Made by a program: the position numbers and the translations under genes. DNA of 64,000 nucleotides from Dictyostelium discoideum (taxonomy: Eukaryota): contig CM000152.2 of NCBI GenBank assembly GCA_000004695.1, positions 1,120,001-1,184,000 of the forward strand, written 5' to 3'. This document shows positions 1 through 64,000 of this stretch, in pieces. Under the pieces are notes generated by a model. The model did not search any database. It was given only the letters and a program-made list of their open reading frames with translations, and was not told where the DNA came from. The first letter of the stretch is position 1. The number at the start of each line of letters is the position of its first letter.

Positions 1-229
1 TTTTCAGGATAAAAACAAAAAAAATAAATATGGCGGTTGGCCATATTTAAATTTTAAAATTATCATAAACTCATCCCGTTCCGATATATCCTTTTTACAG
101 ATTTTTTTTATAAAAATTATATCTCATTAAAATAATATAAAAAAATAAAATTAAAATTAAAATAAAAATGACACAATAAAATTATAAACAGGATACAAAA
201 AATTGTCTTCCACTTTAATTTTTTTTTTT

Positions 230-345
230 TTTTTTGAATAAATAGCTGGTTTTTTTTTATTTTCTTTTTCTTTTTTTTTTTTTCTTTTTTTTTTTTTTCT
301 TTTTTTCCTTTCTTTCCTTTCTTTTTTTTTTTTTTTTTTTTTTTT
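230..345. repeat. Polypyrimidine (CT-rich, T-run) tract downstream of the RhoGAP gene stop.
   Basis: The sequence tttctttttctttttttttttttcttttttt...cctttctttcctttc reads directly. Confidence 0.8.
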
Positions 346-2813
346 TTAATTCCAGTTAACCTCAGAGATGGTTATGGCTTCGTTTGAAGTTAAATTTCTT
401 TGAATTGGCTCTAAAGTTTCTAATGGCATTCCCACTGGTGCCAATGGTGGTGGTAAATCTAAACTATTTGAAAGTGGTCTTGAATTAGTGGTGGTATTGT
501 TATTACTAATTACTCTTTGAGGTTTTTGAGATGGTAGAGGAACCCCTGTATTACTATTTTGAAGATACATTGAAACTCTATTTGATATTGGTTTTGGTGA
601 ACCTGTAGAAGATCTCAATGGATTTGTTGTTGTAGTTGTTGTTGGAGATGTTGGTGCTGATAGAGAAGATGATAAAATTGTTGGGGTTATATTATTTTGA
701 GATTTTTCAGGTATAGATGGGGATGATGGTGGTGGTGGTGATGGTAAAGAATTTGAAGAGGATGATATTTTCTTTGGTGGGAGAGATGGTGGTAAAACAC
801 TATGTCTAGGATTTATATTTGTATTTACACTTGTATTTGAATTTATATTTGTATTTGAATTTGGTGAAGTTGTTGTAATTATTGGTGATGATGATGATGA
901 TGGTGGTTTAGTTGGTGTAGGTGGTGGAGATGCACTACTAGCAAATGATGATGATGATGATGATGATGATGATTGTGATGATGAGGTGTTTACAGATAAT
1001 GGTGTATTTTTAAACATTACAGATTGTGGTCTAGCTGGTAAGGAAGGGGGTAAAACACTATGTCTAGGGTTTGCTACACCTCCACTACTACCACCACCAC
1101 CACCACCACCACTACTACCACCACTAACACCACAACTATTATTATATAAATTTGAAATTAATTGATTATTAAAAATATTATTAAAATTTGAAATTATAAA
1201 TTCAATTGTTGCATTTGCATTTGTTAAAGATCTAATATCTAAAAGTTTTGGATATAATACATTTGGAGCGACAGTAACGGCTAAATTTGAAGTTGTCATT
1301 TTATTTTGTGAAGATTTTGTAGAGATTTTCCAAAGTAATGAAATTAATGATTTTGCAAGTAAGAAATTTGGTTTTGGTAATTTTTGTAAAACTAAAACTA
1401 TAGCATTTGAAATCTTAATTTTATCACAATCATATTTCTCTTCATTGATTACACAATCCACTAATGAATGGTACAGGTCGAATGTAAACAAAGGTATTGG
1501 CATCTCTCTAAGGAATGCCTTTACAAATGATGATATCAAATGTGCATCATCAATACCATCCAATGTTGTAATATAACCTGCATTAACATTATTCTTTAAA
1601 TCTGTCAATTGTTTTTGGTTTGGTGATACCCTAAAGATACCCTCTTGAGTGATATTCTCCTCTAACAATAGAAACTGTATACTCTTATCAATTATCATTG
1701 GTATATCACTCTTTTCCCTCTCTGTAATAGTCGACAATGCCATACCAAATACTTTAGTATTACCTTTTGGCATTGCAATATAATTATTATGAATATTAAT
1801 TATTGATGATGATGGTGATGGTGATGGTGATGATGATGGTGTTGATGAAGTTGGTTTTGGTGGTGGTGGTGGTGGTAGTGATATAGTTCTTGAGCTATTT
1901 GTTTGTTCAAATTGGACCACTGTTGATCTTAGTTTCTTTTTTTCTAATAATTGTTGTTTATATTTTGACATTGCATGTTTTTGAATTTCGAGATCAGATT
2001 GAACCGATAGACAATGGTCTAGACCTTTTTGAAAGAAATCTTTATAGGATTGAATGGTTGAACTTGCAGATTCGAACGAGTCGAGGTTATGCTTAACTAT
2101 TATATCATCCATAGTTTGTAATGATTCAGAGGCGATATCAGAGAATTGCTGAGTTGCATAATCTAGATCCTCTTCAGCTTCTAAAAGTTTCTCATTATTT
2201 ATATTATTTTGTTTCTTTCTTAATTGTTTAAATTGTTCAGATGCTTCGTCAAATGATAGTCTAGCTTTGTCGAATCTATTCTTTGCCAATTGACCATCCT
2301 TGCAATCTGATTTACCATATTCGTTCAATTGTTGCAACCATTTTTGACTTATCGATTGTTCAAATGTTTGTCTATAATTTTCAATTTCATTAATCATTTC
2401 TCCAACAATTTTAAAAACATTTGATAATGGTTCACATACATTTAATGATGATTCTTCATTATTTATAAATAAATTACTATACAATAAAATTTGTTCTGAT
2501 AACTGTTTATTTTCCTCAATTAATACTTTTTTTTTTTTTTTCAAAATAAAAAAAAAAATGAAAAAATAAAAAAAAAAAATAAGTGTTAATAAATTATCAT
2601 TATTATTATTTTTATTATTATAATATAAATAAAAAAATTACATTGATTTGTTTTTGAATGTTTCGTTAATTTTAAATTTAATGTACGTGTATATCCTTTT
2701 AAATCTTCTAATGATTTTGTTTTATAAATGTAATCTGGAAATTCTGTTAAAGTTTCTTTTTTATTCCCAATTAAATCTTTTACAGAAGAAAAGGTTTGAT
2801 TAAACTTTTTCAT
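346..2813 (-). CDS. BAR/F-BAR-like + RhoGAP domain protein, 2 exons: complement(join(346..2525,2642..2813)), about 783 aa with a Ser/Pro/Thr-rich C-terminus.
   Basis: The 732-aa ORF contains a RhoGAP core with the arginine-finger motif GIFRVSPN followed by LTDLKNNVNAGY. The N-terminal coiled-coil region looks BAR-like. The upstream 75-aa ORF MKKFNQTFSSVKDL... joins through a GTAATT donor at 2641 and an AG acceptor at 2526-2527, keeping the frame as ...KTNQ/L/LIEENKQ. The track start inside the poly-A is a TTG artefact. Confidence 0.75.
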
Positions 2814-2831
2814 TCTTTTTATTTTAATTTG

Positions 2832-2868
<37 letters not shown>

Positions 2869-2888
2869 AATACAAATAATTTTTTTCA

Positions 2889-2921
<33 letters not shown>

Positions 2922-3518
2922 AACGGATTTTTTTATCCAAAAAAAAAAAAATTAAAATTAAATTAATTTATTTTTATTAATCAAAATAGATTCCGATCTG
3001 GGTGGAAAAAAAAAAAAAAATAAAAAATAAAAAAAAAATCTTAAAAAGTTTATTTTTTTATTTTTTTTATCAAAAATTATTTTATATTCAAAGTTAATAA
3101 TGGACCCACCAAGTACCTACTAAAGTGTAATTATAATATTAAAAGAAAGAAGAATTTGAATATGGTTTTAATTTCTGAATTCAATTAAATGAAGCTTTTC
3201 ATATTAAACCTAATTAATTTAAAAAAATAAATAAATAAATAAATTTCGATCAATGTATAACAAAATATAAATGATTAAAAAAAAATAAATTAATATAAAT
3301 TCATTAAAAATAAATATCTAAACCAAAAAAATCTTCAAACCAATCAAAAAAAAAAAAAAAATTAAAATATCTTTGGTTAATTAAGGAATTTGTTATATAT
3401 TGATTGAAATTTATTGATTACTTTTATTTTTTAAATTTTTTTTTTGAGATTTTAAGCTCTATTTTATGAAAAAAAAAAAAAAAAAAAAATGATGAAAAAA
3501 TTTTGGAAAAAAAGATTA

Positions 3519-6500
3519 TTAAATAATTGTATTAGGATGAACTAAAACACATTTAGTATCAATTGGGAATTTATCTTTGTTAACTCTAATTTGAACTTTC
3601 ATTGTTGTTAATTGAGAAATCTTTTGAATTACGACACCATTTGGGTTATTATTATTATTATTATCCACCAATGATGGCCAATTAATAATATTAATACCAT
3701 TGGTTGCATCATAAGAGTGAGATAAGATTGTACCTTCTTTTTGTAAATCATCAAGATAAACCTTTTGTTCACTACCAAATTGAGGTACAATACAAACGAT
3801 ATAGGAAGCACCTGTATTGAGAGCAACTGCTTCAGTGGTAGTTGGATGATTCTCTAATAAAACACAAAGGAATACTTTATCACTTCTTTCTTGAGCTTTA
3901 CGAGCATTCAATTTCTTTTCATTACAATTTTTACAAATTGCAGTGATTGATTCTGATGATGGTAATTGTTCTGTATGATTTCTATTGTTCTTTTCAACTT
4001 GAATTGATAGATCCAATAGACGATGAACTATTATATCAGCATAACGACGAATTGGTGAAGTGAAATGAGTATAGAAAGGTGCATTCAAAGCATAATGACG
4101 CCAATCTTCTTCTTCTTCATTATTTGAACAGAAATATTCAGCCAATTTCATTGATCTAATTGAGAGTAATTGAATTGCCATAAGTATGTTGATATCGGTA
4201 CAAGTATCTTTTAACTTTTTAATGGATTCACCAAAGGTTAACGAAGAGGATGAATCAATTTCAAATCCATGTTTTGAACAGAAACTAATGAATGATTCCA
4301 ACTTGTTTTCATTTGGTGATGGATGTCTACGAAGTAAAGAATTGGATGGGAAGAATTTACCAATACGTTCGGCAACTCTCATATTTGCCAATAACATATA
4401 CTCTTCTACTAAATTATTACTTTCATAGATTGGATAGATTTTAGTTGAAACTGGATTACCTTTATCATCCAATGCAAATGCTAACTTACTTGGATGAATT
4501 GTAAAGGCACCATTGGCAATTCTATTGGATCTCATATGTTTTGCAATGGATCTTAAACCTAGTACACCCTTTTTTACACGTGCAATATGTTGAGCAGTAT
4601 TTGGACCTAAATCCTTTCTCATCTTATCTGCAGGTATCCAATCTTCCCAAGCGTTGGTAATCTTGTCATCGATCAATGCTTGAGCGATAGCATAGGTTAA
4701 ACGAGAGAATGATTTTATAACTGAACGACCAAACCATTCATCCAATATTTCACCGGTTGGTGATAACTTCCAAATGACAGAGAATGCCAAACGTTCAACA
4801 CCCATATTAAGAGAGCACAATTCTTCCGATAACAATGATGGCAACATTGGTATTGCTTTTTGAACCAAATAAACGGTGGTGGCTTTACGTTGAGCACATT
4901 TATCCAATGCGGTATCAGGTTTTACAAAATGTGAAACGTCAGCAATATGAACACCAACTTCGAAATTACCATCTTCCAATTCTATACAATGTAATGCATC
5001 ATCCAAATCTTTGGCAGTATCAGGATCAATGGTACAGATTTCTAAATTTCTTAAATCTCTTCTACCCTTTAGATCTTGTTCACTTGGTAACCAAAGTTTT
5101 GATTGATCAATCTTTGGTAAACATTCCATGACTTCCTTTGAAAATGGATCGGTTTCAACACCAAATTCACTTAACAATGCATAGGTTTCCGGTTCAATTT
5201 TACCACATTCACCAAACAATGATTTATAATGACCTATTGGCAATAGCGATGTTTCTTTCCAACCTGAATATCCAACTGATACCAATGATTTCTTATATTT
5301 CTCTGGATTGGATTTATATTGTGGTATTGATTCTTTAAAAATACAACATTTTGGTAATGTTGTATCCATTGGTATAAAGTTTGTAAATATTGAATTTACA
5401 TTTTCATCAACCATAATACCAACATGATTCTTATTATGTTTTTCTTCAACAATATAAACAACTCTAACTGATACATATTGTTTATTTTCAAATGCTTTTA
5501 AAGTTAATTTTTCAATTTTTTCTAATTTTTGAATTAAATTTGAATGGTCATTATTATTATTGTTGTTGTTGTTCTTTTTTGATGGTTTAACAGATGATAC
5601 TTTTGGACTATTTTCAATCTTTACAAATCCTTCATCACTATCATCCTCTTCATCATCAGTGATAGTTGTAGTAGATGTAGTGGTAGTAGTAGTTGTTGTT
5701 TTAATATTATTATAATCATTTTCTTCAGAATCAATTTCAATTTCTTTACTTTCAGACATTTGTTCTTTTAATAATTTATTTTCAATTTCCATTTTCTTTG
5801 ATAAATCTAGACTATCTAATAAAACAACAGTACCTTCATCACCTTCATTAACAGATGTTGATACATCCTTTAATATTGCACCAATTGTAACTTCATCATC
5901 TTCATCCTCTTCATTTACAATCTCTTCACCACCAATGGATGTGGTATCGTTGTTGTTATTATTATTATTATTGGTTGCTTCAGTAGTTTCATCTTCATCT
6001 TCATCTTTTTTTGGTCTCTTTTTCCACTCCTTTTCATCAAGTATTTCAAATGCAACAACATCATTATTGAATGATCTATTTCTATATTTTAAGCCATCAC
6101 AAAATACATCATGACTACATCCTTCAACGGTGATATAGGCATCATGATATTTCTTTGGATTCACTCTAAGTGTACCAAAGAAATATTTACCTTCGGCTAA
6201 ACCTTTTTCTAAATCTTCTTTTTCAACATATTGTTTATAGAATAATCTTGTTCTTTTCTTCCTTTTACCTTCATTATTATTTTTATTACCACCATCTTCT
6301 TTATCTGATTTTGATGATTTTCTCTTATCTTTCTTTTCAGCGTTATTATTATTATTATTAGCCTTTTCTTTTTTATCACCTCTTTTCTTTTTATCACCTT
6401 TTTCATTTTTATCAACTTTTTCATTTTTATCAACTTTATCTTTTTTATCAGATTTTACCTTTTTATCAACTTTGATTTTTTTATCAACTTGGTTTTCTTT

Positions 6501-7431
6501 ATTGGTTTCATTAGAGTTGGTTGATGGTGTGGTGGCAGGTTTTGATTTTGATTTTGATTTTGATTTCTTATTTGTTGGTGCAGATGTGGATGTTGCAGTT
6601 GGTGTGGTTGTGGTTGTAGTTGTTGTGGTTGTTGTGGTGGTTGCAGTTGGTGTTGAACTATTTTGTGATTCAGTTTGAGGAGTATCTGTGATTGGTGTTG
6701 TAACAGTGGTGGATGATTTGGATTTTCTGTTATTTTTTGGTTTTTTTGCTTCTGTGGAGTTAGCAGTAGTGGCTGTGTTTGTGGTAGAATTGTCGTTTGT
6801 GCTATTTACATTATCAGTTGGAGGGGTTGGTTTTGAAGGTTTTGATTTCTTTTTTTTGGTTCTTGCTGATTTCACATCTGATGTGGTAGCAGTGGTAGTT
6901 GGTTCTAAATTTGGGTCTGATGATGTTGGTGTGACATCTTTATCATCCGTATTTTTATTATTTAAACTTAAATTTGAAAATTCTGATAATAATGATGATG
7001 ATGGCGATGCATCTGGTACTTTTGGTTTCTTTTCTTTTTTAACTCTATCTTTCTTTGGTTTTGGTGCTGGTTTTAGTGATTGTTGTGTTGGTGTATCTGA
7101 TGAAGAATCAGTGGCGGTAGTGGCGGTTGCTGTTGTTGAGGTGGTGGTAGTGGTGGTGGTAGTTGCAGCTGATGTATTTATAGTAGCATCTGTTGTTGTT
7201 GCTGTCTTTTTTGGTACCCACTGTACAACTGGTGTAACCTCATATTCTACATCTTTATATAATATTTTTTTAGTTTTTGTAGATAAATCAGTTGACTTTT
7301 TCTTTTTAGGAACAGTTGGATTATCAGTGTGAGGTGTTGTTGTTGTGGTTGTTGTTGTTGTTTGATTATTATTATTATTATTATTATTATCTGTCATTTT
7401 AACTTTTGGCTTTTTGGCTTTTTTTGGTTTA

Positions 7432-7511
<80 letters not shown>

Positions 7512-7550
7512 GTCGCCAGTATTTAAAACAATTTCAGTGGAGTCTTCCAT
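3519..7550 (-). CDS. dis3l2: DIS3L2-like 3'-5' exoribonuclease of the RNase II/R (RNB) family with no PIN domain; a roughly 650-aa low-complexity N/T/K-rich N-terminal extension, two cold-shock-like domains, and RNB and S1 regions.
   Basis: Single 1343-aa ORF. The RNB catalytic block reads DLRNLEICTIDPDTAKDLDDALHCIELEDGNFEVGVHIADVSHFV and the C-terminal motif is FTSPIRRYADIIVHRLL. The CSD-like segment LRVNPKKYHDAYITVEG matches the DIS3L2 family, and the PIN/CR3 domain of DIS3 is absent. Confidence 0.85.
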
Positions 7551-8109
7551 TTTTTTTTTTTTTTTAGTTTTTAGAGAAAAAAAAAAGAAATCCCAACTAT
7601 TTCTTAATAATTAGAATGAAAAATATATATTGGTAAAAAAATAGGAAATATAGGTTGAAAAATATAAAAAATAAATTAAAAAAAAAAATAAAAAAAGATT
7701 ACAAAATTAAAAAAATAAATTACAAAAAAAATAAAATAAAAAAAAAAATAAAAATGAAAATTTAAAAAATAAAATACAAAAAAAATAAATTAAAAAAAAA
7801 AAAAAAAATAAAATTTTCTTGGTCGTATTTTAATATTTTTTTAATAATTATTATTATTTTTTTTTATTGTAATGGATATACATGGCAAAAAAATGATTTT
7901 AACCATATTTATACATTCAACCAAATATTAAACTGAAAATCTAATAATCATTTTAATAAAAAAAAATAAAAAAAAATAAATTTAATTTTTTTATTTTTTT
8001 TTTTTTTTCGCTCTGAGATCACCCCTTTTTTTTTTTTATTTTTTTTATTTTTTTTATTTTTGGGGTACTAAGACATATGCGACTTGGAATTTAATTCTCA
8101 AAAAAAAAC

Positions 8110-10593
8110 ATGAAAATAAAAGAAATTAATGACGAAATAGATAATCAATATAATAATATTTTAAAAGAAGTTGAAACTATAACTACAACAACAGCAACAG
8201 CAACAGCAATAACAGAAGAAGATGATTATACAAAATATATATACTCAAATATATTCAAACATTTAAATAAAGGTGAAATGGATCAATGTATAGAGTTAAT
8301 TGAAAAAGATCATTCATTAGTATTTTCAACTGAAGATCATTATGGAATGACAATACTTCATTTAGCATCACAAAAAAAGATGAGAAGATTAGTTAAAAGA
8401 ATTTTAGACATTGTTTCAGATGATGACTTACTCTCAACAAGATTTAATATTGATACAGTTGATTTAAATAATAATACAGCATTACATTATGCATGTACTT
8501 CATCAATTAATGATATTACAACATTAACTCAACAACAACAACAACAACAGCAACAACAACAATCTGTTAATCAAATTACAAATAATAATAGTAGTGATAT
8601 TAATAGTTTTATGTATTTAAAAGAAAAGAAATCAAATAGATTTTCAATTGTAAAATTATTATTGGAAAGAGGTGCATCATCATCGATTTCAAATAAAATG
8701 AATTTGTTACCAATTCATTTAGCATGTAAAGAAGTTGATTTTAAAATTGTTGAATTATTAATAGAGAATCATAATGACTATTCAGTGAATATGATGGAAC
8801 CACAAGCTAAAGTATTAGATTCAATTAATTTTTCATTATTATTTCAATCACTTCAAACTAGTTCTGATAAATTCTTAACAAATCATGAAAAAGAAAGAAA
8901 TGAAAAGAAAAAAGAAATAATCCTAAGTAAAATCGATCCAAATTTAAAATGTATTAAAAATGGTCCAAATTGTTTACATTATTCATTATCAAATTTAAAA
9001 AGAATTAAAGAAGTTACATTATCATTATTTTTATCTTTTACCAATAATTCTTCATCTTCACCACCACCACCACCAACCTCCTCCTCTTCTTCTTCTTCTT
9101 CTTCTTCTGATTCAACATCACCACAAATTAGTCAAGATTTATCAATGTTAGAAAGAAATCATCCATTAATTAAATTGATTAAATTATTATTACAAAAATC
9201 ATGTAAACCGAATCATATTGATGAAACTACAGGCAAATCACCATTTCATCAATTAATTGATATTTTCCCAACTGAAGAGAATGATTTAATTGAATTTTTT
9301 AAAATTGATGATCAACAAGTTCAACAAATTTTACAACAACAACCCCAACAACAACCACAACAACAAAGACAAAATAATAATAATAATAGTAATTTTATAA
9401 TTGAAAATCATCATAAAGAAGAATTTAAAAATATGATTTCGAATTTAATTTATTCAATTACAAGATTATTTCAACAATATAAATATGATTTCACATTATC
9501 AAGTAGAAAATCAATAATGGAAAGTGATAAAGATATTGAAGAAACTCCATTAGGTCAATGTTGTATTTATCCAACTAAAAAATTTATATTAGAACAAATT
9601 TTAAATTTTTTTAAAAATCATAATAATAATAATAATAATAATAATGAAAAAATTATAAATTCAATTAATTCACATGGTCAACCAGCATTATTTATAGCAT
9701 GTTCATATGGTAATGTTGAATGTGTCGATTTATTATTAGAGAATGGTGCAGATCCAAATATTAAAGATAAATATGGTTCAACTATGCTTCATGAATCATT
9801 AAATTTTAAACATTATGAAATCGTAAAGAAATTAGTATTATGTGGTGCAAATGTTAATGAGAAAATGTCAGTATTCCCTCAATCAACACCATTACATATT
9901 GCAGCTTCTCAATTATCATTTGAAATGTGTCATTTCTTTGTTGAACATGGTGCATTATTAAATGTTTTTGATTCTGAAAAACAAACTCCAAAAGATATAA
10001 TATTACAACTACAACAACAACAATTATTAAATGATAAAGAAGATGAAAATTATCAAGAATTAAAAGATTTCTTTGAATTTCATATTCAAATTAATTTAAT
10101 TGAAATTTCAAGTTTTGTAGTTTTTAAAGGTGATTATAAGAAAAAGATTAGAGAATTTATTCATTCAAAAGAGAGAAATTCAAAGATTGTTGATAAATAT
10201 ATGAATCAAATTTTTAATGGTGGTGGTGCTGATGATGAAGAGAAACTTGATCAATTGGTTTCAAATAGTGATCAAATTAATATACCTTTAAAAGAAATTA
10301 AATCTTCAACTAAAAGAATTAAAATTAAATCTTCAAACGATACTTTATTTAAATATGTTAATTTATATAATCAAACTTTTAATCATCTATTACATATAAT
10401 TCAAAATAGATTTAAACCTTCTACAACAACTACAACCACAACCACTTCCTCAAATGAAATTACAATTGAACAATTTGAAAAGAATTTTATTAAATCAATT
10501 ACATTATTACCAAATGTTTCTTTAAATTCAAAAGATGATCAAAATTTAGATTTTTTAAGAGACGACGATGAAATTGTTGTGGAATTTTATTAA
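8110..10593 (+). CDS. Ankyrin-repeat protein, 827 aa.
   Basis: Several ankyrin-repeat signatures are present: GMTILHLASQ, NNTALHYAC, LPIHLACKEVDFKIVELLIENH, GQPALFIACSYGNVECVDLLLENGADPNIKDKYGSTMLHESL and STPLHIAASQLSFEMCHFFVEHGALLN. It also has poly-Q and poly-N tracts. Confidence 0.85.
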   Translation: MKIKEINDEIDNQYNNILKEVETITTTTATATAITEEDDYTKYIYSNIFKHLNKGEMDQCIELIEKDHSLVFSTEDHYGMTILHLASQKKMRRLVKRILDIVSDDDLLSTRFNIDTVDLNNNTALHYACTSSINDITTLTQQQQQQQQQQQSVNQITNNNSSDINSFMYLKEKKSNRFSIVKLLLERGASSSISNKMNLLPIHLACKEVDFKIVELLIENHNDYSVNMMEPQAKVLDSINFSLLFQSLQTSSDKFLTNHEKERNEKKKEIILSKIDPNLKCIKNGPNCLHYSLSNLKRIKEVTLSLFLSFTNNSSSSPPPPPTSSSSSSSSSSDSTSPQISQDLSMLERNHPLIKLIKLLLQKSCKPNHIDETTGKSPFHQLIDIFPTEENDLIEFFKIDDQQVQQILQQQPQQQPQQQRQNNNNNSNFIIENHHKEEFKNMISNLIYSITRLFQQYKYDFTLSSRKSIMESDKDIEETPLGQCCIYPTKKFILEQILNFFKNHNNNNNNNNEKIINSINSHGQPALFIACSYGNVECVDLLLENGADPNIKDKYGSTMLHESLNFKHYEIVKKLVLCGANVNEKMSVFPQSTPLHIAASQLSFEMCHFFVEHGALLNVFDSEKQTPKDIILQLQQQQLLNDKEDENYQELKDFFEFHIQINLIEISSFVVFKGDYKKKIREFIHSKERNSKIVDKYMNQIFNGGGADDEEKLDQLVSNSDQINIPLKEIKSSTKRIKIKSSNDTLFKYVNLYNQTFNHLLHIIQNRFKPSTTTTTTTTSSNEITIEQFEKNFIKSITLLPNVSLNSKDDQNLDFLRDDDEIVVEFY

Positions 10594-10753
10594 AATTTAA
10601 TAAAATAAAATAATAGTAATTATAATAATAAAAAAAAAAAAAAAAAACTTATAATTTGTATTTATTTATTTATTTTTTTTTTTTTTTGTCAAAATTTAAA
10701 AATAATCTAAAAATAAAATTTATTTTTAGATTTTTTTAATTCTTAACTAAAAA

Positions 10754-10789
<36 letters not shown>

Positions 10790-11151
10790 ATAATAAGAAC
10801 TAAAATTAATTTTATATTATTTTATTTTTATTTTTATTTTTTTTTTTTAAATTATTTCTAAAATTCAAAAAACAATTCCCATTATTTTCTCAATAATTTT
10901 CTTTCTTTTTTAACATTTCCAATTTTAAATTTTTATATAAAAAATGTTTTTAATATATTTTTTTTTTTTTTCATAATAATTGTTTATTAAAAAAAACATT
11001 AAAAATTAAGAAAATAAAAAAAAAAACCTCAATTTAGATATCCCCAGACCAGATTTAACAAAAACACATTCAAAAAATTAATTTTTTTTTTAAAATCAAA
11101 ATAAAAAAAAAAAAAAATTAAAAAAAATTAAAAAAAAATAAAATAAAATTT

Positions 11152-11501
11152 ATGCATGAAAATGGACTCCTAAATAATAATATCAACAATAATTTTTTTT
11201 TTCCAACACACTTCACAAACGCAAAAAAAGATTATAATCCCCTCAAATTTTACGAAAACATTCAAAGTAATATTAATGAGGAGAATATAGCTTTTGATAC
11301 ATATACTACAAAAATGGATCAATTAGCTCACTTAAAAATTTCATCATCTGGTGGTGGAGATGATGAAATAAATAAAAACAACAATAATAAACAAAAACCA
11401 ACCACCACCACCACCACAACTACAACAACTACTACCACTTCATCAACACCAAAAACAACACCATCCAGAGATAATAATAGAAATAATAATAGAAATAATA
11501 G

Positions 11502-11542
<41 letters not shown>

Positions 11543-11639
11543 CTAATAATAGAAACAACAACAACAACAACAACAACAACACTAATAATAATAATAATAA
11601 TAACAATAATAATAATAATAATAAATTTAATAATAATAG

Positions 11640-11711
<72 letters not shown>

Positions 11712-14700
11712 TAGATTTAATAATAATAACAATAATAATAGATTTAATAATAATAGAGTTAATATTGAAGAATGGAAAAATGATAAAGTAATAGAATGGT
11801 TAGAAAAGAATGAATTTAATCAATATGTTGAAAAGTTTAAAGAAGAACAAATTGATGGTAATACACTAATAGAATTTAGTTCAATGAATCAAAGTGATAA
11901 AATATTTGAAAGACTTGGTTTCATTCATATAGGTCCAAAAATTAATTTTCAAAGAAAATTAAAAGAATTGGTTTTATCTTCACAACCACAAAAACAACAA
12001 CAACGTCAATCAAATAATAATCAAAATAATAATAATCAAAATAATAAACATATTGTTGATTATAGTGATGCAATTCATCATATTAATAATAAACAAGATA
12101 AAGATAATAAAAAGAAATCAGAATTTGAACCATTTAAAACTGCTCATGAAATGGAGAATTATTTAAAAAAGAAAATCGTTCAAGCAGATTCTGATGAAGA
12201 TATTGTTGAATTATTAAATCATCAAATTATTAATCTTAAAGATATCATTGGTAGAGATTTCTTACAATTCTCTGTACAAGATTTACTGGTGAGAATTTAT
12301 ACACATGAAAAATTTCAAGGTGGAATTTTGGAACAGTTTTTCAATAAATTAATTTTCGAATTAATATCATCTAAATTCTTTTCATCAATTTATAACTTTC
12401 CACAGTACATTCAAGAGATTGGTAGTTTGCCACAATTTAAAGCATCGATTGATTTAATGGATTTGGTCTCCTCTAAATTCAATGATAGTATTACAATTTT
12501 ACCAGTTGAATTGTTTGAAATTAGATTCAATGAATTGAATGCTGACACCAATCAAAGTAGACTATCCAATCAAACACTTAAAACAGTTGAACATATTAAA
12601 GGTTTAATTAAAGTTTTAAAACAAAAGAAACAATTATCAAAACTTAATACAATTCAACAATTAACACAACCAATTTTCAATATTGATGAAATTAGTTATA
12701 AGAATTTACCAATAGCACCAACTCGTGATGAAATTCATTCAAAGGTATTACCAAAATTAAAACCACTTAAAATTGGTACCTATTCATCATCTGAAGAATA
12801 TATTGATACACAATTTAATCTATTAAGAGAAGATATGATTCATCCGATTAGAGAAGCTTTAACACTTATTCAAAATGGTTCTTCATCACCTTATTATTAT
12901 ACTGATGTAATTTTTAAAGGTAAAATATAATTATATATTTAATTAAATGATTATACTTTTAAATAAATATATTAATTTTTTTTTTTTTTATATATTTTTA
13001 TAATAGGATTTACAAAAACTCAAACATCATTAAGTTTTTTAATTGAATTTAAATATAGAAGTAAAATTAAATGGGAGAAATTTTCAAAATTATTAAATGG
13101 ATCATTGTTAGTATTATCATGTGATAATTTTACAAATATTTTAGTTGCAACCGTTGAAAAAAGACCAGATAGAGGTGAAGAAAAACAAATTTCAATTTCA
13201 TTTTATGGTGATAATCAAGAGAATCAAATGGATTTAATGTATTTATTTGAAAATTCATTCTCAATGATTGAATCACCAACTTATTTCGAATCTGTAAAGA
13301 ATGTATTATCATCATTACAAAGAATTAATTCCGATGATTTACCATTTCAATCATATCTTTTGAAATGTTCAGGTCAAGAGATTATTCCAAAGTATTTCCA
13401 AGATCATCCAGTTATTAATTTACAAACTACATTTGATAATACTGAACGTATCAATATTAGAACATCGGAATTTCCAGAGAGATTGGGTACATTGGATCCA
13501 AGTCAAATCGAAGCATTTGAACATTGTTTGAAATCAGAGTTATCTTTAGTTCAAGGTCCACCAGGTACTGGTAAATCTTATATTGGTGTGAAATTATTCG
13601 AAGTGATTCATAGACATTTAAAAGAGAATTCAGCAAAGAATGCTCCAATATTGGTTTTATGTTATACCAACCATGCCTTGGATCAATTTTTGGATCATAT
13701 CATTACAAACGTTACAAAGAAAGTAATTAGAGTCGGTTCAAGATCTCGTGATGAAAGAATGAAAGATTATAATATTCGTAATTTCATTCGTGCTGAAAAA
13801 AGACAGTTTGAATACTATAGACAAAGAGATGATGTAGTTGCAATACTTAAAGAGTATTTAGATACTTTTTCAAATGAATTATCATATGAAGATTTTTTAA
13901 AATTTGCTGGAAATGATTATAATAAAGGTCAAGATGATGATGATGGCGATGATGATGATGATGATGATGATGACAATGGTGGTGATATAAAATGCTCAAA
14001 TATGAATTTTAATAGATGGGGTCAATGGATAAAATCAATAAAGAAAAAGATTAAAGAAGATTTAACTTTATTAAAAGTACCGAAATCATTAAAACCTTCA
14101 ATTAATGAAATTGAAAATGAAGATGACGAAGATGATGAAGATTTAGTTGAAACCTTATTAAATGAAAGAAGATTTGATTATGGTAATATTTCAGGTGGTA
14201 GTGGTATTACTGCTCATGATATTTCAGAATATGATATTCAAAGTATTGTTACAATGACAAGATTAGAGAAAAGAGATTATAAAGATATTCAAGACATTTT
14301 CGATATTAAAGAAAATGATAGAATTTATTATTATCGTTATCTTTTAAATAAAAAGATTAGACATTCATTGAAAACCATTCAAGATTATGCAAAGCAATAT
14401 AAAGAGCTATCTGATACAATCTTGGATTATGAAAATAAAGCCTACATTAGAGCATTATCATCAGTTAATGTTGTTGCTGCTACAATTACAGGTGCATCTC
14501 GTTTGAAGAGAGTTTTCGATTCAATCAATTCAAAATGTGTAATCATTGAAGAGGCAGCTGAAGTATTGGAAGGTCATATAGTTTCAGTATTACCAAAAAC
14601 TATTGAGCATTTAGTATTGATAGGTGATCATGAACAATTGAAACCATCATGTGCAGTCTATCAATTGGCAGAGAAATTCCAATTGAATGTTTCATTATTT

Positions 14701-16623
14701 GAAAGAATCATGAAGAATGGTGGTGCACATAGACAATTATCAATTCAACGTCGTATGGTACCAAATATTTCACAATTCATTCATCCAATCTATCCAAATC
14801 TTAGAAATCATCCAGAGGTTTTAATAAGATTCGCAACTGAATCAACCATTAAAGGTATTCAAAAGAATATCTTTTTCTTGGAACATACAATACCAGAATC
14901 ATCACCAACTGAATCAACTAGTAAATCAAATCTTTTCGAAGCTGATTATGTGGTTGGTTTAGCTGATTATCTATTGAAACAAGAATATAAACCAACTGAT
15001 ATTGTCATATTGACACCATACACTGGTCAACTATTAAAGATTAAAAATCAAATTAGAAATAGAAAACATGAACTACTCTCAAAAGTACAAGTACGTACAG
15101 TGGATCAATATCAAGGTGAAGAATGTAATATAGTCATATTAAGTTTAGTTCGTTCAAATGAACGTGGTGATAGTGGTTTCGTTAAAATTAAGAATCGTAT
15201 CAATGTTGCCATTTCTCGTGCTAGAAATGCAATGTATTTGGTTGGTAATAGTGATCTATTGAGAAAAGCAAATCCAATTTGGGAAAATATGTTTAAAATT
15301 CTATCTGAACCATCCGTTAATGCCATTGGTCCAATCTTAAAGCTTAGATGTGAAAATCATAAAGATCAAATCACAAATATCACCTCTGGAAAAGATTTTG
15401 CAAATGTACCACAAGGTGGTTGTCTTTTAAATTGTTCAACTCGTTTGGAATGTGGTCATCAATGTGGTTTAGCTTGTCATATCTTTGATCAAGATCATAT
15501 CAACATTAAATGTACAAAACCATGTGAACACATTCATCAAAAGTGTGGTCATACATGTAAGAAAACCTGTTCCGATGATTGTGGTCTATGTGAAGTATTG
15601 GTTGATCGTGATCTCCCATGTGGTCATAAAAAGAAATTGGCTTGTAACATTGATCCACTTCAATATAAATGTCAAGAACCATGTCAAAAACAAAGAAGAT
15701 GTGGTCATAAATGTGAACTCAAATGTTCAGAATATTGTGAAAAGAATAATTGTAAAGAGAAAGTTGAAAAAAAACTTCAATGTGGTCATATCGAAACAAA
15801 AGAATGTTATAACAATAGTAACGTTTGTAATGCCAAATGCAAAGATATCTTACCATGTGGTGATCCTTGCTCTCAAAAATGCAAAGATCATAAAACAGCT
15901 CAATTTGGAATTCGTAGTCATCCACCTTGCTCAAAGAAAGAATGTACAAGAGAATTGTTCTGTGGTCATAGATGTAATAGTCAACATGCATGTAGTTCAG
16001 GTTCTTGTGGTGATTGTAAAAAGAAATGTCTAAATGCTTGCACTCATTCAGTTTGTAATACAGGTTGTTCAAAACTTTGTAACCCATGTAGAGAGAAATG
16101 TAAACGTGGTTGTATTCATGTTGGTAAATGTAAAAACCTTTGTAAAGAACAATGTTCCATCAAGAATTGTGATCAAAGATGTACAAAAAAATTACCATGC
16201 AAACATCAATGTATTGGTTTATGTGGTGAAAAATGTGTTTCAATTTGTAGAATATGTAATCCAGATTATTTAGAACCAATCACTCGTATGAAGTTAAGTG
16301 AATTCGATGAAAATGATTGTTTCATTGAACTTCATAAAGGCCATGTCTTCCTCGTTGACAACTTGGATACCTTTATGAATATTAAAGATGAAAGTGGTAA
16401 GATAGTTCATAAAAAGTGTCCATCATGTAATATGATCATCTCTGCTAAAGATGCTCCAAGATATAAAGATATCATTAACAAAACTTGGAATCAAATAGAT
16501 TCAATTAAAAGAAAATTAATGGAACGTGTAACAAAAGAAGAAACTGATATGGTTGTAAAAGCAATGGGTGGTGCTGCTGGGTATGTTTTTTTCTACTTTA
16601 TTAATTATAATAATAATAATAAT

Positions 16624-16698
<75 letters not shown>

Positions 16699-16948
16699 TA
16701 ATAATAAATAATATATATACTAATTTAAATTTTTAATTATTATTAGACATTGGTTCGTTTGTGAAAATAAACATACATATTATATTGGTGAATGTGGAGG
16801 AGCAATGCAAATAGGAAACTGTATTGAGTGTAAAGCTAAAGTTGGAGGCACCAATCATTCACTATTACCAAATAATAAACATTCTGACATTGATGGTTCA
16901 AATAATCCTTTGTATAGACCATTCATTCAACCACCAGAATTTGATTAG
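11152..16948 (+). CDS. ZNFX1-like protein, 3 exons: join(11152..12919,13007..16580,16747..16948), 1847 aa. It carries poly-N/T, a SAM domain, a UPF1-like SF1 helicase, NF-X1-type zinc fingers and a C-terminal RZ-type zinc finger.
   Basis: Exon 1 carries a SAM-like domain: WKNDKVIEWLEKNEFNQYVEKFKEEQIDGNTLIEF. Exon 2 has the Walker A motif VQGPPGTGKSY, motif II IIEEAAEV, GDHEQLKP, TVDQYQGEECNIVILSLVRSN and NVAISRARNAMYLVGN, then at least 10 NF-X1 fingers such as CGHQCGLACH, CGHTCKKTC and CGHKCELKC. Exon 3 encodes HWFVCENKHTYYIGECGGAMQIGNCIECKAKVGG, an RZ finger as in ZNFX1 and RNF213. The introns are 87 nt (GTAAAA...TAATAG, phase 1) and 166 nt (GTATGT...(AAT)n...TTATTAG, phase 2). The total length is divisible by 3. 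Confidence 0.8.
16581..16746 (+). repeat. Intron 2 of the ZNFX1-like gene, made almost entirely of an (AAT)n microsatellite.
   Basis: It has a GTATGT donor at 16581, roughly 90 nt of pure AATAATAAT repeat and a TTATTAG acceptor ending at 16746. It is in frame with the upstream exon until a stop at 16696, so the track reads it as a poly-N tail. Confidence 0.6.
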
Positions 16949-16957
16949 ACTAATTCA

Positions 16958-16993
<36 letters not shown>

Positions 16994-17105
16994 TTATCTC
17001 TTTATTCCTTTTTTTCTCATATTAAATAATAGTTAAAATAATAAACAAAATATAAATAAAAATAAAATAAAATATCTTTTAAAAAAAAAAAAAAAAAAAG
17101 TTAAA

Positions 17106-17804
<699 letters not shown>

Positions 17805-17930
17805 TTATTTATTAATTTATTTATTTAATTTTTTTATTTATTTATTTATTTAATTTATTTAATTTATTTATTTATTAATTTATTTATTAATTTATTTATT
17901 TATTAATTTATTTATTAATTTATTATTTTT
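17805..17930. repeat. (TTTA/ATTT)n-like microsatellite directly abutting the start codon of RING-H2 gene 1. A matching array lies at 18996..19060, abutting RING-H2 gene 2.
   Basis: The sequence tttatttatttaatttatttatttattaattt... reads directly at both positions. Confidence 0.9.
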
Positions 17931-18347
17931 TTAATTTAATTTTCAATTAATTTGTTTGTTCATTAATATATTTTTTATTTTTTTAATTTATTAATTTGTT
18001 TGTTTGCTAGTTTGTTTTTTTTGTTTGTGTATTAATTGAATTTTTATTTATTTAGTCATTTATTTATTTATTAATATGTTTAATTGTTTAATTTTTTTTT
18101 TTTTTTTTTTTTTTTTCAACTTTATTATATATTAAAATTATTTAATTTATTTTATTTATTAATATGTTTAATTGTTTAAAAAAAAAACAATATATTTTTT
18201 TAATTTTGAAGTTAATTTGAATCGGAACACAGTCCTTTTTAAGAATTTTCATTGTTAAACAATTCAATTTCCTTTTTAGATTCAATCAAAAATAATAATA
18301 ATAAAATAAAACTATTGGTGAAATTTAAAAAGAAAATAGGAAATTCT

Positions 18348-18995
18348 TTATTTCTTTTTGTCATCATCATCTTCTTTACTGGTACATATGGATTGTGTTG
18401 TTGAAAGAGCAGCAAACATTACAGCACCACCTAAAAGACCAGTTATGATTGGATTTTCTTTAAAATAATTGATTGTTTTACTTAAAAATCCCTCTTCTTC
18501 TTCTTGATTATTTAATCTTACTGAACGAGAACAACTAACATTATCATCTTCTTCAGAGTTTGAATTAATACTTTTTATTTCCATTCTTCTAACTATTATT
18601 TCATTATTTTGACCATTTGCCTCCAAATTATTATTATTGTAGTTGTTGTTGTTGTTGTAGGCGTTATTGTTATTGTTGTTGGTATTATTGTTGGTATTGC
18701 TGTTGGTATTGTTGTTGTTGCTTTGTCTTAAATCTTGAATTTCTAAAAGTAATTGAGTTACTGTTTGATCATGTGAAACCAAGCCTTTTTTAGAGAAGGA
18801 TGAATAATCTTTTCTACAGTAAGCACAAGTTCTTGATCCTTTTTGAAACCACTCCTCTATACAACTTTTATGAAATTGATGTGAACATAAAGGTAATCTA
18901 TGAGGTAATTTCTCTTTGTCATTTAAATCTGTAACATCAAATGGTGATAAACAGATACAACATGTTAAATCTTGATTTAATTTTTTATTATCCAT
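18348..18995 (-). CDS. RING-H2 zinc-finger protein with a C-terminal hydrophobic anchor, 215 aa; a paralog of the 17106..17804 gene.
   Basis: CCICLSPFDV...LCSHQFHKSCIEEWFQKGSRTCAYCRKDY has the same architecture and residue spacing as its neighbour, with a poly-N linker and the hydrophobic stretch ITGLLGGAVMFAALSTT. Confidence 0.8.
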   Translation of the reverse strand: MDNKKLNQDLTCCICLSPFDVTDLNDKEKLPHRLPLCSHQFHKSCIEEWFQKGSRTCAYCRKDYSSFSKKGLVSHDQTVTQLLLEIQDLRQSNNNNTNSNTNNNTNNNNNNAYNNNNNYNNNNLEANGQNNEIIVRRMEIKSINSNSEEDDNVSCSRSVRLNNQEEEEGFLSKTINYFKENPIITGLLGGAVMFAALSTTQSICTSKEDDDDKKK

Positions 18996-19043
<48 letters not shown>

Positions 19044-19275
19044 TTATTTCTTTATTTCTTTATATTTCTTTTTTTCTTTATTTCTTTCTTTCTTTGAATA
19101 TTGTGGCTACTAAAATATTTTTAAAAAAAAAAAAAAAAAAAAATTTTCTCAAAAAAATAAGAAAAAAAAAAAATAAAAAAATAAAAAAATAAAACTTTCA
19201 ATTTTTTTTTTTATTTTTTATTTTTTTTTATTTTTTATTTTTTATTTTTTTATTTGGGTGTTCAATTTTTTAAAC

Positions 19276-21186
19276 ATGAAAAGTATAGTGTTAGTTTTTA
19301 ACATATTAAAACATTTAGAAATTGATGATATTTATTGTTGTGAAATTGTTTGCAAAGATTGGAGAAAAGTGGCAAACCAAAATAAACTATGGGAGATATT
19401 ATTTTTGAAAAAATTATTCAACATTACCAATTTCTTAAATGAAGAAATTGATATCTATAACAAACATGGAAGATTAAAAGAATTGATTGAGAAATTTAAT
19501 ATTAAATATCTTTATAAACAATGTTTTCCAAATCATTTTAATAGGTTTAAAAATTTAAACATTTTAAAAAATAATAAAATTATAAACTATGATCATGCTA
19601 ATGGTCACTGTAGTAGTAGTAGTAGTGGTAATGGTGGTCATAATAATATTATTAATACTTTATCAGATTTTAAAATAAATAAATCAAATATACATAATAA
19701 TACAAACAATAATAATAAACAAAAAGAGAATGAAGTTGATAATGACATTTCTGATATTATATGTAATGAATATATTTACTTTTATAATATTTCGAAATCA
19801 GTTATAGATTCATATCAATTTAACTACTCTTATGAATTTAATAATAATGATTATAAAAATTGTAGATTATTTATTATTAAAAAAGATACATATCAAATAT
19901 CACCTCCTGGTAAAAATTCAATTAATACTAAAGTTGATTTAATTTTTTTATTATTTATACCAAATGAAATCAAAGAATATTCGAAAATTATTAAAGTTAA
20001 TTATAATTATAATTATTGTATTGAAAACCCTGATCAAAGTAATTATCAAAGGGTATATCCTTTTAATTTTAATCTTCAAACTATAGAATTAAATAATTAT
20101 AATGATGATGATGATGATGATGATGACCATCATCAAAATGGAATTACTATAAAGGATATCGAATTTAATGAAAATTCTAAAAATTATCAATATAAATCAA
20201 TGCAAGAAATTGGATTTAAAGGATTAAATACAAGTGAAATTTCAGAAGAGTTAATGATTAAAATTGAATCATTTGCAAATAAATTTTCATTTTATTCAAA
20301 TAATGAATCTGAAAAGTTAAATACTTTATATTATTATTTAACACCAATATTATTAAATATTGAAACAAAAAAACCATTTTATAAACAACAACAACACCAC
20401 CAACAAAAACAACAACAACAACAACAACTAGAAATATTAAAACTAAAAAATCAAAAAATATCACTTTTAAATGTAAAATGGAAATTAACATTTTTTTTAA
20501 ATATTCTAAAGAATAAACCAGTTGAATTTTTATTTTATGCAATTAATGATGACTATCCAATACATTATCATCAATATGATAATCCTAATGAAGAATGGTA
20601 TGAAAATGATAAACCACAATTATTAGAATTAATTAAAATATCAACTATTAAGCAATACTATCATAGATTTAGTTTTAAAGGGAGTGGTAAAAAAATAATA
20701 GAATTTAAATTCTCAATTTCAATACCAACCACTAATAATACAACATTAACTTTATATATTGAATATTTGAGTGATTTATTTTTATTTTCAATAAAGTATA
20801 AAGAATCTCAAAACAACAACAACGATGATGATAATAATTATGGTATTGATGATGATAATGACGATGATAATGATGAAGATAAAGGAATAAAAATATTATA
20901 TAAAAATAAATTTGGAAGACAAGAATACGATTTAAATCTTTTAAAAGAAAATAAAGATAATTTTTCAAATTTATCAAGTCTTATGAAATTGGTTTCATTT
21001 TTATTCGAGGGTAAATTCCCAAATTTTAAATTTAAACTAGTCTCACTACTAATAATAATAAATCTTGATCAATTTATGTCTTTTGATTTCGATAGTTCTA
21101 AAATTTTAGTTAAACCAATAAGCTCAAATGAAGATAAAGAATCAATGTACGCCTTTGATTTAGATTTTGGTGTTAATTATGAATAA
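19276..21186 (+). CDS. F-box-like domain protein, about 636 aa, N/D-rich, function unknown.
   Basis: The N-terminus MKSIVLVFNILKHLEIDDIYCCEIVCKDWRKVANQNKLWEILFL fits the F-box consensus L..L...D......VCK.W..L.....LW. The rest is low complexity with no recognisable domain. The first ATG is at 19276, because the track start at 19258 is a non-ATG codon. Confidence 0.6.
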   Translation: MKSIVLVFNILKHLEIDDIYCCEIVCKDWRKVANQNKLWEILFLKKLFNITNFLNEEIDIYNKHGRLKELIEKFNIKYLYKQCFPNHFNRFKNLNILKNNKIINYDHANGHCSSSSSGNGGHNNIINTLSDFKINKSNIHNNTNNNNKQKENEVDNDISDIICNEYIYFYNISKSVIDSYQFNYSYEFNNNDYKNCRLFIIKKDTYQISPPGKNSINTKVDLIFLLFIPNEIKEYSKIIKVNYNYNYCIENPDQSNYQRVYPFNFNLQTIELNNYNDDDDDDDDHHQNGITIKDIEFNENSKNYQYKSMQEIGFKGLNTSEISEELMIKIESFANKFSFYSNNESEKLNTLYYYLTPILLNIETKKPFYKQQQHHQQKQQQQQQLEILKLKNQKISLLNVKWKLTFFLNILKNKPVEFLFYAINDDYPIHYHQYDNPNEEWYENDKPQLLELIKISTIKQYYHRFSFKGSGKKIIEFKFSISIPTTNNTTLTLYIEYLSDLFLFSIKYKESQNNNNDDDNNYGIDDDNDDDNDEDKGIKILYKNKFGRQEYDLNLLKENKDNFSNLSSLMKLVSFLFEGKFPNFKFKLVSLLIIINLDQFMSFDFDSSKILVKPISSNEDKESMYAFDLDFGVNYE

Positions 21187-21748
21187 AATTAAATTTTTTT
21201 AAAATTTTATTATGGAATGAAGAATTATTAAAAAAAAGTATTCATCTATTTCAATTAATAAACCCAACAATATTAATTAGTAGCAAACCTAATTATATTT
21301 ATTCGGTTATAAAAAAAAAAAAAAAATATAAAAAAAAAAATAATAATAAAGATTTAATAAAAATAAAGAAAAAAAAGGAAAAATAATAATAATAATAATA
21401 ATAAAATAAATTATTATTATTAATTTTTATACTTGTGTTAATTTTTTTTATATTTAAAACTGATTTTATTTATTTTATTTTTTATTTAAATTTTTTTTTT
21501 TTTTTTTTTTTGATCAAGACCAATCTTTTACCTGGTTTTTATTTTTTCCTAAATTTGAATGACTAAATTAAAAAAATATAATAATCGAAATTTAATTCAT
21601 TTATTTAAAAATAAAAATAAAGAAAAATGAAGTTTTCATTTTTCATTTTTAAATTTTCATTTTTATTTATTTTTTTTTTTTTTTTTATTTTTTTTTTTTT
21701 TTTTTCATTTTTTTTTTTTTTTTTTTTAATAAAACAAATAAATTTTCA

Positions 21749-23269
21749 ATGAAGGAAGAACAAAGAGATTTATATTCATTAATTATAAATCAATTAGTAC
21801 ATGATGGATATTTGAATGAAGCGACTAAAATTAGTGAATCTACAATGATACCATGTCCAATTAAAGGAGAGGCGAGTAATAAATTATTTTCATTGTATCA
21901 ATCTACTATATCAGGCAGTGGTGGATTAGGTATGCATAGTGGAATTAATAGAGTAAACTCAAATATGGATATAGATGATGATTCAAGTACAATAGGATCA
22001 AGTGGTGGTAAAAATTCAATTGAAGATATTATAAATATGAAAGAATGTTTAGATTTTGATGATCCAATACAACAACAACAATTAATAACTGGTAGTAGCA
22101 GTACTTCAACCACTGCCACCACCACCACTACTAGCAGTAGTAGTAGTAGTAGTACAAGTGACGGTACAACAAATACAACAGGAATTATAACTGAAAAAGT
22201 ACAACAACAACAATTACAACCAAATTTTATAACGAAATTTATTACAACTCATAAAAATGCATGTAGATGTGCAAAATTTAGTTGGGATGGTAAATATGTA
22301 GCAACAGGGTCATCAGATACATCAATTAAATTATTAGATGTTAATAAGATGAGAAATTATAATCAAACAAAGAATGAAACCACTGAAGATTCAGCACCAT
22401 CAAGACCAGTGATAAGAACATTTTATGATCATACGATGCCAATTAATGATTTAGATTTTCATCCATCAGCACCCATTCTATCATCGGCATCAAAAGATGG
22501 TACTATTAGATTCTACGATTATAAATCATCATTAAAACGTTCATTTAAATATATACAAGATACTCATGGTATACGTTCAATCAATTTTCATCCATGTGGT
22601 GATTTAATATTGGCTGGCACTGATCACCAAATGATTAGACTTTACAATGTAAATACATTTCAATCATTCACAGCAAGAAAGATCAATGAACATCATCATG
22701 GTCCAATCAACCAAGTTAGGTTCTCACTGGATGGTAATATCTTTGCAAGTTGTTCAAAAGATAATACAATCAAAATTTGGGATTCAAATAATTTTAGTTT
22801 AATTTCAACTTTAAATTCACCCCATGGTGGTAAAGAACCAACTACCGTTCAAATTAGTAGGAATCAAAAATACCTCTTATCATGTGGTCGTGATTCAATG
22901 ATTAAACTATGGGAGATTACTTCAGGTCGTTTGATCTATAGTATCAATACAGGTGTAAATCAAAGTGGTGGTCAAAATAAAAATAGAATCTCTGCAACCT
23001 TTAATTATACTGAAGATTATATCATAACAAATGATGAACAACCCTCTGTCGCTGTGGTTTACAATTCAAGAACAAAAGAACAAGTTCAAAAATTAACTGG
23101 TCATAATAATACTGTTCGTTATATTGCTGCCTCACCAGTTGAAAATGCTTTAATGACATGTAGTTTAGATCATAGAGGTAGATTTTGGACTGATGATACT
23201 TTATCTTTATCTTCAAATCCAATTAATAATAATAATAATATTGTTAATAAATTAGATGTTGATATTTAA
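21749..23269 (+). CDS. cstf1: Cleavage stimulation factor subunit 1 (CstF-50) homolog: an N-terminal dimerisation helix plus a WD40 beta-propeller, 506 aa.
   Basis: The N-terminus RDLYSLIINQLVHDGYLNEATKI matches the CstF-50 N-terminal QQLYKLIISQLLYDGY. The first WD repeat CRCAKFSWDGKYVATGSSDTSIKLLDVNKM matches CstF-50 [26 protein letters not shown]. At least 6 WD repeats follow. Confidence 0.8.
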   Translation: MKEEQRDLYSLIINQLVHDGYLNEATKISESTMIPCPIKGEASNKLFSLYQSTISGSGGLGMHSGINRVNSNMDIDDDSSTIGSSGGKNSIEDIINMKECLDFDDPIQQQQLITGSSSTSTTATTTTTSSSSSSSTSDGTTNTTGIITEKVQQQQLQPNFITKFITTHKNACRCAKFSWDGKYVATGSSDTSIKLLDVNKMRNYNQTKNETTEDSAPSRPVIRTFYDHTMPINDLDFHPSAPILSSASKDGTIRFYDYKSSLKRSFKYIQDTHGIRSINFHPCGDLILAGTDHQMIRLYNVNTFQSFTARKINEHHHGPINQVRFSLDGNIFASCSKDNTIKIWDSNNFSLISTLNSPHGGKEPTTVQISRNQKYLLSCGRDSMIKLWEITSGRLIYSINTGVNQSGGQNKNRISATFNYTEDYIITNDEQPSVAVVYNSRTKEQVQKLTGHNNTVRYIAASPVENALMTCSLDHRGRFWTDDTLSLSSNPINNNNNIVNKLDVDI

Positions 23270-23467
23270 ACACAAACAAACAAATAAATAAATAATCTTT
23301 ATTTTTTTTTTTTTTTTTTTTTTTTTTTGAAAAAAAGAAATAATAAATAATCTACTATAGAGAATATTCTCTATAGTTTATGGTTTTTTTTTTTTTTATT
23401 ATTAAAATTAGGGTATGTGAGTGAGGTGGAAAAAAAAAAAAAATAGGTTTTTTTTTTTTTTTTTTTT

Positions 23468-27597
<4,130 letters not shown>

Positions 27598-28743
27598 TCA
27601 ATTGTTTTTTATTATTACTTTTTATTTTATTATTATTTTTATTATTTTTAAAATTACACATATATGATTAATGCTACTATTACTATTATTACTATTACTA
27701 TTGAATGGATGAACTATTTATACGATTAAAAATACAAAAACTATTTTTTTTCTTTCTCCTTCTCTGTTGTCAAAACTTGGTTTTTTTTTTTTGTTTTGTT
27801 TTGTTTTTTTTTGTTTTTTTTTTTTTTTTGAGAAAAAAAAAAAAAACTATTTCCTAAAAGAAGGAGAAAACGAAAATTATAAAATGTGTAGCCTAACTGT
27901 TTTTTGACTTTTTTATTTTATTTTTTTTTTATTTTAATTTTTTTCTTTTTTTTTTTTTCTTTTTTTTTTTTTTTTTACTTCTTTTTAACCGAAAGGATTG
28001 GAAAATATATAAATATGTAAAAACATTGACTGTTTTTTTTTTTTTTTTTTTTTTATAAATAAATACTAATTTATTGATTTATAGGTGTATTATTATGTAG
28101 TTTATGTTACAAAAAAATAAATTAAAATATTTTATTTAGATTTTGGAAATTTGGAAAGTGTTGGTGATAAAAAAAAATAAATATATTAAAAAAATAAATA
28201 TATTAAAAAAATAAATATAAAAATAAAAAAAAACAAATAATGTTTTGATTTGTTTTGTTTGATTTGATAAAGTACAAAATTAAAAAAAAAGAGAGAGAGA
28301 AAAAAAAAAAAAAAAAATTTTAACTATTGCCTTTTTCTATTAATGCTGGTATTATTACAAATTTGAGAGGTGATGTGTTTTTTTTTTTTTTTTATCAATT
28401 TGATTTATTATTTAATTTTTAATTATTTTTAAATTATTTTCTATTTTTTTTTTTTTTTTTTTTTTCTGTGCTATATGGTGTGTGGTTGAGTGTGTGGATA
28501 TATATAGTGGTGTTTAGATCTCTTTGTATATAAATAATTATTTAAATAAATAAATAAAAAATTTCAAAAAAGGTGACAAAATTGAAGGGATGGGTGGGTG
28601 ATTTAAATATAACTATTTCAACCAACTTGATATTCGTTAATATATCACTACTAGTGTTACAATGTTTATTTGGGGGTTTTTTATTTTATTTTCTTTTTTT
28701 TTTCTTTTTTTTTTATATTATTATTCTATGTGTTAAGTATAAT

Positions 28744-28861
<118 letters not shown>

Positions 28862-29693
28862 GGTGGTATGTACACAATATTTTTGAAATGGGCGTGAGGA
28901 ATTACTTTAATTTATTTTTATTATTATTATTATTATTGGAGGAGGCGAGATTTTTATTATTATTGTTATTATTATTATTATTTTAATATTTTATTATTAT
29001 TGTTATTATATATTGATATTTTTAGTTTTTCCAATATATTTTATATTTTGTTTTATTTTTATATTTTATTTTACTATATTTTAATTTTACTATACTTTAA
29101 TTTTAATTTAATTTATTTTCTATTATTTTTGGTGAATCTTTTTAAAACGATGATTGGTTTGTAAAAATTTTGTGAAAAAAATACAAAAAAAAAAAAAAAA
29201 ATTAATTTTAAAAAAAGTTTGAAAAAAAAAAAAAAAGAAAAAAAAAAAGATATATTGTTTTGATGGTGGAGTATTGGGTTGTTTATGTTTAAACTATAAT
29301 TATTTTTGATTTAGCGATTCTTAAATTATCTATATGACTATATTTATAAATAGATAACTGCAAATATTAATAAAATTATTATTATTTTTATTATTGTTTT
29401 TATTATTATTTTTTTATAAGAGTGTGGGGTGATAGTGGTTTAATTTTCTAAAATTTTTTTTTTTTTTTTTTTTTGTGGAAAAAAACGGTGCGAAAAGAGC
29501 AATTTTTATAATAATAATCAAAAAATAAAAAAAAAATAAAAAAAATAAAAAAAAAAAATAAAAAAAAAAAAAAATAAAAAAAAATTAGTTTTGTTTTTTT
29601 TGAGGCGAATGTCAAAACTAGTTTTGAAATATTCCTTTTGCCAAAAATTCTCTATGGCATCCTGGGGGCGAAATTTCTTGTGGTGATTAGAGT

Positions 29694-29734
<41 letters not shown>

Positions 29735-29896
29735 ATTTTATTCATAACTTTTATACTTTTTTATTTTGATTTTTATTTTTTAATTTTTTACTATTTTTAT
29801 TTTCATTTTTTTTTTTGTTTTGATTTTATTTGTCTTTTTAATTTTATAAGGATTTTTTTTTTTTTTTTCAATTCATATTTATGATTCATCAATTTA

Positions 29897-30084
29897 TTAA
29901 ATTAATTTACCAAAAATAAAAGATAAAATTGCAATGGCAAATATAACAATTAAAGTTTGATAATGATTGAAACCACCTTTTGTTTGTTGAGATACATTGG
30001 TTGGTGTTATATTACCTTTTTTAATTTTGTCGAGTTCCTGAGTATTAAAATGAAATTTAAAATTAATTAAAAATCAGTGATATT

Positions 30085-30120
<36 letters not shown>

Positions 30121-31140
30121 ATATATATTTAAACATACATCATTTAAATTTTTAAGTTGATTACGTAGTTTTTCAGTTTCAGTATCTTGTATTGAGGAGG
30201 AGGGTGTTGTATTTTGTACATTTCTTTTTGTAATATCTGTTTTTGAAGATTTAGAATCGGTTCTATTTGAAGTTGCTGTCAATGAAGATGCACTATTACT
30301 ATTAGTATTACTATTGGAGGTGGTGGTGGTGGTTGTGGTATCTATATTACTATTGCTAATGTTACTGGTTTTATTGGTTTCATGATCATGTTTTTGTGTA
30401 TTGCTACTATTACTATTATTATTAATACTATTAACTTCTGAAAATAATGTACTGTTAGATTTATAATCATTTGTGCTGTTACTTGATGGATTTGATGGTG
30501 ATTGTTGTTCATTTGATGGTAAAGAAAATACTGCTTTTAATTTATTTTTTGTGATTAAATTTGGTGGTGAATTTGTCCACTAATAAATAATTAAAAATAA
30601 ATAATGAAAATAAAAATATTAGTAGCCTAAATCCTTAATTATATCTATCTATATGGTTATTTTTTTTGTTTGCCTTCTAATTTGTGTGTGTGTGTGTATG
30701 TGTGTTTTATATATTTGTTAAAAGATAGAGATTGGCAATGAATGAGGTGGAATAATTTTCTTACAATTGATTTTGGATCAATATTTGGATCAGTAACAAC
30801 AATTGAAAGAATTTGAAATTTATCTTTGGTTTTCATTGAAATTGATGGTGAATCTTTTGTACAATTTAATAAAACTAAATTTTGAAATTTGATTTATATG
30901 TTTAAAAATGATTATTAGTTCTTATTATTCCTCTTTATTTTGTTGTTGTTTTTTTTTTTTGTCACACCAAAAAAAAATATATATATACATACTTTGAACA
31001 TCAATTGATTTACCTGGTGGAATAATTCCAGTGTTTGGTCTGACGCAATATCTAATTGGTGCAGTTGTTTTAACTTTAAATGCAATTGTATGTTCATCAC
31101 TGCTATTATATAATTTTAATTCATTTGTAATTACACCCAT
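29897..31140 (-). CDS. VAMP-associated protein (VAP): an MSP domain, a coiled coil and a C-terminal transmembrane tail anchor. Four exons: complement(join(29897..30037,30139..30579,30765..30874,30993..31140)), 279 aa.
   Basis: Exon 1 encodes [49 protein letters not shown], the MSP signature. Exon 2 encodes ...[21 protein letters not shown]. Exon 3 begins [25 protein letters not shown] (compare VAP KLRCVFEMP), continues with N/S/T-rich sequence and ends with the coiled coil [15 protein letters not shown]. Exon 4 encodes ELDKIKKG...[22 protein letters not shown] followed by a stop. The donors are GTATGT, GTAAGA and GTATGT, and the acceptors are TTTAG, TTATTAG and ACTCAG. The phases are consistent and the total length is divisible by 3. 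Confidence 0.8.
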
Positions 31141-31857
31141 GAATGGTGCTATAGTGATAATAATAATAAAAAATAAAAAAATGGATTATTTTATTAATTA
31201 TTTATTTTTACAATTTACAAATTTTATTTTTGAAAAAATAAAAATAAAAATAGTGATTTGGTTAGTATTTTAATTTTTAATTTTATTTTATTTTATTTTA
31301 TTCTTTGGGGAGGATATGATAGATATAATTAAAATAAAACATACGATGATATACTAATTCTTTGGGTCTAATTTTAAGGAATGAGGATTTTGGATTTAGT
31401 GATGGACTGGATGAAACATTATTTGACATTTTTTATATTTATTTTATTTTTTTTTATTTTTATTTTTTAGTTTTTTTTTTATTTTTTTTTTTTTATTTTT
31501 ATTTTTCAATTTACTTATCAATAGTTATTGATATTTATTTAGTTTTATAATTTTTTTTTTTTATAAAAAATAAAAAATAAAAAATAAAAAAATAAAAAAA
31601 AAAAAATAAAAAAAAAAATTCAAAAAATAAAAAAAAAATTCAAAAAATAAAAAAAAATTCAAAAAATTCAAAAAAATAAAAAAAAAAATTAATTAAATGG
31701 AGTGTATTATTCTGAATATTCAAAAATTAAACTAAATTATATAATTTTTATATATTATTTTTTTTATATAATATTTTGATTAGTTACTTTCTAAAATTGT
31801 CAATAAAATTATTTAGTGATAAATAAAAGGAAATTAATTTTGTTTTCCCTTCCACAA

Positions 31858-31888
<31 letters not shown>

Positions 31889-31976
31889 ATTATTACTTCA
31901 TACGTTAAATAATTATTATTAATTTTTTAATACCACACAATTGTTATTATTTTTTCTCAATTTAATTAATTTATTG

Positions 31977-32025
<49 letters not shown>

Positions 32026-32306
32026 AATAAAAAGATTTTTTGTTGACTTTAGACCTTTATTTTGTTAAAAAAAGGAAATCATCACAAACAAAACGATTCT
32101 TTTCCCGCCATTATTTTTTTTTAAAAAAAAAAAGTTTTTTCACAAATTCCAATTTTTTTTTTTTTTTTTTAAAAATAAATTTTGTTCTCCTCAAAAAAAA
32201 AAAAAAATTAAAAGAAAAATATATATATGTAAATATACTATTTTAAAAAGTTTAACATAAATAGATAAATAGATAAAAAATAAAATAAAACAAAAATTAA
32301 AATAAA

Positions 32307-32877
32307 ATGTCACAAGATCACTCAGTTTCAAAAAGACTACAAAGCGAATTAATGAATTTAATGGTAAGGAAATATTACATATATAATATACACAAAAAAA
32401 AAAAAAAAAAAAAAAAAGTATTAATATTAATTATTTATTTATTTATTATTATTATTTATTTTAAAATATAAGATGGGACCAAGTCCAGGTATTTCAGCAT
32501 TTCCAGATGGTGATAATATATTTAATTGGATTGGTACAATTCAAGGAGCTAAAGATACAGTTTATGAACAAATGGAATTTAAGATGTCATTAAAGTTTCC
32601 AACTGATTATCCATATAAACCACCAACAGTTAAATTTGAAACTCAATGTTTTCATCCAAATGTAGATAATAATGGTAACATTTGTTTGGACATTCTCAAA
32701 GATAAATGGTCACCAGTTTACAATGTTAGAAGTTTATTAATCTCAATTCAATCCTTATTGGGTGAACCAAACAATGAATCACCTTTAAATTCATATGCTG
32801 CAAGCTTATGGTCAAACCAAGATGAATATAAAAAAGTTTTAGATAAAAGATATCAAGAAGCAACTTCAAGACCATAA
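32307..32877 (+). CDS. ube2c: Ubiquitin-conjugating enzyme E2 C (UbcH10-like), 2 exons: join(32307..32363,32473..32877), 153 aa.
   Basis: Exon 1 [19 protein letters not shown] ends at a GTAAGG donor, and the 109-nt intron ends TATAAG. Exon 2 reads [79 protein letters not shown], with the HPN and catalytic Cys of the UBC fold and a close match to UBE2C. Confidence 0.85.
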
Positions 32878-32884
32878 ATTTAAG

Positions 32885-32938
<54 letters not shown>

Positions 32939-33088
32939 TTATATTATCATCATCGTCATCGTCCATAATAGGATTGTTGGCTAATTTTCAATCAAACTTT
33001 TTTTTTTTTTCTTTTTATTTTTTTATTTTTTTTTTTTTAAGCAACACTTTGAATAATGATTATTCCTTAACGCTTATATATAATATAT

Positions 33089-33126
<38 letters not shown>

Positions 33127-33852
33127 GTTTTCCAAATTTTTTAAATTACTTTTTTTTTTTTTTGAAATAAAAAAAAAAAATTTTATTAAAAAAAAAATCC
33201 ATTATTATAAAAAAAAAAAAAAAAAAGAGGAAAATCTCGATTAGATCTAATTCAGATTTAATCCATTTTTTTTTTATCCATTTTTTTTTTTTTTTTTTTT
33301 TTTTCTATAATTTTTTTCTCTTATTTTTTTTTTTTTTTTTTTTTTGCCAAAATAAAAATAAAAAAAAAAAAACAAATATTTACATCAGGTTTATATTTTT
33401 TTTATTTCTAAATAATAATTATTAATTTAAAGGTTTTTTTTTTATTTTTTTATTTTTTTTTTTTTTTTAAATAAAAATCAATAAATGATTTATTATAAAA
33501 GCACTAAAAATATTTTTGTTTTATTTCTAATAAATAAAAATAATAAATAAATATATGACGTGGGAAGAACAATTTCTTATGAAATGACGAGCATGGTCGG
33601 AAACAAAAAAAAAAAAAAAAAAAAAAAAATAACCACAAAGTAAAAATAAACATGAAAATAAATAAATAAATAAATAAAATTATTTGTTTTATTTTTATTT
33701 TTTTATTTTTTATTTGTTGTTTTTTTTTTTTAATTTTTTTTTAATTTTTTTATTTTTTTTTATTTATTTAAAATAAAATATTTTAAAATTTTAACACCAT
33801 TTGTATTTGCTGTTGCCATCATTGTTGGCCAAAATTATTTTAAAAAAAAAAG

Positions 33853-33894
<42 letters not shown>

Positions 33895-33907
33895 AAAAAA
33901 AAAAAAT

Positions 33908-33938
<31 letters not shown>

Positions 33939-34207
33939 CAGTTTGCAACATTAAAAAAAAAAAAAATCAAATTGGGGGTGGAAAAATATTTGGGTGATCG
34001 TAACAAAACATTACCTAAATTTGTAACAACAACACAACAATAATAATAACAATACCAATAATAATATAATACAATTTTTATAAATTTTTTAATTTTTTTT
34101 TTTTTTAAAAAAAAACAAAAACAAAAACAAAACCAATTATAAAAATATAAAAATATAACCTTTTTGTAATAACAACCTTAAAATTAAAAATAAATATTGT
34201 GTAATTT

Positions 34208-34238
<31 letters not shown>

Positions 34239-34368
34239 ATTTTATTTATTTTTTTTTCTTTTTTTTTATTTATATTTATTTTATTTTAAAATAATTATTT
34301 AAAAGATAGTATATAAAATAAATAAATAAATAAGCGAATTGTCATACTTTCACACCCACCCACAACAG

Positions 34369-37300
34369 ATGAATAGTATTGAAAGTTCTTCTAATGATAG
34401 CAATGAGATAAATAAAAATTCAAACAAAAATAATACACACTTAAACTCCAACTATAATAATATTTATAAAAATAATAGCACTAGTAGTAATAATAATAAT
34501 AATCATAATAATATTGAAATTATTGGGATAGATAATAATAAAAATAATAATAAAAATAATAACGATAATAATAATAATAATAATAATATAGATAAAAAAA
34601 GAAAGGATAGTAAAAATAAACAAAACCAAGAAATAAATCAAGAAATGTCAGAAAATAAAAAAATTTATAATAGTAATGATAGTAATTGTAGTAGTGGTAG
34701 TAGTAGTGGAGGACATGTAAATAATGGTCATCATATATTAATTGAAGAGAATGAAAGATTAGAACATGAAAATCAAGAGATTCAAGAAATTTATAAACAA
34801 AAGGGTATGGAATTTCAAAAAAAAGATTTAAGATTTGGATATGATGTTAATAGTAATAATAATAATAATAATGGTGGTGGTAGTAGCAGTGGTAGTAGCA
34901 GTGGTGGTAGTGATGAATCTGCTTCAAATCAACCTATAATTAGAACTAGAAATAGAGAAGGTTCAATTTTAAATTTAAAGGTAAATTAAAAAAAAAAAAA
35001 GAAAAAAAAAAATCCAGGATTTCCAATATTTTCCAAGAAATTTCTTTATTTATTATATTAACTATTAAAAAATAAAAAATAAAAAAATAAAAAAAAATTA
35101 TTTAGAAACAAGGTCTTGTAAAAGAAATTAGTCAAAGATTTCAAACACCAGATACAGCATCATATACAAGACCAAATGCAAATAATATTTCAATTAAAGA
35201 TAAAATTTCTATATTAAAAAAGGAGCAAGAAAGAAGAAAACAAGATTCAGAAGTACAACAACGAGAAAAGGTTATAGTATTATCAGCAGATAGTTCAAAT
35301 ATTCAAATTTATCATCCCTCTGTTTTAATAGAAAAAATGAATAGTAAATTGGATACCGAAGAAAAGCCAGCAACAACGACAACAACTACTACTACAACAT
35401 CAACATCAATATCAACATCAACACCAACAACTACTACTACTACTACAACTAATACTTCTACTACTAATGATATTACAATTAAACCAAAAACATCACCAAC
35501 AAAAAATAATGAAGAAAGATCACAATCACCAATTACAACACCAAAACAACCAGTTGAAGAAATTGTTAAAAAAGTATCAACACCAAAATCAAATAATACT
35601 TCTAAAAAGACATCATCCGATACAACACCAACAGGAAAAACAACTAAAAAAGATAAAAAAGATAAAAAAGATAAATCAAGAGATAGTGGTAATTTAGTAA
35701 TTGTTAATAATACTAATAATACTAGTAGTAATAATAACAATAATAATAATAATAATAATAATAATGAAACAATTATAAAACGTAGAGGTAGAGTTTTAGT
35801 TACACCATCAAGTGATTTAAAAAAGAATATTCAAATTTATTTTACAATTCCAATAAATCCACCAGTAAATAAAACCAATAAACCAAATCAATTATTATCA
35901 AATACATCACAACAATTTTTAAAAACATTAATTTCAAATGAAATTCCAATCGATTGTAAAATCAATGATATCAACGATACTGATGCATTTTCCGATTTAT
36001 CAGCATCAGCATCATCATCATCATTTATAACAAAATCATCACAATCATTATTAAATGTGCAATCATTAAGAGTTAAAGCAATTAAAACATCATTTAATAT
36101 TTTATTTTTAATGCCAAATCAATCTAAAAAGATTTTACAAGTTAAAGGTTCAGATACAATTGAAAATTTAAAAGAAAGAATAATTTCAGATTATTTATTT
36201 AATAATAATAGTAATAATAATAATAATAATTGTAAATATGGAGCAGATTCTTATTTAATATTAGATTTTAATGATAATCCAATGGAAAGAAGTTTAGTAT
36301 TGAATAAAAGTGATTATATATTAGATAAAAGAGCACAAGGTTTAATACCAAAATTAAAAGTTATTGAAAAATCAACAATTTTAGATTCAGATCCATCTGA
36401 TGAATTATCACCAAGTGAATATGAAATTATTAGAAAATTAATACCAGGTACAGATACATGGAGAGGTGAAGAAGTTGAATACTTTAGAAGAGTTACAAGT
36501 AGATTAAGATATGAAGCATTACCATTGATTAAAGGATCAATTCAGTCTACTCTATTGGTTAGATTATCACCATTACCAATACCAATAGTTGGTAATAAAA
36601 TATTGATTTCTATATTTTTACCAATTACTCAAGTTACTAAAACATTGGATTTGGAATTGAATGAAACTGCCGATCAATTTACAAATAGATTATTTACAAA
36701 AAATTATTCAAAACATTTACCAAATGTAAATTCAAATGATTTCATATTAAAAGTAGTTGGTAGTTCAGATTTTATTCATGGTCCACATGATATTCGTACT
36801 TTTGAATCAATTAGAAATCATATAATTCAAGGTACAAAACCACAATTAACATTAATTCAAAGACCAAAACCAGAATTAGATCCACAACCATTTAAACCAC
36901 GTTTTGATTATCCACCAGAATTAATAATTGATCATAGTTGTAGTAATGCAATTAATTGTAATAATAATAATACAAATAGTACAAATAATAATAATATAAA
37001 TTTTGATAATTGGGATCAAATTACACATATTTCTATTAGAGAAATTAAAAAACCATTTAGAGTTAAAGTTATGGGATCAACTAGAATACCATTATCATGT
37101 ATTAAAGATATTGATAGTAGTAGTGTTATTGTTTCAATTTCATTATATCATGGTATTGAATGTTTTTCAAAAGCATTCACTCAACCAATTATACCACCAC
37201 CATTTGCATTTTTAGCTGAAACTTTATCAGTTGATTGGTGTGAATGGTTAGTTTTTACAAATATTGATTATTCAAATTTACCAGTGGATGCACGTTTATC

Positions 37301-39209
37301 AATTAGTGTCTATAGTGCAAATGAAACAGTTGATGATGTTGAAGAAATTAAAAATCTTGATGAAGCAACTAAAAAGTTAACACCAATTGGTTGGATTAAT
37401 GTTATGATTACTGATTTTAAATATCAACTTAGACAAGGTATGGTAGAATTATCGTTATGGCCATCTGATTTTTCAAATCCACTTGGTACTTGCTCAAATA
37501 ATCCATCAAGTAGTCAATCAGTTGGTTTAACATTAGAATTTGAAGAATTTAATTTACCAGTTTTATTCCCAAGAAAAACTAAATTCTCTACAAGTGTCTC
37601 AGTTATTGAACAACCACCAACCAATATAAATTCAAATGAAATGAGAGAATTCTTTGAGCAAATTACAGCATTAGACCCATTATCAGATTTAAAACAAGAG
37701 AAATATAATCAACTTTGGACTTTAAGACATTATTCAATTTTATTCCCACAAGTTTTACCAAGATTAATGTTAAGTGTACCATGGACTCAAGCAACTGCAG
37801 TAGATGAAGCAATTTCATTACTTGATAGATGGCCAAAACTTAAACCTTATGAATCATTGGAATTATTGGATGCAAAACATGCAAATAGAAAAGTTAGAGA
37901 ATTTGCAGTTACATGTTTAGAGGATCTTAGTGAAGATGAACTATTAGATATTCTATTACAATTAGTACAGGTTTTAAAATATGAACCATTCCATGATTCA
38001 AAATTATCAAGATTCTTATTAAGAAAAGCAATTTTAAATAGAAATATTGGTCATTCATTCTTTTGGTATTTAAAATCAGATTTACATGATAGTAATTTAT
38101 CAGAAAGATTTGGTATACTTTTGGAATCTTATTTGTATGCATGTGGTGCACATAGAATTGAGTTATTAAAACAAATGGAAGTTATTAATAATTTAACAGA
38201 GGTTGCAAAGAAAATTAAACCATTAAAAGATCAAGATAGAAGAGAATTTATGATTAAAGAATTTGAAAGTTTAGAATGGCCAAAACGATTTCATCTTACT
38301 TTAAATCCACGTTTTGAATCAAATGGTTTAATAATTAATAAATCAAAATATATGGATAGTAAAAAGTTACCTCTAAGATTATCTTTTACAAATACCGATA
38401 TGAACGCTGACCCTATTGAAGTGATTTTCAAAGCTGGTGATGATTTAAGACAAGATATGTTAACTTTACAAATGATTAGATTAATGGATAAGTTATGGCA
38501 AAAAGAAGGTTTAGATTTAAAATTATCTCCCTATGGCTGTATTTCAACTGGTGATATGATTGGTATGATTGAAGTGGTGTTAAATTCTGAAACCACTGCT
38601 AAAATTCAAAAAAGTGAAGGTGGTGGCGCTGCTTCCGCTTTCAAGTTGGATCCTTTGGCCAATTGGATATTGCAACATAATAAAAGTGATATGGAATATC
38701 AAAAAGCTGTAGACACATTCATACTCTCTTGTGCTGGTTATTGTGTTGCAACTTATGTACTTGGAATTGGTGATAGACATAATGATAATTTAATGGTTAC
38801 AAAAGGTGGTAGATTATTTCATATTGATTTCGGTCATTTCCTTGGTAATTATAAAAAGAAATTTGGTTTCAAAAGAGAACGTGCTCCTTTTGTTTTCACT
38901 CCTGATTTTTGTTATGTAATGGGTGGTAAAGAATCTTTTAAATTTAGTCAGTTTGTAAATTATTGTTGTACCGCTTATAATATCGTTAGAAAGAATGCTA
39001 AATTATTTATGAATTTATTCGCTATGATGGTTTCTACTGGTATTCCAGAATTACAATCTATGGAAGATTTAAATTATTTAAAAGAATCTTTTTCAATAGA
39101 ATTATCTGATGAAAAAGCAAGGGAGAAATTTGTTGCTTTAATTCATGAAAGTTTAGCTACAAAAACTACTCAACTTAATAATTTTTTTCATCATCTTGCA
39201 CATGCTTAG
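34369..39209 (+). CDS. pikA: Class I phosphatidylinositol 3-kinase catalytic subunit, join(34369..34980,35106..39209), 1571 aa: an N-rich N-terminus, Ras-binding, C2 and PIK helical domains, and the PI3K/PI4K catalytic domain.
   Basis: The catalytic block reads GDDLRQDMLTLQMIRLMDKLWQKEGLDLKLSPYGCISTGDMIGMIEVV...GIGDRHNDNLMVTKGGRLFHIDFGHFLGNYKKKFGFKRERAPFVFTPDF. Exon 1 is an N-rich ORF whose first ATG is at 34369 and which ends at an AAG/GTAAAT donor. The 125-nt intron ends TTATTTAG at 35105. Frame stays open from 35106 into the 1290-aa ORF. The 1571-aa length matches what I recall for Dictyostelium PI3K1; that symbol is tentative. Confidence 0.8.
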
Positions 39210-39218
39210 TCAGCCAAT

Positions 39219-39253
<35 letters not shown>

Positions 39254-39959
39254 AAAACAAAACAAAAACAAAACAAAAAAAAAAAAACAAAACAAATAAA
39301 TTATTTAAAAAAACAAAATAAAATAAATAAACTTTTTTAATATAGTTTTAATTAAAAATAATTATTTGAATATTTTTTTTATTTTTTATTTTTTTTTTAT
39401 TTTTGGGGTAAATCTATTTTTTGTTTTTTTTTTTATTAATTTATCCGAATATTACCCCTCTAAAAATGACCCTAAAATATTTTTTATTTCTGACAGACAA
39501 TATAATAATTATTTTATAATTAAAAATTTCTAAAAATGGAAAATAATTTGGGTCCATAGATTTTTTATGGTAATTAAAATGCATTATTTTTAAAAAAAAA
39601 AAAAAAAAATTCCCAAAAAAATAATTTTTAATAATATTAAAAATAAGTTACAATTTTTTTGAAATTTTTTCCCTTTCGTCTCTTTATAGATATCAATACT
39701 AATTTTAAGTCTCCTTTGACTTAATTTTTTAAAAATTATTCCCAAAAATGTTGGATAGTAACTCGCTCTAGAATCAACAATTTTAAATTCTGAAACCCAT
39801 CAAAAATATCCATCAAAATCAATTTGGTTTTATATCACAACCTACAGGTAGGTATATCAAATCAAAAAATTGACAAAGGTATTTTATAAGCTAACAAAAG
39901 AATTAATTCATTATTAAAAGACAAATAAGGAATAATTATTCATATATAGATTCAGTTTT

Positions 39960-41600
39960 TAGTGAAATAATTGATGTTTTAATAAAATCAAATACTTCAA
40001 ATCCATTTCCTTCTTCAGAATTTTCAAATGGTATATATGAATTTTTCTTCAAAAAATTTATTAAAAATCAACAATCACCAAAATCAATTTTTTATTTATT
40101 CTTTGGATTAAAACCTAAATTAAGAGAATATGATGTAGATTTGGTAATAGATTTATTCCTTAAAGAAAGTTTAGATAATCAATCTTTGTTTTATAGATTA
40201 TTTTCATCTTCATATTTGTGTAATCGAGAATTAGTTTTAAATAATCTTTTTGATAGATTTGTCAAGTCTGAAAATAGGAATTTTAACATAATAGATAAAT
40301 TACTTCGTTTATTATAAGTTCATAGATTTGGTACTATTAAAAAATCAAAAACCTTCCAAACATTGAAATCCTTTGTTAATGGTAATGATTATCCAATTTT
40401 TTTGGATTTCAAGGTCTTATTATCCATTTTTCTCTCAAAAAAACTTGGGTTCAATTTATTTGATCATTTTAAAAATGATTTATTACCAGATTTTTTTAAA
40501 AATTACAATCAGTCTTTCATTATTTTAAAAAACAATTTTCCAAAATTTTTTAACAATTTTTCGCTAAACCATTATAATGCAGAGCCTTTATTAGTGTAAG
40601 TTTAATACATGATAAAATAAAATAATAATAATAATCTTTATTTATTAATTGTTCTTTTTTTTTTTTTTTAAAAATTAATTCCAGTTTATTAAATTCAAAT
40701 GGTTGGACCATCTTCAATAGTACCATCAAAAATTTTAGTTAATTACTTAAATCAATTTCTAATAATTTCTGAATCAATTGAAGAACCAATTTTTACTTCA
40801 AATTTTCAAGTTTTTTGTACAGTTTGTAATACTCTAACTAAATCAAATCCAATAATATTTGAATTTTCAGTAAATCGATCAAATGATATACAAAGTTGTG
40901 TTGAAAATAGTTTATACAAGTAAACTGGTCAAATTGAATTTTGTAAAAATTGTAAAAAAGATAATATTGGAAGACTATCTTTAAATAATATTCCATCACA
41001 TTTATTAATCTCTATTGATAGAGTAAAAAATGGTGAAATTTCATTCCAATCATTCAATTTAATTGAAAAAATAAGTATTGGTGATTTTAGTTTTATTGGT
41101 AATCCAATTCCATTAAATAATCAATTACATTCAATCATTATGTCAAATGGTGAAAAAAGTTCAATTCATATTAATCAAATTGAAAATAAAGCAATTAGAT
41201 GTACGAGTGGACATATATCATATTAATAGAAATGATTTTTTGGATTATGAAAAAAGAAATTCAATTTTAATAATTTATAAAAATAAAAATAATAACAATA
41301 ACAATACGAATAATATAAATAATAATATTATTTATAATAATAACCAATTTGAAATTATTAAAGATATAAATAATTTTAATAATTTATCCAAACAACAAAT
41401 TATTGATAGTGGTCTCAATAACTATTTGGTTACTTGGGTAAATAAATTACCAATTGGTGAAAATCAACTTTTTGAAATTTCCAAGAATTTAGAGACAAAT
41501 AACATAAATAATTTCAAAAATGCTTTTTCAATTTCAGATTGGGACTCTATCATCAGTACAAATGGTCCCAAGAATATATTTTTAGAATACCTTAGATAAC
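39960..41600 (+). pseudogene. Degenerate ubiquitin carboxyl-terminal hydrolase (USP/UBP, peptidase C19)-like gene remnant.
   Basis: Three ORFs lie in two frames. USP His-box-like motifs are present: CTVCN...CKNCKK...IPSHLLISIDRVKNGEI...FIGNPIPL...HSIIMSNGEKS...SGHISY. An in-frame TAA follows ...SLYK at 40921, and there is a +1 shift between ...SGHI and YHINRNDFLDYEK. No Cys-box was found, and a possible GTAAGT...CCAG intron at 40597..40683 does not rescue the frame. Confidence 0.5.
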
Positions 41601-41693
41601 AATAAAAATAAATAAAAATAATAATAATTAATTAAAAGATAAATAAATAAATTAAACTTTTATTTTTTAAAAAAACATATTATTGTAAAGAAT

Positions 41694-44600
41694 TTAATTT
41701 AAACTTTCAATAAAATCTTTTAAAGTTTTTAAAATTTCATTAAAAGTGAAACCATCGATTGGATTCCAACATTTATGAATAAAGTTTTTAATGTTTGGAT
41801 CAATTTTATCTAAACCTATTGATGGTTTTTCTTGGCCAAATTTGCGAGTATCACCAACTAAAATTTCATCAATTAGTAATTCATAAGATAAGACTGCAAA
41901 TGAATGAATATTATACTTTAGTGAACTACTATTATTACTATTATTACTATTATTATTATTATTATTATTATTATTGTTGTTGTTATTATTATTATTATTA
42001 CTATTATTACTGTTATTAAAATCATTGTTTTGTTTTGGATCTCTTATAATTGAAATTTCTCTGGTTAAATTAATTGGTGTATCAACTCTTTCTATATAAT
42101 TATTACAAGCTAATCCTTTAATAGTTTTACTTGATGTTAGATCTAATACTTTAGCACAAACCTCTGCATTTTCATTGGTATCATAAAGGAAAATATTTCT
42201 AGCTCTTAGAGTTTTTTGAATGATTGAACTTTGTTGAAGGAATTTACAACCTTTGGCAACATCAATAAGAATTCTAATCTTTTGAGTGATTGACATTTTT
42301 AGTTTCTTTTTTGAAATTATATAATCCAAACTTCCAAGGGGTGGATATTCAAAGGCTAAACATAAATAATCCTTTGAAATTACACAACCAATCAATGGTA
42401 AAATATTTTGATGTTTTAATCTACTAATAATATTTAATTCTCTATAAGCTTCTTCACAATTTTTTGTTTTTAACTTTATCAATTTAAGTAAAGCATTTTT
42501 ATCTCCAACTGTTCCTCTATATAATATCTCCCATGAATATTTCTCTATCAACTCTTGGAAATGAATATCATTAAAATCCAATCTTGTCGAGGATTCACTT
42601 TCAACCTTTATTTTGAGTAGAGTATACATTTCTTTAATATTATTTGAATTGATTTGAATTGAAAAATTTTCAAAAAACCTTGTTGTACAATGTAAAGTAA
42701 TTGAAAATTTTATTGAAAATGTTTCACCTGGACCAAGATCAAATGATGAATGATCTGATGTAAAAGTGGCTGAATGATTATCCATTGGTAAAATTAAAAA
42801 TGCTGTAAATCTTATTGTTGAATCATTTGTAATTGAAAGAGTATCATAATAGGTTTCACCTAATTTTGCTTTTCCATTAATTAAACCAAATGTTATTATA
42901 CTTTGATTAAACCTTAATGGGAAATTTGAAAAATCTTTAAAATCTGATAATGCGCAACATGTCAATATATCATTTGTTGTTCTAAATGAAAAATCTAATC
43001 TCTTTTCTCTTTTTAATATTTCAAATGCTAATTTTTGAAATTCTAAAGTTTGAAATTCATCTGGAAATGTACTATTTATAATTGGTATTGTATCATTACT
43101 AATTTCATCAATTTTAAAACTTTCTAATTTATTTGAATAAATTTGATAATTATTATTACCATTACTGTTACTATTACTATTACTATTACTATTACTATTA
43201 ATATTAATATTACTATTACTATTACTATTATTATTACTGTTACTATTATTATTATTATTATTATTATTACTATTACTATTACTATAATTACTATTACAAT
43301 TACTATAAATAATATTATTACTATTATTATTATTACTATTATTATTATTATTATTATTATTAAAATAATTATTATTATTTAAACTTTGATTTTTAAATTT
43401 ATATCTATTATTATTTTTTGGTATTTGATTATTAAATATTGAATCTGATGATATTGTATCTAATATTGATATTGATGGATAAGATGAATGACTTGTAATT
43501 TTTGGTAAAACTTTAATTTCAATTTCATTATTTTGGGCATATTCAATATCTTTATTTGATTTTGAGAGGAATTGAGATAATCTTTTTCTATGTTTAACTA
43601 TTAAAATTGTAATGATTGATAAAGCCAAAGATCCTAAAACTATTGATAAAACAATTGCCAAAATAGCTGGTTTACTAGCTTTAACACTTTCAATGGGTAA
43701 TAAGGTTGGTGTTATTGGATCAATAATTTGAGGTAATGAATCACTAACTGAAAAGATTGCCAATGATGTTAAATAAATATCACCACGACTTGTGAATGAA
43801 ATATTTAAAAAATCGAGTGATTGTGTGTTATTATAAACAAATGTTAAATTTTTTGAAAAAGGTTGATCGCCAGCGAATGGTTCCATCACTAAAACTGGAT
43901 TTTTTTGAATAGATACAGATAATGGACTTGAATATTGATCGATTGGTTTATAAAAAGTGAAAAATAATTGAACTTGTAAAGTTGCTATTGATTTATTAAT
44001 AAATAAATCAATTATAACTGGATCATATTGAACATCTGATGTAATTCCCCAAGAAAATAAACTATTTAATGTTGATGAGGCTGTAACATTTGGTAAACCA
44101 CCAACATATTTTGCATTACTTGAAAGTTGGCAACCTAAAGTTTTTATACAACCACCTTGAAATTTTAAACCATCCAATTCATTTATTTTATTATTATTAT
44201 CATTAACTAATTGATTATTATTTGTTGTTGTTGGTGTTGATGTTGATGTTGATGTTGATGTCGATGTTGGTGTTGGAGTTGGTATTATTGTTGTTGATGT
44301 TGGATCAATCATTTGCCAACCAGCATTAAATAAAGATTGTCCATAAACAGTTATAATTGGAAAATCAATTATAAAATAATAACTTGAATCTTTAGAATAT
44401 TCATTTTTAATTGTAACACGAATATTATGATTACCTAATTTTTCAGATACATAAAGAAAACTACATTTTGTTGAGATTGGATTATATTGAACCTCTTTTG
44501 ATTCCATACCATTGGATGAGAAAATACAAATGATTGGAGTTTTTAAACCCATATTATTCAATTTAACTGAAAGAGAAACTGAAGAATTGAAAAACATTTT

Positions 44601-46399
44601 ATGAGGTTCATTTGGATAAACAGTTTCAACTTTTAATGAATCCAAAACACTTTTACTAAAATAATAAATTGGAGTAATCGATGACCCAAATACTTTTTCA
44701 GGTGGTTCAGTTGTTTCTGGTGACCCATAAATATAAGTATTTTGAAAGTTTGTGACTGTAGTTGTTGTTTCATCAAAAAACTTTTGTGTTGAAGTTAAGT
44801 TTGTATTAAAACTTGAATTTATAAAATCTAATCTTGAAACTGTACCATTGAATGAAAAATTTTCGGTTGCATTTAAATTATTAAATACTAATGCACTATT
44901 TGGTAAATAAGCTGAAACTGTATCTGATGCTACTAAATCTTTAATTGTAAAAAATCTTCCTGGTGAATTACCATTATTATTAATATTTAAAAGATAATGA
45001 TTTTGTGAATTATTATTATTATTATTATCATCATTATTATTATTTTCATTATTAATATTTAATAAGTTAAAATTGTTTGTATTATTATTATTATCATTAT
45101 TATTATTATTTAATTTATAAAAATAAGTTGAATTATTAATTTTAAAATCAACAGGATATTGAATTAAATTTGAAAATAAAATTGAAGTATTTGTACAAGG
45201 TGAGTAACAATCATTATCAAAACCTGTTATAATGGACCTATTACCAATGAAATTAAAATTAAGAGCAATCAATTGAGAAATAAAAGTATCATTTATTGAT
45301 TGAACATTTGGAGATAATGAATAGATTCCATTACCTTCAAATCCATAATCCATACTAAAAGGTGAAGGAAAATTGATAGGGGAATTTAAACCGAACGGTT
45401 GTGGTAGTGGTGGTATTAAAAAGTAATGATTTAATTTTGATTTTATAAATTCAGTGCCATATTGAGCGATTAAATTTGAACCTGATTTACTAACTATTAA
45501 ACTCTCTGATAATGATACATTTGAACTAACGAAAATGAGTGGTGCTCTAGATTCTTTAACTCTATCAATGATAGCACAACCTTTTATAACTACACTATTT
45601 GAAAATTCTATATACAATGAGTTTCTAAATCTTTGATTTTCACCCTTTATTATATCGATCACTTGATTTGGTTTATCATTTGAGAAAATTAATTTCGTAT
45701 CATTATAAAGTTTATTGGTGGTTTTACCTATTGAATCCAATGTAAAATTTTCAATTTGAACTTGTGAATCACCAGTTATATATATAGATGATCCAACAGT
45801 CGATGTAGAATCTATAAATGATTCACTTGAACCACCTAATAAATATTTACAATTAAAATGAACTATTATATTTTTATCATTTTTTGAAATTGGTAAACAA
45901 TTGGTTCCTCTTAATGATGACGATGATGATGATGTTAAATTAATTTTATCATTACTTGCTCCAAATGAAAATGAACATGTTTGACCTTCTGAAATTTGTT
46001 GACTATAAATTGTAACTTTTGAACCTAAATATATATTGTTTGTCAATGATCCTATTTTTTTGAAATCTTCAATTTGTAATTGATAATCATCAATTCTAGT
46101 GGCTTGGAAAATTCTTTTTTTCTCTCCAATCAATGATAATGATCCTCCCAAAACCATCATACCTGGAAAGAAATTAAATGGATCCATTTTTGAATTATAA
46201 GGATCTAAATCTGTAAATCTGATACTTGATTTACTATTTAATACACCACCTGGTAATATAAATAAAGCTCCAACATTAAAAAATGATATACCTTCTGGAA
46301 TTTCTAATGTTCCTTCAATACATAATACATTAATTTTATAAATTGGTATTCCACCATTACCAACTCTGTATTTCATTTTTGTCCCTATTTAATAATTAT

Positions 46400-46439
<40 letters not shown>

Positions 46440-46498
46440 ATTAGTTATTTTTGACCTTCATAGTTTTTTTTTTGATTTTGATCAGTTTTTTTTTTTTT

Positions 46499-46531
<33 letters not shown>

Positions 46532-46856
46532 CGAAAAAAAAAAAAAAAAAAAAACAGTGATAAAAATTTTATATAGGTACCTCTTGTTATCATTAAATTT
46601 GAAGATTCTTGTGCACCGGGAAATGATGATCTACCAAAATATAATGAACCAGGTATGTTTTGAATAGTACCTTCACAAATATCAGGATAAAATAAATCAT
46701 GAAACGATGATGAATATATGGTTTTATTATTTCTTTCGATCTGAATTTTTGAAAATTGTTGAAATTTATCAATCTTTTTTAAGTTATAATATCCAGGTGG
46801 AGTATCAATTAATTCACATTCTGAACCTATTTTTAAAAATTAAAAGTTAGTATTAT

Positions 46857-46887
<31 letters not shown>

Positions 46888-47049
46888 CAACCCAACATAT
46901 TGGAAAAAACCAATAATAATTATCAGAATTGAATCAAAAAAAAAAAAAAAAAAAAAGATAAAAAAAATCAAAAAATCAAAAAAAAAAAAAAATTGCCTAC
47001 CTATTAATAAAAAAACAACAAAAAAGATAGATAATAAAATTTTTTTCAT
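41694..47049 (-). CDS. Receptor-like type I membrane protein with a TKL-type pseudokinase domain, complement(join(41694..46384,46581..46826,47001..47049)), 1661 aa: a signal peptide, a roughly 900-aa N-glycosylation-rich ectodomain, one TM helix, a poly-N region, a juxtamembrane domain and a kinase-like domain lacking the catalytic Asp.
   Basis: Exon 1 [16 protein letters not shown] ends at a GTAGGC donor. Exon 2 [18 protein letters not shown]... runs from an AAAATAG acceptor to a GTACCT donor. Exon 3 begins [12 protein letters not shown] after TTAAATAG. The phases are consistent. The TM helix is [31 protein letters not shown]. Kinase subdomains are present ([40 protein letters not shown]), but HRDLKxxN is replaced by QKTLRARN and DFG by DLT. 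Confidence 0.75.
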
Positions 47050-47320
47050 TGTTATATCTATTTTTTTTATTTTTTATTTTTTTGTCCACGTAAATAATTT
47101 CATGCAAGACAAGGGAAAAAAAAAAAAAAAAAAAAAAAAAAAGTGATTTGATTTTTGTGAATCTTGATAAAAAAATTTGAAATTTTTGAAAAAAAAAAAA
47201 AAAAAAAAAAAGACAAAAATTTGTCTTTTTTTTTTTTATTATTTTGTCTTTTTTTTTTTATTGGTCATACAACTTCGTTGAATTGATTTTTGCTTAAAAA
47301 AATTTAAAAAAAAAAAAAAG

Positions 47321-47357
<37 letters not shown>

Positions 47358-47656
47358 TATATTGCACCATCAGCCCTAATAAAATCTGTTATAATAAATT
47401 TTTTTGTCTGGTTCAGAACACTAGCCCCATTACTTTTTTTAAATTTTTTTTTTTTTTTTTTTTTTTTATTTTTTATTTTTAGTTTTAAAAAATTAAATAA
47501 TAATAATAATAACAAAAAAAAAAAAAAATTTTAAATCACAAAATAATTTTTTTTATTTTATTTTATTTTATTTTATTTAATTTTGATTATTATTTTTTTA
47601 TTTTTTTTTATTTATTAGCAATTTATTTGGTGTTGGGCTATATTCTTTTGTAAATT

Positions 47657-47694
<38 letters not shown>

Positions 47695-48624
47695 TCAACC
47701 AATGGCTTTCAATATCTTTAAAAATTTTAGGGTTTTTTTTTTTATTTTCTCCGTAGATCAAATTTTGACCAATTTTTTTTTTTCTAAAATTTAAAGAAAA
47801 AAAATATCTTTCAAATTACTTTGTTTTTCTTTATAGACTAAGTCCAAATATTATGAAAAAGACAAAAGTTTATTGGTTTTTTTTTTTTTTTTTAATTTTT
47901 GAGGATATATTTTCTAAAAAATAAGAGTTATTTTTGGAAAAAAGGAATAAGGTTATGTTTGAAATTATTTGTAACCCAGAGAAGAGATGTTTTATTTTTC
48001 AATTTTTTTTTTTTTTTTTTTTAATTCCCAAAAATAATATTTAAAAAATTAAATAATTATTCAAATTAAATAAGTAATCACAAGAGTTTCGATGGAGGAA
48101 TTAATTTTTAAAAAATGTAAACAAGAATAATAGGGTTATTTGGAAAAAAAAAAAAAAAGGTTTAGAAAAAAAAATAGAGTGGAATTGGATATAATATAGA
48201 ATTAGATATTGTGATTTTAAAAAAAATTGAAAAAAAAACATAAGATTTTTAAATCATTTATTAAACTTTTATCAAATACCCAAAAAAAAATATTTAAAAA
48301 AAAAAAAAATAAAACAAAAACTAAAAATAAAATATTCAAAGAATTTTTTCAAAAAAAAAAATTGATGTCTTGGCCATTAATGAGATTACCCAAAACATTA
48401 GATTCAACTATATTTTTTTCATTTTACAACAATCCACCAAACTATCTTTTGATTAAGAATATCTAAATGTGGGTACTGAAGACCAATTTTTTTTTTTTTT
48501 TAAAACTTACGATTATTGTTTACACTTTTTTTTTTTAAAAAAAAAAAAAAATCAAAACCTTAAACTAAAATATTTAATGACATTATATTTTTTTTTTTTT
48601 AATTTATTTTATTTTATTTTATTT

Positions 48625-48670
<46 letters not shown>

Positions 48671-48704
48671 TTATAAAAACACCTTTTTTTTTTTTAATTA
48701 AAAT

Positions 48705-50792
48705 TTAATTTTTTTTGGCTTTTTCTGATTTAATATAATTTAAAGCGGAACCAGCTTTGAACCATTCGATTTGACCAGCATTCATGGTGTGATTAGCTTT
48801 AATTTCAAATTCAGAACCTTGTTTAGCAGATTTAACAATGAGAGTGAGTTGTTTACCTGGGGCAAGATCTTTGAGACCAATGATTGAAATACGATCGTCA
48901 CCAGAGATTTTATCGTAATCAGATGGGTTAGCAAAGGTTAATGGTAAGATACCTTGTTTCTTGAGATTGGTTTCGTGGATACGAGCAAATGATTTAACGA
49001 GGATAGCTTTACCACCGAGATGACGTGGTTCGAGGGCAGCATGTTCACGAGATGAACCTTCACCATAGTTTTCATCACCAACGACGATCCAATTGACACC
49101 ACGTTTCTTGTAGTCACGAGCGACGGTTGGGACTGGACCGATTTCACCAGTGAATTGATTGAGAACAGCGTTGGCTTTACCGTTTTCAGAGTTGATAGCA
49201 CCAATTAACATATTGTTGGAAATGTTATCCAAATGACCTCTGTATTTCAACCATGGACCAGCCATAGAGATGTGATCGGTGGTACATTTACCTTGAACCT
49301 TGATGAGAACTTGCATATCGACTAAATCTTTCTTATCCCATGGGGCAAATGGTTGGAGTAATTGTAATCTGCTGCTTTCTGAATCAACGATAACGTTAAT
49401 GTTTTGACCATTTGGTGATGGTGGTTGGTAAGTGTTTTCACCGGCATCAAAACCACGTGATGGGAGTTCATCACCAGTTGGTGGGGTTAATTTGAATTTG
49501 TTACCATCTTTATCAGTGAGGAAATCGGTCATTGGATTGAATGTAATATCACCAGCAATAGTGAGGGCAGTGACAATCTCTGGTGAGGCGACGAAAGCAT
49601 GAGTATTGACGTTGCTATCGTTACGACCAGTGAAATTTCTATTGTAAGAGGTGATGATAGAGTTCTTTTCACCCTTTGGAACATCTTCTCTCTTCCATTG
49701 ACCAATACATGGACCACAAGCGTTGGCGAGTACAACACCACCAACTTTCTCTAAAACTTTCATTTGACCATCACGTTCAATGGTGGCTCTAATTTGTTCG
49801 GAACCTGGGGTAATGGTGAATTTGGCTTTGGCAGTGATACCTTTATCGAGGGCTTGTTGAGCGACAGATGCTGAACGACTCATATCTTCATATGAACTGT
49901 TGGTACATGAACCGATGAGACCAACTTTTAATTCGGCTGGCCAGTTATTGGTTTTAACTGATTCAGCGAATTTGGAGAGTGGATGACCGAGATCTGGGGT
50001 GAATGGACCATTGATGTATGGTTCGAGTGTATCGAGATTGAGTTCAATCAATTGATCGTAGTGAGCATTTGGATCGGCAACCAAGTTGTGTTTGAATGAG
50101 TTGGCAGCATTTGCGATATTTGAACGACCAGTTGAATTTAAGTAGTCAACCATACGTTTATTGAATGGGAATAAAGAGGTGGTAGCTCCGATTTCAGCAC
50201 CCATATTACAAATGGTGGCCATACCAGTACAAGAGAGAGATTCAACACCTGAACCAAAGTATTCGACGATGGCACCTGTACCACCTTTAACAGTGAGAAT
50301 ATCGGCAACACGAAGGATGACATCCTTTGGTGATGACCAACCCTTGAGTGAACCAGTTAATTTGACACCAATGATCTTTGGTGCTTTCAATTCCCATGGG
50401 ATACCTGCCATAACATCGACGGCATCAGCACCACCAACACCAACTGCGACCATACCTAAACCACCAGCATTTGGTGTATGACTATCAGTACCAATCATTA
50501 AACCACCTGGGAATGCATAATTTTCTAAAACGATTTGATGGATAATACCTGAACCTGGCTTCCAGAAACCCATACCAAATTTCTTAGCACTGGTTGAAAG
50601 GAAATCGTAAACTTCTTTATTGATATCTTTTGCAACTTCTAAATCTTTTTCACCACCTTTATATGCTTCAATTAAATGATCACAATGAATTGTTGTTGGT
50701 ACTGCAGTTTCTGGTAAACCAGCTGACATAAATTGTAATACAGCCATTTGTGCGGTGGCATCCTTTAAAAAAAAAAAAAAAATTTGTTAATC

Positions 50793-50823
<31 letters not shown>

Positions 50824-51255
50824 GACCAGGCCTGTTATCTATAAAACTATTATTATAATAATTATAACAAATTTGTAATACTTACTTGCATAGCAACACG
50901 ATCTGGATGTAATTTAAGATAAGTGATACCTCTTTCAACTTTAGTTGATGGATCTTCTAAATGACCATAAATGATCTTTTCAGCAAGGGTGAGTGGTTTG
51001 TTGTGATGGAGTCTGAATTGTTTTAATTTAGCATCAATACCTTCGTAGTTGAGTTTCTTGTTTGGTTCAAGAGGACTCATTGATACTGTTGAAAAAGATC
51101 TAGTTGATCTCTATTATTTCATTTTCCCAATTTTGAATTTTAAATATTAATATATATTCATATATATTTCTTCTTTGTATTTTTTTTATATATATTTTTT
51201 TATCCCATTAATTTCTACTTACAACTTTGGAAATACCCTTAACGAGTGAGTTCAT
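48705..51255 (-). CDS. aco2: Mitochondrial aconitate hydratase, complement(join(48705..50762,50886..51110,51223..51255)), 771 aa.
   Basis: The large exon matches mitochondrial aconitase throughout: [49 protein letters not shown]...[41 protein letters not shown] and [23 protein letters not shown]. The upstream exon [24 protein letters not shown]...[11 protein letters not shown] is joined through GTAAGT...TTTAAAG. A 33-nt first exon [11 protein letters not shown] (a presequence) is joined through GTAAGT...AATAATAG. All phases are 0. Confidence 0.85.
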
Positions 51256-51333
51256 TTTATAATTATTTTTTTTTTAATTCTGTGAAATTTCATAATATGT
51301 TAGTTGATCATCATTTTTTATTTTTATTTATTA

Positions 51334-51337
<4 letters not shown>

Positions 51338-51412
<75 letters not shown>
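51338..51412. repeat. (ATT)n microsatellite in the divergent aconitase/PAH intergenic region. A second (AAT)n array of about 100 bp lies at 52345..52448.
   Basis: Direct reading. These arrays generate the spurious poly-L ORF 51246..51437. Confidence 0.95.
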
Positions 51413-51786
51413 GTTGTGTTATTTTACTTACATATAATAATATAAAAAAAAATATTCTTTAAATTGGTTTTATTAATTAATTAAAAATTTTTTTTTTTTT
51501 TTTTTCAGTTTTCGAAATTAAATGCAATGGAAAAAAAAAAAAAATAAAATATATATATTAAATTTTCATTAGTAATTTACTCTTTTTCATTTATTTATTT
51601 TTCTATTTTTATTTTTATTTTAAATAAAAAACAGTAAAGAAAAGAAAAAAAAAAAAAGAAAATTAAATAAAAATATGGGTGTAAATATAAAATATAATCA
51701 TTGTACCTACATTTTTGAAGTTGTAAAAAAAAAAAAAACAATAATAAAAAAAAAAAAAAAATTTTCAAATTTTTCGAAAATATTTC

Positions 51787-51824
<38 letters not shown>

Positions 51825-52343
51825 TTTTTTTTACGAATTTCAATTTTTGATGGGAATCGTCATTATTGCAAGGCATGCCCCAAAAAAAAAAAAATAAAAA
51901 AAAAATAAAAAAAAAAAAATACAGGAATAAATAATTAAAATAAAGAAAAAATTATCTAGAGATTTTTAAAAATGTTATTGAAATTAATTGTTAAATTTAA
52001 ATTTCTAAATCAAAAGCCATAGTGTAAATAATTTTTGTTTTTGTTTTTTGTTTTTTTGTTTTGTTTTGTTTTTTATTTTTTTTTTTTTTTAATAAAAAAT
52101 ATAAAAAAAATATCCTTAAATAAAAATAAAAAAATAAAAAAATAAAAAAAAAAATAAAAAAAATAATAATTATCAAAACTAAAAAACCATTGAAAATTTA
52201 AAATTTCGTTTTAAAACGATTTTTAAATTGAAATTGAATTAATTTTTTTTTTTTTTTTTTTTTATTTTTTAATTTTTTTTTATAGACACTTTTAGAACAA
52301 TTTTTTTTTTTTTCTTTCTATTTTTTAAAAAAAAAAACACAGC

Positions 52344-52449
<106 letters not shown>

Positions 52450-52681
52450 TTATAAGAACAAGTAAATATTACCCCTTTTGGAGATAAAAAAAATTTAAAA
52501 AAAAAATTAAAAATATATTAATTTTATTTCTTTTTTTTTTTTTTTGTTTTTTTTTTTATACCCAATTTTTTTATTTTTTATTTTTTATTTTTTTTTATTT
52601 TTATTTTCACAACTAATAACAGACTAAATTAATAAAAATAAAAATAAAAATAAACAAACCAAATTAAAAATATTAAATAAA

Positions 52682-53204
52682 ATGGAATCTAACACAAATT
52701 CTCAAGGACAAGGTATTATTCCTCAATCATATCATTCATCAATTTTCTTTTCAATTTCAAAAGGATCTGATAAGATTGGTGGATTATTAGAGTATTTAGA
52801 GATTATTAAAAAACATAATATCAACATTACAAGAATTGAATCAAGACCATCAAAAACCGAAAAAAAAGATTATGATTTCTTTTTAGATTTAGAATATCCA
52901 ACAGAAAACAATAAAGAAGTTGAAAAGGTTATTAAAGATCTCGAAGAAAAAGGTGTAAAAGCTACAACCCTTCAAGAAAGTTCAAACCAAACTTATGGTA
53001 TGTATAATAATAAATTAAATTAATAATAAATTTCCAAAGGGAGTGAAGAAATAATAACAAACAGGGATTAAGGAATATAAAAAAAAAAAAAAAAAAAGAG
53101 AGAGAGTTATAAAAAAAAAAAAATAATTTACTATACTTTACTCTCTAAACTATCTAGAATAGAATTAATTTAAAGTTTTTTTTTATTTGTTTTTGGTATT
53201 GGGG

Positions 53205-53235
<31 letters not shown>

Positions 53236-54440
53236 AATTATAAAATTTTAATTTAGCTCCATGGTTTCCAAGAAAAATTTCAGATTTAGATTTATTTGCA
53301 AATAAAGTATTAGAAATGGGATCAGATTTAACTTCAGATCATCCAGGTGCTTCAGATCCAGTTTACAGAGAAAGAAGAAGAGAAATTGCAAAAATTGCTT
53401 CAACTTATAAACAGTATGTATACTTTTTTTTAAAAAAAAAAAAAACTTTTACATATATGTATTAATATTTTTAATAATAAATAAATATAAAAAAAAAAAA
53501 AAAGTGGAGATGAAATTCCAAGAATTGATTATACAGAAGAAGAAATTAAAACATGGGGAGTTGTTTATAATAGATTAAAAGAATTATTTCCAACAAATGC
53601 ATGTCATCAACATGCATACATTTTCCCATTATTAGAACAAAATTGTGGATACTCTCCAGATAATATTCCACAATTACAAGATATTTCAAACTTTTTACAA
53701 GAATGTACTGGCTGGCGTATTCGTCCAGTACAAGGTTTACTCTCTGCTAGAGATTTCTTAAATGGTTTAGCTTTCCGTGTATTCCATGCAACTCAATATA
53801 TTAGACATCCATCCGTACCATTATATACACCAGAACCAGATTGTTGTCATGAATTATTAGGTCATGTTCCATTATTAGCTGATCCTGATTTCGCTGATTT
53901 TAGTCAAGAGATTGGTTTAGCTTCAATTGGTGCTTCTGATGAAGATATTCAATTACTTAGTACTGTAAGTTGTTATTATTATTATTAAATAATTTTATTT
54001 ATTATTTATTTATTTAAAAATTAACATTATTATTATTATTATTTTAGTGTTATTGGTTTACAGTTGAATTTGGATTATGTAAAGAAGGTGATACAATTAG
54101 AGCATATGGTGCAGGTATTTTATCATCAACAGGTGAAATGGAACACTTTTTAACTGATAAAGCAAAAAAATTACCATTTAATCCATTTGACGCATGCAAT
54201 ACTGAATATCCAATTACAACATTCCAACCACTTTACTATGTTGCAGAAAGTTTCCAAAAAGCAAAAGAACAAATGAGACAATTTGCTGATAGCTTTAAAA
54301 AACCATTTTCAATTCGTTACAATCCATACACTCAATCAATTGAAATACTTGATAACAAAGATAAATTATTAAATATTTGCAATGATATTAGAAATCAATC
54401 TGAAATATTGGCCGATGCAATTTCAAAACTTAAAGCTTAA
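52682..54440 (+). CDS. pah: Phenylalanine-4-hydroxylase (a biopterin-dependent aromatic amino acid hydroxylase), join(52682..52997,53257..53413,53505..53964,54048..54440), 441 aa.
   Basis: Exon 1 is the ACT regulatory domain: [39 protein letters not shown]. Exons 2 to 4 read [11 protein letters not shown]...[38 protein letters not shown]...[10 protein letters not shown]...[20 protein letters not shown]...[18 protein letters not shown]...[26 protein letters not shown]...[16 protein letters not shown], colinear with PAH. The donors are GTATGT, GTATGT and GTAAGT, the acceptors follow T-rich tracts, and phases 1, 2 and 0 are consistent. Confidence 0.9.
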
Positions 54441-54735
54441 AAAAAAAAAAAAAAAAAAAAAAAAATATTATTTTATTTTTATTATAAAAAATCAATATTG
54501 ATGTAAATAAAAACAATTTTTTCTAATTTTTTATTTTATTTTTTATCTTAAAAAAACAGAATTGTACATGTTTTGGATTTTATTATTTTTTTTTTTTATT
54601 TTTATTTTTTTATTTTTTTTTTTTCATATTTTTTTTCTTTTTTTTTATTTTTTATTTTTTATTTTTCACTTTTCAATAATTTTCTCACAAAATTTTATTT
54701 CTCATTATTTAATGAGAAAATAAATAAATTATCAA

Positions 54736-56055
54736 ATGACAACACCAAGAGTACCAACAACATTTACAAGAAAAGTAGCAGGTGGAGTTAAAACTACAAC
54801 AACAGGATCATCATTACCAACAAATAATACATCAACAACAACAACAACAACAACAACAGCAGCAAAGAAATTACCAAATGGATGTAAAATTTCAATTAAA
54901 AATTCAAATTTATTAACATCAACAGGTTTAACAGATTTAGATGATATTATTGGTGGTGGTATACCAATTGGTAGTATATTAATGATTGAAGAAGATATAA
55001 ATAGTAGTTATTATATGTTTTTATTAAAGTATTTCCTTGCAGAAGGTGTACTTCAACAACAGGGTGTATTCTTTTCATCTTTAATTGGTATTGATCCATT
55101 TGAAATTTTAAATAAATTACCTGCAAGAATTACAAAAGAAGAAGAAATTGAAGCTGATAAAAATGATACTACAAATAATATAAATACAAATATAAATACA
55201 AATAACAATAATAAACAACCAACAGATGAATTAAAAATTGCATGGAGATATCAACAATATGTTTCAAATGAGTTATCAAAACAACAACAACAGCAATCAG
55301 CATCAACAATAATGAATCAAACATTTTGTCATAGTTATGATTTTACAAGAAAGATGAATGTTCAATCAATGAATCCTGAATTGATTCATACATTATCACA
55401 TGATGCACAATCACAGGCAGAAGGCACATCACCATATAGAAATTTATTTTTAGAGATTCAAAATTTAGTTTACAAATATAATAAAGAGGCAGCAATGAAC
55501 CCTGACCAAACTAGAGTATTACGTTTATGCATTCAATCATTCTCTTCACCACTTTGGTCCAACGATGAAGAGGGAGTCATAGAGTTTTTACATGCATTAA
55601 AGGGTTTGTTACGTTCATCAGTTGCAACTTGCGTTATATCAGTTCCAACCTATATCTATAGTGGTGCCTTTGTTAAAAAGATCGCTCATTTATGCGATAC
55701 CGTGGTCTCAATTAACTCTTTTAGTGGTTTAGGTGGTGAAACACCTGAACAATTCGCAGAGTATCTTGGTCTTTTCAATATCCGTAAGATTGCCCGTTTA
55801 AATACTTTATCATTATCATTTCATCCCGATATGTTAACTTTTGTATTCAAAATGAAAAGAAGAAAGATGTGTATCGAAACAATTCATTTACCACCCGAAT
55901 CTTCACGTGCTGGTGATTCAAAACCTGATAATAATGACTCAAATAAAAATAAATCCGATCAAAATAATATTGTTTCAAAAATGAAATCTGGAAGTGGTTT
56001 ATTATGTGGTGGAGGTGGTGGTGGTTCTAGTAATAACAATCCTTTAGATTTTTAA
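54736..56055 (+). CDS. elp4: Elongator complex protein 4 (ELP4/PAXNEB, RecA-like fold), 439 aa.
   Basis: KISIKNSNLLTSTGLTDLDDIIGGGIPIGSILMIEEDINSSYYMFLLKYFLAEGVLQQQGVFFSSL matches the conserved ELP4 N-terminal core. A C-terminal block reads ...LCDTVVSINSFSG. Confidence 0.75.
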   Translation: MTTPRVPTTFTRKVAGGVKTTTTGSSLPTNNTSTTTTTTTTAAKKLPNGCKISIKNSNLLTSTGLTDLDDIIGGGIPIGSILMIEEDINSSYYMFLLKYFLAEGVLQQQGVFFSSLIGIDPFEILNKLPARITKEEEIEADKNDTTNNINTNINTNNNNKQPTDELKIAWRYQQYVSNELSKQQQQQSASTIMNQTFCHSYDFTRKMNVQSMNPELIHTLSHDAQSQAEGTSPYRNLFLEIQNLVYKYNKEAAMNPDQTRVLRLCIQSFSSPLWSNDEEGVIEFLHALKGLLRSSVATCVISVPTYIYSGAFVKKIAHLCDTVVSINSFSGLGGETPEQFAEYLGLFNIRKIARLNTLSLSFHPDMLTFVFKMKRRKMCIETIHLPPESSRAGDSKPDNNDSNKNKSDQNNIVSKMKSGSGLLCGGGGGGSSNNNPLDF

Positions 56056-56378
56056 CAAAATAAAAAAAAAAAAAATAAAAAAAAAAAAAAATAAAAAACA
56101 TTAAAACATTTTTTTTTTTTTAAGATTTTTTCATTGAAAACTAAAAATAAAATTCAATCGTTTTTTCCAACTGTTTCGAACAGTATTTTATTACACAAAA
56201 ACTCGGAAACTTTTCATTTTTATAATTTTATTTTAAAATTTCTCTTTTTTCTGAGCAAAAAAAACTCTTTGTAATTTTTCAAACAATTTTTTTTTTTTTT
56301 TTTTTTTTTTTTCCCATTCAATATAAATTATCAATTCTTTAATTAAATAACTTATCAAATAAAAGTTCAAATTAAAAA

Positions 56379-56523
56379 ATGAGATTATTATTTTTTATAT
56401 TGATTAGTTTGTGTTTAATTTCTTCAAGTAAAGCAATTGATTATGCTTTTTTCTATCCACCACTTGGGGAAACTGGTGGCCTTGGTATGGGTTACATAGT
56501 TGGTATTGGAGAGGTAGGTTTTT

Positions 56524-56556
<33 letters not shown>

Positions 56557-57366
56557 AATAATTAAATTATTTATTAAATTTTTTTTATTATTATATTATT
56601 ATTTAATTAGGGATGTGTATCATATGACCACCAAGGATGGGCAGCAATTGCTAATTTGACTGATAATGGTATTATTCTTGAATTATATAATAATTATGAT
56701 TGTAAGGGTAATGTTGCTTTTACATCAAATTTTGAATCAAATTCAAATTCAATTTTTACAATTCCATTCAATAAATATGATCATAATAATCGTTTTGTTG
56801 TTGGAGTTGGTCAACCACCATTTAATGTTGGAAAAATTATGGTTATGCAATTCTATACCACAGAAAATCCAACATGTACTGGTGAAGCACCAATAATGAA
56901 AATGTTTATCAATGGTACTTATTTCAATTCAACTGAACCAACTGAAGAGGTTTATTGTGATCCAACTGATAATTCACCAATGACCTATACTTGTTTCAAT
57001 GGTGAATGTCAAAATACTCCATATCCAACCAACTGTAGTAACTATTTCTCAAATGAAATTTTCAGTAATTTCTTTTGTCGTACTATTTCACCAGTACCAT
57101 CCTCAAATTCTTCTCAACAATCAAGTTCAAATGAATCAAGTCGATCAAATTCTAATTTTTCAGGTTCAAGTCAATCAGGTTCAAGTCAATCAGGTTCAAG
57201 TCAATCAGGTTCAAGTCAATCAGGTTCAAGTCAATCAGGTTCAAGTCAATCAGGTTCAAGTCAATCCGGTTCAAGTCAATCCGGTTCAATGACTGGTGCC
57301 GTTACTGGTAGTGTTAGTGGAAGTGGAAGTGGCAGTGGAAGTGGTAGCCAATTTAAATTTAATTAA
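56379..57366 (+). CDS. Secreted Cys-rich protein with a C-terminal (GSSQS)n repeat, join(56379..56513,56611..57366), 296 aa, function unknown.
   Basis: Exon 1 MRLLFFILISLCLISSSKA is a signal peptide and ends ...GIGE/GTAGGT. The 97-nt intron ends TTAATTAG. Exon 2 is in frame with the 236-aa ORF. It has 10 or more Cys, many N-x-S/T sites and eight 15-bp tandem repeats encoding GSSQS. Confidence 0.7.
57163..57286 (+). repeat. Coding minisatellite: 8 tandem copies of the 15-bp unit ggttcaagtcaatca (GSSQS).
   Basis: Direct reading; the last two units carry a c-for-a substitution. Confidence 0.95.
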
Positions 57367-57435
57367 AATTTATTACTTTTTAAAAAATATAAAAATAAAA
57401 TTTAAATATGATTAATCTTTATTTATTTATTAATT

Positions 57436-58418
57436 TTATAAAAATATTATTATTATTAAAGTTGTAAAATATATTAAAATAATATTTTTTTTTAAAGAAA
57501 ATAAAAATATTGATGTTGATGAATTTGAAAAATGATGGTTTGATTTTGGGCCAAGTTTTAAAATTCTTTTTTCATATTGTGGATCATTTATTCCATCAAT
57601 TGTTGATGCATGAACAATGTAACCTCTTGATAAACTTGTAATATTTTCAAATGAATTCTTACAAACATATGCTGGGAAAGTTTCTCCATCATCATCATCA
57701 AGTAATGTATAGTTTGAATTATCATTAAAATCCAATAACTTACAATGTTTTATTTCGTACCCGAGTGAACTACATTTTAATAACCAACCATAAACACAAA
57801 CATCTCTTAATGTACCCAAATGGAATATTGGTTTATATTGGCATCTGGAAAAATTAAAATTAAAAAAAAAGAGTTAATTTTTATAATTATTTAAAATTAA
57901 ATAAAAAAATTTAATAAGAAACTTACAATGGTCTACGAATAATTATAATAAATTAAAATAAAAATAAAAATAATATTAATATTAGTTAATTTTAATTAAA
58001 AAAGTAAAGAAAAAAAAACATACGTGCTAAATTCAGACATTACACAAAATTTTGATTCATTGTAATCAAAATCACTATTTTTTATATATTCAATGGTTTT
58101 AAAATTATTACAAATTCCTTCTTTTAATTCAATGATATTTTTATTGATTATATTTTGGTTATAATTTAAAGTAAAATTACAGGAAATTGGAGATTTGGTT
58201 GGATCACAATTTAAAAAGGAATCAATTAACTCTGTATAAAATTGATTTTCACTAAAAGCTATAAAATCTACTTGTTCTCCAGTACAATTTGAATATTCCC
58301 ATTGTTTAACCATATACATATAATCGTTATTGTTATTATTTGGTATTTGATTAATACTATATGATATCTCTATAATTAATATTACTTTTAATATTATTAA
58401 TATTACAATATTTTTCAT
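57436..58418 (-). CDS. Small Cys-rich cell-surface protein with a signal peptide and a C-terminal GPI-anchor-like or TM tail, complement(join(57436..57844,58024..58418)), about 267 aa.
   Basis: Exon 1 MKNIVILIILKVILIIEISYS... ends ...FCVMSEFST at a GTATGT donor. The 179-nt intron ends TTTTTCCAG. Exon 2 (T)CQYKPIFHLGTLRDVCVYGWLLKCSSLGYEIKHCK... ends with S/N-rich sequence followed by IFLFSLKKNIILIYFTTLIIIIFL. Confidence 0.6.
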
Positions 58419-58606
58419 TTTATATAGTTTATAAAATTAAATTTGTTTAATTTTTTTTTTTTTTTTTTTTCTTGTTGCTTTTGTTTTTTTTATTTAATTT
58501 TATTTTTTATTTTTATTATCATTTTTTTTTTTTATTTTTTTTTTTGATGATCTCAAATTTCCAGATTTTAATAACTAATTTTTTTTATTTTTTTTATTTT
58601 TTTTTT

Positions 58607-58709
58607 TGAAAGAGTGGTAGTGGGTAAAAACTTGTTTGATTTATAAAAACTAGTTTTTTTTTTTGAAAGAGTGGTGGTGGTTAAAAACTTGTTTAATTTA
58701 TAAAAACTA
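58607..58709. repeat. Tandem direct duplication of a roughly 47-bp element (2 copies, about 90% identical, about 9 bp apart), roughly 190 to 290 bp upstream of the start of the 57436..58418 gene.
   Basis: Copy 1 at 58607..58653 is ttgaaagagtggtagtgggtaaaaacttgtttgatttataaaaacta. Copy 2 at 58663..58709 is ttgaaagagtggtggtggttaaaaacttgtttaatttataaaaacta. Confidence 0.9.
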
Positions 58710-59601
58710 TATATAGTTTTTAAGCACCAAAATTTTCAGTTATCAACAAAAAAAAATAAACAAATCTCAATATCTATTCTTAAGATTTGACCTTAACTGC
58801 CAACTTTTTTTTTTTTTATCAAAATAACTTTATTTATTGTTAAACTACAAAAACCCTATTGTAAAATCATGATATTTTTAAAAAAAAAAAAAATTTTAAT
58901 AAAGGACCATATCCATTTTTAAAAAATTTGGTGGCTCTAACAAAAGGAATCTAAAAAATTAAATCAGAGTAGAGAGAGAGAGAAATAATAGTTTATAAAA
59001 AACACTAAATTTAGAAATTATTTTAAAATTTAGAAAATTGGTCAATGTTTCATTAGGCCAAATATATAATTTTTTAAATAAATTCATATAAAATCGAGTA
59101 TATTATTATAAATTATCTTTAATTTTTTTTTTTGGTGATATACAATTTGTTTATAGTTGGGATTTAAAATAAAATGAAAAATAGTTTTTTTTTTTTTATT
59201 TTATTTTTTATTTTTATTTTTTTTATTTATTACAAATCAAATTAATGTTAGTCGGACAATTAAAAATAAAATTTTAATTTGATGAGGCAGTTGGGAAAGA
59301 AGCCATTGTTGCGATACCTATTTTCAGTTGGAATTTGGCAGTATTTAATTATAGAAACATTGTTTGGTCAATGTTTATATAATTAATAAATTTGGAATTA
59401 ATTTTAATGTATAAAAAAATGTTTAGTTAGTATTGTATTCCAATTAATTAATTTTATATAAATATATTAAAATTACTATACATACCACAACTTTTAAAGG
59501 GTTAAATTGTAAAAATAATTTGTAAAATTTTAAAATAAATCATAAGTTAGTGACTCTATCCTATTTTTTTTTTTTTTTTTTAAAGAAAAACTTGGAATTA
59601 C

Positions 59602-61013
59602 TTACTTGTTATTTCTATCTTTGCTCATAAAAATGTAACCATCCATACCCCATGAAGTACCCCATGAGTTTTTAACGATCCAGTAGTTACCAGATGAGGC
59701 CTCAACAGCACCTGAGCCTGAACCTGAACCTGAACCTGAACCTGAGCCAGAACCAGAACCTGATGCTGATGCTTGACCAGAAGCAGAGGTTTGACCTGAT
59801 TGTGAACCGGTGGATTGGCCTGATTGGCTACCTGATTGGGAACCTGATTGAGAACCAGAGGTTGATGAAGCAGCAGATGAAGTTTTACCTGATGATGATG
59901 ATGATGAAGCTTTGCCTGATGATGATGATGAAGCTTTACCTGATGATGATGAGGATGAAGTTTTACCACCAGTTGATGATGATGATGATGATTTACCAGA
60001 TGATGAACCAGATGATGAACTTGAACCTGAACCATAACCAACAACTAAAACACCATGATCAAGTTGGGTTGGAGAACATGCTGGTTCATAGTAGATACCT
60101 GATTCATATAATTGGAAGGATTCATTTGAAGCATCAATTGCAACAGAGACTGGAGCATTGTTTGATGCTGATTGTAATGAAGCTTCAGAACCAGAGGTAA
60201 CATTTTGGTATGAAACAATTTGAGCACCAATGTTTGATGTTTTGAATTTACATTCTTTACCATCTTCGGCAGTGTATGGATAACTACTTTCAGTATCAAT
60301 ACCTTTGTTATTGATGATATATTCAAAGGCAAGAGTCATTAAACCACCTTCACAACCATTGTTACCGTATGATTTTGAACAATCGATCAAGTTTTGTTCA
60401 GATAATGAAACTAAATCTTTTTTTGTTCCAGATGCAATAAAGTGAGCACCTTCAGTTGAACCAGTGGTTGAGAATGACCAGCAGCCACCACATTGACCTT
60501 GATTTTTAATTGGTGTGACAGCACCTTGAGCTCTCCAATCAACAGTTGGGGCTGGGGTGGAGAAGATTTTCTCTTCTTCAGTACCAATGAGGGCTGAACC
60601 ATCGAATGGGGTACCCAAGTAGGTAGTTCTATATTCTTGGTTGGTAATATCAGCGAAAACATTTAAACCCAAAACGGTTTCACCACCTTTTGAATTCCAT
60701 TGGTGTACATAATCCATATTGGATTTGAAGATTTGATAACGAGCATTAAATTCTTCAGAGGAATAAGTTCTAAAAAAAAAAAAAAAAAAAAAAAATTAAA
60801 AATTAAATCCTTAATTATTTGATTAATTTTACTATTTAATTATTTTTGATTATTTAATTTATTTGTTTTTTTTTTTTTTTTTTTTTTTTTTATATACCTT
60901 TGGTGAGCTTGCATCCAGTTGGTGAAAGCATTTCTGTATTGTAATTCAGAGAATTGTTGTTTAGCAGAAGCGTAGCTAACTAATAATAAACAAAGGAATG
61001 ATAAAACTCTCAT
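59602..61013 (-). CDS. Papain-family (C1A) cysteine proteinase precursor with a roughly 120-aa Ser/Gly-rich insertion, complement(join(59602..60769,60898..61013)), 427 aa.
   Basis: Exon 1 MRVLSFLCLLLVSYASAKQQFSELQYRNAFTNWMQAHQ ends at AG/GTATAT. The 128-nt intron ends T(n)TAG. Exon 2 begins (R)TYSSEEFNARYQIFKSNMDYV, the ERFNIN-like pro-region. It continues with the mature enzyme: QGQCGGCWSF (catalytic Cys), CEGGLM, LDHGVLVVGYG (catalytic His) and YWIVKNSWG (Asn-Ser-Trp). The SSSSGK/SGSQ/SGSG block lies between the His and the Asn-Trp motif. Confidence 0.85.
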
Positions 61014-61517
61014 TTTTAGTATATATATATTTAATTGATGGTAAAAAAAAAAAAAAACAAAATAAAAAACTAGATTTATATTTGAAAAAAAAAAAAAAAA
61101 ACAAAATAAAAAACTAAAAAACAAAAAAATTTAAAAAGAAAATTCAATTGAAAAAAATCAGAAAAAAAAATATCTTAAAACCCTCTAATCTATTTTTTTA
61201 ATTTTCAATTTTCCACTCAATAGTTTATTTGCAAATTAATTGATGGGTAATTAAGAATTAATTTGCAACAGGTTCGAAATTTTAATTTTAAAATTTAATT
61301 TTTTATTATTTTTTTTGGTTAGATATTATTTTTTTTATTTTATTTTTTTTATTTTTAAATGGGATATTTGAAATAAACAGAATTTTTAAAGAAAAGTTAT
61401 GTTAATATTTTCTTTTTAAAAATTTAATAAATATCAAAATTAAAAAGTGATAAAAGTTTAAAGAACATTTTATTTTTTTTAGTTCTTTAATCATTTTTCT
61501 TTTTTTCTCCATTCTTT

Positions 61518-61562
<45 letters not shown>

Positions 61563-61772
61563 GGAAATTCAACAACAGTGTGGATTTCAATTTCGCTCTT
61601 TTTTTTTTTCTCTATTTACCCACACTTTTTTTTTGGATTTAGAAACCTCGAAAAAATTATTATTATTTTTTTTTTTTTAAGTGTAAAGCTTCAATTAAAA
61701 AATATATTAAATATAATTAAAAAACTATATAAATTTCATTGATTTTTCAGGAAAATAAAAAAAAAAGAAACT

Positions 61773-61822
<50 letters not shown>

Positions 61823-62116
61823 AAATAATGTAAAAATAATTGAAAATAAAAAAAAATAAAATAAAAAAAAATATTTTTTCGAAAATTTTGAACGTTAGTC
61901 ATATGACACATAATTTTTTCGCTTGAAATATTTTTTTTTTTTTTTTTTTTTTTTGATTTTTGCCATACAACCAACAATTACAACAAAAGAGTTACTATTT
62001 ATTACTTTTTTTTTGAATATTAAAAAAAAAAAAAAAAAAAAGAAATTATATAAATAGACCAAAATTATTTATTAATATACTAGAGATTTTTAATTAAATC
62101 TTTAAAAAAAAAAAAA

Positions 62117-62204
62117 ACTAAAAAAAACAAAAAAAAAAAAACTAAAAAACTAAAAAACTAAAAAAACTAAAAAAACTAAAAAACTAAAAAACTAAAAAAC
62201 TAAA
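62117..62204 (+). repeat. (AACTAAAA)n-like tandem repeat of about 10 units, ending about 20 bp upstream of the DnaJ ATG.
   Basis: The sequence actaaaaaactaaaaaactaaaaaaactaaaaaaactaaaaaactaaaaaactaaaaaacta reads directly. Confidence 0.9.
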
Positions 62205-62226
62205 AAAAAAAAAAAAAAAAAATAAA

Positions 62227-63696
62227 ATGAACATCGAAATTGGAAATAAGTCTAAAGTTTTATTAACTAGATTATTATCTCAACATGTAAACAAACAACA
62301 TATATTACGATATAGTACCACCAATAAAAAACCAATACCATCTTATAAAAGCAAAACATTTTTGAATAATAATAATAATAACCACAACAATGAAAATAAT
62401 AAAAGATACTTTAGATCAACTTCACCAATACTTTCAGAGAAAAGAGATTTATATGAAGTTTTAGGAGTTTCAAGAGATGCTTCAAAACAAGATATTAAAA
62501 AAGCATTTTATGCTGTAAGTATTTAATAAATAATATATATTTCTTAATTGTTTATAAAAAATTGACAAATAGTAACAATAATATTAATTTATTTATTTTA
62601 GTTAGCAAAAAAATATCATCCAGATACAAATAGAGATGACCCAAATGCACATAAAACATTTGCAGAGATTAGTAATGCCTATGATGTATTATATGATGAT
62701 AAAAAGAGATCAGTTTATGATACAGCAGGACATCAAGGAGCAACACAAGAGAATATGGAACATGGTGGATTCCCAGGTGGTATGGGTGGTCAAAATGTTA
62801 ATCTTGAAGATTTATTTGGAGGTGGATTCGATTTGAATGATTTATTTGGTGGCGGTGGTGGTGGTGGTGGCGGTAAAAAGAGTTCAGTAGGTGCAGATAT
62901 GGAAGTTAATTTACATTTAGATTTTATGGAAGCAGTGAATGGTGCAGAGAAGGATATTTCATTCTATGGTGGTACAAAGTGTACACCATGTGATGGTAGC
63001 GGAGCAAAACCAGGCACAAAGCCACAAACTTGTAAACAATGTGGTGGTACAGGTTCTCAAACTCGTTCCAATGGTTTCTTCCATATGGCAACCAATTGTC
63101 GTGCATGTAAAGGTACAGGTAAGGTCATTAAAGAACCATGTTCAAGTTGCAAAGGTAAGGGTATCACTCAAGGCGAACGTACCGTTAACATCAAAGTACC
63201 AGCAGGTATTAACAATGGTACCACCATCAAATTGGCCGGTGAGGGTGAACCTTCAAAAACTGGTCGTCGTGGTAATCTCTTTGTTCATATCACAGTATCT
63301 GAACATGAATTATTTAGACGTCAAGGTAACGATATTCATTTGGATGTTCCAATAACAATTTCTCAAGCTATCCTTGGTGATACAGTTTCAATTCCAACTC
63401 TATCTGGTGAAGTCGAACTTAAAGTACCAAAAGGTACTCAACCAAATGAAAAACGTGTACTCAAAGGTAAAGGTGTACGTTTTGTAAATTCAACAGAATT
63501 TGGTTCACAATTTGTTCACTTTATCGTTTCAATACCTAAAAATATTAATCAAAAGCAACAAGAACTCATTAAAGAATTTGACCAAGAAGAAAAAAAAAAT
63601 AATGGTCCATTAGATAGTTTATCTCATCCAGTTTTATCTTTTTGGAATAAAGCAATGAAAAGATGGAGAGATTATTCAAATAAATTTAAGAAATAA
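62227..63696 (+). CDS. Mitochondrial type I DnaJ/Hsp40 (Mdj1/Tid1/DNAJA3-like), join(62227..62514,62602..63696), 460 aa.
   Basis: Exon 1 has a presequence-like N-terminus ([20 protein letters not shown]) and the start of the J domain, [23 protein letters not shown], ending at a GTAAGT donor. The 87-nt intron ends TTTTAG. Exon 2 reads [30 protein letters not shown] (the HPD motif), a G/F-rich region, four CxxCxGxG zinc-finger repeats ([32 protein letters not shown]) and the C-terminal substrate-binding domain. Confidence 0.85.
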
Positions 63697-64000
63697 AAAA
63701 AAAAAAAAATTAAAAAAAGATATATCTCATATATATATATAAAAAAAAAAAAAACAAATAAAAAAAAAAATAAGTAATAAAATTAATTTTTACAATTATT
63801 AAAAAAAAAAAAAATATATAATTTTTTTAAAATTTAATTATTTATTTAAATTGGAAAAGTAATATATCTATTCATTTTTTTATATTAAAAATATCAAATT
63901 ATTCTACATATAATTTTTTTTTTTTATAATTATTCTAAATTAAAAATTACAATGATAATTAAAATTTGAAATAAATAAATAATATTTTTTTTTATTTTAT

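Follow-up and report, generated by a model that had tools for sequence, protein, structure and literature searches.

Among described proteins, those closest to the product of the gene reported here are the ZNFX1 helicases. In vertebrate ZNFX1 (structures 9q9z and 9eve), an ARM domain is followed by a 1B domain (PF25396), an SF1 helicase that bears a large 1C insertion and an EEAA motif, an NFX1 stalk, a Miz-like module and an RZ finger. The stalk that the NFX1 fingers build in the human protein is a rigid structural element serving protein-protein contacts, and six residues of the RZ finger are required for zinc binding and catalysis (bioRxiv 10.1101/2025.10.14.682297). C. elegans ZNFX-1 and S. 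pombe Hrr1, helicases of this family that have been described as orthologues of ZNFX1, have an RNA role in RdRP-dependent silencing and condensates. However, C. elegans ZNFX-1 has no RZ domain, whereas the amoeba protein retains both helicase and RZ; the fungal relatives among the matches listed are about 1100 aa long, with PF25396 and helicase domains and no RZ in the listed domains. RNF213 (mysterin) has the RZ finger in common (E=2e-4 to the RNF213 RZ region), an E3 module that ubiquitylates lipopolysaccharide, but is otherwise unrelated, being a dynein-like AAA+ giant with a RING and no SF1 helicase.

The window analysed, 64,000 nucleotides of D. discoideum AX4, contains a gene that corresponds, by gene order, to DDB_G0278761. 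It is not a new discovery: it is already annotated as 'NF-X1-type zinc finger', two surveys class it as an uncharacterised 'NF-X1 transcription factor' (PMC6198379, PMC6873476), and its orthologues are annotated in NCBI with identical Pfam architecture. Our analysis confirmed that it is a real three-exon gene encoding an orthologue of metazoan ZNFX1.

Gene structure and splicing

The gene is built as follows.

11152..12919, + strand: exon 1, aa 1-589 and 1 nt more; encodes the poly-T/poly-N N-terminus, SAM, the ARM-like domain and the start of the ZNFX1 (1B) domain
12920..13006, + strand: intron 1, 87 nt, phase 1, GTAAAA...ATAG, 4.6% GC; canonical ends; removed in transcript contig L001
13007..16580, + strand: exon 2, aa 590-1780; encodes the 1B domain, the SF1 helicase including its large 1C insertion, the Zn-finger stalk, the Miz-like segment and the helix preceding the RZ core
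16581..16746, + strand: intron 2, 166 nt, phase 2, GTATGT...TTAG, 3.6% GC; canonical ends; removed in L001 and P0001
16747..16948, + strand: exon 3, aa 1781-1847 and stop codon; encodes the core of the RZ finger (HWFVC...GGTNH) and the C-terminal tail

Exon 1 starts at the first ATG past an intergenic stretch of 8-15% GC and its reading frame is unbroken; joined, the exons yield a single ORF of 5544 nt, that is 1847 codons and one terminal stop. Logan contig L001 (SRR24091727) aligns to 12138-12919, 13007-16580 and 16747-16933, with both introns excised precisely. It covers all of exon 2 at 99.8% identity and exon 3 to position 16933. As only the 3' part of exon 1 (12138-12919) is covered and the SAM-coding part lies outside, the joining of SAM to helicase rests on the continuous exon 1 ORF and on the architecture of the orthologues. 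The position and phase of intron 1 (after '..FK', phase 1) are common to the Cavenderia fasciculata and Heterostelium album orthologues. The three-exon, 1847-aa model and the two splice junctions (12919/13007 and 16580/16747) put forward in a preliminary description are thus borne out by the open reading frame, the canonical introns, the transcript contig and the conserved intron 1. As that description also stated, the ORF track splits the gene, showing 11152..12930 and 13105..16698 as separate ORFs and the RZ exon as a 47-aa fragment only.

Intron 2, which splits the RZ domain, is not present in the orthologues of T. lacteum, C. fasciculata and H. album and is, as judged by these sequences, specific to the D. 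discoideum lineage. It had been called '(AAT)n-only' and in frame. Although a repeat-rich intron is indeed spliced out, the (TAA)n array at 16602-16713 (TRF: 36.7 copies, 92% match) spans 112 of the 166 nt (67%), and the intron is not a pure repeat. The length is no multiple of 3, but the exon 2 frame does continue into the repeat as poly-Asn, up to a stop at 16696-16698. This read-through, open for 38 more codons before the stop, raises the question of whether the RZ exon is normally unused, the main product being an intron-retaining, Miz-only protein of 1819 aa with a poly-Asn end, like C. elegans ZNFX-1, or of whether the gene is decaying in some strains. Splicing is supported by one transcript contig only, this contig carries a 1-nt deletion 3 bases past junction 1 that breaks its frame, and the intron is lineage-specific. 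However, in the sole available transcript the splice falls exactly on GT..AG and restores a perfectly conserved RZ finger that neither gains nor loses a residue compared with the orthologues ('AMGGAAG' followed by 'HWF' across the junction). Moreover, all six functional residues of the RZ are intact, pointing to purifying selection on exon 3, and, AT-rich as the genome is, the reference ORF runs unbroken for 1847 codons. We therefore regard disuse of the RZ exon, or decay of the gene, as very unlikely and retain the spliced, RZ-containing product.

Helicase core, zinc-finger stalk and predicted E3 end

The following features were assigned downstream of the N-terminal region.

12121..12648, + strand: armadillo-type helical domain, aa about 324-499 (pLDDT 70-91)
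13492..15252, + strand: UPF1-like SF1 helicase core, aa 752-1338 (AAA_11 E=3e-28, AAA_12 E=1.7e-41; UPF1 and human ZNFX1 structures match)
14113..14175, + strand: acidic segment ENEDDEDDEDLVETLLNERRF within insertion 1C, aa 959-979; may correspond to the autoinhibitory 'plug' helix of the human protein
15421..16245, + strand: Cys/His-rich NFX1-type stalk, aa 1395-1669 (Cys/His columns, alignment to 9q9z_A)
16246..16443, + strand: putative Miz-like segment, aligning with the fish ZNFX1 segment between stalk and RZ

ZNFX1 identity is strongly supported at the sequence level. The top solved-structure match of the protein is human ZNFX1 (9q9z_A, E=5.5e-163), identity to vertebrate ZNFX1 is 31-39% over the matched parts, and the Pfam domains ZNFX1 (PF25396, 581-679), AAA_11 (752-1137) and AAA_12 (1149-1338) score far over their gathering scores. 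The top Foldseek match of the ARM domain is the crystal structure 9eve_A, 'ARM domain of human ZNFX1' (probability 1.00, TMt 0.62), and a profile of this region aligns to positions 245-474 of the 9q9z_A chain. Helicase motifs I to VI of the UPF1-like SF1 type, as previously described, were located, including GPPGTGKS (773), Walker B IIEEAAE (1102), QRRM (1170), VDQYQGEE (1288) and NVAISRAR (1322). The 'EEAA' is a deviant, ZNFX1-family-specific Walker B; it is invariant in alignment A1, as are the helicase motifs. The acidic segment aligns with an acidic block of fish ZNFX1 in alignment A1 only, the local alignment to the human chain stopping short.

The stalk region holds 55 Cys and 17 His (aa 1395-1700). 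Its near-invariant Cys/His columns are common to metazoan ZNFX1, and the alignment to 9q9z_A extends through the first fingers of the latter. The strict published NF-X1 consensus matches 3 times, versus 4 in fish ZNFX1, whereas a relaxed Cys/His pattern gives ~12 units, versus 14-15 in fish; the proposed count of at least 10 NF-X1 fingers hence holds for the relaxed pattern and not for the strict one. The expected Pfam zf-NF-X1 (PF01422) match was not obtained, even at E<=10. This absence is uninformative because neither an annotated ZNFX1 of perch nor the orthologue from Heterostelium is matched.

These fingers underlie the current classification of the gene, under which a sequence-specific NF-X1-type transcription factor would bind DNA and regulate cup-cell genes. 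The gene figures among cell-type-enriched transcription factors, with 94/4/14 TPM in cup/stalk/spore cells and a 10.6-fold cup enrichment (PMC6198379 Table 2), and is counted in the 'NF-X1_ZnF' family via InterPro IPR000967 (PMC6873476). However, this assignment is based on a domain keyword only, and the architecture (SF1 helicase, PF25396, ARM, RZ) is that of ZNFX1, not NFX1. An R3H domain, which belongs to the architecture of the NFX1/Shuttle craft/FAP1 proteins, was not detected by Pfam. That the fingers form a rigid stalk for protein-protein contacts in the human enzyme further counts against a transcription-factor role. Most probably, the protein does not act as a DNA-binding NF-X1 transcription factor, a function we consider extremely improbable.

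At the C-terminus, the predicted RZ finger was recovered by Pfam ZnF_RZ (1773-1825, 67.2 bits, E=1e-18), far over its gathering score and with a match continuous over the exon 2/3 junction. The zinc ligands C1786, H1790, C1806 and C1809 and the catalytic pair C1797 and H1818 have a spacing identical to that of fish ZNFX1 and of the human residues named in the structure preprint. The preceding helix 'EETDMVVKAM' aligns with fish 'EERKMIVSAM', a predicted ubiquitin-binding helix. After CPxC, D. discoideum has Asn, where human has Gln, fish has Arg and the other dictyostelid sequences have Gln, Lys or Asn; this residue was taken as the 'linchpin' position on the basis of its location within the motif rather than by aligning the human sequence. 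The Miz-like segment, aligned by sequence, is a putative E3 module: in a low-confidence model its top fold matches are all RING/U-box E3 domains, all at E>0.3. Unlike vertebrate ZNFX1 and the orthologues, which read 'xCxH', D. discoideum reads 'HKGH', altering one putative zinc ligand. In addition, a ~180-residue segment between Miz and RZ of vertebrates is missing in dictyostelids, and the bi-catalytic geometry may therefore differ. Overall, PF25396, the ARM domain, the EEAA Walker B, the column-aligned Cys/His stalk and the RZ finger are all present, in agreement with the full metazoan arrangement proposed earlier.

An N-terminal SAM domain in dictyostelids

A further difference from vertebrate ZNFX1 is the N-terminal region, which comprises an Asn/Thr-rich tail and a SAM domain.

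11374..11751, + strand: low-complexity coding tract, aa 75-200 (translation, TRF arrays, composition)
11758..11982, + strand: SAM domain, aa 203-277 (Pfam SAM_1 and SAM_2 over gathering scores)

Residues 1-202 are 49% Asn and 11% Thr. SAM_1 matches at 207-271 with 26.4 bits against a cut-off of 23, and the isolated segment reaches 32.2 bits. A dictyostelid SAM profile matches solved SAM domains (best E=4e-13), namely those of Liprin-beta, Neurabin, Shank, DGK-delta, SARM1, CNK, Polyhomeotic and tankyrase. Smaug and Vts1, the RNA-binding SAM type, are not among the 60 chains listed for this search. The AlphaFold model, computed from an input alignment of four sequences, is of low confidence in the SAM part (pLDDT <60). 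On the HMM evidence, the proposed SAM domain is real; with SAM, AAA_11/AAA_12 and RZ, all the Pfam families anticipated for the protein except zf-NF-X1 were matched.

SAM-ZNFX1 proteins occur in all four dictyostelid groups (D. discoideum, Tieghemostelium, Cavenderia, Heterostelium and Polysphondylium violaceum), whereas an exhaustive scan found SAM in 0 of the 148 other closest representatives, and the extra SAM is indeed lineage-specific. The orthologues of Tieghemostelium lacteum (P0002), Cavenderia fasciculata (P0004) and Heterostelium album (EFA77791, P0064), 42-46% identical and annotated as 'NF-X1-type zinc finger-containing proteins', have the same SAM, ZNFX1, helicase and RZ Pfam architecture as D. 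discoideum; the (TAA)n-rich intron is found in D. discoideum alone. Heterostelium has a second copy in tandem, and in P. violaceum and a related JGI protein (P0003) the SAM is followed by an additional CCCH finger.

A literature search found no SAM fused to a ZNFX1-type helicase. The combination of SAM with an effector enzyme resembles SARM1/TIR-1, SAMHD1, tankyrase and DGK-delta, SAM oligomerisers on immune or signalling enzymes that the dictyostelid profile matches at E=1e-5 to 1e-9. By homology, the SAM would have a role in oligomerisation, the oligomeric state here being putative. It adds to the conserved ARM dimerisation domain and does not replace it.

Proposed role in RNA silencing or defence

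We consider it probable that this ZNFX1 orthologue is an RNA-activated, self-assembling helicase and ubiquitin ligase acting in RNA silencing or defence. As read from the sequence, it comprises, from its N-terminus, the poly-N/T tail, SAM, ARM, 1B barrel, UPF1-like helicase with 1C insertion and EEAA Walker B, rigid-type NFX1 stalk, putative Miz-like RING/U-box segment, short helix and an RZ finger whose catalytic Cys/His pair is intact. By analogy with the human enzyme (bioRxiv 10.1101/2025.10.14.682297), ATP hydrolysis and 5'-3' translocation would be stimulated by single-stranded RNA as it enters the groove of the helicase, and the C-terminal Miz-like and RZ modules would then pass ubiquitin from a UBCH5-type E2. 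The protein would work in higher-order assemblies, with a conserved dimer contact via the ARM domain and an extra self-association interface from the dictyostelid-specific SAM, aided by the Asn-rich tail. Its likely cellular role would be to sequester and tag RNA that is aberrant, foreign or derived from transposons, in small-RNA silencing or cell-autonomous defence; such a surveillance or defence role is suggested by homology.

Each of these two contexts may be considered separately. As an RdRP cofactor in small-RNA amplification or transposon silencing, like Hrr1 (RDRC) or C. elegans ZNFX-1, the protein would hold target transcripts in condensates as templates, a possibility to which we give limited credence. 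ZNFX-1 and Hrr1 are described as orthologues working with RdRPs, with targeted RNAs concentrated in condensates (PMC9276528). In human ZNFX1, the 1C insertion most resembles Hrr1, and the SAM and Asn-rich tail would fit condensate formation. D. discoideum has RdRPs, Dicer-like proteins and Argonautes. However, the dictyostelid protein retains the full metazoan-type E3 end, which the RZ-less fungal relatives among the matches listed do not have, and cup-cell enrichment in terminal fruiting bodies provides no obvious RNAi context.

A role in cell-autonomous immunity, as for vertebrate ZNFX1 and RNF213, would have the protein detect intracellular pathogens or RNA of foreign origin and assemble ubiquitin coats or platforms for signalling; we hold this, too, only tentatively. 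A literature search found no infection-response data on the gene, and amoebae, unlike the vertebrate hosts of ZNFX1, have no interferon system or MAVS pathway, so that downstream signalling would have to differ. Nevertheless, the RZ finger keeps its full catalytic set, in contrast to C. elegans ZNFX-1, where RZ is missing, and the Miz-like segment is also retained. The E3 activity of human ZNFX1 is needed for protection against infection, and RZ domains ubiquitylate non-protein substrates. Finally, as a professional phagocyte, Dictyostelium meets intracellular bacteria.

Gene model and splicing

The six-frame ORF list divides the locus into two long same-strand ORFs, 11152..12930 (592 aa) and 13105..16698 (1197 aa), and a fragment of 47 aa (16805..16948) that contains part of an RZ-like motif. 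GC content is 25–34% in the coding parts of the region and 8–15% in intergenic DNA. The splice ends were read directly: GT at 12920 and AG at 13005-13006 for intron 1, GTATGT at 16581 and AG at 16745-16746 for intron 2. The gene is thus laid out as follows.

Parts of the ZNFX1-like gene
11152-12919 (+), exon 1
12920-13006 (+), intron 1, 87 nt, 4.6% GC
13007-16580 (+), exon 2
16581-16746 (+), intron 2, 166 nt, 3.6% GC
16747-16948 (+), exon 3

Joined, the exons give 5544 nt, that is, 1847 codons and a single terminal stop. Transcript data bear out both junctions, 12919/13007 and 16580/16747, as proposed in the preliminary description: L001, a Logan transcript contig of 4561 nt from SRR24091727, aligns to the window at 12138-12919, 13007-16580 and 16747-16933, both introns being removed exactly at these sites. 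The protein from this contig, P0001 (1226 aa), is 100% identical to our product and runs uninterrupted across '...AMGGAAG/HWFVCENK...'. In addition, the position and phase of intron 1 (after '...FK', phase 1) are identical in the annotated Cavenderia fasciculata and Heterostelium album orthologues, and Pfam matches are unbroken across the junctions, with the ZNFX1 domain spanning junction 1 and RZ spanning junction 2.

L001, the only transcript contig, differs from the window at three places. Three bases past the exon 1/2 junction, it reads TT (L001 784-785) where the window reads TTT (13009-13011; GATTAC vs GATTTAC). This 1-nt difference breaks the frame, so that exon 1 would end 8 codons later, and the break near junction 1 is the reason why the gene caller split L001. 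The contig also lacks one Asp codon of a poly-Asp run and carries one A>G change (Lys>Glu); it therefore comes from a different strain or contains errors, and the frameshift is due to an assembly error or to a polymorphism between strains that splits the protein. It is the window frame, not that of L001, that agrees with the orthologues ('FKGFTKTQTSLSF' vs 'FKGFYKTSTSIGF'). The poly-Asp run, located in helicase insertion 1C (aa ~898-911), is encoded by a (GAT)n array at 13933-13973, one codon longer in the window than in L001, and is distinct from a conserved acidic block at aa 959-979. We also considered a pseudogene or an assembly artefact and rejected both, the ORF and functional residues being intact and the gene being spliced and conserved across Dictyostelia. 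On the 3' side, a 30-nt genomic A run (16959-16988) starts 11 nt past the stop codon and is followed by an A19 run at 17081-17099; these runs could cause internal oligo-dT priming artefacts in 3'-end mapping.

Intron 2 had been described as almost pure (AAT)n and in frame. The (TAA)n array at 16602-16713 (36.7 copies, 92% match) makes up only 67% of the intron, and the intron length is not a multiple of three; what holds of the second statement is that the exon 2 frame enters the repeat as poly-Asn. Read through, this frame yields 38 poly-Asn codons before a stop at 16696-16698, which is the false poly-N tail that had been anticipated. When annotated proteins were mapped back to the Tieghemostelium lacteum, C. 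fasciculata and H. album loci, no intron was found before the RZ core, and removal of intron 2 from the D. discoideum gene gives 'AMGGAAGHW', with zero residues gained or lost compared to P0003, a related JGI protein. Because of these two observations, intron 2 is a clean intron present only in the D. discoideum lineage, or else lost three times elsewhere. That it is an 'intronised' coding poly-Asn tract was rejected, since the orthologous sequence is regained exactly once it is removed, and its retention leads to a stop codon. Apart from repeat purity, the wording 'in frame' and the finger count discussed below, the observation and interpretation of the preliminary description proved essentially right.

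Three of the neighbouring ORFs match D. discoideum AX4 proteins exactly (DDB_G0278759, DDB_G0278765 and the CstF-50 homologue), and by gene order the locus is DDB_G0278761. An exact look-up of the 1847-aa model in the protein collection gave no match, and the homology and exact searches recovered neither the AX4 protein of the locus nor its counterparts from the other D. discoideum strains annotated recently. Neighbouring genes of the same D. discoideum records did surface in protein searches, and the 90% cluster of P0001 holds only the Logan sequence. Both the gene and its orthologues have already been released with automatic annotation, so no new gene is reported here.

Membership in the ZNFX1 family

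To assign the product to the ZNFX1 family, we used the feature list of the 2025 structure preprint on human ZNFX1 (bioRxiv 10.1101/2025.10.14.682297). The best match among solved structures is the human ZNFX1 chain 9q9z_A (E=5.5e-163), followed by UPF1, and by the RZ region of RNF213 (E=2e-4). The Pfam search of the translated exons suggested earlier recovered SAM, AAA_11/AAA_12 and ZnF_RZ.

Pfam domains from the ZNFX1 domain to the RZ finger
aa 581-679, ZNFX1 domain PF25396 (region preceding the helicase core), 64 bits (cut-off 27)
aa 752-1137, AAA_11, E=3e-28
aa 1149-1338, AAA_12, E=1.7e-41
aa 1773-1825, ZnF_RZ PF20173, 67 bits

Motifs I-VI of a UPF1-like SF1 helicase core were located (UPF1 structures, E=2e-38). 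A deviant Walker B, 'EEAA', with a catalytic Glu has been defined as a ZNFX1 feature (bioRxiv 10.1101/2025.10.14.682297); it is present at 1104-1107 (IIEEAAE, 1102-1108), and the E1104, E1105, A1106 and A1107 columns are nearly invariant. The region after the SAM domain is modelled with pLDDT 70-91, and its top structural match is 9eve_A, the ARM domain of human ZNFX1 (probability 1.00, TMt 0.62); a dictyostelid profile over this ARM-type domain also aligns to 9q9z_A. Insertion 1C comprises ~235 aa. Its acidic block, ENEDDEDDEDLVETLLNERRF, aligns with the fish acidic block in the multiple alignment only; a local alignment of the insertion with the human chain, made to locate the plug helix, leaves it uncovered. 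The similarity to fish suggests that the block may be the counterpart of the autoinhibitory 'plug' helix.

The 9q9z_A alignment extends through the first zinc fingers. The Cys/His stalk lines up with fish ZNFX1 column for column and shares nearly invariant Cys/His columns with metazoan ZNFX1 proteins. By pattern, it contains 3 strict and ~12 relaxed NFX1-type fingers, compared to 4 strict and 14-15 relaxed in fish; the count of at least 10 NF-X1 fingers given earlier is thus reached with the relaxed pattern, and only 3 fingers fit the strict consensus. The zf-NF-X1 HMM match that had been expected was not obtained: the isolated Cys-rich region has no match to PF01422 at E<=10. This result is uninformative, as annotated perch ZNFX1, used as a control, has none either.

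The Miz-like segment (aa 1670-1735) aligns with the vertebrate Miz-like region, F1695 and the CPxC motif being conserved. At aa 1700-1703, 'HKGH' in D. discoideum takes the place of the 'xCxH' seen in the remaining dictyostelids and in fish (TCGH, GCDH, DCNH, DCGH). A putative zinc-ligand Cys is replaced in D. discoideum, for which an upstream His possibly compensates. The model of the segment is of low confidence (pLDDT 55-61), and its top fold matches, RING/U-box E3 domains, are non-significant (all E>0.3). Between Miz and RZ, ~180 alignment columns filled in fish are gaps in 4/4 dictyostelid sequences. We treat this missing segment as variation within the ZNFX1 family that does not exclude the protein from it, because C. 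elegans ZNFX-1, a recognised orthologue (PMC9276528), even lacks the RZ domain (bioRxiv 10.1101/2025.10.14.682297). In the RZ finger, the four Zn ligands and the catalytic Cys/His pair are all present (C1786, H1790, C1797, C1806, C1809 and H1818), with exactly the spacing of human ZNFX1 C1849, H1853, C1860, C1869, C1872 and H1881 (bioRxiv 10.1101/2025.10.14.682297). The domain set and these conserved catalytic residues are the part of our proposal that is established from sequence.

This architecture bears on the current label of the gene as a transcription factor. DDB_G0278761 was listed as an 'NF-X1-type zinc finger' transcription factor that is cup-enriched 10.6-fold, with TPM values of 94/4/14 in cup/stalk/spore (Kin et al. 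2018, PMC6198379), and the NF-X1_ZnF family is counted among dictyostelid transcription factors (Forbes et al. 2019, PMC6873476). By Pfam, the product has no R3H or PHD domain; the SF1 helicase, PF25396 and RZ were found instead. In NFX1, Shuttle craft and FAP1, the NFX1 fingers are flanked by a PHD/RING-type finger on the N-terminal side and an R3H domain on the C-terminal side, and there is no helicase; the D. discoideum product does not match this architecture. The architecture of the product and the stalk's structural function make a transcription factor role unlikely, and the listing is probably a misassignment. The transcription-factor count in dictyostelid regulatory surveys would be worth correcting.

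The SAM domain and the dictyostelid relatives

In the full protein, SAM_1 matches aa 207-271 with 26.4 bits (cut-off 23) and SAM_2 scores 23.5 bits (cut-off 20.5); with the isolated segment, the scores increase to 32.2 and 29.2 bits, respectively. A profile of four dictyostelid sequences was compared with solved SAM domains: it matches Liprin-beta (4e-13), and also Neurabin, Shank, DGK-delta, SARM1, CNK, Polyhomeotic and tankyrase, with no RNA-binding SAM of the Smaug/Vts1 type among the 60 chains listed. The closest solved SAM domains are protein-interaction types, which is no more than suggestive of head-to-tail self-association. The AlphaFold model of the SAM region, built from a four-sequence alignment, has five short helices in residues 9-74, but its confidence is low (pLDDT 33-57).

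The SAM domain is present in the Tieghemostelium, Cavenderia and Heterostelium orthologues and in partial Polysphondylium violaceum proteins, and all four dictyostelid taxon groups are therefore covered. To examine its distribution, an exhaustive HMMER scan of 1.84 billion representatives was performed with the exon 2 product, and the best 150 matches were screened with our own SAM, Miz and RZ HMMs. RZ was found in 74 of these 150 and the Miz-like segment in 69, and SAM in two, both dictyostelid representatives. Judged on these best 150 representatives, the SAM domain is a dictyostelid-specific addition, and not a replacement, since the ARM domain is kept. A profile search with the N-terminal part recovered just two partial proteins, both from P. 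violaceum, and failed to find the orthologues of the query itself, probably owing to low-complexity words. A search with the C-terminal part, whose profile included fish rows, returned mostly fish and other metazoan fragments and is uninformative on the non-animal distribution.

The family has expanded in some dictyostelids, as shown by H. album, in which a tandem pair of SAM-ZNFX1-RZ genes lies on one strand of GL290991.1 (L004 1-2579, 3001-8362), and by P. violaceum, which has two distinct partial SAM+CCCH proteins, P0061 and P0062. It has not expanded in D. discoideum as far as the window shows. A tblastn of the protein against the window detected no paralogue or fragment elsewhere in it. 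An extra CCCH finger (PF00642/PF18345), a zinc finger of the RNA-binding type, lies between SAM and ARM in the JGI protein P0003 and in P0061 and P0062, and is absent from the D. discoideum, Tieghemostelium, Cavenderia and Heterostelium proteins.

Proposed activity and neighbourhood of the locus

ZNFX1 was recently shown to be an RNA-activated helicase that has two unusual E3 ligase domains and forms polymers, and it is needed for human resistance to infection (bioRxiv 10.1101/2025.10.14.682297). By analogy with the human enzyme, RNA would enter the helicase groove and lead to ATP hydrolysis and 5'-3' translocation; the Miz-like module would recruit a UBCH5-type E2, and ubiquitin would be handed to C1797, the cysteine of the RZ finger, or straight to substrate; and the enzyme would be active in assemblies nucleated by ARM dimers. 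To this scheme we add that the SAM domain and the Asn-rich tail may provide a further self-association interface in dictyostelid ZNFX1. As to the cellular role, small-RNA amplification, as for Hrr1 and ZNFX-1 (PMC9276528), and cell-autonomous defence, as for vertebrate ZNFX1 and RNF213, seem to us about equally probable. The host is haploid and has easy knockouts, RNAi, retrotransposons and well-developed infection models, so that these competing roles are directly testable.

The structure preprint traced RZ-bearing ZNFX1 only to choanoflagellates (bioRxiv 10.1101/2025.10.14.682297); with a full-length orthologue in Amoebozoa whose RZ catalytic set is intact, RZ-bearing ZNFX1 would predate the animal-amoeba split. 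A further-reaching scenario, which we regard as possible rather than probable, is that the ligase module (Miz-like and RZ) was already complete with the RNA helicase in the animal-amoeba ancestor, and that Dictyostelia then fused a polymerising SAM to it, giving a self-assembling, RNA-triggered ubiquitin-coating machine for cell-autonomous defence or for silencing of transposon or viral RNA in an amoeba that lives by phagocytosis. If this is true, D. discoideum, being haploid and tractable, would offer a model in which to study how RZ fingers ubiquitylate non-protein substrates. The animal protein works by self-assembly, and all sampled social amoebae have added SAM to theirs, so that the fusion is a natural experiment on the wiring of polymerisation into the enzyme.

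Ancient helicases of the ZNFX1 family will not surprise specialists. In the searchable literature, no paper connecting ZNFX1 with Dictyostelium was found, nor published ATPase/translocase, E3 or polymer-formation work for any dictyostelid ZNFX1 member; papers retrieved with ZNFX1 and 'sterile alpha motif' appear, by title and abstract, to be unrelated immunology and omics studies. Relative to this literature, the following is new: an amoebozoan protein is recognised as a full ZNFX1 orthologue whose RZ catalytic set is intact; the SAM fusion extends across the dictyostelids; the linker between Miz and RZ has been lost; a repeat-rich intron is specific to D. discoideum; and the gene has likely been misclassified as a transcription factor.

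tRNA and Rfam scans of the window returned nothing. The two genes directly downstream are paralogues (43% identity over 77 aa, E=2e-19) and encode small RING-type proteins, each with a hydrophobic segment at the C-terminus.

Genes directly downstream
17106-17804 (-), small RING-type protein, convergent with the ZNFX1-like gene, 157 nt between the stop codons
18348-18995 (-), small RING-type protein, DDB_G0278765

As the exact ORF at 17106-17804 is absent from the protein collection, its deposited model may differ.

Follow-up and report, generated by a model that had tools for sequence, protein, structure and literature searches.

A probable unitary pseudogene with a USP fingers-like segment at a Dictyostelium discoideum locus near pikA

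What is the stretch of interrupted coding sequence that lies on the + strand of Dictyostelium discoideum, flanked by pikA and a kinase-like gene? A sequence-only reading of the window, that is, of the whole stretch of 64,000 nucleotides that was analysed, had taken it for a decayed deubiquitinase of the USP/UBP type, either recently inactivated or broken by a sequencing frameshift in the reference. The best explanation reached here, held at a rough probability of 0.6, is that the locus is a recently dead gene, namely a unitary pseudogene without an intact copy elsewhere. It would descend from a single-copy, lineage-restricted D. discoideum gene whose central part was derived from a USP, and the present annotation of the region would be an artefact.

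Between 39904 and 41599 on the + strand, five open stretches follow one another colinearly; their codon usage is gene-like, and they contain in order 137, 94, 77, 101 and 161 codons. The longest of them (160-161 codons) compares with a longest stretch of 56 codons on average, and of 113 at most, when the region was shuffled 500 times. In the proposed frame the stretches score 0.39-0.73 bits per codon for codon usage and the other two phases are negative; the in-frame score of the real genes in the window is 0.75 +/- 0.17. Three ORFs over two frames can be seen between 40699 and 41599, as had been described, and the feature begins near 39904/39921 rather than at 39960. The first open stretch has no in-frame ATG; its exon probably begins at an acceptor in which ...AAAAG precedes position 39921, and its conceptual product is helical by prediction, at low confidence. 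The preceding region, 39400-39960, is indeed poor in homopolymers (GC 0.20, 14% of bases in A/T runs >=6), most spacers of the window having a GC of 0.08-0.16 and 27-44% of their bases in such runs. The features of the locus are the following.

39536-39551 and 39772-39847, + strand: possible upstream exons, putative, from the exon map of the predicted model ACTFIT_010201 (P0002), their sole user
39904-40314, + strand: open stretch 1, frame mod3=1, 137 codons, codon score 0.48 (out of frame -0.85, -1.06)
40315-40317, + strand: in-frame TAA, present in L001, the diverged allele, as well as in the window
40318-40593, + strand: open stretch 2, same frame as stretch 1, 92 codons of the 94-codon stretch, codon score 0.39, ending at a splice donor
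40594-40684, + strand: genuine-looking GT..AG intron, 91 nt, GC 0.12, GTGTAAGT...TTCCAG
40685-40920, + strand: open stretch 3, in which the window allele is one G short of a GGG run near 40704
40807-41037, + strand: USP fingers-like segment, QVFCTVC...(TAA)...EFCKNCKK..RLSLNNIPSHLLISIDRVKNGE, with two CxxC pairs and then an LP..L.I.L.R-type strand
40921-40923, + strand: in-frame TAA, which is CAA (Gln) in the diverged allele
40924-41219, + strand: open stretch 4, frame mod3=1, ending ...AIRCTSGHIS(Y), codon score 0.73
41215-41224 (~41219), + strand: frameshift site, mod3=1 to mod3=2, ...CTSGHISY-stop-stop / DIYHINRNDF, with a 2-nt (AT) loss relative to the diverged allele
41222-41599, + strand: open stretch 5, frame mod3=2, with INRNDFLDYEKRNSILIIYKNK, an Asn-rich run and a tail of ~75 aa ending ...NIFLEYLR, codon score 0.49; its stop codon is TAA 41597-41599

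The window allele is disabled at four sites of a once-continuous ORF, by two in-frame TAA codons (40315 and 40921) and two frameshifts (a lost G at ~40704 and an AT deletion at ~41219), and these lesions are reproducible in independent sequence. The TAA at 40921-40923 and the frameshift between ...SGHI and YHINRNDF (~41216-41224) had been correctly located by the sequence-only reading; the TAA at 40315-40317 and the 1-nt deletion at ~40704 add to the damage that it had counted, and the genuine intron at 40594-40684 had been missed. The TAA at 40315 is a nonsense lesion, since the frame continues open for 94 codons beyond it, and is probably the oldest, founding one. The TAA at 40921 arose by a C-to-T nonsense mutation in the window lineage only, since the diverged allele has CAA there. 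At ~41219 the window reads ATATATC--ATATT and the diverged allele ATATATCATATATT; this 2-nt AT slippage deletion converts SGHISYINRNDF into SGHISY-stop-stop. With the G restored near 40704 and phase-0 splicing, the frame reads ...AEPLL and then, across the junction, FIKFKWLGPSSIVPSK... uninterrupted. An open frame across the intron was obtained with only one of the eight donor/indel combinations tested, the one that joins the G of L001, the absence of the T seen in the window, and a phase-0 donor; phase 0 may have been the ancestral splice phase. The intron holds the sole + strand GTAAGT within several kilobases. Because this AT-rich GT..AG intron is retained, the locus is not a retrocopy.

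The diverged allele L001 is one short Logan contig (SRR28564541) from an isolate ~1.5% diverged. Three of the four lesion sites of the window are unbroken in it, TAA 40315 being common to both alleles; with CAA at 40921 and an additional AT at 41219 its frame is restored, and a continuous ORF of ~196 codons results. This allele also carries private lesions, consisting of three 1-nt indels (including -1 at 40181 and +T at 40738), a 74-nt deletion (41324-41397) and an apparent 0.74-kb inversion (39737-40465). The two alleles differ in all by five frame-breaking indels and the apparent inversion. Several of the L001 indels lie in homopolymers and may reflect errors of reading or assembly. This doubt does not extend to the junction of the 74-nt deletion or to the restored frame at 41219, since the exact protein that spans both (P0003) is on record in 9 contigs. 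Of only 10 substitutions between the alleles, 9 are nonsynonymous and 1 is synonymous, a ratio compatible with omega=1 (P=0.40) and improbable under omega<=0.2 (P<=0.005). On this small sample from one contig, constraint is relaxed and the lesions of the two lineages are independent. The pseudogene decays independently in two lineages, and recently, which explains why long open stretches and a codon bias persist; a present function is probably lacking, although a short product such as the annotated 228-aa model could still be expressed. A programmed frameshift or readthrough was rejected as unparsimonious, given four lesions of different kinds, alleles that differ and substitutions that look neutral.

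HMMER was run exhaustively against 1.84 billion representatives, a set in which relatives >50% identical collapse into the same cluster and are hence invisible. It returned gene models of the locus itself and nothing else, and within that scope the locus is not a copy of an intact parent. The proposal that the locus is a paralog of a deubiquitinase is thus not supported. A transposon remnant was also rejected, the region matching only itself within the window and having no relatives in protein libraries.

To evaluate the resemblance to USPs, 110 PF00443 domains were combined into an HMM, a consensus-seeded search having given 120 diverse PF00443 proteins. A USP2-seeded search gave only vertebrate orthologues >82% identical, was useless as a profile, and was replaced. 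Entries named 'Inactive USP50' are present among the profile members. The zinc ribbon of the USP fingers, two CxxC pairs and then an LP..L.I.LKRF strand, is found as a weak match (CTVC...CKNC...IPSHLLISIDR) that is colinear across TAA 40921 and an annotated 'intron'. Against the full USP HMM (hmmsearch --max), this segment matches HMM positions 157-243 with 7.7-8.2 bits; 4 of 3000 shuffles scored as high, and with the full-length HMM one of the 114 unrelated control windows outscored the real sequence. The fingers sub-HMM gives 11.5 bits, a score attained by 0 of 2000 shuffles and 0 of 300 real-ORF control windows (control maximum 6.3 bits). When the four Cys are changed to Ala, 4.9 bits are left, with P still ~1e-3. 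The comparison of the fingers with the USP profile by hhalign gives P=9e-4 to 1.5e-3 and a probability of 17-23%. The argument for USP ancestry is this one local alignment of ~85 residues, picked after the motifs were seen, and it suggests a probable origin of the central 80-100 residues in the zinc-ribbon fingers of a USP/UBP-type domain. From the fingers resemblance, the ancestor would have been USP-like but highly divergent, and it may have been non-catalytic even before the decay; if a USP, the gene was old and very divergent rather than a recent duplicate.

The other USP boxes behave differently from the fingers. As had been stated, no Cys box is recognisable upstream: the motif G-L-x-N-x-G-N-T-C-[YF]-x-N-[SA] had no + strand alignment when 39200-41700 was scanned with the HMM in six frames, and the Cys-box sub-HMM gave none with the possible upstream exons at 39536-39847. 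A candidate picked by eye at ~39760-39800 (G-stop-stop-LALESTILNS, compared with GL.NLGNTCY.NS) had no profile score and was rejected. The QQD box (QQDA.EF) is not detected by its sub-HMM (-1.0 bits, 849 of 2000 shuffles as high). For the His box (H.G....GHY..., then W..F[ND]D), the sub-HMM gives -0.9 bits, with 823 of 2000 shuffles as high; the post hoc removal of a 16-residue insert brings this to 3.5 bits (19/2000), and hmmalign to the USP profile leaves the entire C-terminal part unaligned. At E<=10, searches with the conceptual translations, with the allele-repaired ORF and with the models P0004 and P0002 matched neither Pfam UCH / UCH_1 nor another family, and phmmer found no match among PDB sequences. 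BLASTP produced no colinear match to USP2, only non-colinear scraps of 10-36 residues. Single-sequence AlphaFold2 models reached a mean pLDDT of 36.4 for 521 aa and of 31.6 for 199 aa, values that permit no fold comparison. The USP/UBP identity first proposed thus keeps a weak local support in the fingers and loses the placement of its His box, Pfam UCH being silent.

The alternative that best withstands these data is that the pseudogene comes from an orphan gene unrelated to USPs, the CxxC...CxxC motif being a generic zinc ribbon and the resemblance a coincidence. The silence of Pfam and PDB at E<=10, the exhaustive search without a USP match, the lack of colinearity with USP2, the unsupported Cys, QQD and His boxes, the share of the four Cys in the fingers score (about half, 11.5 to 4.9 bits) and the low hhalign probability all speak for it. 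Nevertheless, it is judged rather improbable, given that the fingers match is colinear over ~85-100 columns, outscores every shuffle and every real-ORF control window, and retains its P of ~1e-3 without the cysteines. The residues that agree include non-Cys features, S.I...F before the first CxxC and k.l.i..lP..L.i.l.R after the second. At eye level only, the order of parts is also USP-like, with a helical N-terminal part, the fingers, a beta-rich part with the GH motif, and a hydrophobic ...ILIIYKNK end.

Gene models already exist in the region. DDB_G0278777 in the AX4 annotation (228 aa; UniProt Q54XS4, XP_641956.1) covers part of the locus, at 40699-41599, and the annotation of GCA_054883475.1 contains ACTFIT_010202 (40699-41599) and ACTFIT_010201 (39536-40317, 162 aa). 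The introns of DDB_G0278777 are the following.

40910-40960, + strand: annotated 'intron 1', 51 nt, GC 0.22, donor GTTTAT, enclosing the TAA and the second CxxC
41201-41363, + strand: annotated 'intron 2', 163 nt, donor GTACGA, enclosing the GH motif, the frameshift and the Asn-rich run

The annotation, taken at face value, would place one or two small functional genes at the locus, with the stop and the frameshift inside true introns: DDB_G0278777/ACTFIT_010202 with three exons and 223-228 aa, and ACTFIT_010201 with 162 aa and its end at TAA 40315. The models stand in GenBank, UniProt and a second annotation, every proposed intron has GT..AG ends and the codon usage is gene-like, but several observations make this quite unlikely. 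The two pipelines chose different first donors, 'intron 1' being 40895-40960 in ACTFIT_010202 and 40910-40960 in DDB_G0278777. This 'intron' of 51-66 nt has a donor GTTTAT or GTTGTG and a GC of 0.22, against 0.12 for the clear intron nearby, and it encloses the second CxxC of the sole profile-supported motif. The annotated introns are either short or off the consensus, their GC resembles that of exons, and both are in-frame coding sequence in L001. Without the 1-nt deletion near 40704 the annotated ATG at 40699 would be out of frame, the frame stays open for 94 codons beyond the supposed stop of the upstream model, and neither model has a Pfam domain or a relative. Exact-protein look-ups of the window ORFs (74, 150 and 78 aa) for lab-strain or RNA-seq contigs, and of the annotated model P0004, found none on record, and a literature search for DDB_G0278777 found no papers. 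A spliced mRNA that lacks the stop and the frameshift because both lie in introns, which had been named as the observation that would overturn the pseudogene, exists only in the form of the computer models DDB_G0278777 and ACTFIT_010202, whose introns are implausible. The annotated introns 40910-40960 and 41201-41363 are probably annotation artefacts, and DDB_G0278777 is probably the product of a gene finder splicing around lesions. These three models occupy the same DNA as the pseudogene; they treat its lesions as introns and split one ORF into two genes, whereas a single disabled ORF is recognised here.

The view that the stop and the frameshift are errors of the reference assembly and that the real gene is intact can be set aside as very improbable: sequencing errors are indeed favoured by the (AT)n/TATAT tract of the frameshift and by the G run from which the G is missing, but the separately assembled chromosome of GCA_054883475.1 (6,429,748 vs 6,357,299 bp) is base-identical to the window over 39244-44599, stop and frameshift included, TAA 40921 and TAA 40315 are substitutions rather than homopolymer errors, and the diverged allele also carries TAA 40315. 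The sole difference from the window is the length of a poly-A tract at 39220-39243. Since the lesions are identical in this assembly, sequencing error is ruled out, and with it the sequencing frameshift once offered as an alternative. GCA_054883475.1 probably comes from the same NC4-derived lab lineage, and a history specific to that lineage is compatible with these data. The recent pseudogenisation that had been suggested agrees with lesions shared by the two assemblies and with an L001 allele that is free of the stop and frameshift and bears other lesions.

If the locus is a unitary pseudogene, its history may be outlined as follows. The ancestral gene would have extended on the + strand from ~39.5-39.9 kb to 41599, with at least one real intron (40594-40684) and ~530-600 residues. 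TAA 40315, common to both alleles, would have arisen first. The lab-strain lineage of the window would then have undergone the loss of G at ~40704, the CAA-to-TAA change at 40921 and the AT slippage deletion at ~41219, and the diverged isolate, after the shared TAA, would have accumulated its own private lesions.

The locus can be compared with known systems. With the USP/UBP deubiquitinases (MEROPS C19; PF00443 UCH, PF13423 UCH_1) it shares colinear fingers, CxxC pairs ~40 residues apart and a ...lP..L.I.L.R strand, and at eye level GH..Y, ND and ILIIYKNK in USP C-terminal order. It differs from them in having no detectable Cys, QQD or His box, a spacing from 'SNG' to 'GH' of ~20 residues vs 5 in the 110-domain consensus (HSGSLSSGHY), no USP match in Pfam, PDB or the 1.84 billion representatives, and a frame broken four times. 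Catalytically inactive USP-like proteins, such as USP39/Sad1, USP50, USP53/54 and PAN2, are still recognised by PF00443, intact and conserved. If the ancestor was USP-derived, the locus may resemble them by a non-catalytic USP fold in which the fingers were kept and the catalytic boxes lost; unlike them, it is neither recognised by PF00443 nor intact and conserved. The Dictyostelium tgr pseudogenes (PMC12745789) have likewise truncated or disabled frames that vary among closely related isolates, but they belong to a large, actively duplicating family, whereas the locus has no detectable paralogue.

The main value of this otherwise ordinary finding is one of curation, and it has no bearing on any long-standing open question. 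As probable artefacts, DDB_G0278777 (Q54XS4) and both ACTFIT models should be re-annotated as one pseudogene, a change that bears on proteome counts and on screens and knockouts of 'hypothetical proteins'. The locus also illustrates, cleanly and on a small scale, how a gene dies in the AT-rich genome of Dictyostelium: one shared, probably founding lesion was followed by differing slippage-type lesions in two lineages. It is conceivable, though unlikely, that an intact copy survives in some natural isolates of the D. discoideum clade or in sister species, and encodes a Pfam-invisible, extremely divergent USP-like protein without canonical catalytic boxes. The lab lineage would in that case be a recent natural knockout, and loss of function would segregate as a polymorphism in a novel ubiquitin-binding pseudo-DUB; an intact orthologue in a wild isolate would give access to this very divergent USP-like protein.

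The disrupted locus on the forward strand, between pikA and a kinase-like gene, was described by the sequence-only reading as a decayed USP/UBP-type deubiquitinase pseudogene occupying 39960-41600. The features of the region are:

13105-16698, +: superfamily-1 helicase of the ZNFX1/NFX1 type (Pfam AAA_11, AAA_12 and ZNFX1 domains)
35337-39209: PI3-kinase ORF with Ras-binding, C2, PIK and catalytic domains, the class-I set
39904-40315, +: open stretch 1, frame mod3=1
40315-40597, +: open stretch 2, frame mod3=1
40594-40684, +: intron of 91 nt, GT..AG, AT-rich (GC 0.12), separating stretches 2 and 3
40690-40921, +: open stretch 3, frame mod3=1
40921-41224, +: open stretch 4, frame mod3=1
41114-41597, +: open stretch 5, frame mod3=2
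41694-46376, -: kinase-like ORF of 1560 aa with a partial protein-kinase domain

The PI3-kinase ORF fits pikA. The kinase-like ORF, which has long Asn/Ser repeats, matches the 258-position kinase profile at positions 28-146 only; a second assembly models it as a portion of a 2401-residue product. Upstream of pikA, a 134-aa ORF (32473-32877, +) resembles by eye the core of a ubiquitin-conjugating enzyme (E2/UBC).

The coding-like feature is real but larger than first described, and comprises five consecutive open stretches. When the region was shuffled 500 times, the longest open stretch averaged 56 codons. A codon-usage log-odds score, with the large ORFs of the window as training set, gave 0.39-0.73 bits per codon for the five stretches when read in the proposed frame and values below zero in either alternative phase; for real genes it is 0.75 +/- 0.17 in the correct frame and -1.15 in the wrong phases. 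The two lesions originally reported are both present: TAA 40921-40923, and a change of frame from ...CTSGHISY, followed by two stops, to DIYHINRNDF at about 41216-41224. Two others had been overlooked, namely another in-frame TAA (40315-40317) and a mismatch of frame immediately past the intron. The scarcity of homopolymers noted for 39400-39960 holds to a moderate degree: its GC is 0.20, and A/T runs of at least 6 account for 14% of its bases, against 0.08-0.16 and 27-44% in most spacers.

A second, diverged allele of the locus also exists. An exhaustive HMMER search recovered a 64-aa Logan ORF (P0003) reading ...CTSGHISYINRNDFLDYEKRNSILIIYKNK..., and the frame is therefore unbroken across the frameshift site. 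This ORF is present in 9 contigs; the one examined, L001 (SRR28564541, 2505 nt), is 97-98.5% identical to the window. It carries CAA instead of TAA at 40921, and its TATAT tract at 41219 is two bases (AT) longer, which restores a single continuous ORF of about 196 codons. Its own 74-nt deletion (41324-41397) creates the premature stop terminating P0003, and it further differs by -1 at 40181, +G at 40704, +T at 40738, an in-frame -3 at 39966 and a T-to-A change in the donor region at 40595. The TAA at 40315 is common to both alleles. When every combination of two candidate donors and the two 1-nt indels was considered, a single one was open through the intron (exon end 40593, acceptor 40685, with the extra G of L001 but, like the window, without its extra T), its product reading ...NAEPLL and, across the junction, FIKFKWLGPSSIVPSKILVNYLNQF...; the window allele has therefore lost a G at about 40704. 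In-frame substitutions amount to 9 nonsynonymous (stop included) and 1 synonymous, over 1275 and 300 sites respectively and omitting four differences adjoining an inversion junction; this ratio is compatible with omega=1 (P=0.40), while omega<=0.2 is unlikely (P<=0.005).

The inversion concerns L001:351-1094 (about 0.74 kb, the N-terminal half), corresponding to window 39737-40465. Its junctions lie at palindromic TTTTAAAA motifs (ATTTTTAAAA(A)T) with an overlap of only about 10 nt. Both are found within one contig, and the segment is either genuinely inverted or the product of a chimeric contig. The gene calls that Logan gives for this eukaryotic, AT-rich contig are prokaryotic-caller artefacts, not genes: a TGA=Trp code was evidently used, the final W of P0003 (L001:1761-1955) corresponding to TGA in the DNA, and an antisense 'gene' (L001:1364-1759, -) is interrupted by several stops when translated with table 11.

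One common lesion, different private lesions and neutral-looking substitutions are together what marks a pseudogene whose decay has gone on separately in two lineages. Pseudogene status is highly probable, and the locus is now most likely without function. The recent pseudogenisation initially envisaged agrees with lesions that are real in two assemblies and with the other lesions of L001.

Existing annotations present the locus as spliced genes, through three models matching it at 97-100% identity:

40699-40909, 40961-41200, 41364-41599: DDB_G0278777 (AX4; 228 aa)
40699-40894, first exon: ACTFIT_010202 (223 aa)
39536-39551, 39772-39847, 39921-40317: ACTFIT_010201 (162 aa), ending at the TAA common to both alleles

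The first 'intron' (51 or 66 nt, GC 0.22) contains the TAA at 40921 and a CKNC motif, and its donor, GTTTAT or GTTGTG, differs between the two annotation pipelines. The second (163 nt, donor GTACGA) holds the GH motif, the frameshift and an Asn-rich run. In L001 the two stretches are coding and in frame, and we read these 'introns' as gene-finder devices to bypass lesions; the annotated ATG at 40699 is in frame only because of the G deletion. A literature search found no mention of DDB_G0278777.

The remaining alternative, a sequencing frameshift in the reference, fails, as an independent assembly (GCA_054883475.1, CM142509.1, 6.43 Mb) matches the window base for base over 39244-44599, lesions included: the stop and the frameshift are real. 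The sole difference over 6.9 kb is the poly-A tract 39220-39243, just 3' of the pikA stop codon, which is 9 A shorter in that assembly. We infer that it belongs to the set of genomes, from AX2-214 and wild isolates, assembled de novo with Nanopore reads (PMC12745789, PRJNA1300491). If it is AX2-214, it has an NC4-derived lineage in common with AX4, and the agreement excludes sequencing error while leaving room for a lineage-specific history.

The USP assignment is less firm. No family or match was obtained at E<=10 by Pfam scan of all translation versions or by PDB sequence search, and BLASTP against USP2 gave nothing colinear. Among 1.84 billion representative proteins, a set hiding relatives more than 50% identical within the same clusters, HMMER matched only the models of the locus itself; neither a paralogue nor a distant orthologue is thus detectable, and the proposed 'DUB paralog' is not supported. 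A word-indexed protein search with 39940-41599 missed even these 98-100% identical models because Asn-rich words filled the list of 8000 candidates; Dictyostelium queries of low complexity are best masked ahead of such searches.

A one-hypothesis profile was then built from 110 full-length domains of 120 diverse PF00443 proteins and searched unfiltered. The sole aligning segment, QVFCTVC...SNDIQSCVENSLYK(Q)TGQIEFCKNCKK..RLSLNNIPSHLLISIDRVKNGE, corresponds to the fingers (HMM positions 157-243). It scored 7.7-8.2 bits, a value reached by 4 of 3000 shuffles and exceeded by one control window among 114 taken from other ORFs, a Cys-rich window of the ZNFX1-type helicase (8.8 bits). With hhalign the alignment extended to columns 134-243 (P=9e-4 to 1.5e-3, probability 17-23%). 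A fingers-only sub-HMM gave 11.5 bits, equalled by none of 2000 shuffles or 300 control windows (maximum 6.3), and still 4.9 bits once the four cysteines were substituted. The His-box motifs first cited are unsupported (-0.9 bits, 823 of 2000 shuffles equally good), the QQD box gave -1.0 bits, and the Cys box, already deemed unrecognisable, gave no alignment. AlphaFold2 without alignment returned low-confidence models (pLDDT 36 and 32). USP ancestry would thus have a slightly better than even chance, owing to the fingers and not to the His-box motifs; family membership cannot be claimed.

For a pseudogene of USP ancestry, the two taken jointly and their overlap allowed for, the probability is about 0.6. 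The ancestral gene would have been single-copy, about 530-600 codons long and interrupted by one or more introns. The protein it encoded probably began with a helical part, followed by a zinc-ribbon fingers element like that of USPs, a region rich in beta structure and a C-terminal tail of ~120 residues. Gene death probably started with the common TAA at 40315, or with loss of a 5' exon or start codon, and later decay probably proceeded by AT-biased substitution (CAA to TAA) and by slippage in G, T and AT runs. The locus thus represents an ordinary pseudogene and a correction to the annotation.

What the first reader, a model, noticed from the sequence alone, without database searches (positions are those of the whole stretch)
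41694..47049. Large signal-peptide plus single-TM receptor-like protein whose cytoplasmic kinase domain has lost its catalytic residues
Three exons rebuild a 1661-aa type I membrane protein: the signal peptide [16 protein letters not shown], a roughly 900-aa heavily N-glycosylatable ectodomain, one TM helix, a poly-N spacer and a TKL-like kinase fold. The kinase retains subdomains III, V, IX and XI, but HRD is replaced by QKT and DFG by DLT. Dictyostelium is generally held to lack classical receptor tyrosine kinases, so a receptor-shaped transmembrane pseudokinase is a candidate scaffold or co-receptor for cell-cell or cell-substrate signalling. The 5' exons with the signal peptide lie within poly-A/T-rich sequence and are missed by the ORF track.
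Basis: partly seen in the sequence, partly recalled or inferred. Interest (0 to 1): 0.6.

Follow-up and report, generated by a model that had tools for sequence, protein, structure and literature searches.

The report
Known Dictyostelium gene gdt1, receptor-like pseudokinase

Summary
Three exons on the minus strand (47049..47001, 46826..46581, 46384..41694; GT..AG introns of 174 and 196 nt) give a 1661-aa protein. It has a hydrophobic N-terminal signal sequence, a ~990-aa ectodomain with 23 N-glycosylation sequons, one strong TM helix (1005-1028), a poly-N/S spacer and a C-terminal TKL-type kinase fold. In that fold HRD is QKT and DFG is DLT.

It is not new. The first 399 residues, spanning both splice junctions, are identical to 'DDB0215003 Gdt1 gdtA' in Table S2 of the Dictyostelium kinome paper (PMC1420674). 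That table already lists it as TKL/Gdt family, predicted inactive, 'ALLK / QKTLRARN / DLT, multiple insults'. The same paper describes six GDT proteins as classic receptor-kinase architectures. Gdt1 and Gdt2 are published negative regulators of the growth-to-differentiation transition.

My alignments add some nuance. The catalytic Asp, Gly-rich loop, APE, subdomain IX Asp and subdomain XI Arg are lost. The beta3 Lys, alphaC Glu, catalytic-loop Asn and the Asp of DFG are kept.

The parts
47001..47049 (-). Exon 1 of gdt1: start codon and signal peptide [16 protein letters not shown] (plus the first base of Gly17)
   Evidence: Hydropathy peak 5-23, KD 2.25. Identical to published Gdt1.
46827..47000 (-). 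Intron 1, 174 nt, GTAGGC...AATAG, 13% GC
   Evidence: Read-through hits a stop (69-aa ORF 46840..47049). The junction is confirmed by the published protein.
46581..46826 (-). Exon 2 (residues 17-99): conserved N-terminal Gdt motif [10 protein letters not shown]...YYPDIC...FPG
   Evidence: (invariant P26 Y29 Y63 P64 C67 F85 across 20 sequences).
46385..46580 (-). Intron 2, 196 nt, GTACCT...AAATAG, 11% GC, mostly homopolymer A/T
41694..46384 (-). Exon 3 (residues 99-1661 plus stop codon 41694..41696)
45240..46382 (-). Predicted right-handed parallel beta-helix (pectin-lyase-like) part of the ectodomain, residues ~100-480. The boundaries are approximate.
43596..43667 (-). Single transmembrane helix [24 protein letters not shown] (residues 1005-1028), followed by KHRKR
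   Evidence: KD 2.77; helix 1016-1031.
43146..43391 (-). Cytoplasmic poly-N/S low-complexity spacer (residues 1097-1178)
42597..42917 (-). Conserved cytoplasmic beta-sandwich (ASH/HYDIN-like Ig domain), residues ~1255-1361, directly before the kinase domain
   Evidence: AF2 pLDDT 80-94. Conserved in all kinase-bearing paralogues. Sub-threshold Pfam ASH E 0.0046 and HYDIN_VesB_CFA65-like_Ig E 9.9e-5 / 4e-4.
41697..42584 (-). TKL-type pseudokinase domain (residues 1366-1661)
   Evidence: Pfam. phmmer vs PDB, best hit Roco4 at 5e-16. Foldseek top hits Roco4, TNNI3K, BRAF with TM ~0.74.
42519..42545 (-). Degenerate glycine-rich loop EKYSWEILY (paralogues have GxGxFGxVY)
42195..42218 (-). Catalytic loop QKTLRARN in place of HRDLKPxN. 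The catalytic Asp is lost and the Asn is retained.
42135..42143 (-). DLT in place of DFG. The Asp is retained.
41919..42032 (-). Poly-N insert (residues 1550-1587) between the degenerate APE (TRE) and subdomain IX. Predicted disordered.
   Evidence: (pLDDT ~30).

Best explanation
The locus is the Dictyostelium discoideum gene gdt1 (gdtA, DDB0215003), the founding member of the Dictyostelium-specific GDT family of the TKL kinase group.

Shown here:
- It encodes a 1661-aa type I membrane protein.
- Its parts, in order, are: a signal peptide; an ectodomain whose N-terminal ~400 residues are predicted to form a pectin-lyase-like beta-helix followed by beta-sandwich modules; one TM helix; a poly-N/S linker; an ASH-like Ig domain; and a complete bilobal kinase fold.
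- The kinase fold lacks the catalytic Asp, the Gly-rich loop, APE and other motifs.

From the literature: Gdt1 restrains the switch from growth to development, acts together with Gdt2 (which has an intact kinase), and contributes to polyphosphate-induced proliferation arrest.

Inferred: Gdt1 signals without transferring phosphate. The ectodomain senses an extracellular cue, plausibly a carbohydrate or polyanion linked to food or cell density. The folded pseudokinase and Ig module then act as a docking or allosteric platform, for example for an active Gdt paralogue or another kinase, in the way metazoan receptor pseudokinases do.
For: Identity:
- Residues 1-399 match Table S2 of PMC1420674 at 100%, and the motifs listed there ([15 protein letters not shown], 'kmc', 'i', 'multiple insults') are the ones found here.
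- The Fig S1 fragments of Gdt1 match the window sequence.

Family:
- Paralogue hits reach E 1e-255 and include Gdt5 (Q54MK0).
- The ectodomain has only 13 relatives among 1.84 billion representatives.

Architecture.

Motif loss:
- Shown by alignment to Roco4 and to paralogues.
- Pfam score is 69-73 bits over profile 28-146, against 173-189 bits over the full profile for the active paralogues.

The fold is retained and the gene is intact:
- AF2 and Foldseek give TM ~0.74 to TKL kinases.
- The ORF stays open where about 8.8% of random codons would be stops.

Function:
- PMC1420674 and PMC8262924, both citing Zeng et al. 2000 and Chibalina et al. 2004.
Against: - The two primary papers could not be read here, so functional statements rest on secondary citations and my recollection.
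- The exact 1661-aa sequence is not in the protein collection, and only 399 residues of the published sequence were available for direct comparison.
- No Gdt1 orthologue was retrieved, so conservation of the degenerate motifs across species is untested.
- Loss of activity is predicted from sequence only. K72, E91, N171 and D184 equivalents are retained, so nucleotide binding or atypical catalysis is not excluded.
- The ligand and the partner proteins are unknown.
- The ectodomain model has only moderate confidence (pLDDT 64).
Confidence: 0.9

Rival explanations
1. The Gdt1 kinase domain is an atypical but active kinase that uses a non-canonical catalytic geometry, as WNK, CASK, haspin or the Gly-loop-less WNG kinases do.
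For: Equivalents of the beta3 Lys (ALLK), alphaC Glu (YRE), catalytic-loop Asn (RARN) and the DFG Asp (DLT) are retained. A complete kinase fold is predicted. PMC1420674 itself warns of 'alternate active site geometries'. A Gly-loop-less active kinase family is documented (PMC6442604, abstract listed).
Against: The catalytic base Asp is Thr (QKT). The Gly-rich loop, APE, subdomain IX Asp and subdomain XI Arg are all lost as well ('multiple insults'). Pfam aligns only profile positions 28-146. From my recollection, Chibalina et al. 2004 also considered the domain probably non-functional.
Confidence: 0.08
2. The C-terminal kinase-like region is a decaying relic with no function. Gdt1 works only through its ectodomain and TM segment, like the kinase-less family members Gdt5 and Gdt7.
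For: Kinase-less paralogues of 950-1250 aa exist (P0014 = Gdt5, P0017-P0021). The family shows repeated catalytic decay, with Gdt6-like TNCN plus K72R, and HGD / HCD variants. A 38-residue poly-N tract has been inserted in the domain.
Against: About 300 codons stay open in DNA where ~8.8% of random codons are stops. Hydrophobic core and structural motifs are conserved with the paralogues at 31-37% identity. AF2 predicts a well-packed bilobal fold, with many 10-residue blocks at pLDDT 80-94.
Confidence: 0.07
3. The 5' exons are not part of the gene. Translation starts at the ATG at 46376, giving a 1560-aa protein without a signal peptide.
For: The uninterrupted ORF starts at that ATG. No transcript data could be consulted here.
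Against: Exon 2 encodes residues invariant in all paralogues. GT..AG introns of typical size and AT content keep the frame. The published protein includes both exons. Paralogues all begin with a comparable hydrophobic leader.
Confidence: 0.02

Closest known systems
Dictyostelium discoideum Gdt1 (gdtA, DDB0215003), TKL group, GDT family (Zeng et al. 2000; Goldberg et al. 2006, PMC1420674)
   Same: It is this gene. The N-terminal 399 aa are identical, the diagnostic motifs ALLK / QKTLRARN / DLT are the same, and so are the architecture and the predicted inactivity.
   Different: Nothing detectable. Only part of the published sequence was available for comparison, and poly-N tract lengths could differ between strains.
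Gdt2, Gdt4 and Gdt9 (active GDT-family receptor kinases)
   Same: Same ectodomain family (38-43% identity), the same signal peptide / single TM / ASH-like domain / TKL kinase layout, and the same biological process for Gdt2.
   Different: They keep GxGxxG, VAVK, HRDLKPxN, DFG, APE-like, DVYSF and RPxF, and score 173-189 bits over the full Pfam kinase profile. Gdt1 has lost most of these.
Metazoan and plant receptor pseudokinases (e.g. HER3/ErbB3, ROR/RYK/PTK7, plant pseudokinase RLKs such as BIR2)
   Same: Type I receptor topology with a folded cytoplasmic kinase domain lacking the catalytic Asp. The likely mode of action is as an allosteric partner or scaffold for an active paralogue. This is an inference from general knowledge of those families.
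   Different: No orthology. Gdt1 belongs to a Dictyostelium-specific TKL family. Its ectodomain is a beta-helix rather than EGF-receptor L-domains, Ig, Fz or LRR modules. Heterodimerisation with an active Gdt has not been shown.
TMEM2 / CEMIP-type cell-surface beta-helix proteins and pectin-lyase-fold enzymes and adhesins
   Different: Only 7-15% identity, and no Pfam G8, PbH1 or pectate-lyase match at E<=10. Catalytic residues were not assessed. TMEM2 is a type II protein without a kinase domain.

Membership tests
GDT family (TKL group) of Dictyostelium kinases | Shared 'gdt_ex' extracellular domain | tested here: met
   E 1e-255 to 1e-111 to 20 Gdt paralogues, including Gdt5/Q54MK0. 38-43% identity with more than 100 invariant columns. 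Relatives are limited to 13 representatives in 1.84e9 proteins.
GDT family (TKL group) of Dictyostelium kinases | Signal peptide plus a single TM helix flanking the ectodomain (classic receptor-kinase architecture) | tested here: met
   Hydropathy peaks at 5-23 and 1009-1027 only exceed 1.6. AF2 predicts helices at 2-16 and 1016-1031. No SignalP or TMHMM was available.
GDT family (TKL group) of Dictyostelium kinases | C-terminal ePK domain of TKL type | tested here: met
   Pfam PK_Tyr_Ser-Thr E 4.8e-19, a partial match. Best PDB sequence and fold matches are Roco4, TNNI3K, MLK and BRAF.
Gdt1 itself (DDB0215003) | Sequence identity with the published protein | tested here: met
   399/399 identical over the stored part of Table S2, and the motif columns ALLK / QKTLRARN / DLT are identical. 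The remaining 1262 residues could not be compared directly, apart from OCR fragments of Fig S1.
Gdt1 itself (DDB0215003) | [quoted passage not shown] | not testable with these tools
   Literature only: PMC1420674 and PMC8262924, citing Zeng 2000 and Chibalina 2004.
Pseudokinase (criteria of Manning / Goldberg: K72, D166, D184 of PKA) | Loss of at least one of K72, D166, D184 | tested here: met
   D166 is Thr (HRD->QKT). K72 (ALLK) and D184 (DLT) are retained. The published call is 'i' for inactive.
Pseudokinase (criteria of Manning / Goldberg: K72, D166, D184 of PKA) | Absence of phosphotransfer activity | not testable with these tools
   Requires biochemistry.
Receptor tyrosine kinase (TK group) | Kinase domain belonging to the TK group with an intact catalytic loop (HRDLAARN-type) | tested here: not met
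   The closest solved kinases are TKLs. The catalytic loop is [11 protein letters not shown]1420674 states that Dictyostelium has no TK-group kinases.
Pectin-lyase-fold / G8-PbH1 beta-helix proteins | Right-handed parallel beta-helix fold | tested here: met
Pectin-lyase-fold / G8-PbH1 beta-helix proteins | Sequence-profile membership (Pfam G8, Beta_helix, Pectate_lyase etc.) | tested here: not met
   No Pfam family at E<=10 for the ectodomain of Gdt1, and none at E<=0.1 for six paralogues.
ASH / PapD-like Ig domains | Profile match above the gathering threshold, and a beta-sandwich fold | tested here: inconclusive
   AF2 predicts a confident 7-9-strand beta-sandwich. The Pfam ASH match is E 0.0046 (17.5 bits against a cutoff of 27). 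HYDIN_VesB_CFA65-like_Ig matches at 9.9e-5 in 2 of 9 paralogues and 4e-4 in P0030. All of these are below cutoff. There was no PDB profile hit.

The most novel reading that the evidence does not exclude
Two structural features of Gdt1, and of the whole GDT family, appear in none of the papers I could search. (1) The 'gdt_ex' ectodomain begins with a pectin-lyase-like beta-helix, closest over its length to the TMEM2 hyaluronidase ectodomain. (2) An ASH/HYDIN-like Ig domain is fused directly to the kinase N-lobe in the cytoplasm. If both are real and undescribed, GDT proteins would be glycan- or polyanion-sensing beta-helix receptors. They might detect bacterial polysaccharide (food) or extracellular polyphosphate, coupling this to a kinase or pseudokinase through an Ig module. 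That would give a concrete, testable ligand hypothesis for the growth-to-development switch.
Probability: 0.3. Interest if true: 0.4.

Novelty: already known. Interest (0 to 1): 0.1.

Why it matters
As a discovery it does not matter. The gene, its receptor-like architecture, its degenerate kinase motifs and its role in the growth-differentiation transition have been in the literature since 2000-2006.

It is useful as a check on the first-stage reader, whose de novo exon reconstruction and motif calls were accurate.

The one forward-looking point is the fold assignment. A carbohydrate-type beta-helix ectodomain, together with an ASH-like Ig module next to the pseudokinase, suggests what kind of ligand and what kind of intracellular docking to look for in a pathway whose input signal is still unknown.

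Tried and rejected
- Retrieving Gdt1 or its orthologues from the protein collection. I searched with the full protein, a version stripped of low-complexity tracts, an exact look-up and an exhaustive phmmer of the ectodomain. Only paralogues of 46% identity or less came back, so cross-species conservation of the dead motifs could not be assessed.
- Reading the two primary papers (Zeng 2000, Chibalina 2004) by PMC id and by DOI. Neither is held. Searches for 'gdt1 + discoidin' and 'gdtA' found nothing.
- A first alignment of the cytoplasmic region against full-length paralogues scattered the N-terminal residues. I redid it with trimmed sequences.
- A profile search of the ASH-like domain against PDB sequences gave no hits.
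- Pfam found no domain in the ectodomain of Gdt1 or its paralogues. A G8 domain, which I suspected from the motif pattern, has no sequence-level support.
- No tRNA genes are in the window, so the GC-rich block at 48.7-50.7 kb is not an RNA gene. It is an aconitase coding region.
- I considered and rejected three readings: a classical RTK (the domain is TKL, not TK group), a pseudogene (the ORF is intact and the fold well predicted), and a multi-pass membrane protein (the two extra hydrophobic peaks score only ~1.45, and one lies inside the kinase core).
Full report
**Observation**

The window is AT-rich (about 76% A+T), with poly-N-rich coding sequence typical of Dictyostelium. The ORF listing shows a 1560-aa ORF at 41694..46376 on the minus strand. 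At this composition about 8.8% of random codons are stops, so an open frame of that length has a chance probability near 1e-63.

- Exon 1 is 47049..47001.
- Intron 1 is 47000..46827 (174 nt, GT..AG, 13% GC).
- Exon 2 is 46826..46581.
- Intron 2 is 46580..46385 (196 nt, GT..AG, 11% GC).
- Exon 3 is 46384..41694.

The product is 1661 aa, in frame, with one stop. Exon 2 is not just an open frame. It carries residues that are invariant across 19 paralogues (P26, Y29, Y63, P64, C67, F85).

**Anatomy**

Kyte-Doolittle hydropathy gives two strong hydrophobic segments: 5-23 (the N-terminal leader [16 protein letters not shown]) and 1009-1027 (the TM helix, followed by KHRKR). Two weak peaks of about 1.45 lie at 130-148 and 1426-1444, and the latter is inside the kinase core. 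From my recollection, these weak peaks probably explain why the original 2000 paper spoke of four putative TM segments, whereas the 2006 kinome paper describes a signal peptide plus a single TM.

The ectodomain (17-1004) has 23 N-x-S/T sequons. Low-complexity tracts lie at 520-563 (N), 803-831 (T/S), 1097-1178 (N/S) and 1550-1587 (N).

**Kinase domain**

Pfam PK_Tyr_Ser-Thr matches at E 4.8e-19, but only over profile positions 28-146 of 258 (69-73 bits). Active paralogues score 173-189 bits over the whole profile.

Alignment to the solved Dictyostelium Roco4 kinase puts '[10 protein letters not shown]' on 'IVHRDLRSPN' and 'KVLDLTSS' on 'KVADFGLS'. My MAFFT alignment with 16 paralogues gives the same result and adds further losses:
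- Gly-rich loop: GxGxFGxVY becomes EKYSWEILY.
- APE-like: MSPE/LSNE becomes LTRE.
- Subdomain IX: DVYSF becomes NIHSF.
- Subdomain XI: RPxF becomes GFTF.

The equivalents of K72 (ALLK), E91 (YRE), N171 (RARN) and D184 (the D of DLT) are retained. 'Has lost its catalytic residues' is only partly right, and 'retains IX and XI' holds only in outline.

An AlphaFold2 model of residues 1220-1661 (pLDDT 73) shows a complete bilobal kinase with a disordered poly-N insert. Foldseek ranks TKL kinases first (Roco4, TNNI3K, BRAF; TM about 0.74 normalised to the target).

**Identity**

The homologue search returned only Dictyostelium proteins, one of them named Growth-differentiation transition protein 5 (Q54MK0).

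The Dictyostelium kinome paper (Goldberg et al. [quoted passage not shown] The 399 residues stored are 100% identical to my spliced model and span both splice junctions. Its Figure S1 rows for Gdt1 show the same catalytic-loop and DLT strings, next to Gdt2, Gdt4 and Gdt9 with HRDLKPxN and DFG.

The finding is therefore gdt1. Its predicted inactivity, with exactly these substitutions, was published in 2006. From my recollection, the poor conservation of the kinase core was already noted by Zeng et al. 2000, and Chibalina et al. 2004 called it probably non-functional. Neither paper could be opened here.

**Function from the literature**

[quoted passage not shown] They are negative regulators of that transition. 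The 'scaffold/co-receptor' idea remains a reasonable but untested mechanism.

**Extra anatomy found here**

(b) Between the poly-N/S linker and the kinase, residues ~1255-1361 form a confidently predicted beta-sandwich (pLDDT 80-94). It is conserved in all kinase-bearing paralogues. It gives sub-threshold matches to ASH and HYDIN/CFA65/VesB-like Ig families.

(c) The family shows repeated catalytic decay:
- Gdt6-like proteins have TNCN plus a K72R change.
- Gdt8-like proteins have HGD.
- One D. discoideum strain's Gdt5-like protein has HCD.
- Several members lack the kinase domain altogether.

None of the papers I could search links Gdt proteins with a beta-helix or an ASH domain. This is weak evidence of novelty, because the primary papers and database annotations were not available.

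**Mechanism**

Shown: the architecture, the fold and the motif losses. From the literature: the role as a negative regulator of the growth-differentiation transition.

Inferred: Gdt1 transduces an extracellular cue non-catalytically. Its folded pseudokinase and Ig module would serve as a docking or allosteric partner, possibly for active Gdt paralogues such as Gdt2.

Rivals:
- An atypical active kinase (about 0.08).
- A functionless relic domain (about 0.07).
- A wrong 5' gene model (about 0.02).

**Limits**

- No Gdt1 orthologue was retrievable, so selection on the degenerate domain is untested.
- No transcript data were available.
- No signal-peptide predictor was available.

**Verdict**

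Novelty: already known. Interest: 0.1.

Noticed in passing
   Followed up: partly
window 42597..42917 (-), residues ~1255-1361: A conserved cytoplasmic beta-sandwich lies immediately N-terminal to the kinase domain in all kinase-bearing Gdt paralogues. It gives sub-threshold Pfam matches to ASH and HYDIN/CFA65/VesB-like Ig domains. I found no description of it in the papers I could search.
   Followed up: partly
paralogues P0002/P0004/P0005/P0008 (Gdt6-like), P0006, P0012/P0013/P0015 (Gdt8-like), P0014 and P0017-P0021 (kinase-less): The GDT family shows repeated, independent-looking erosion of the kinase. Variants include TNCN plus K72R, HCD, HGD, one DLG in a Gdt4-like protein (P0011), and complete loss of the kinase domain. 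Gdt1 is therefore one of several non-canonical members.
   Followed up: partly
window 41919..42032 (-), residues 1550-1587: A 38-residue poly-N/S tract is inserted inside the kinase C-lobe, between the degenerate APE (TRE) and subdomain IX. No paralogue has it, and it is predicted disordered.
   Followed up: yes
window 48705..50747 (-): The neighbouring gene encodes an aconitase (Pfam Aconitase 7e-139 plus Aconitase_C). Its GC content is 0.37-0.43, about twice the window average. The Pfam match begins at profile position 54, so an upstream exon is likely.
   Followed up: partly
window 35337..39209 (+), perhaps with upstream exons near 34339..34989: A class I PI3-kinase gene (Ras-binding domain, C2, PIK accessory and catalytic domains) lies about 2.5 kb from the 3' end of gdt1.
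   Followed up: no
window 54736..56055 (+): An Elp4/PAXNEB homologue (Pfam PAXNEB 8.5e-98).
   Followed up: no
window 41147..41599 (+): A 150-aa N-rich ORF with no Pfam match converges on gdt1, ending 95 bp from the gdt1 stop codon. Whether it is a real gene or an exon is undetermined.
   Followed up: no
window 46402..46531 and 46859..46992: Both gdt1 introns consist largely of very long A/T homopolymer runs, up to ~130 nt at 75% purity.
   Followed up: no
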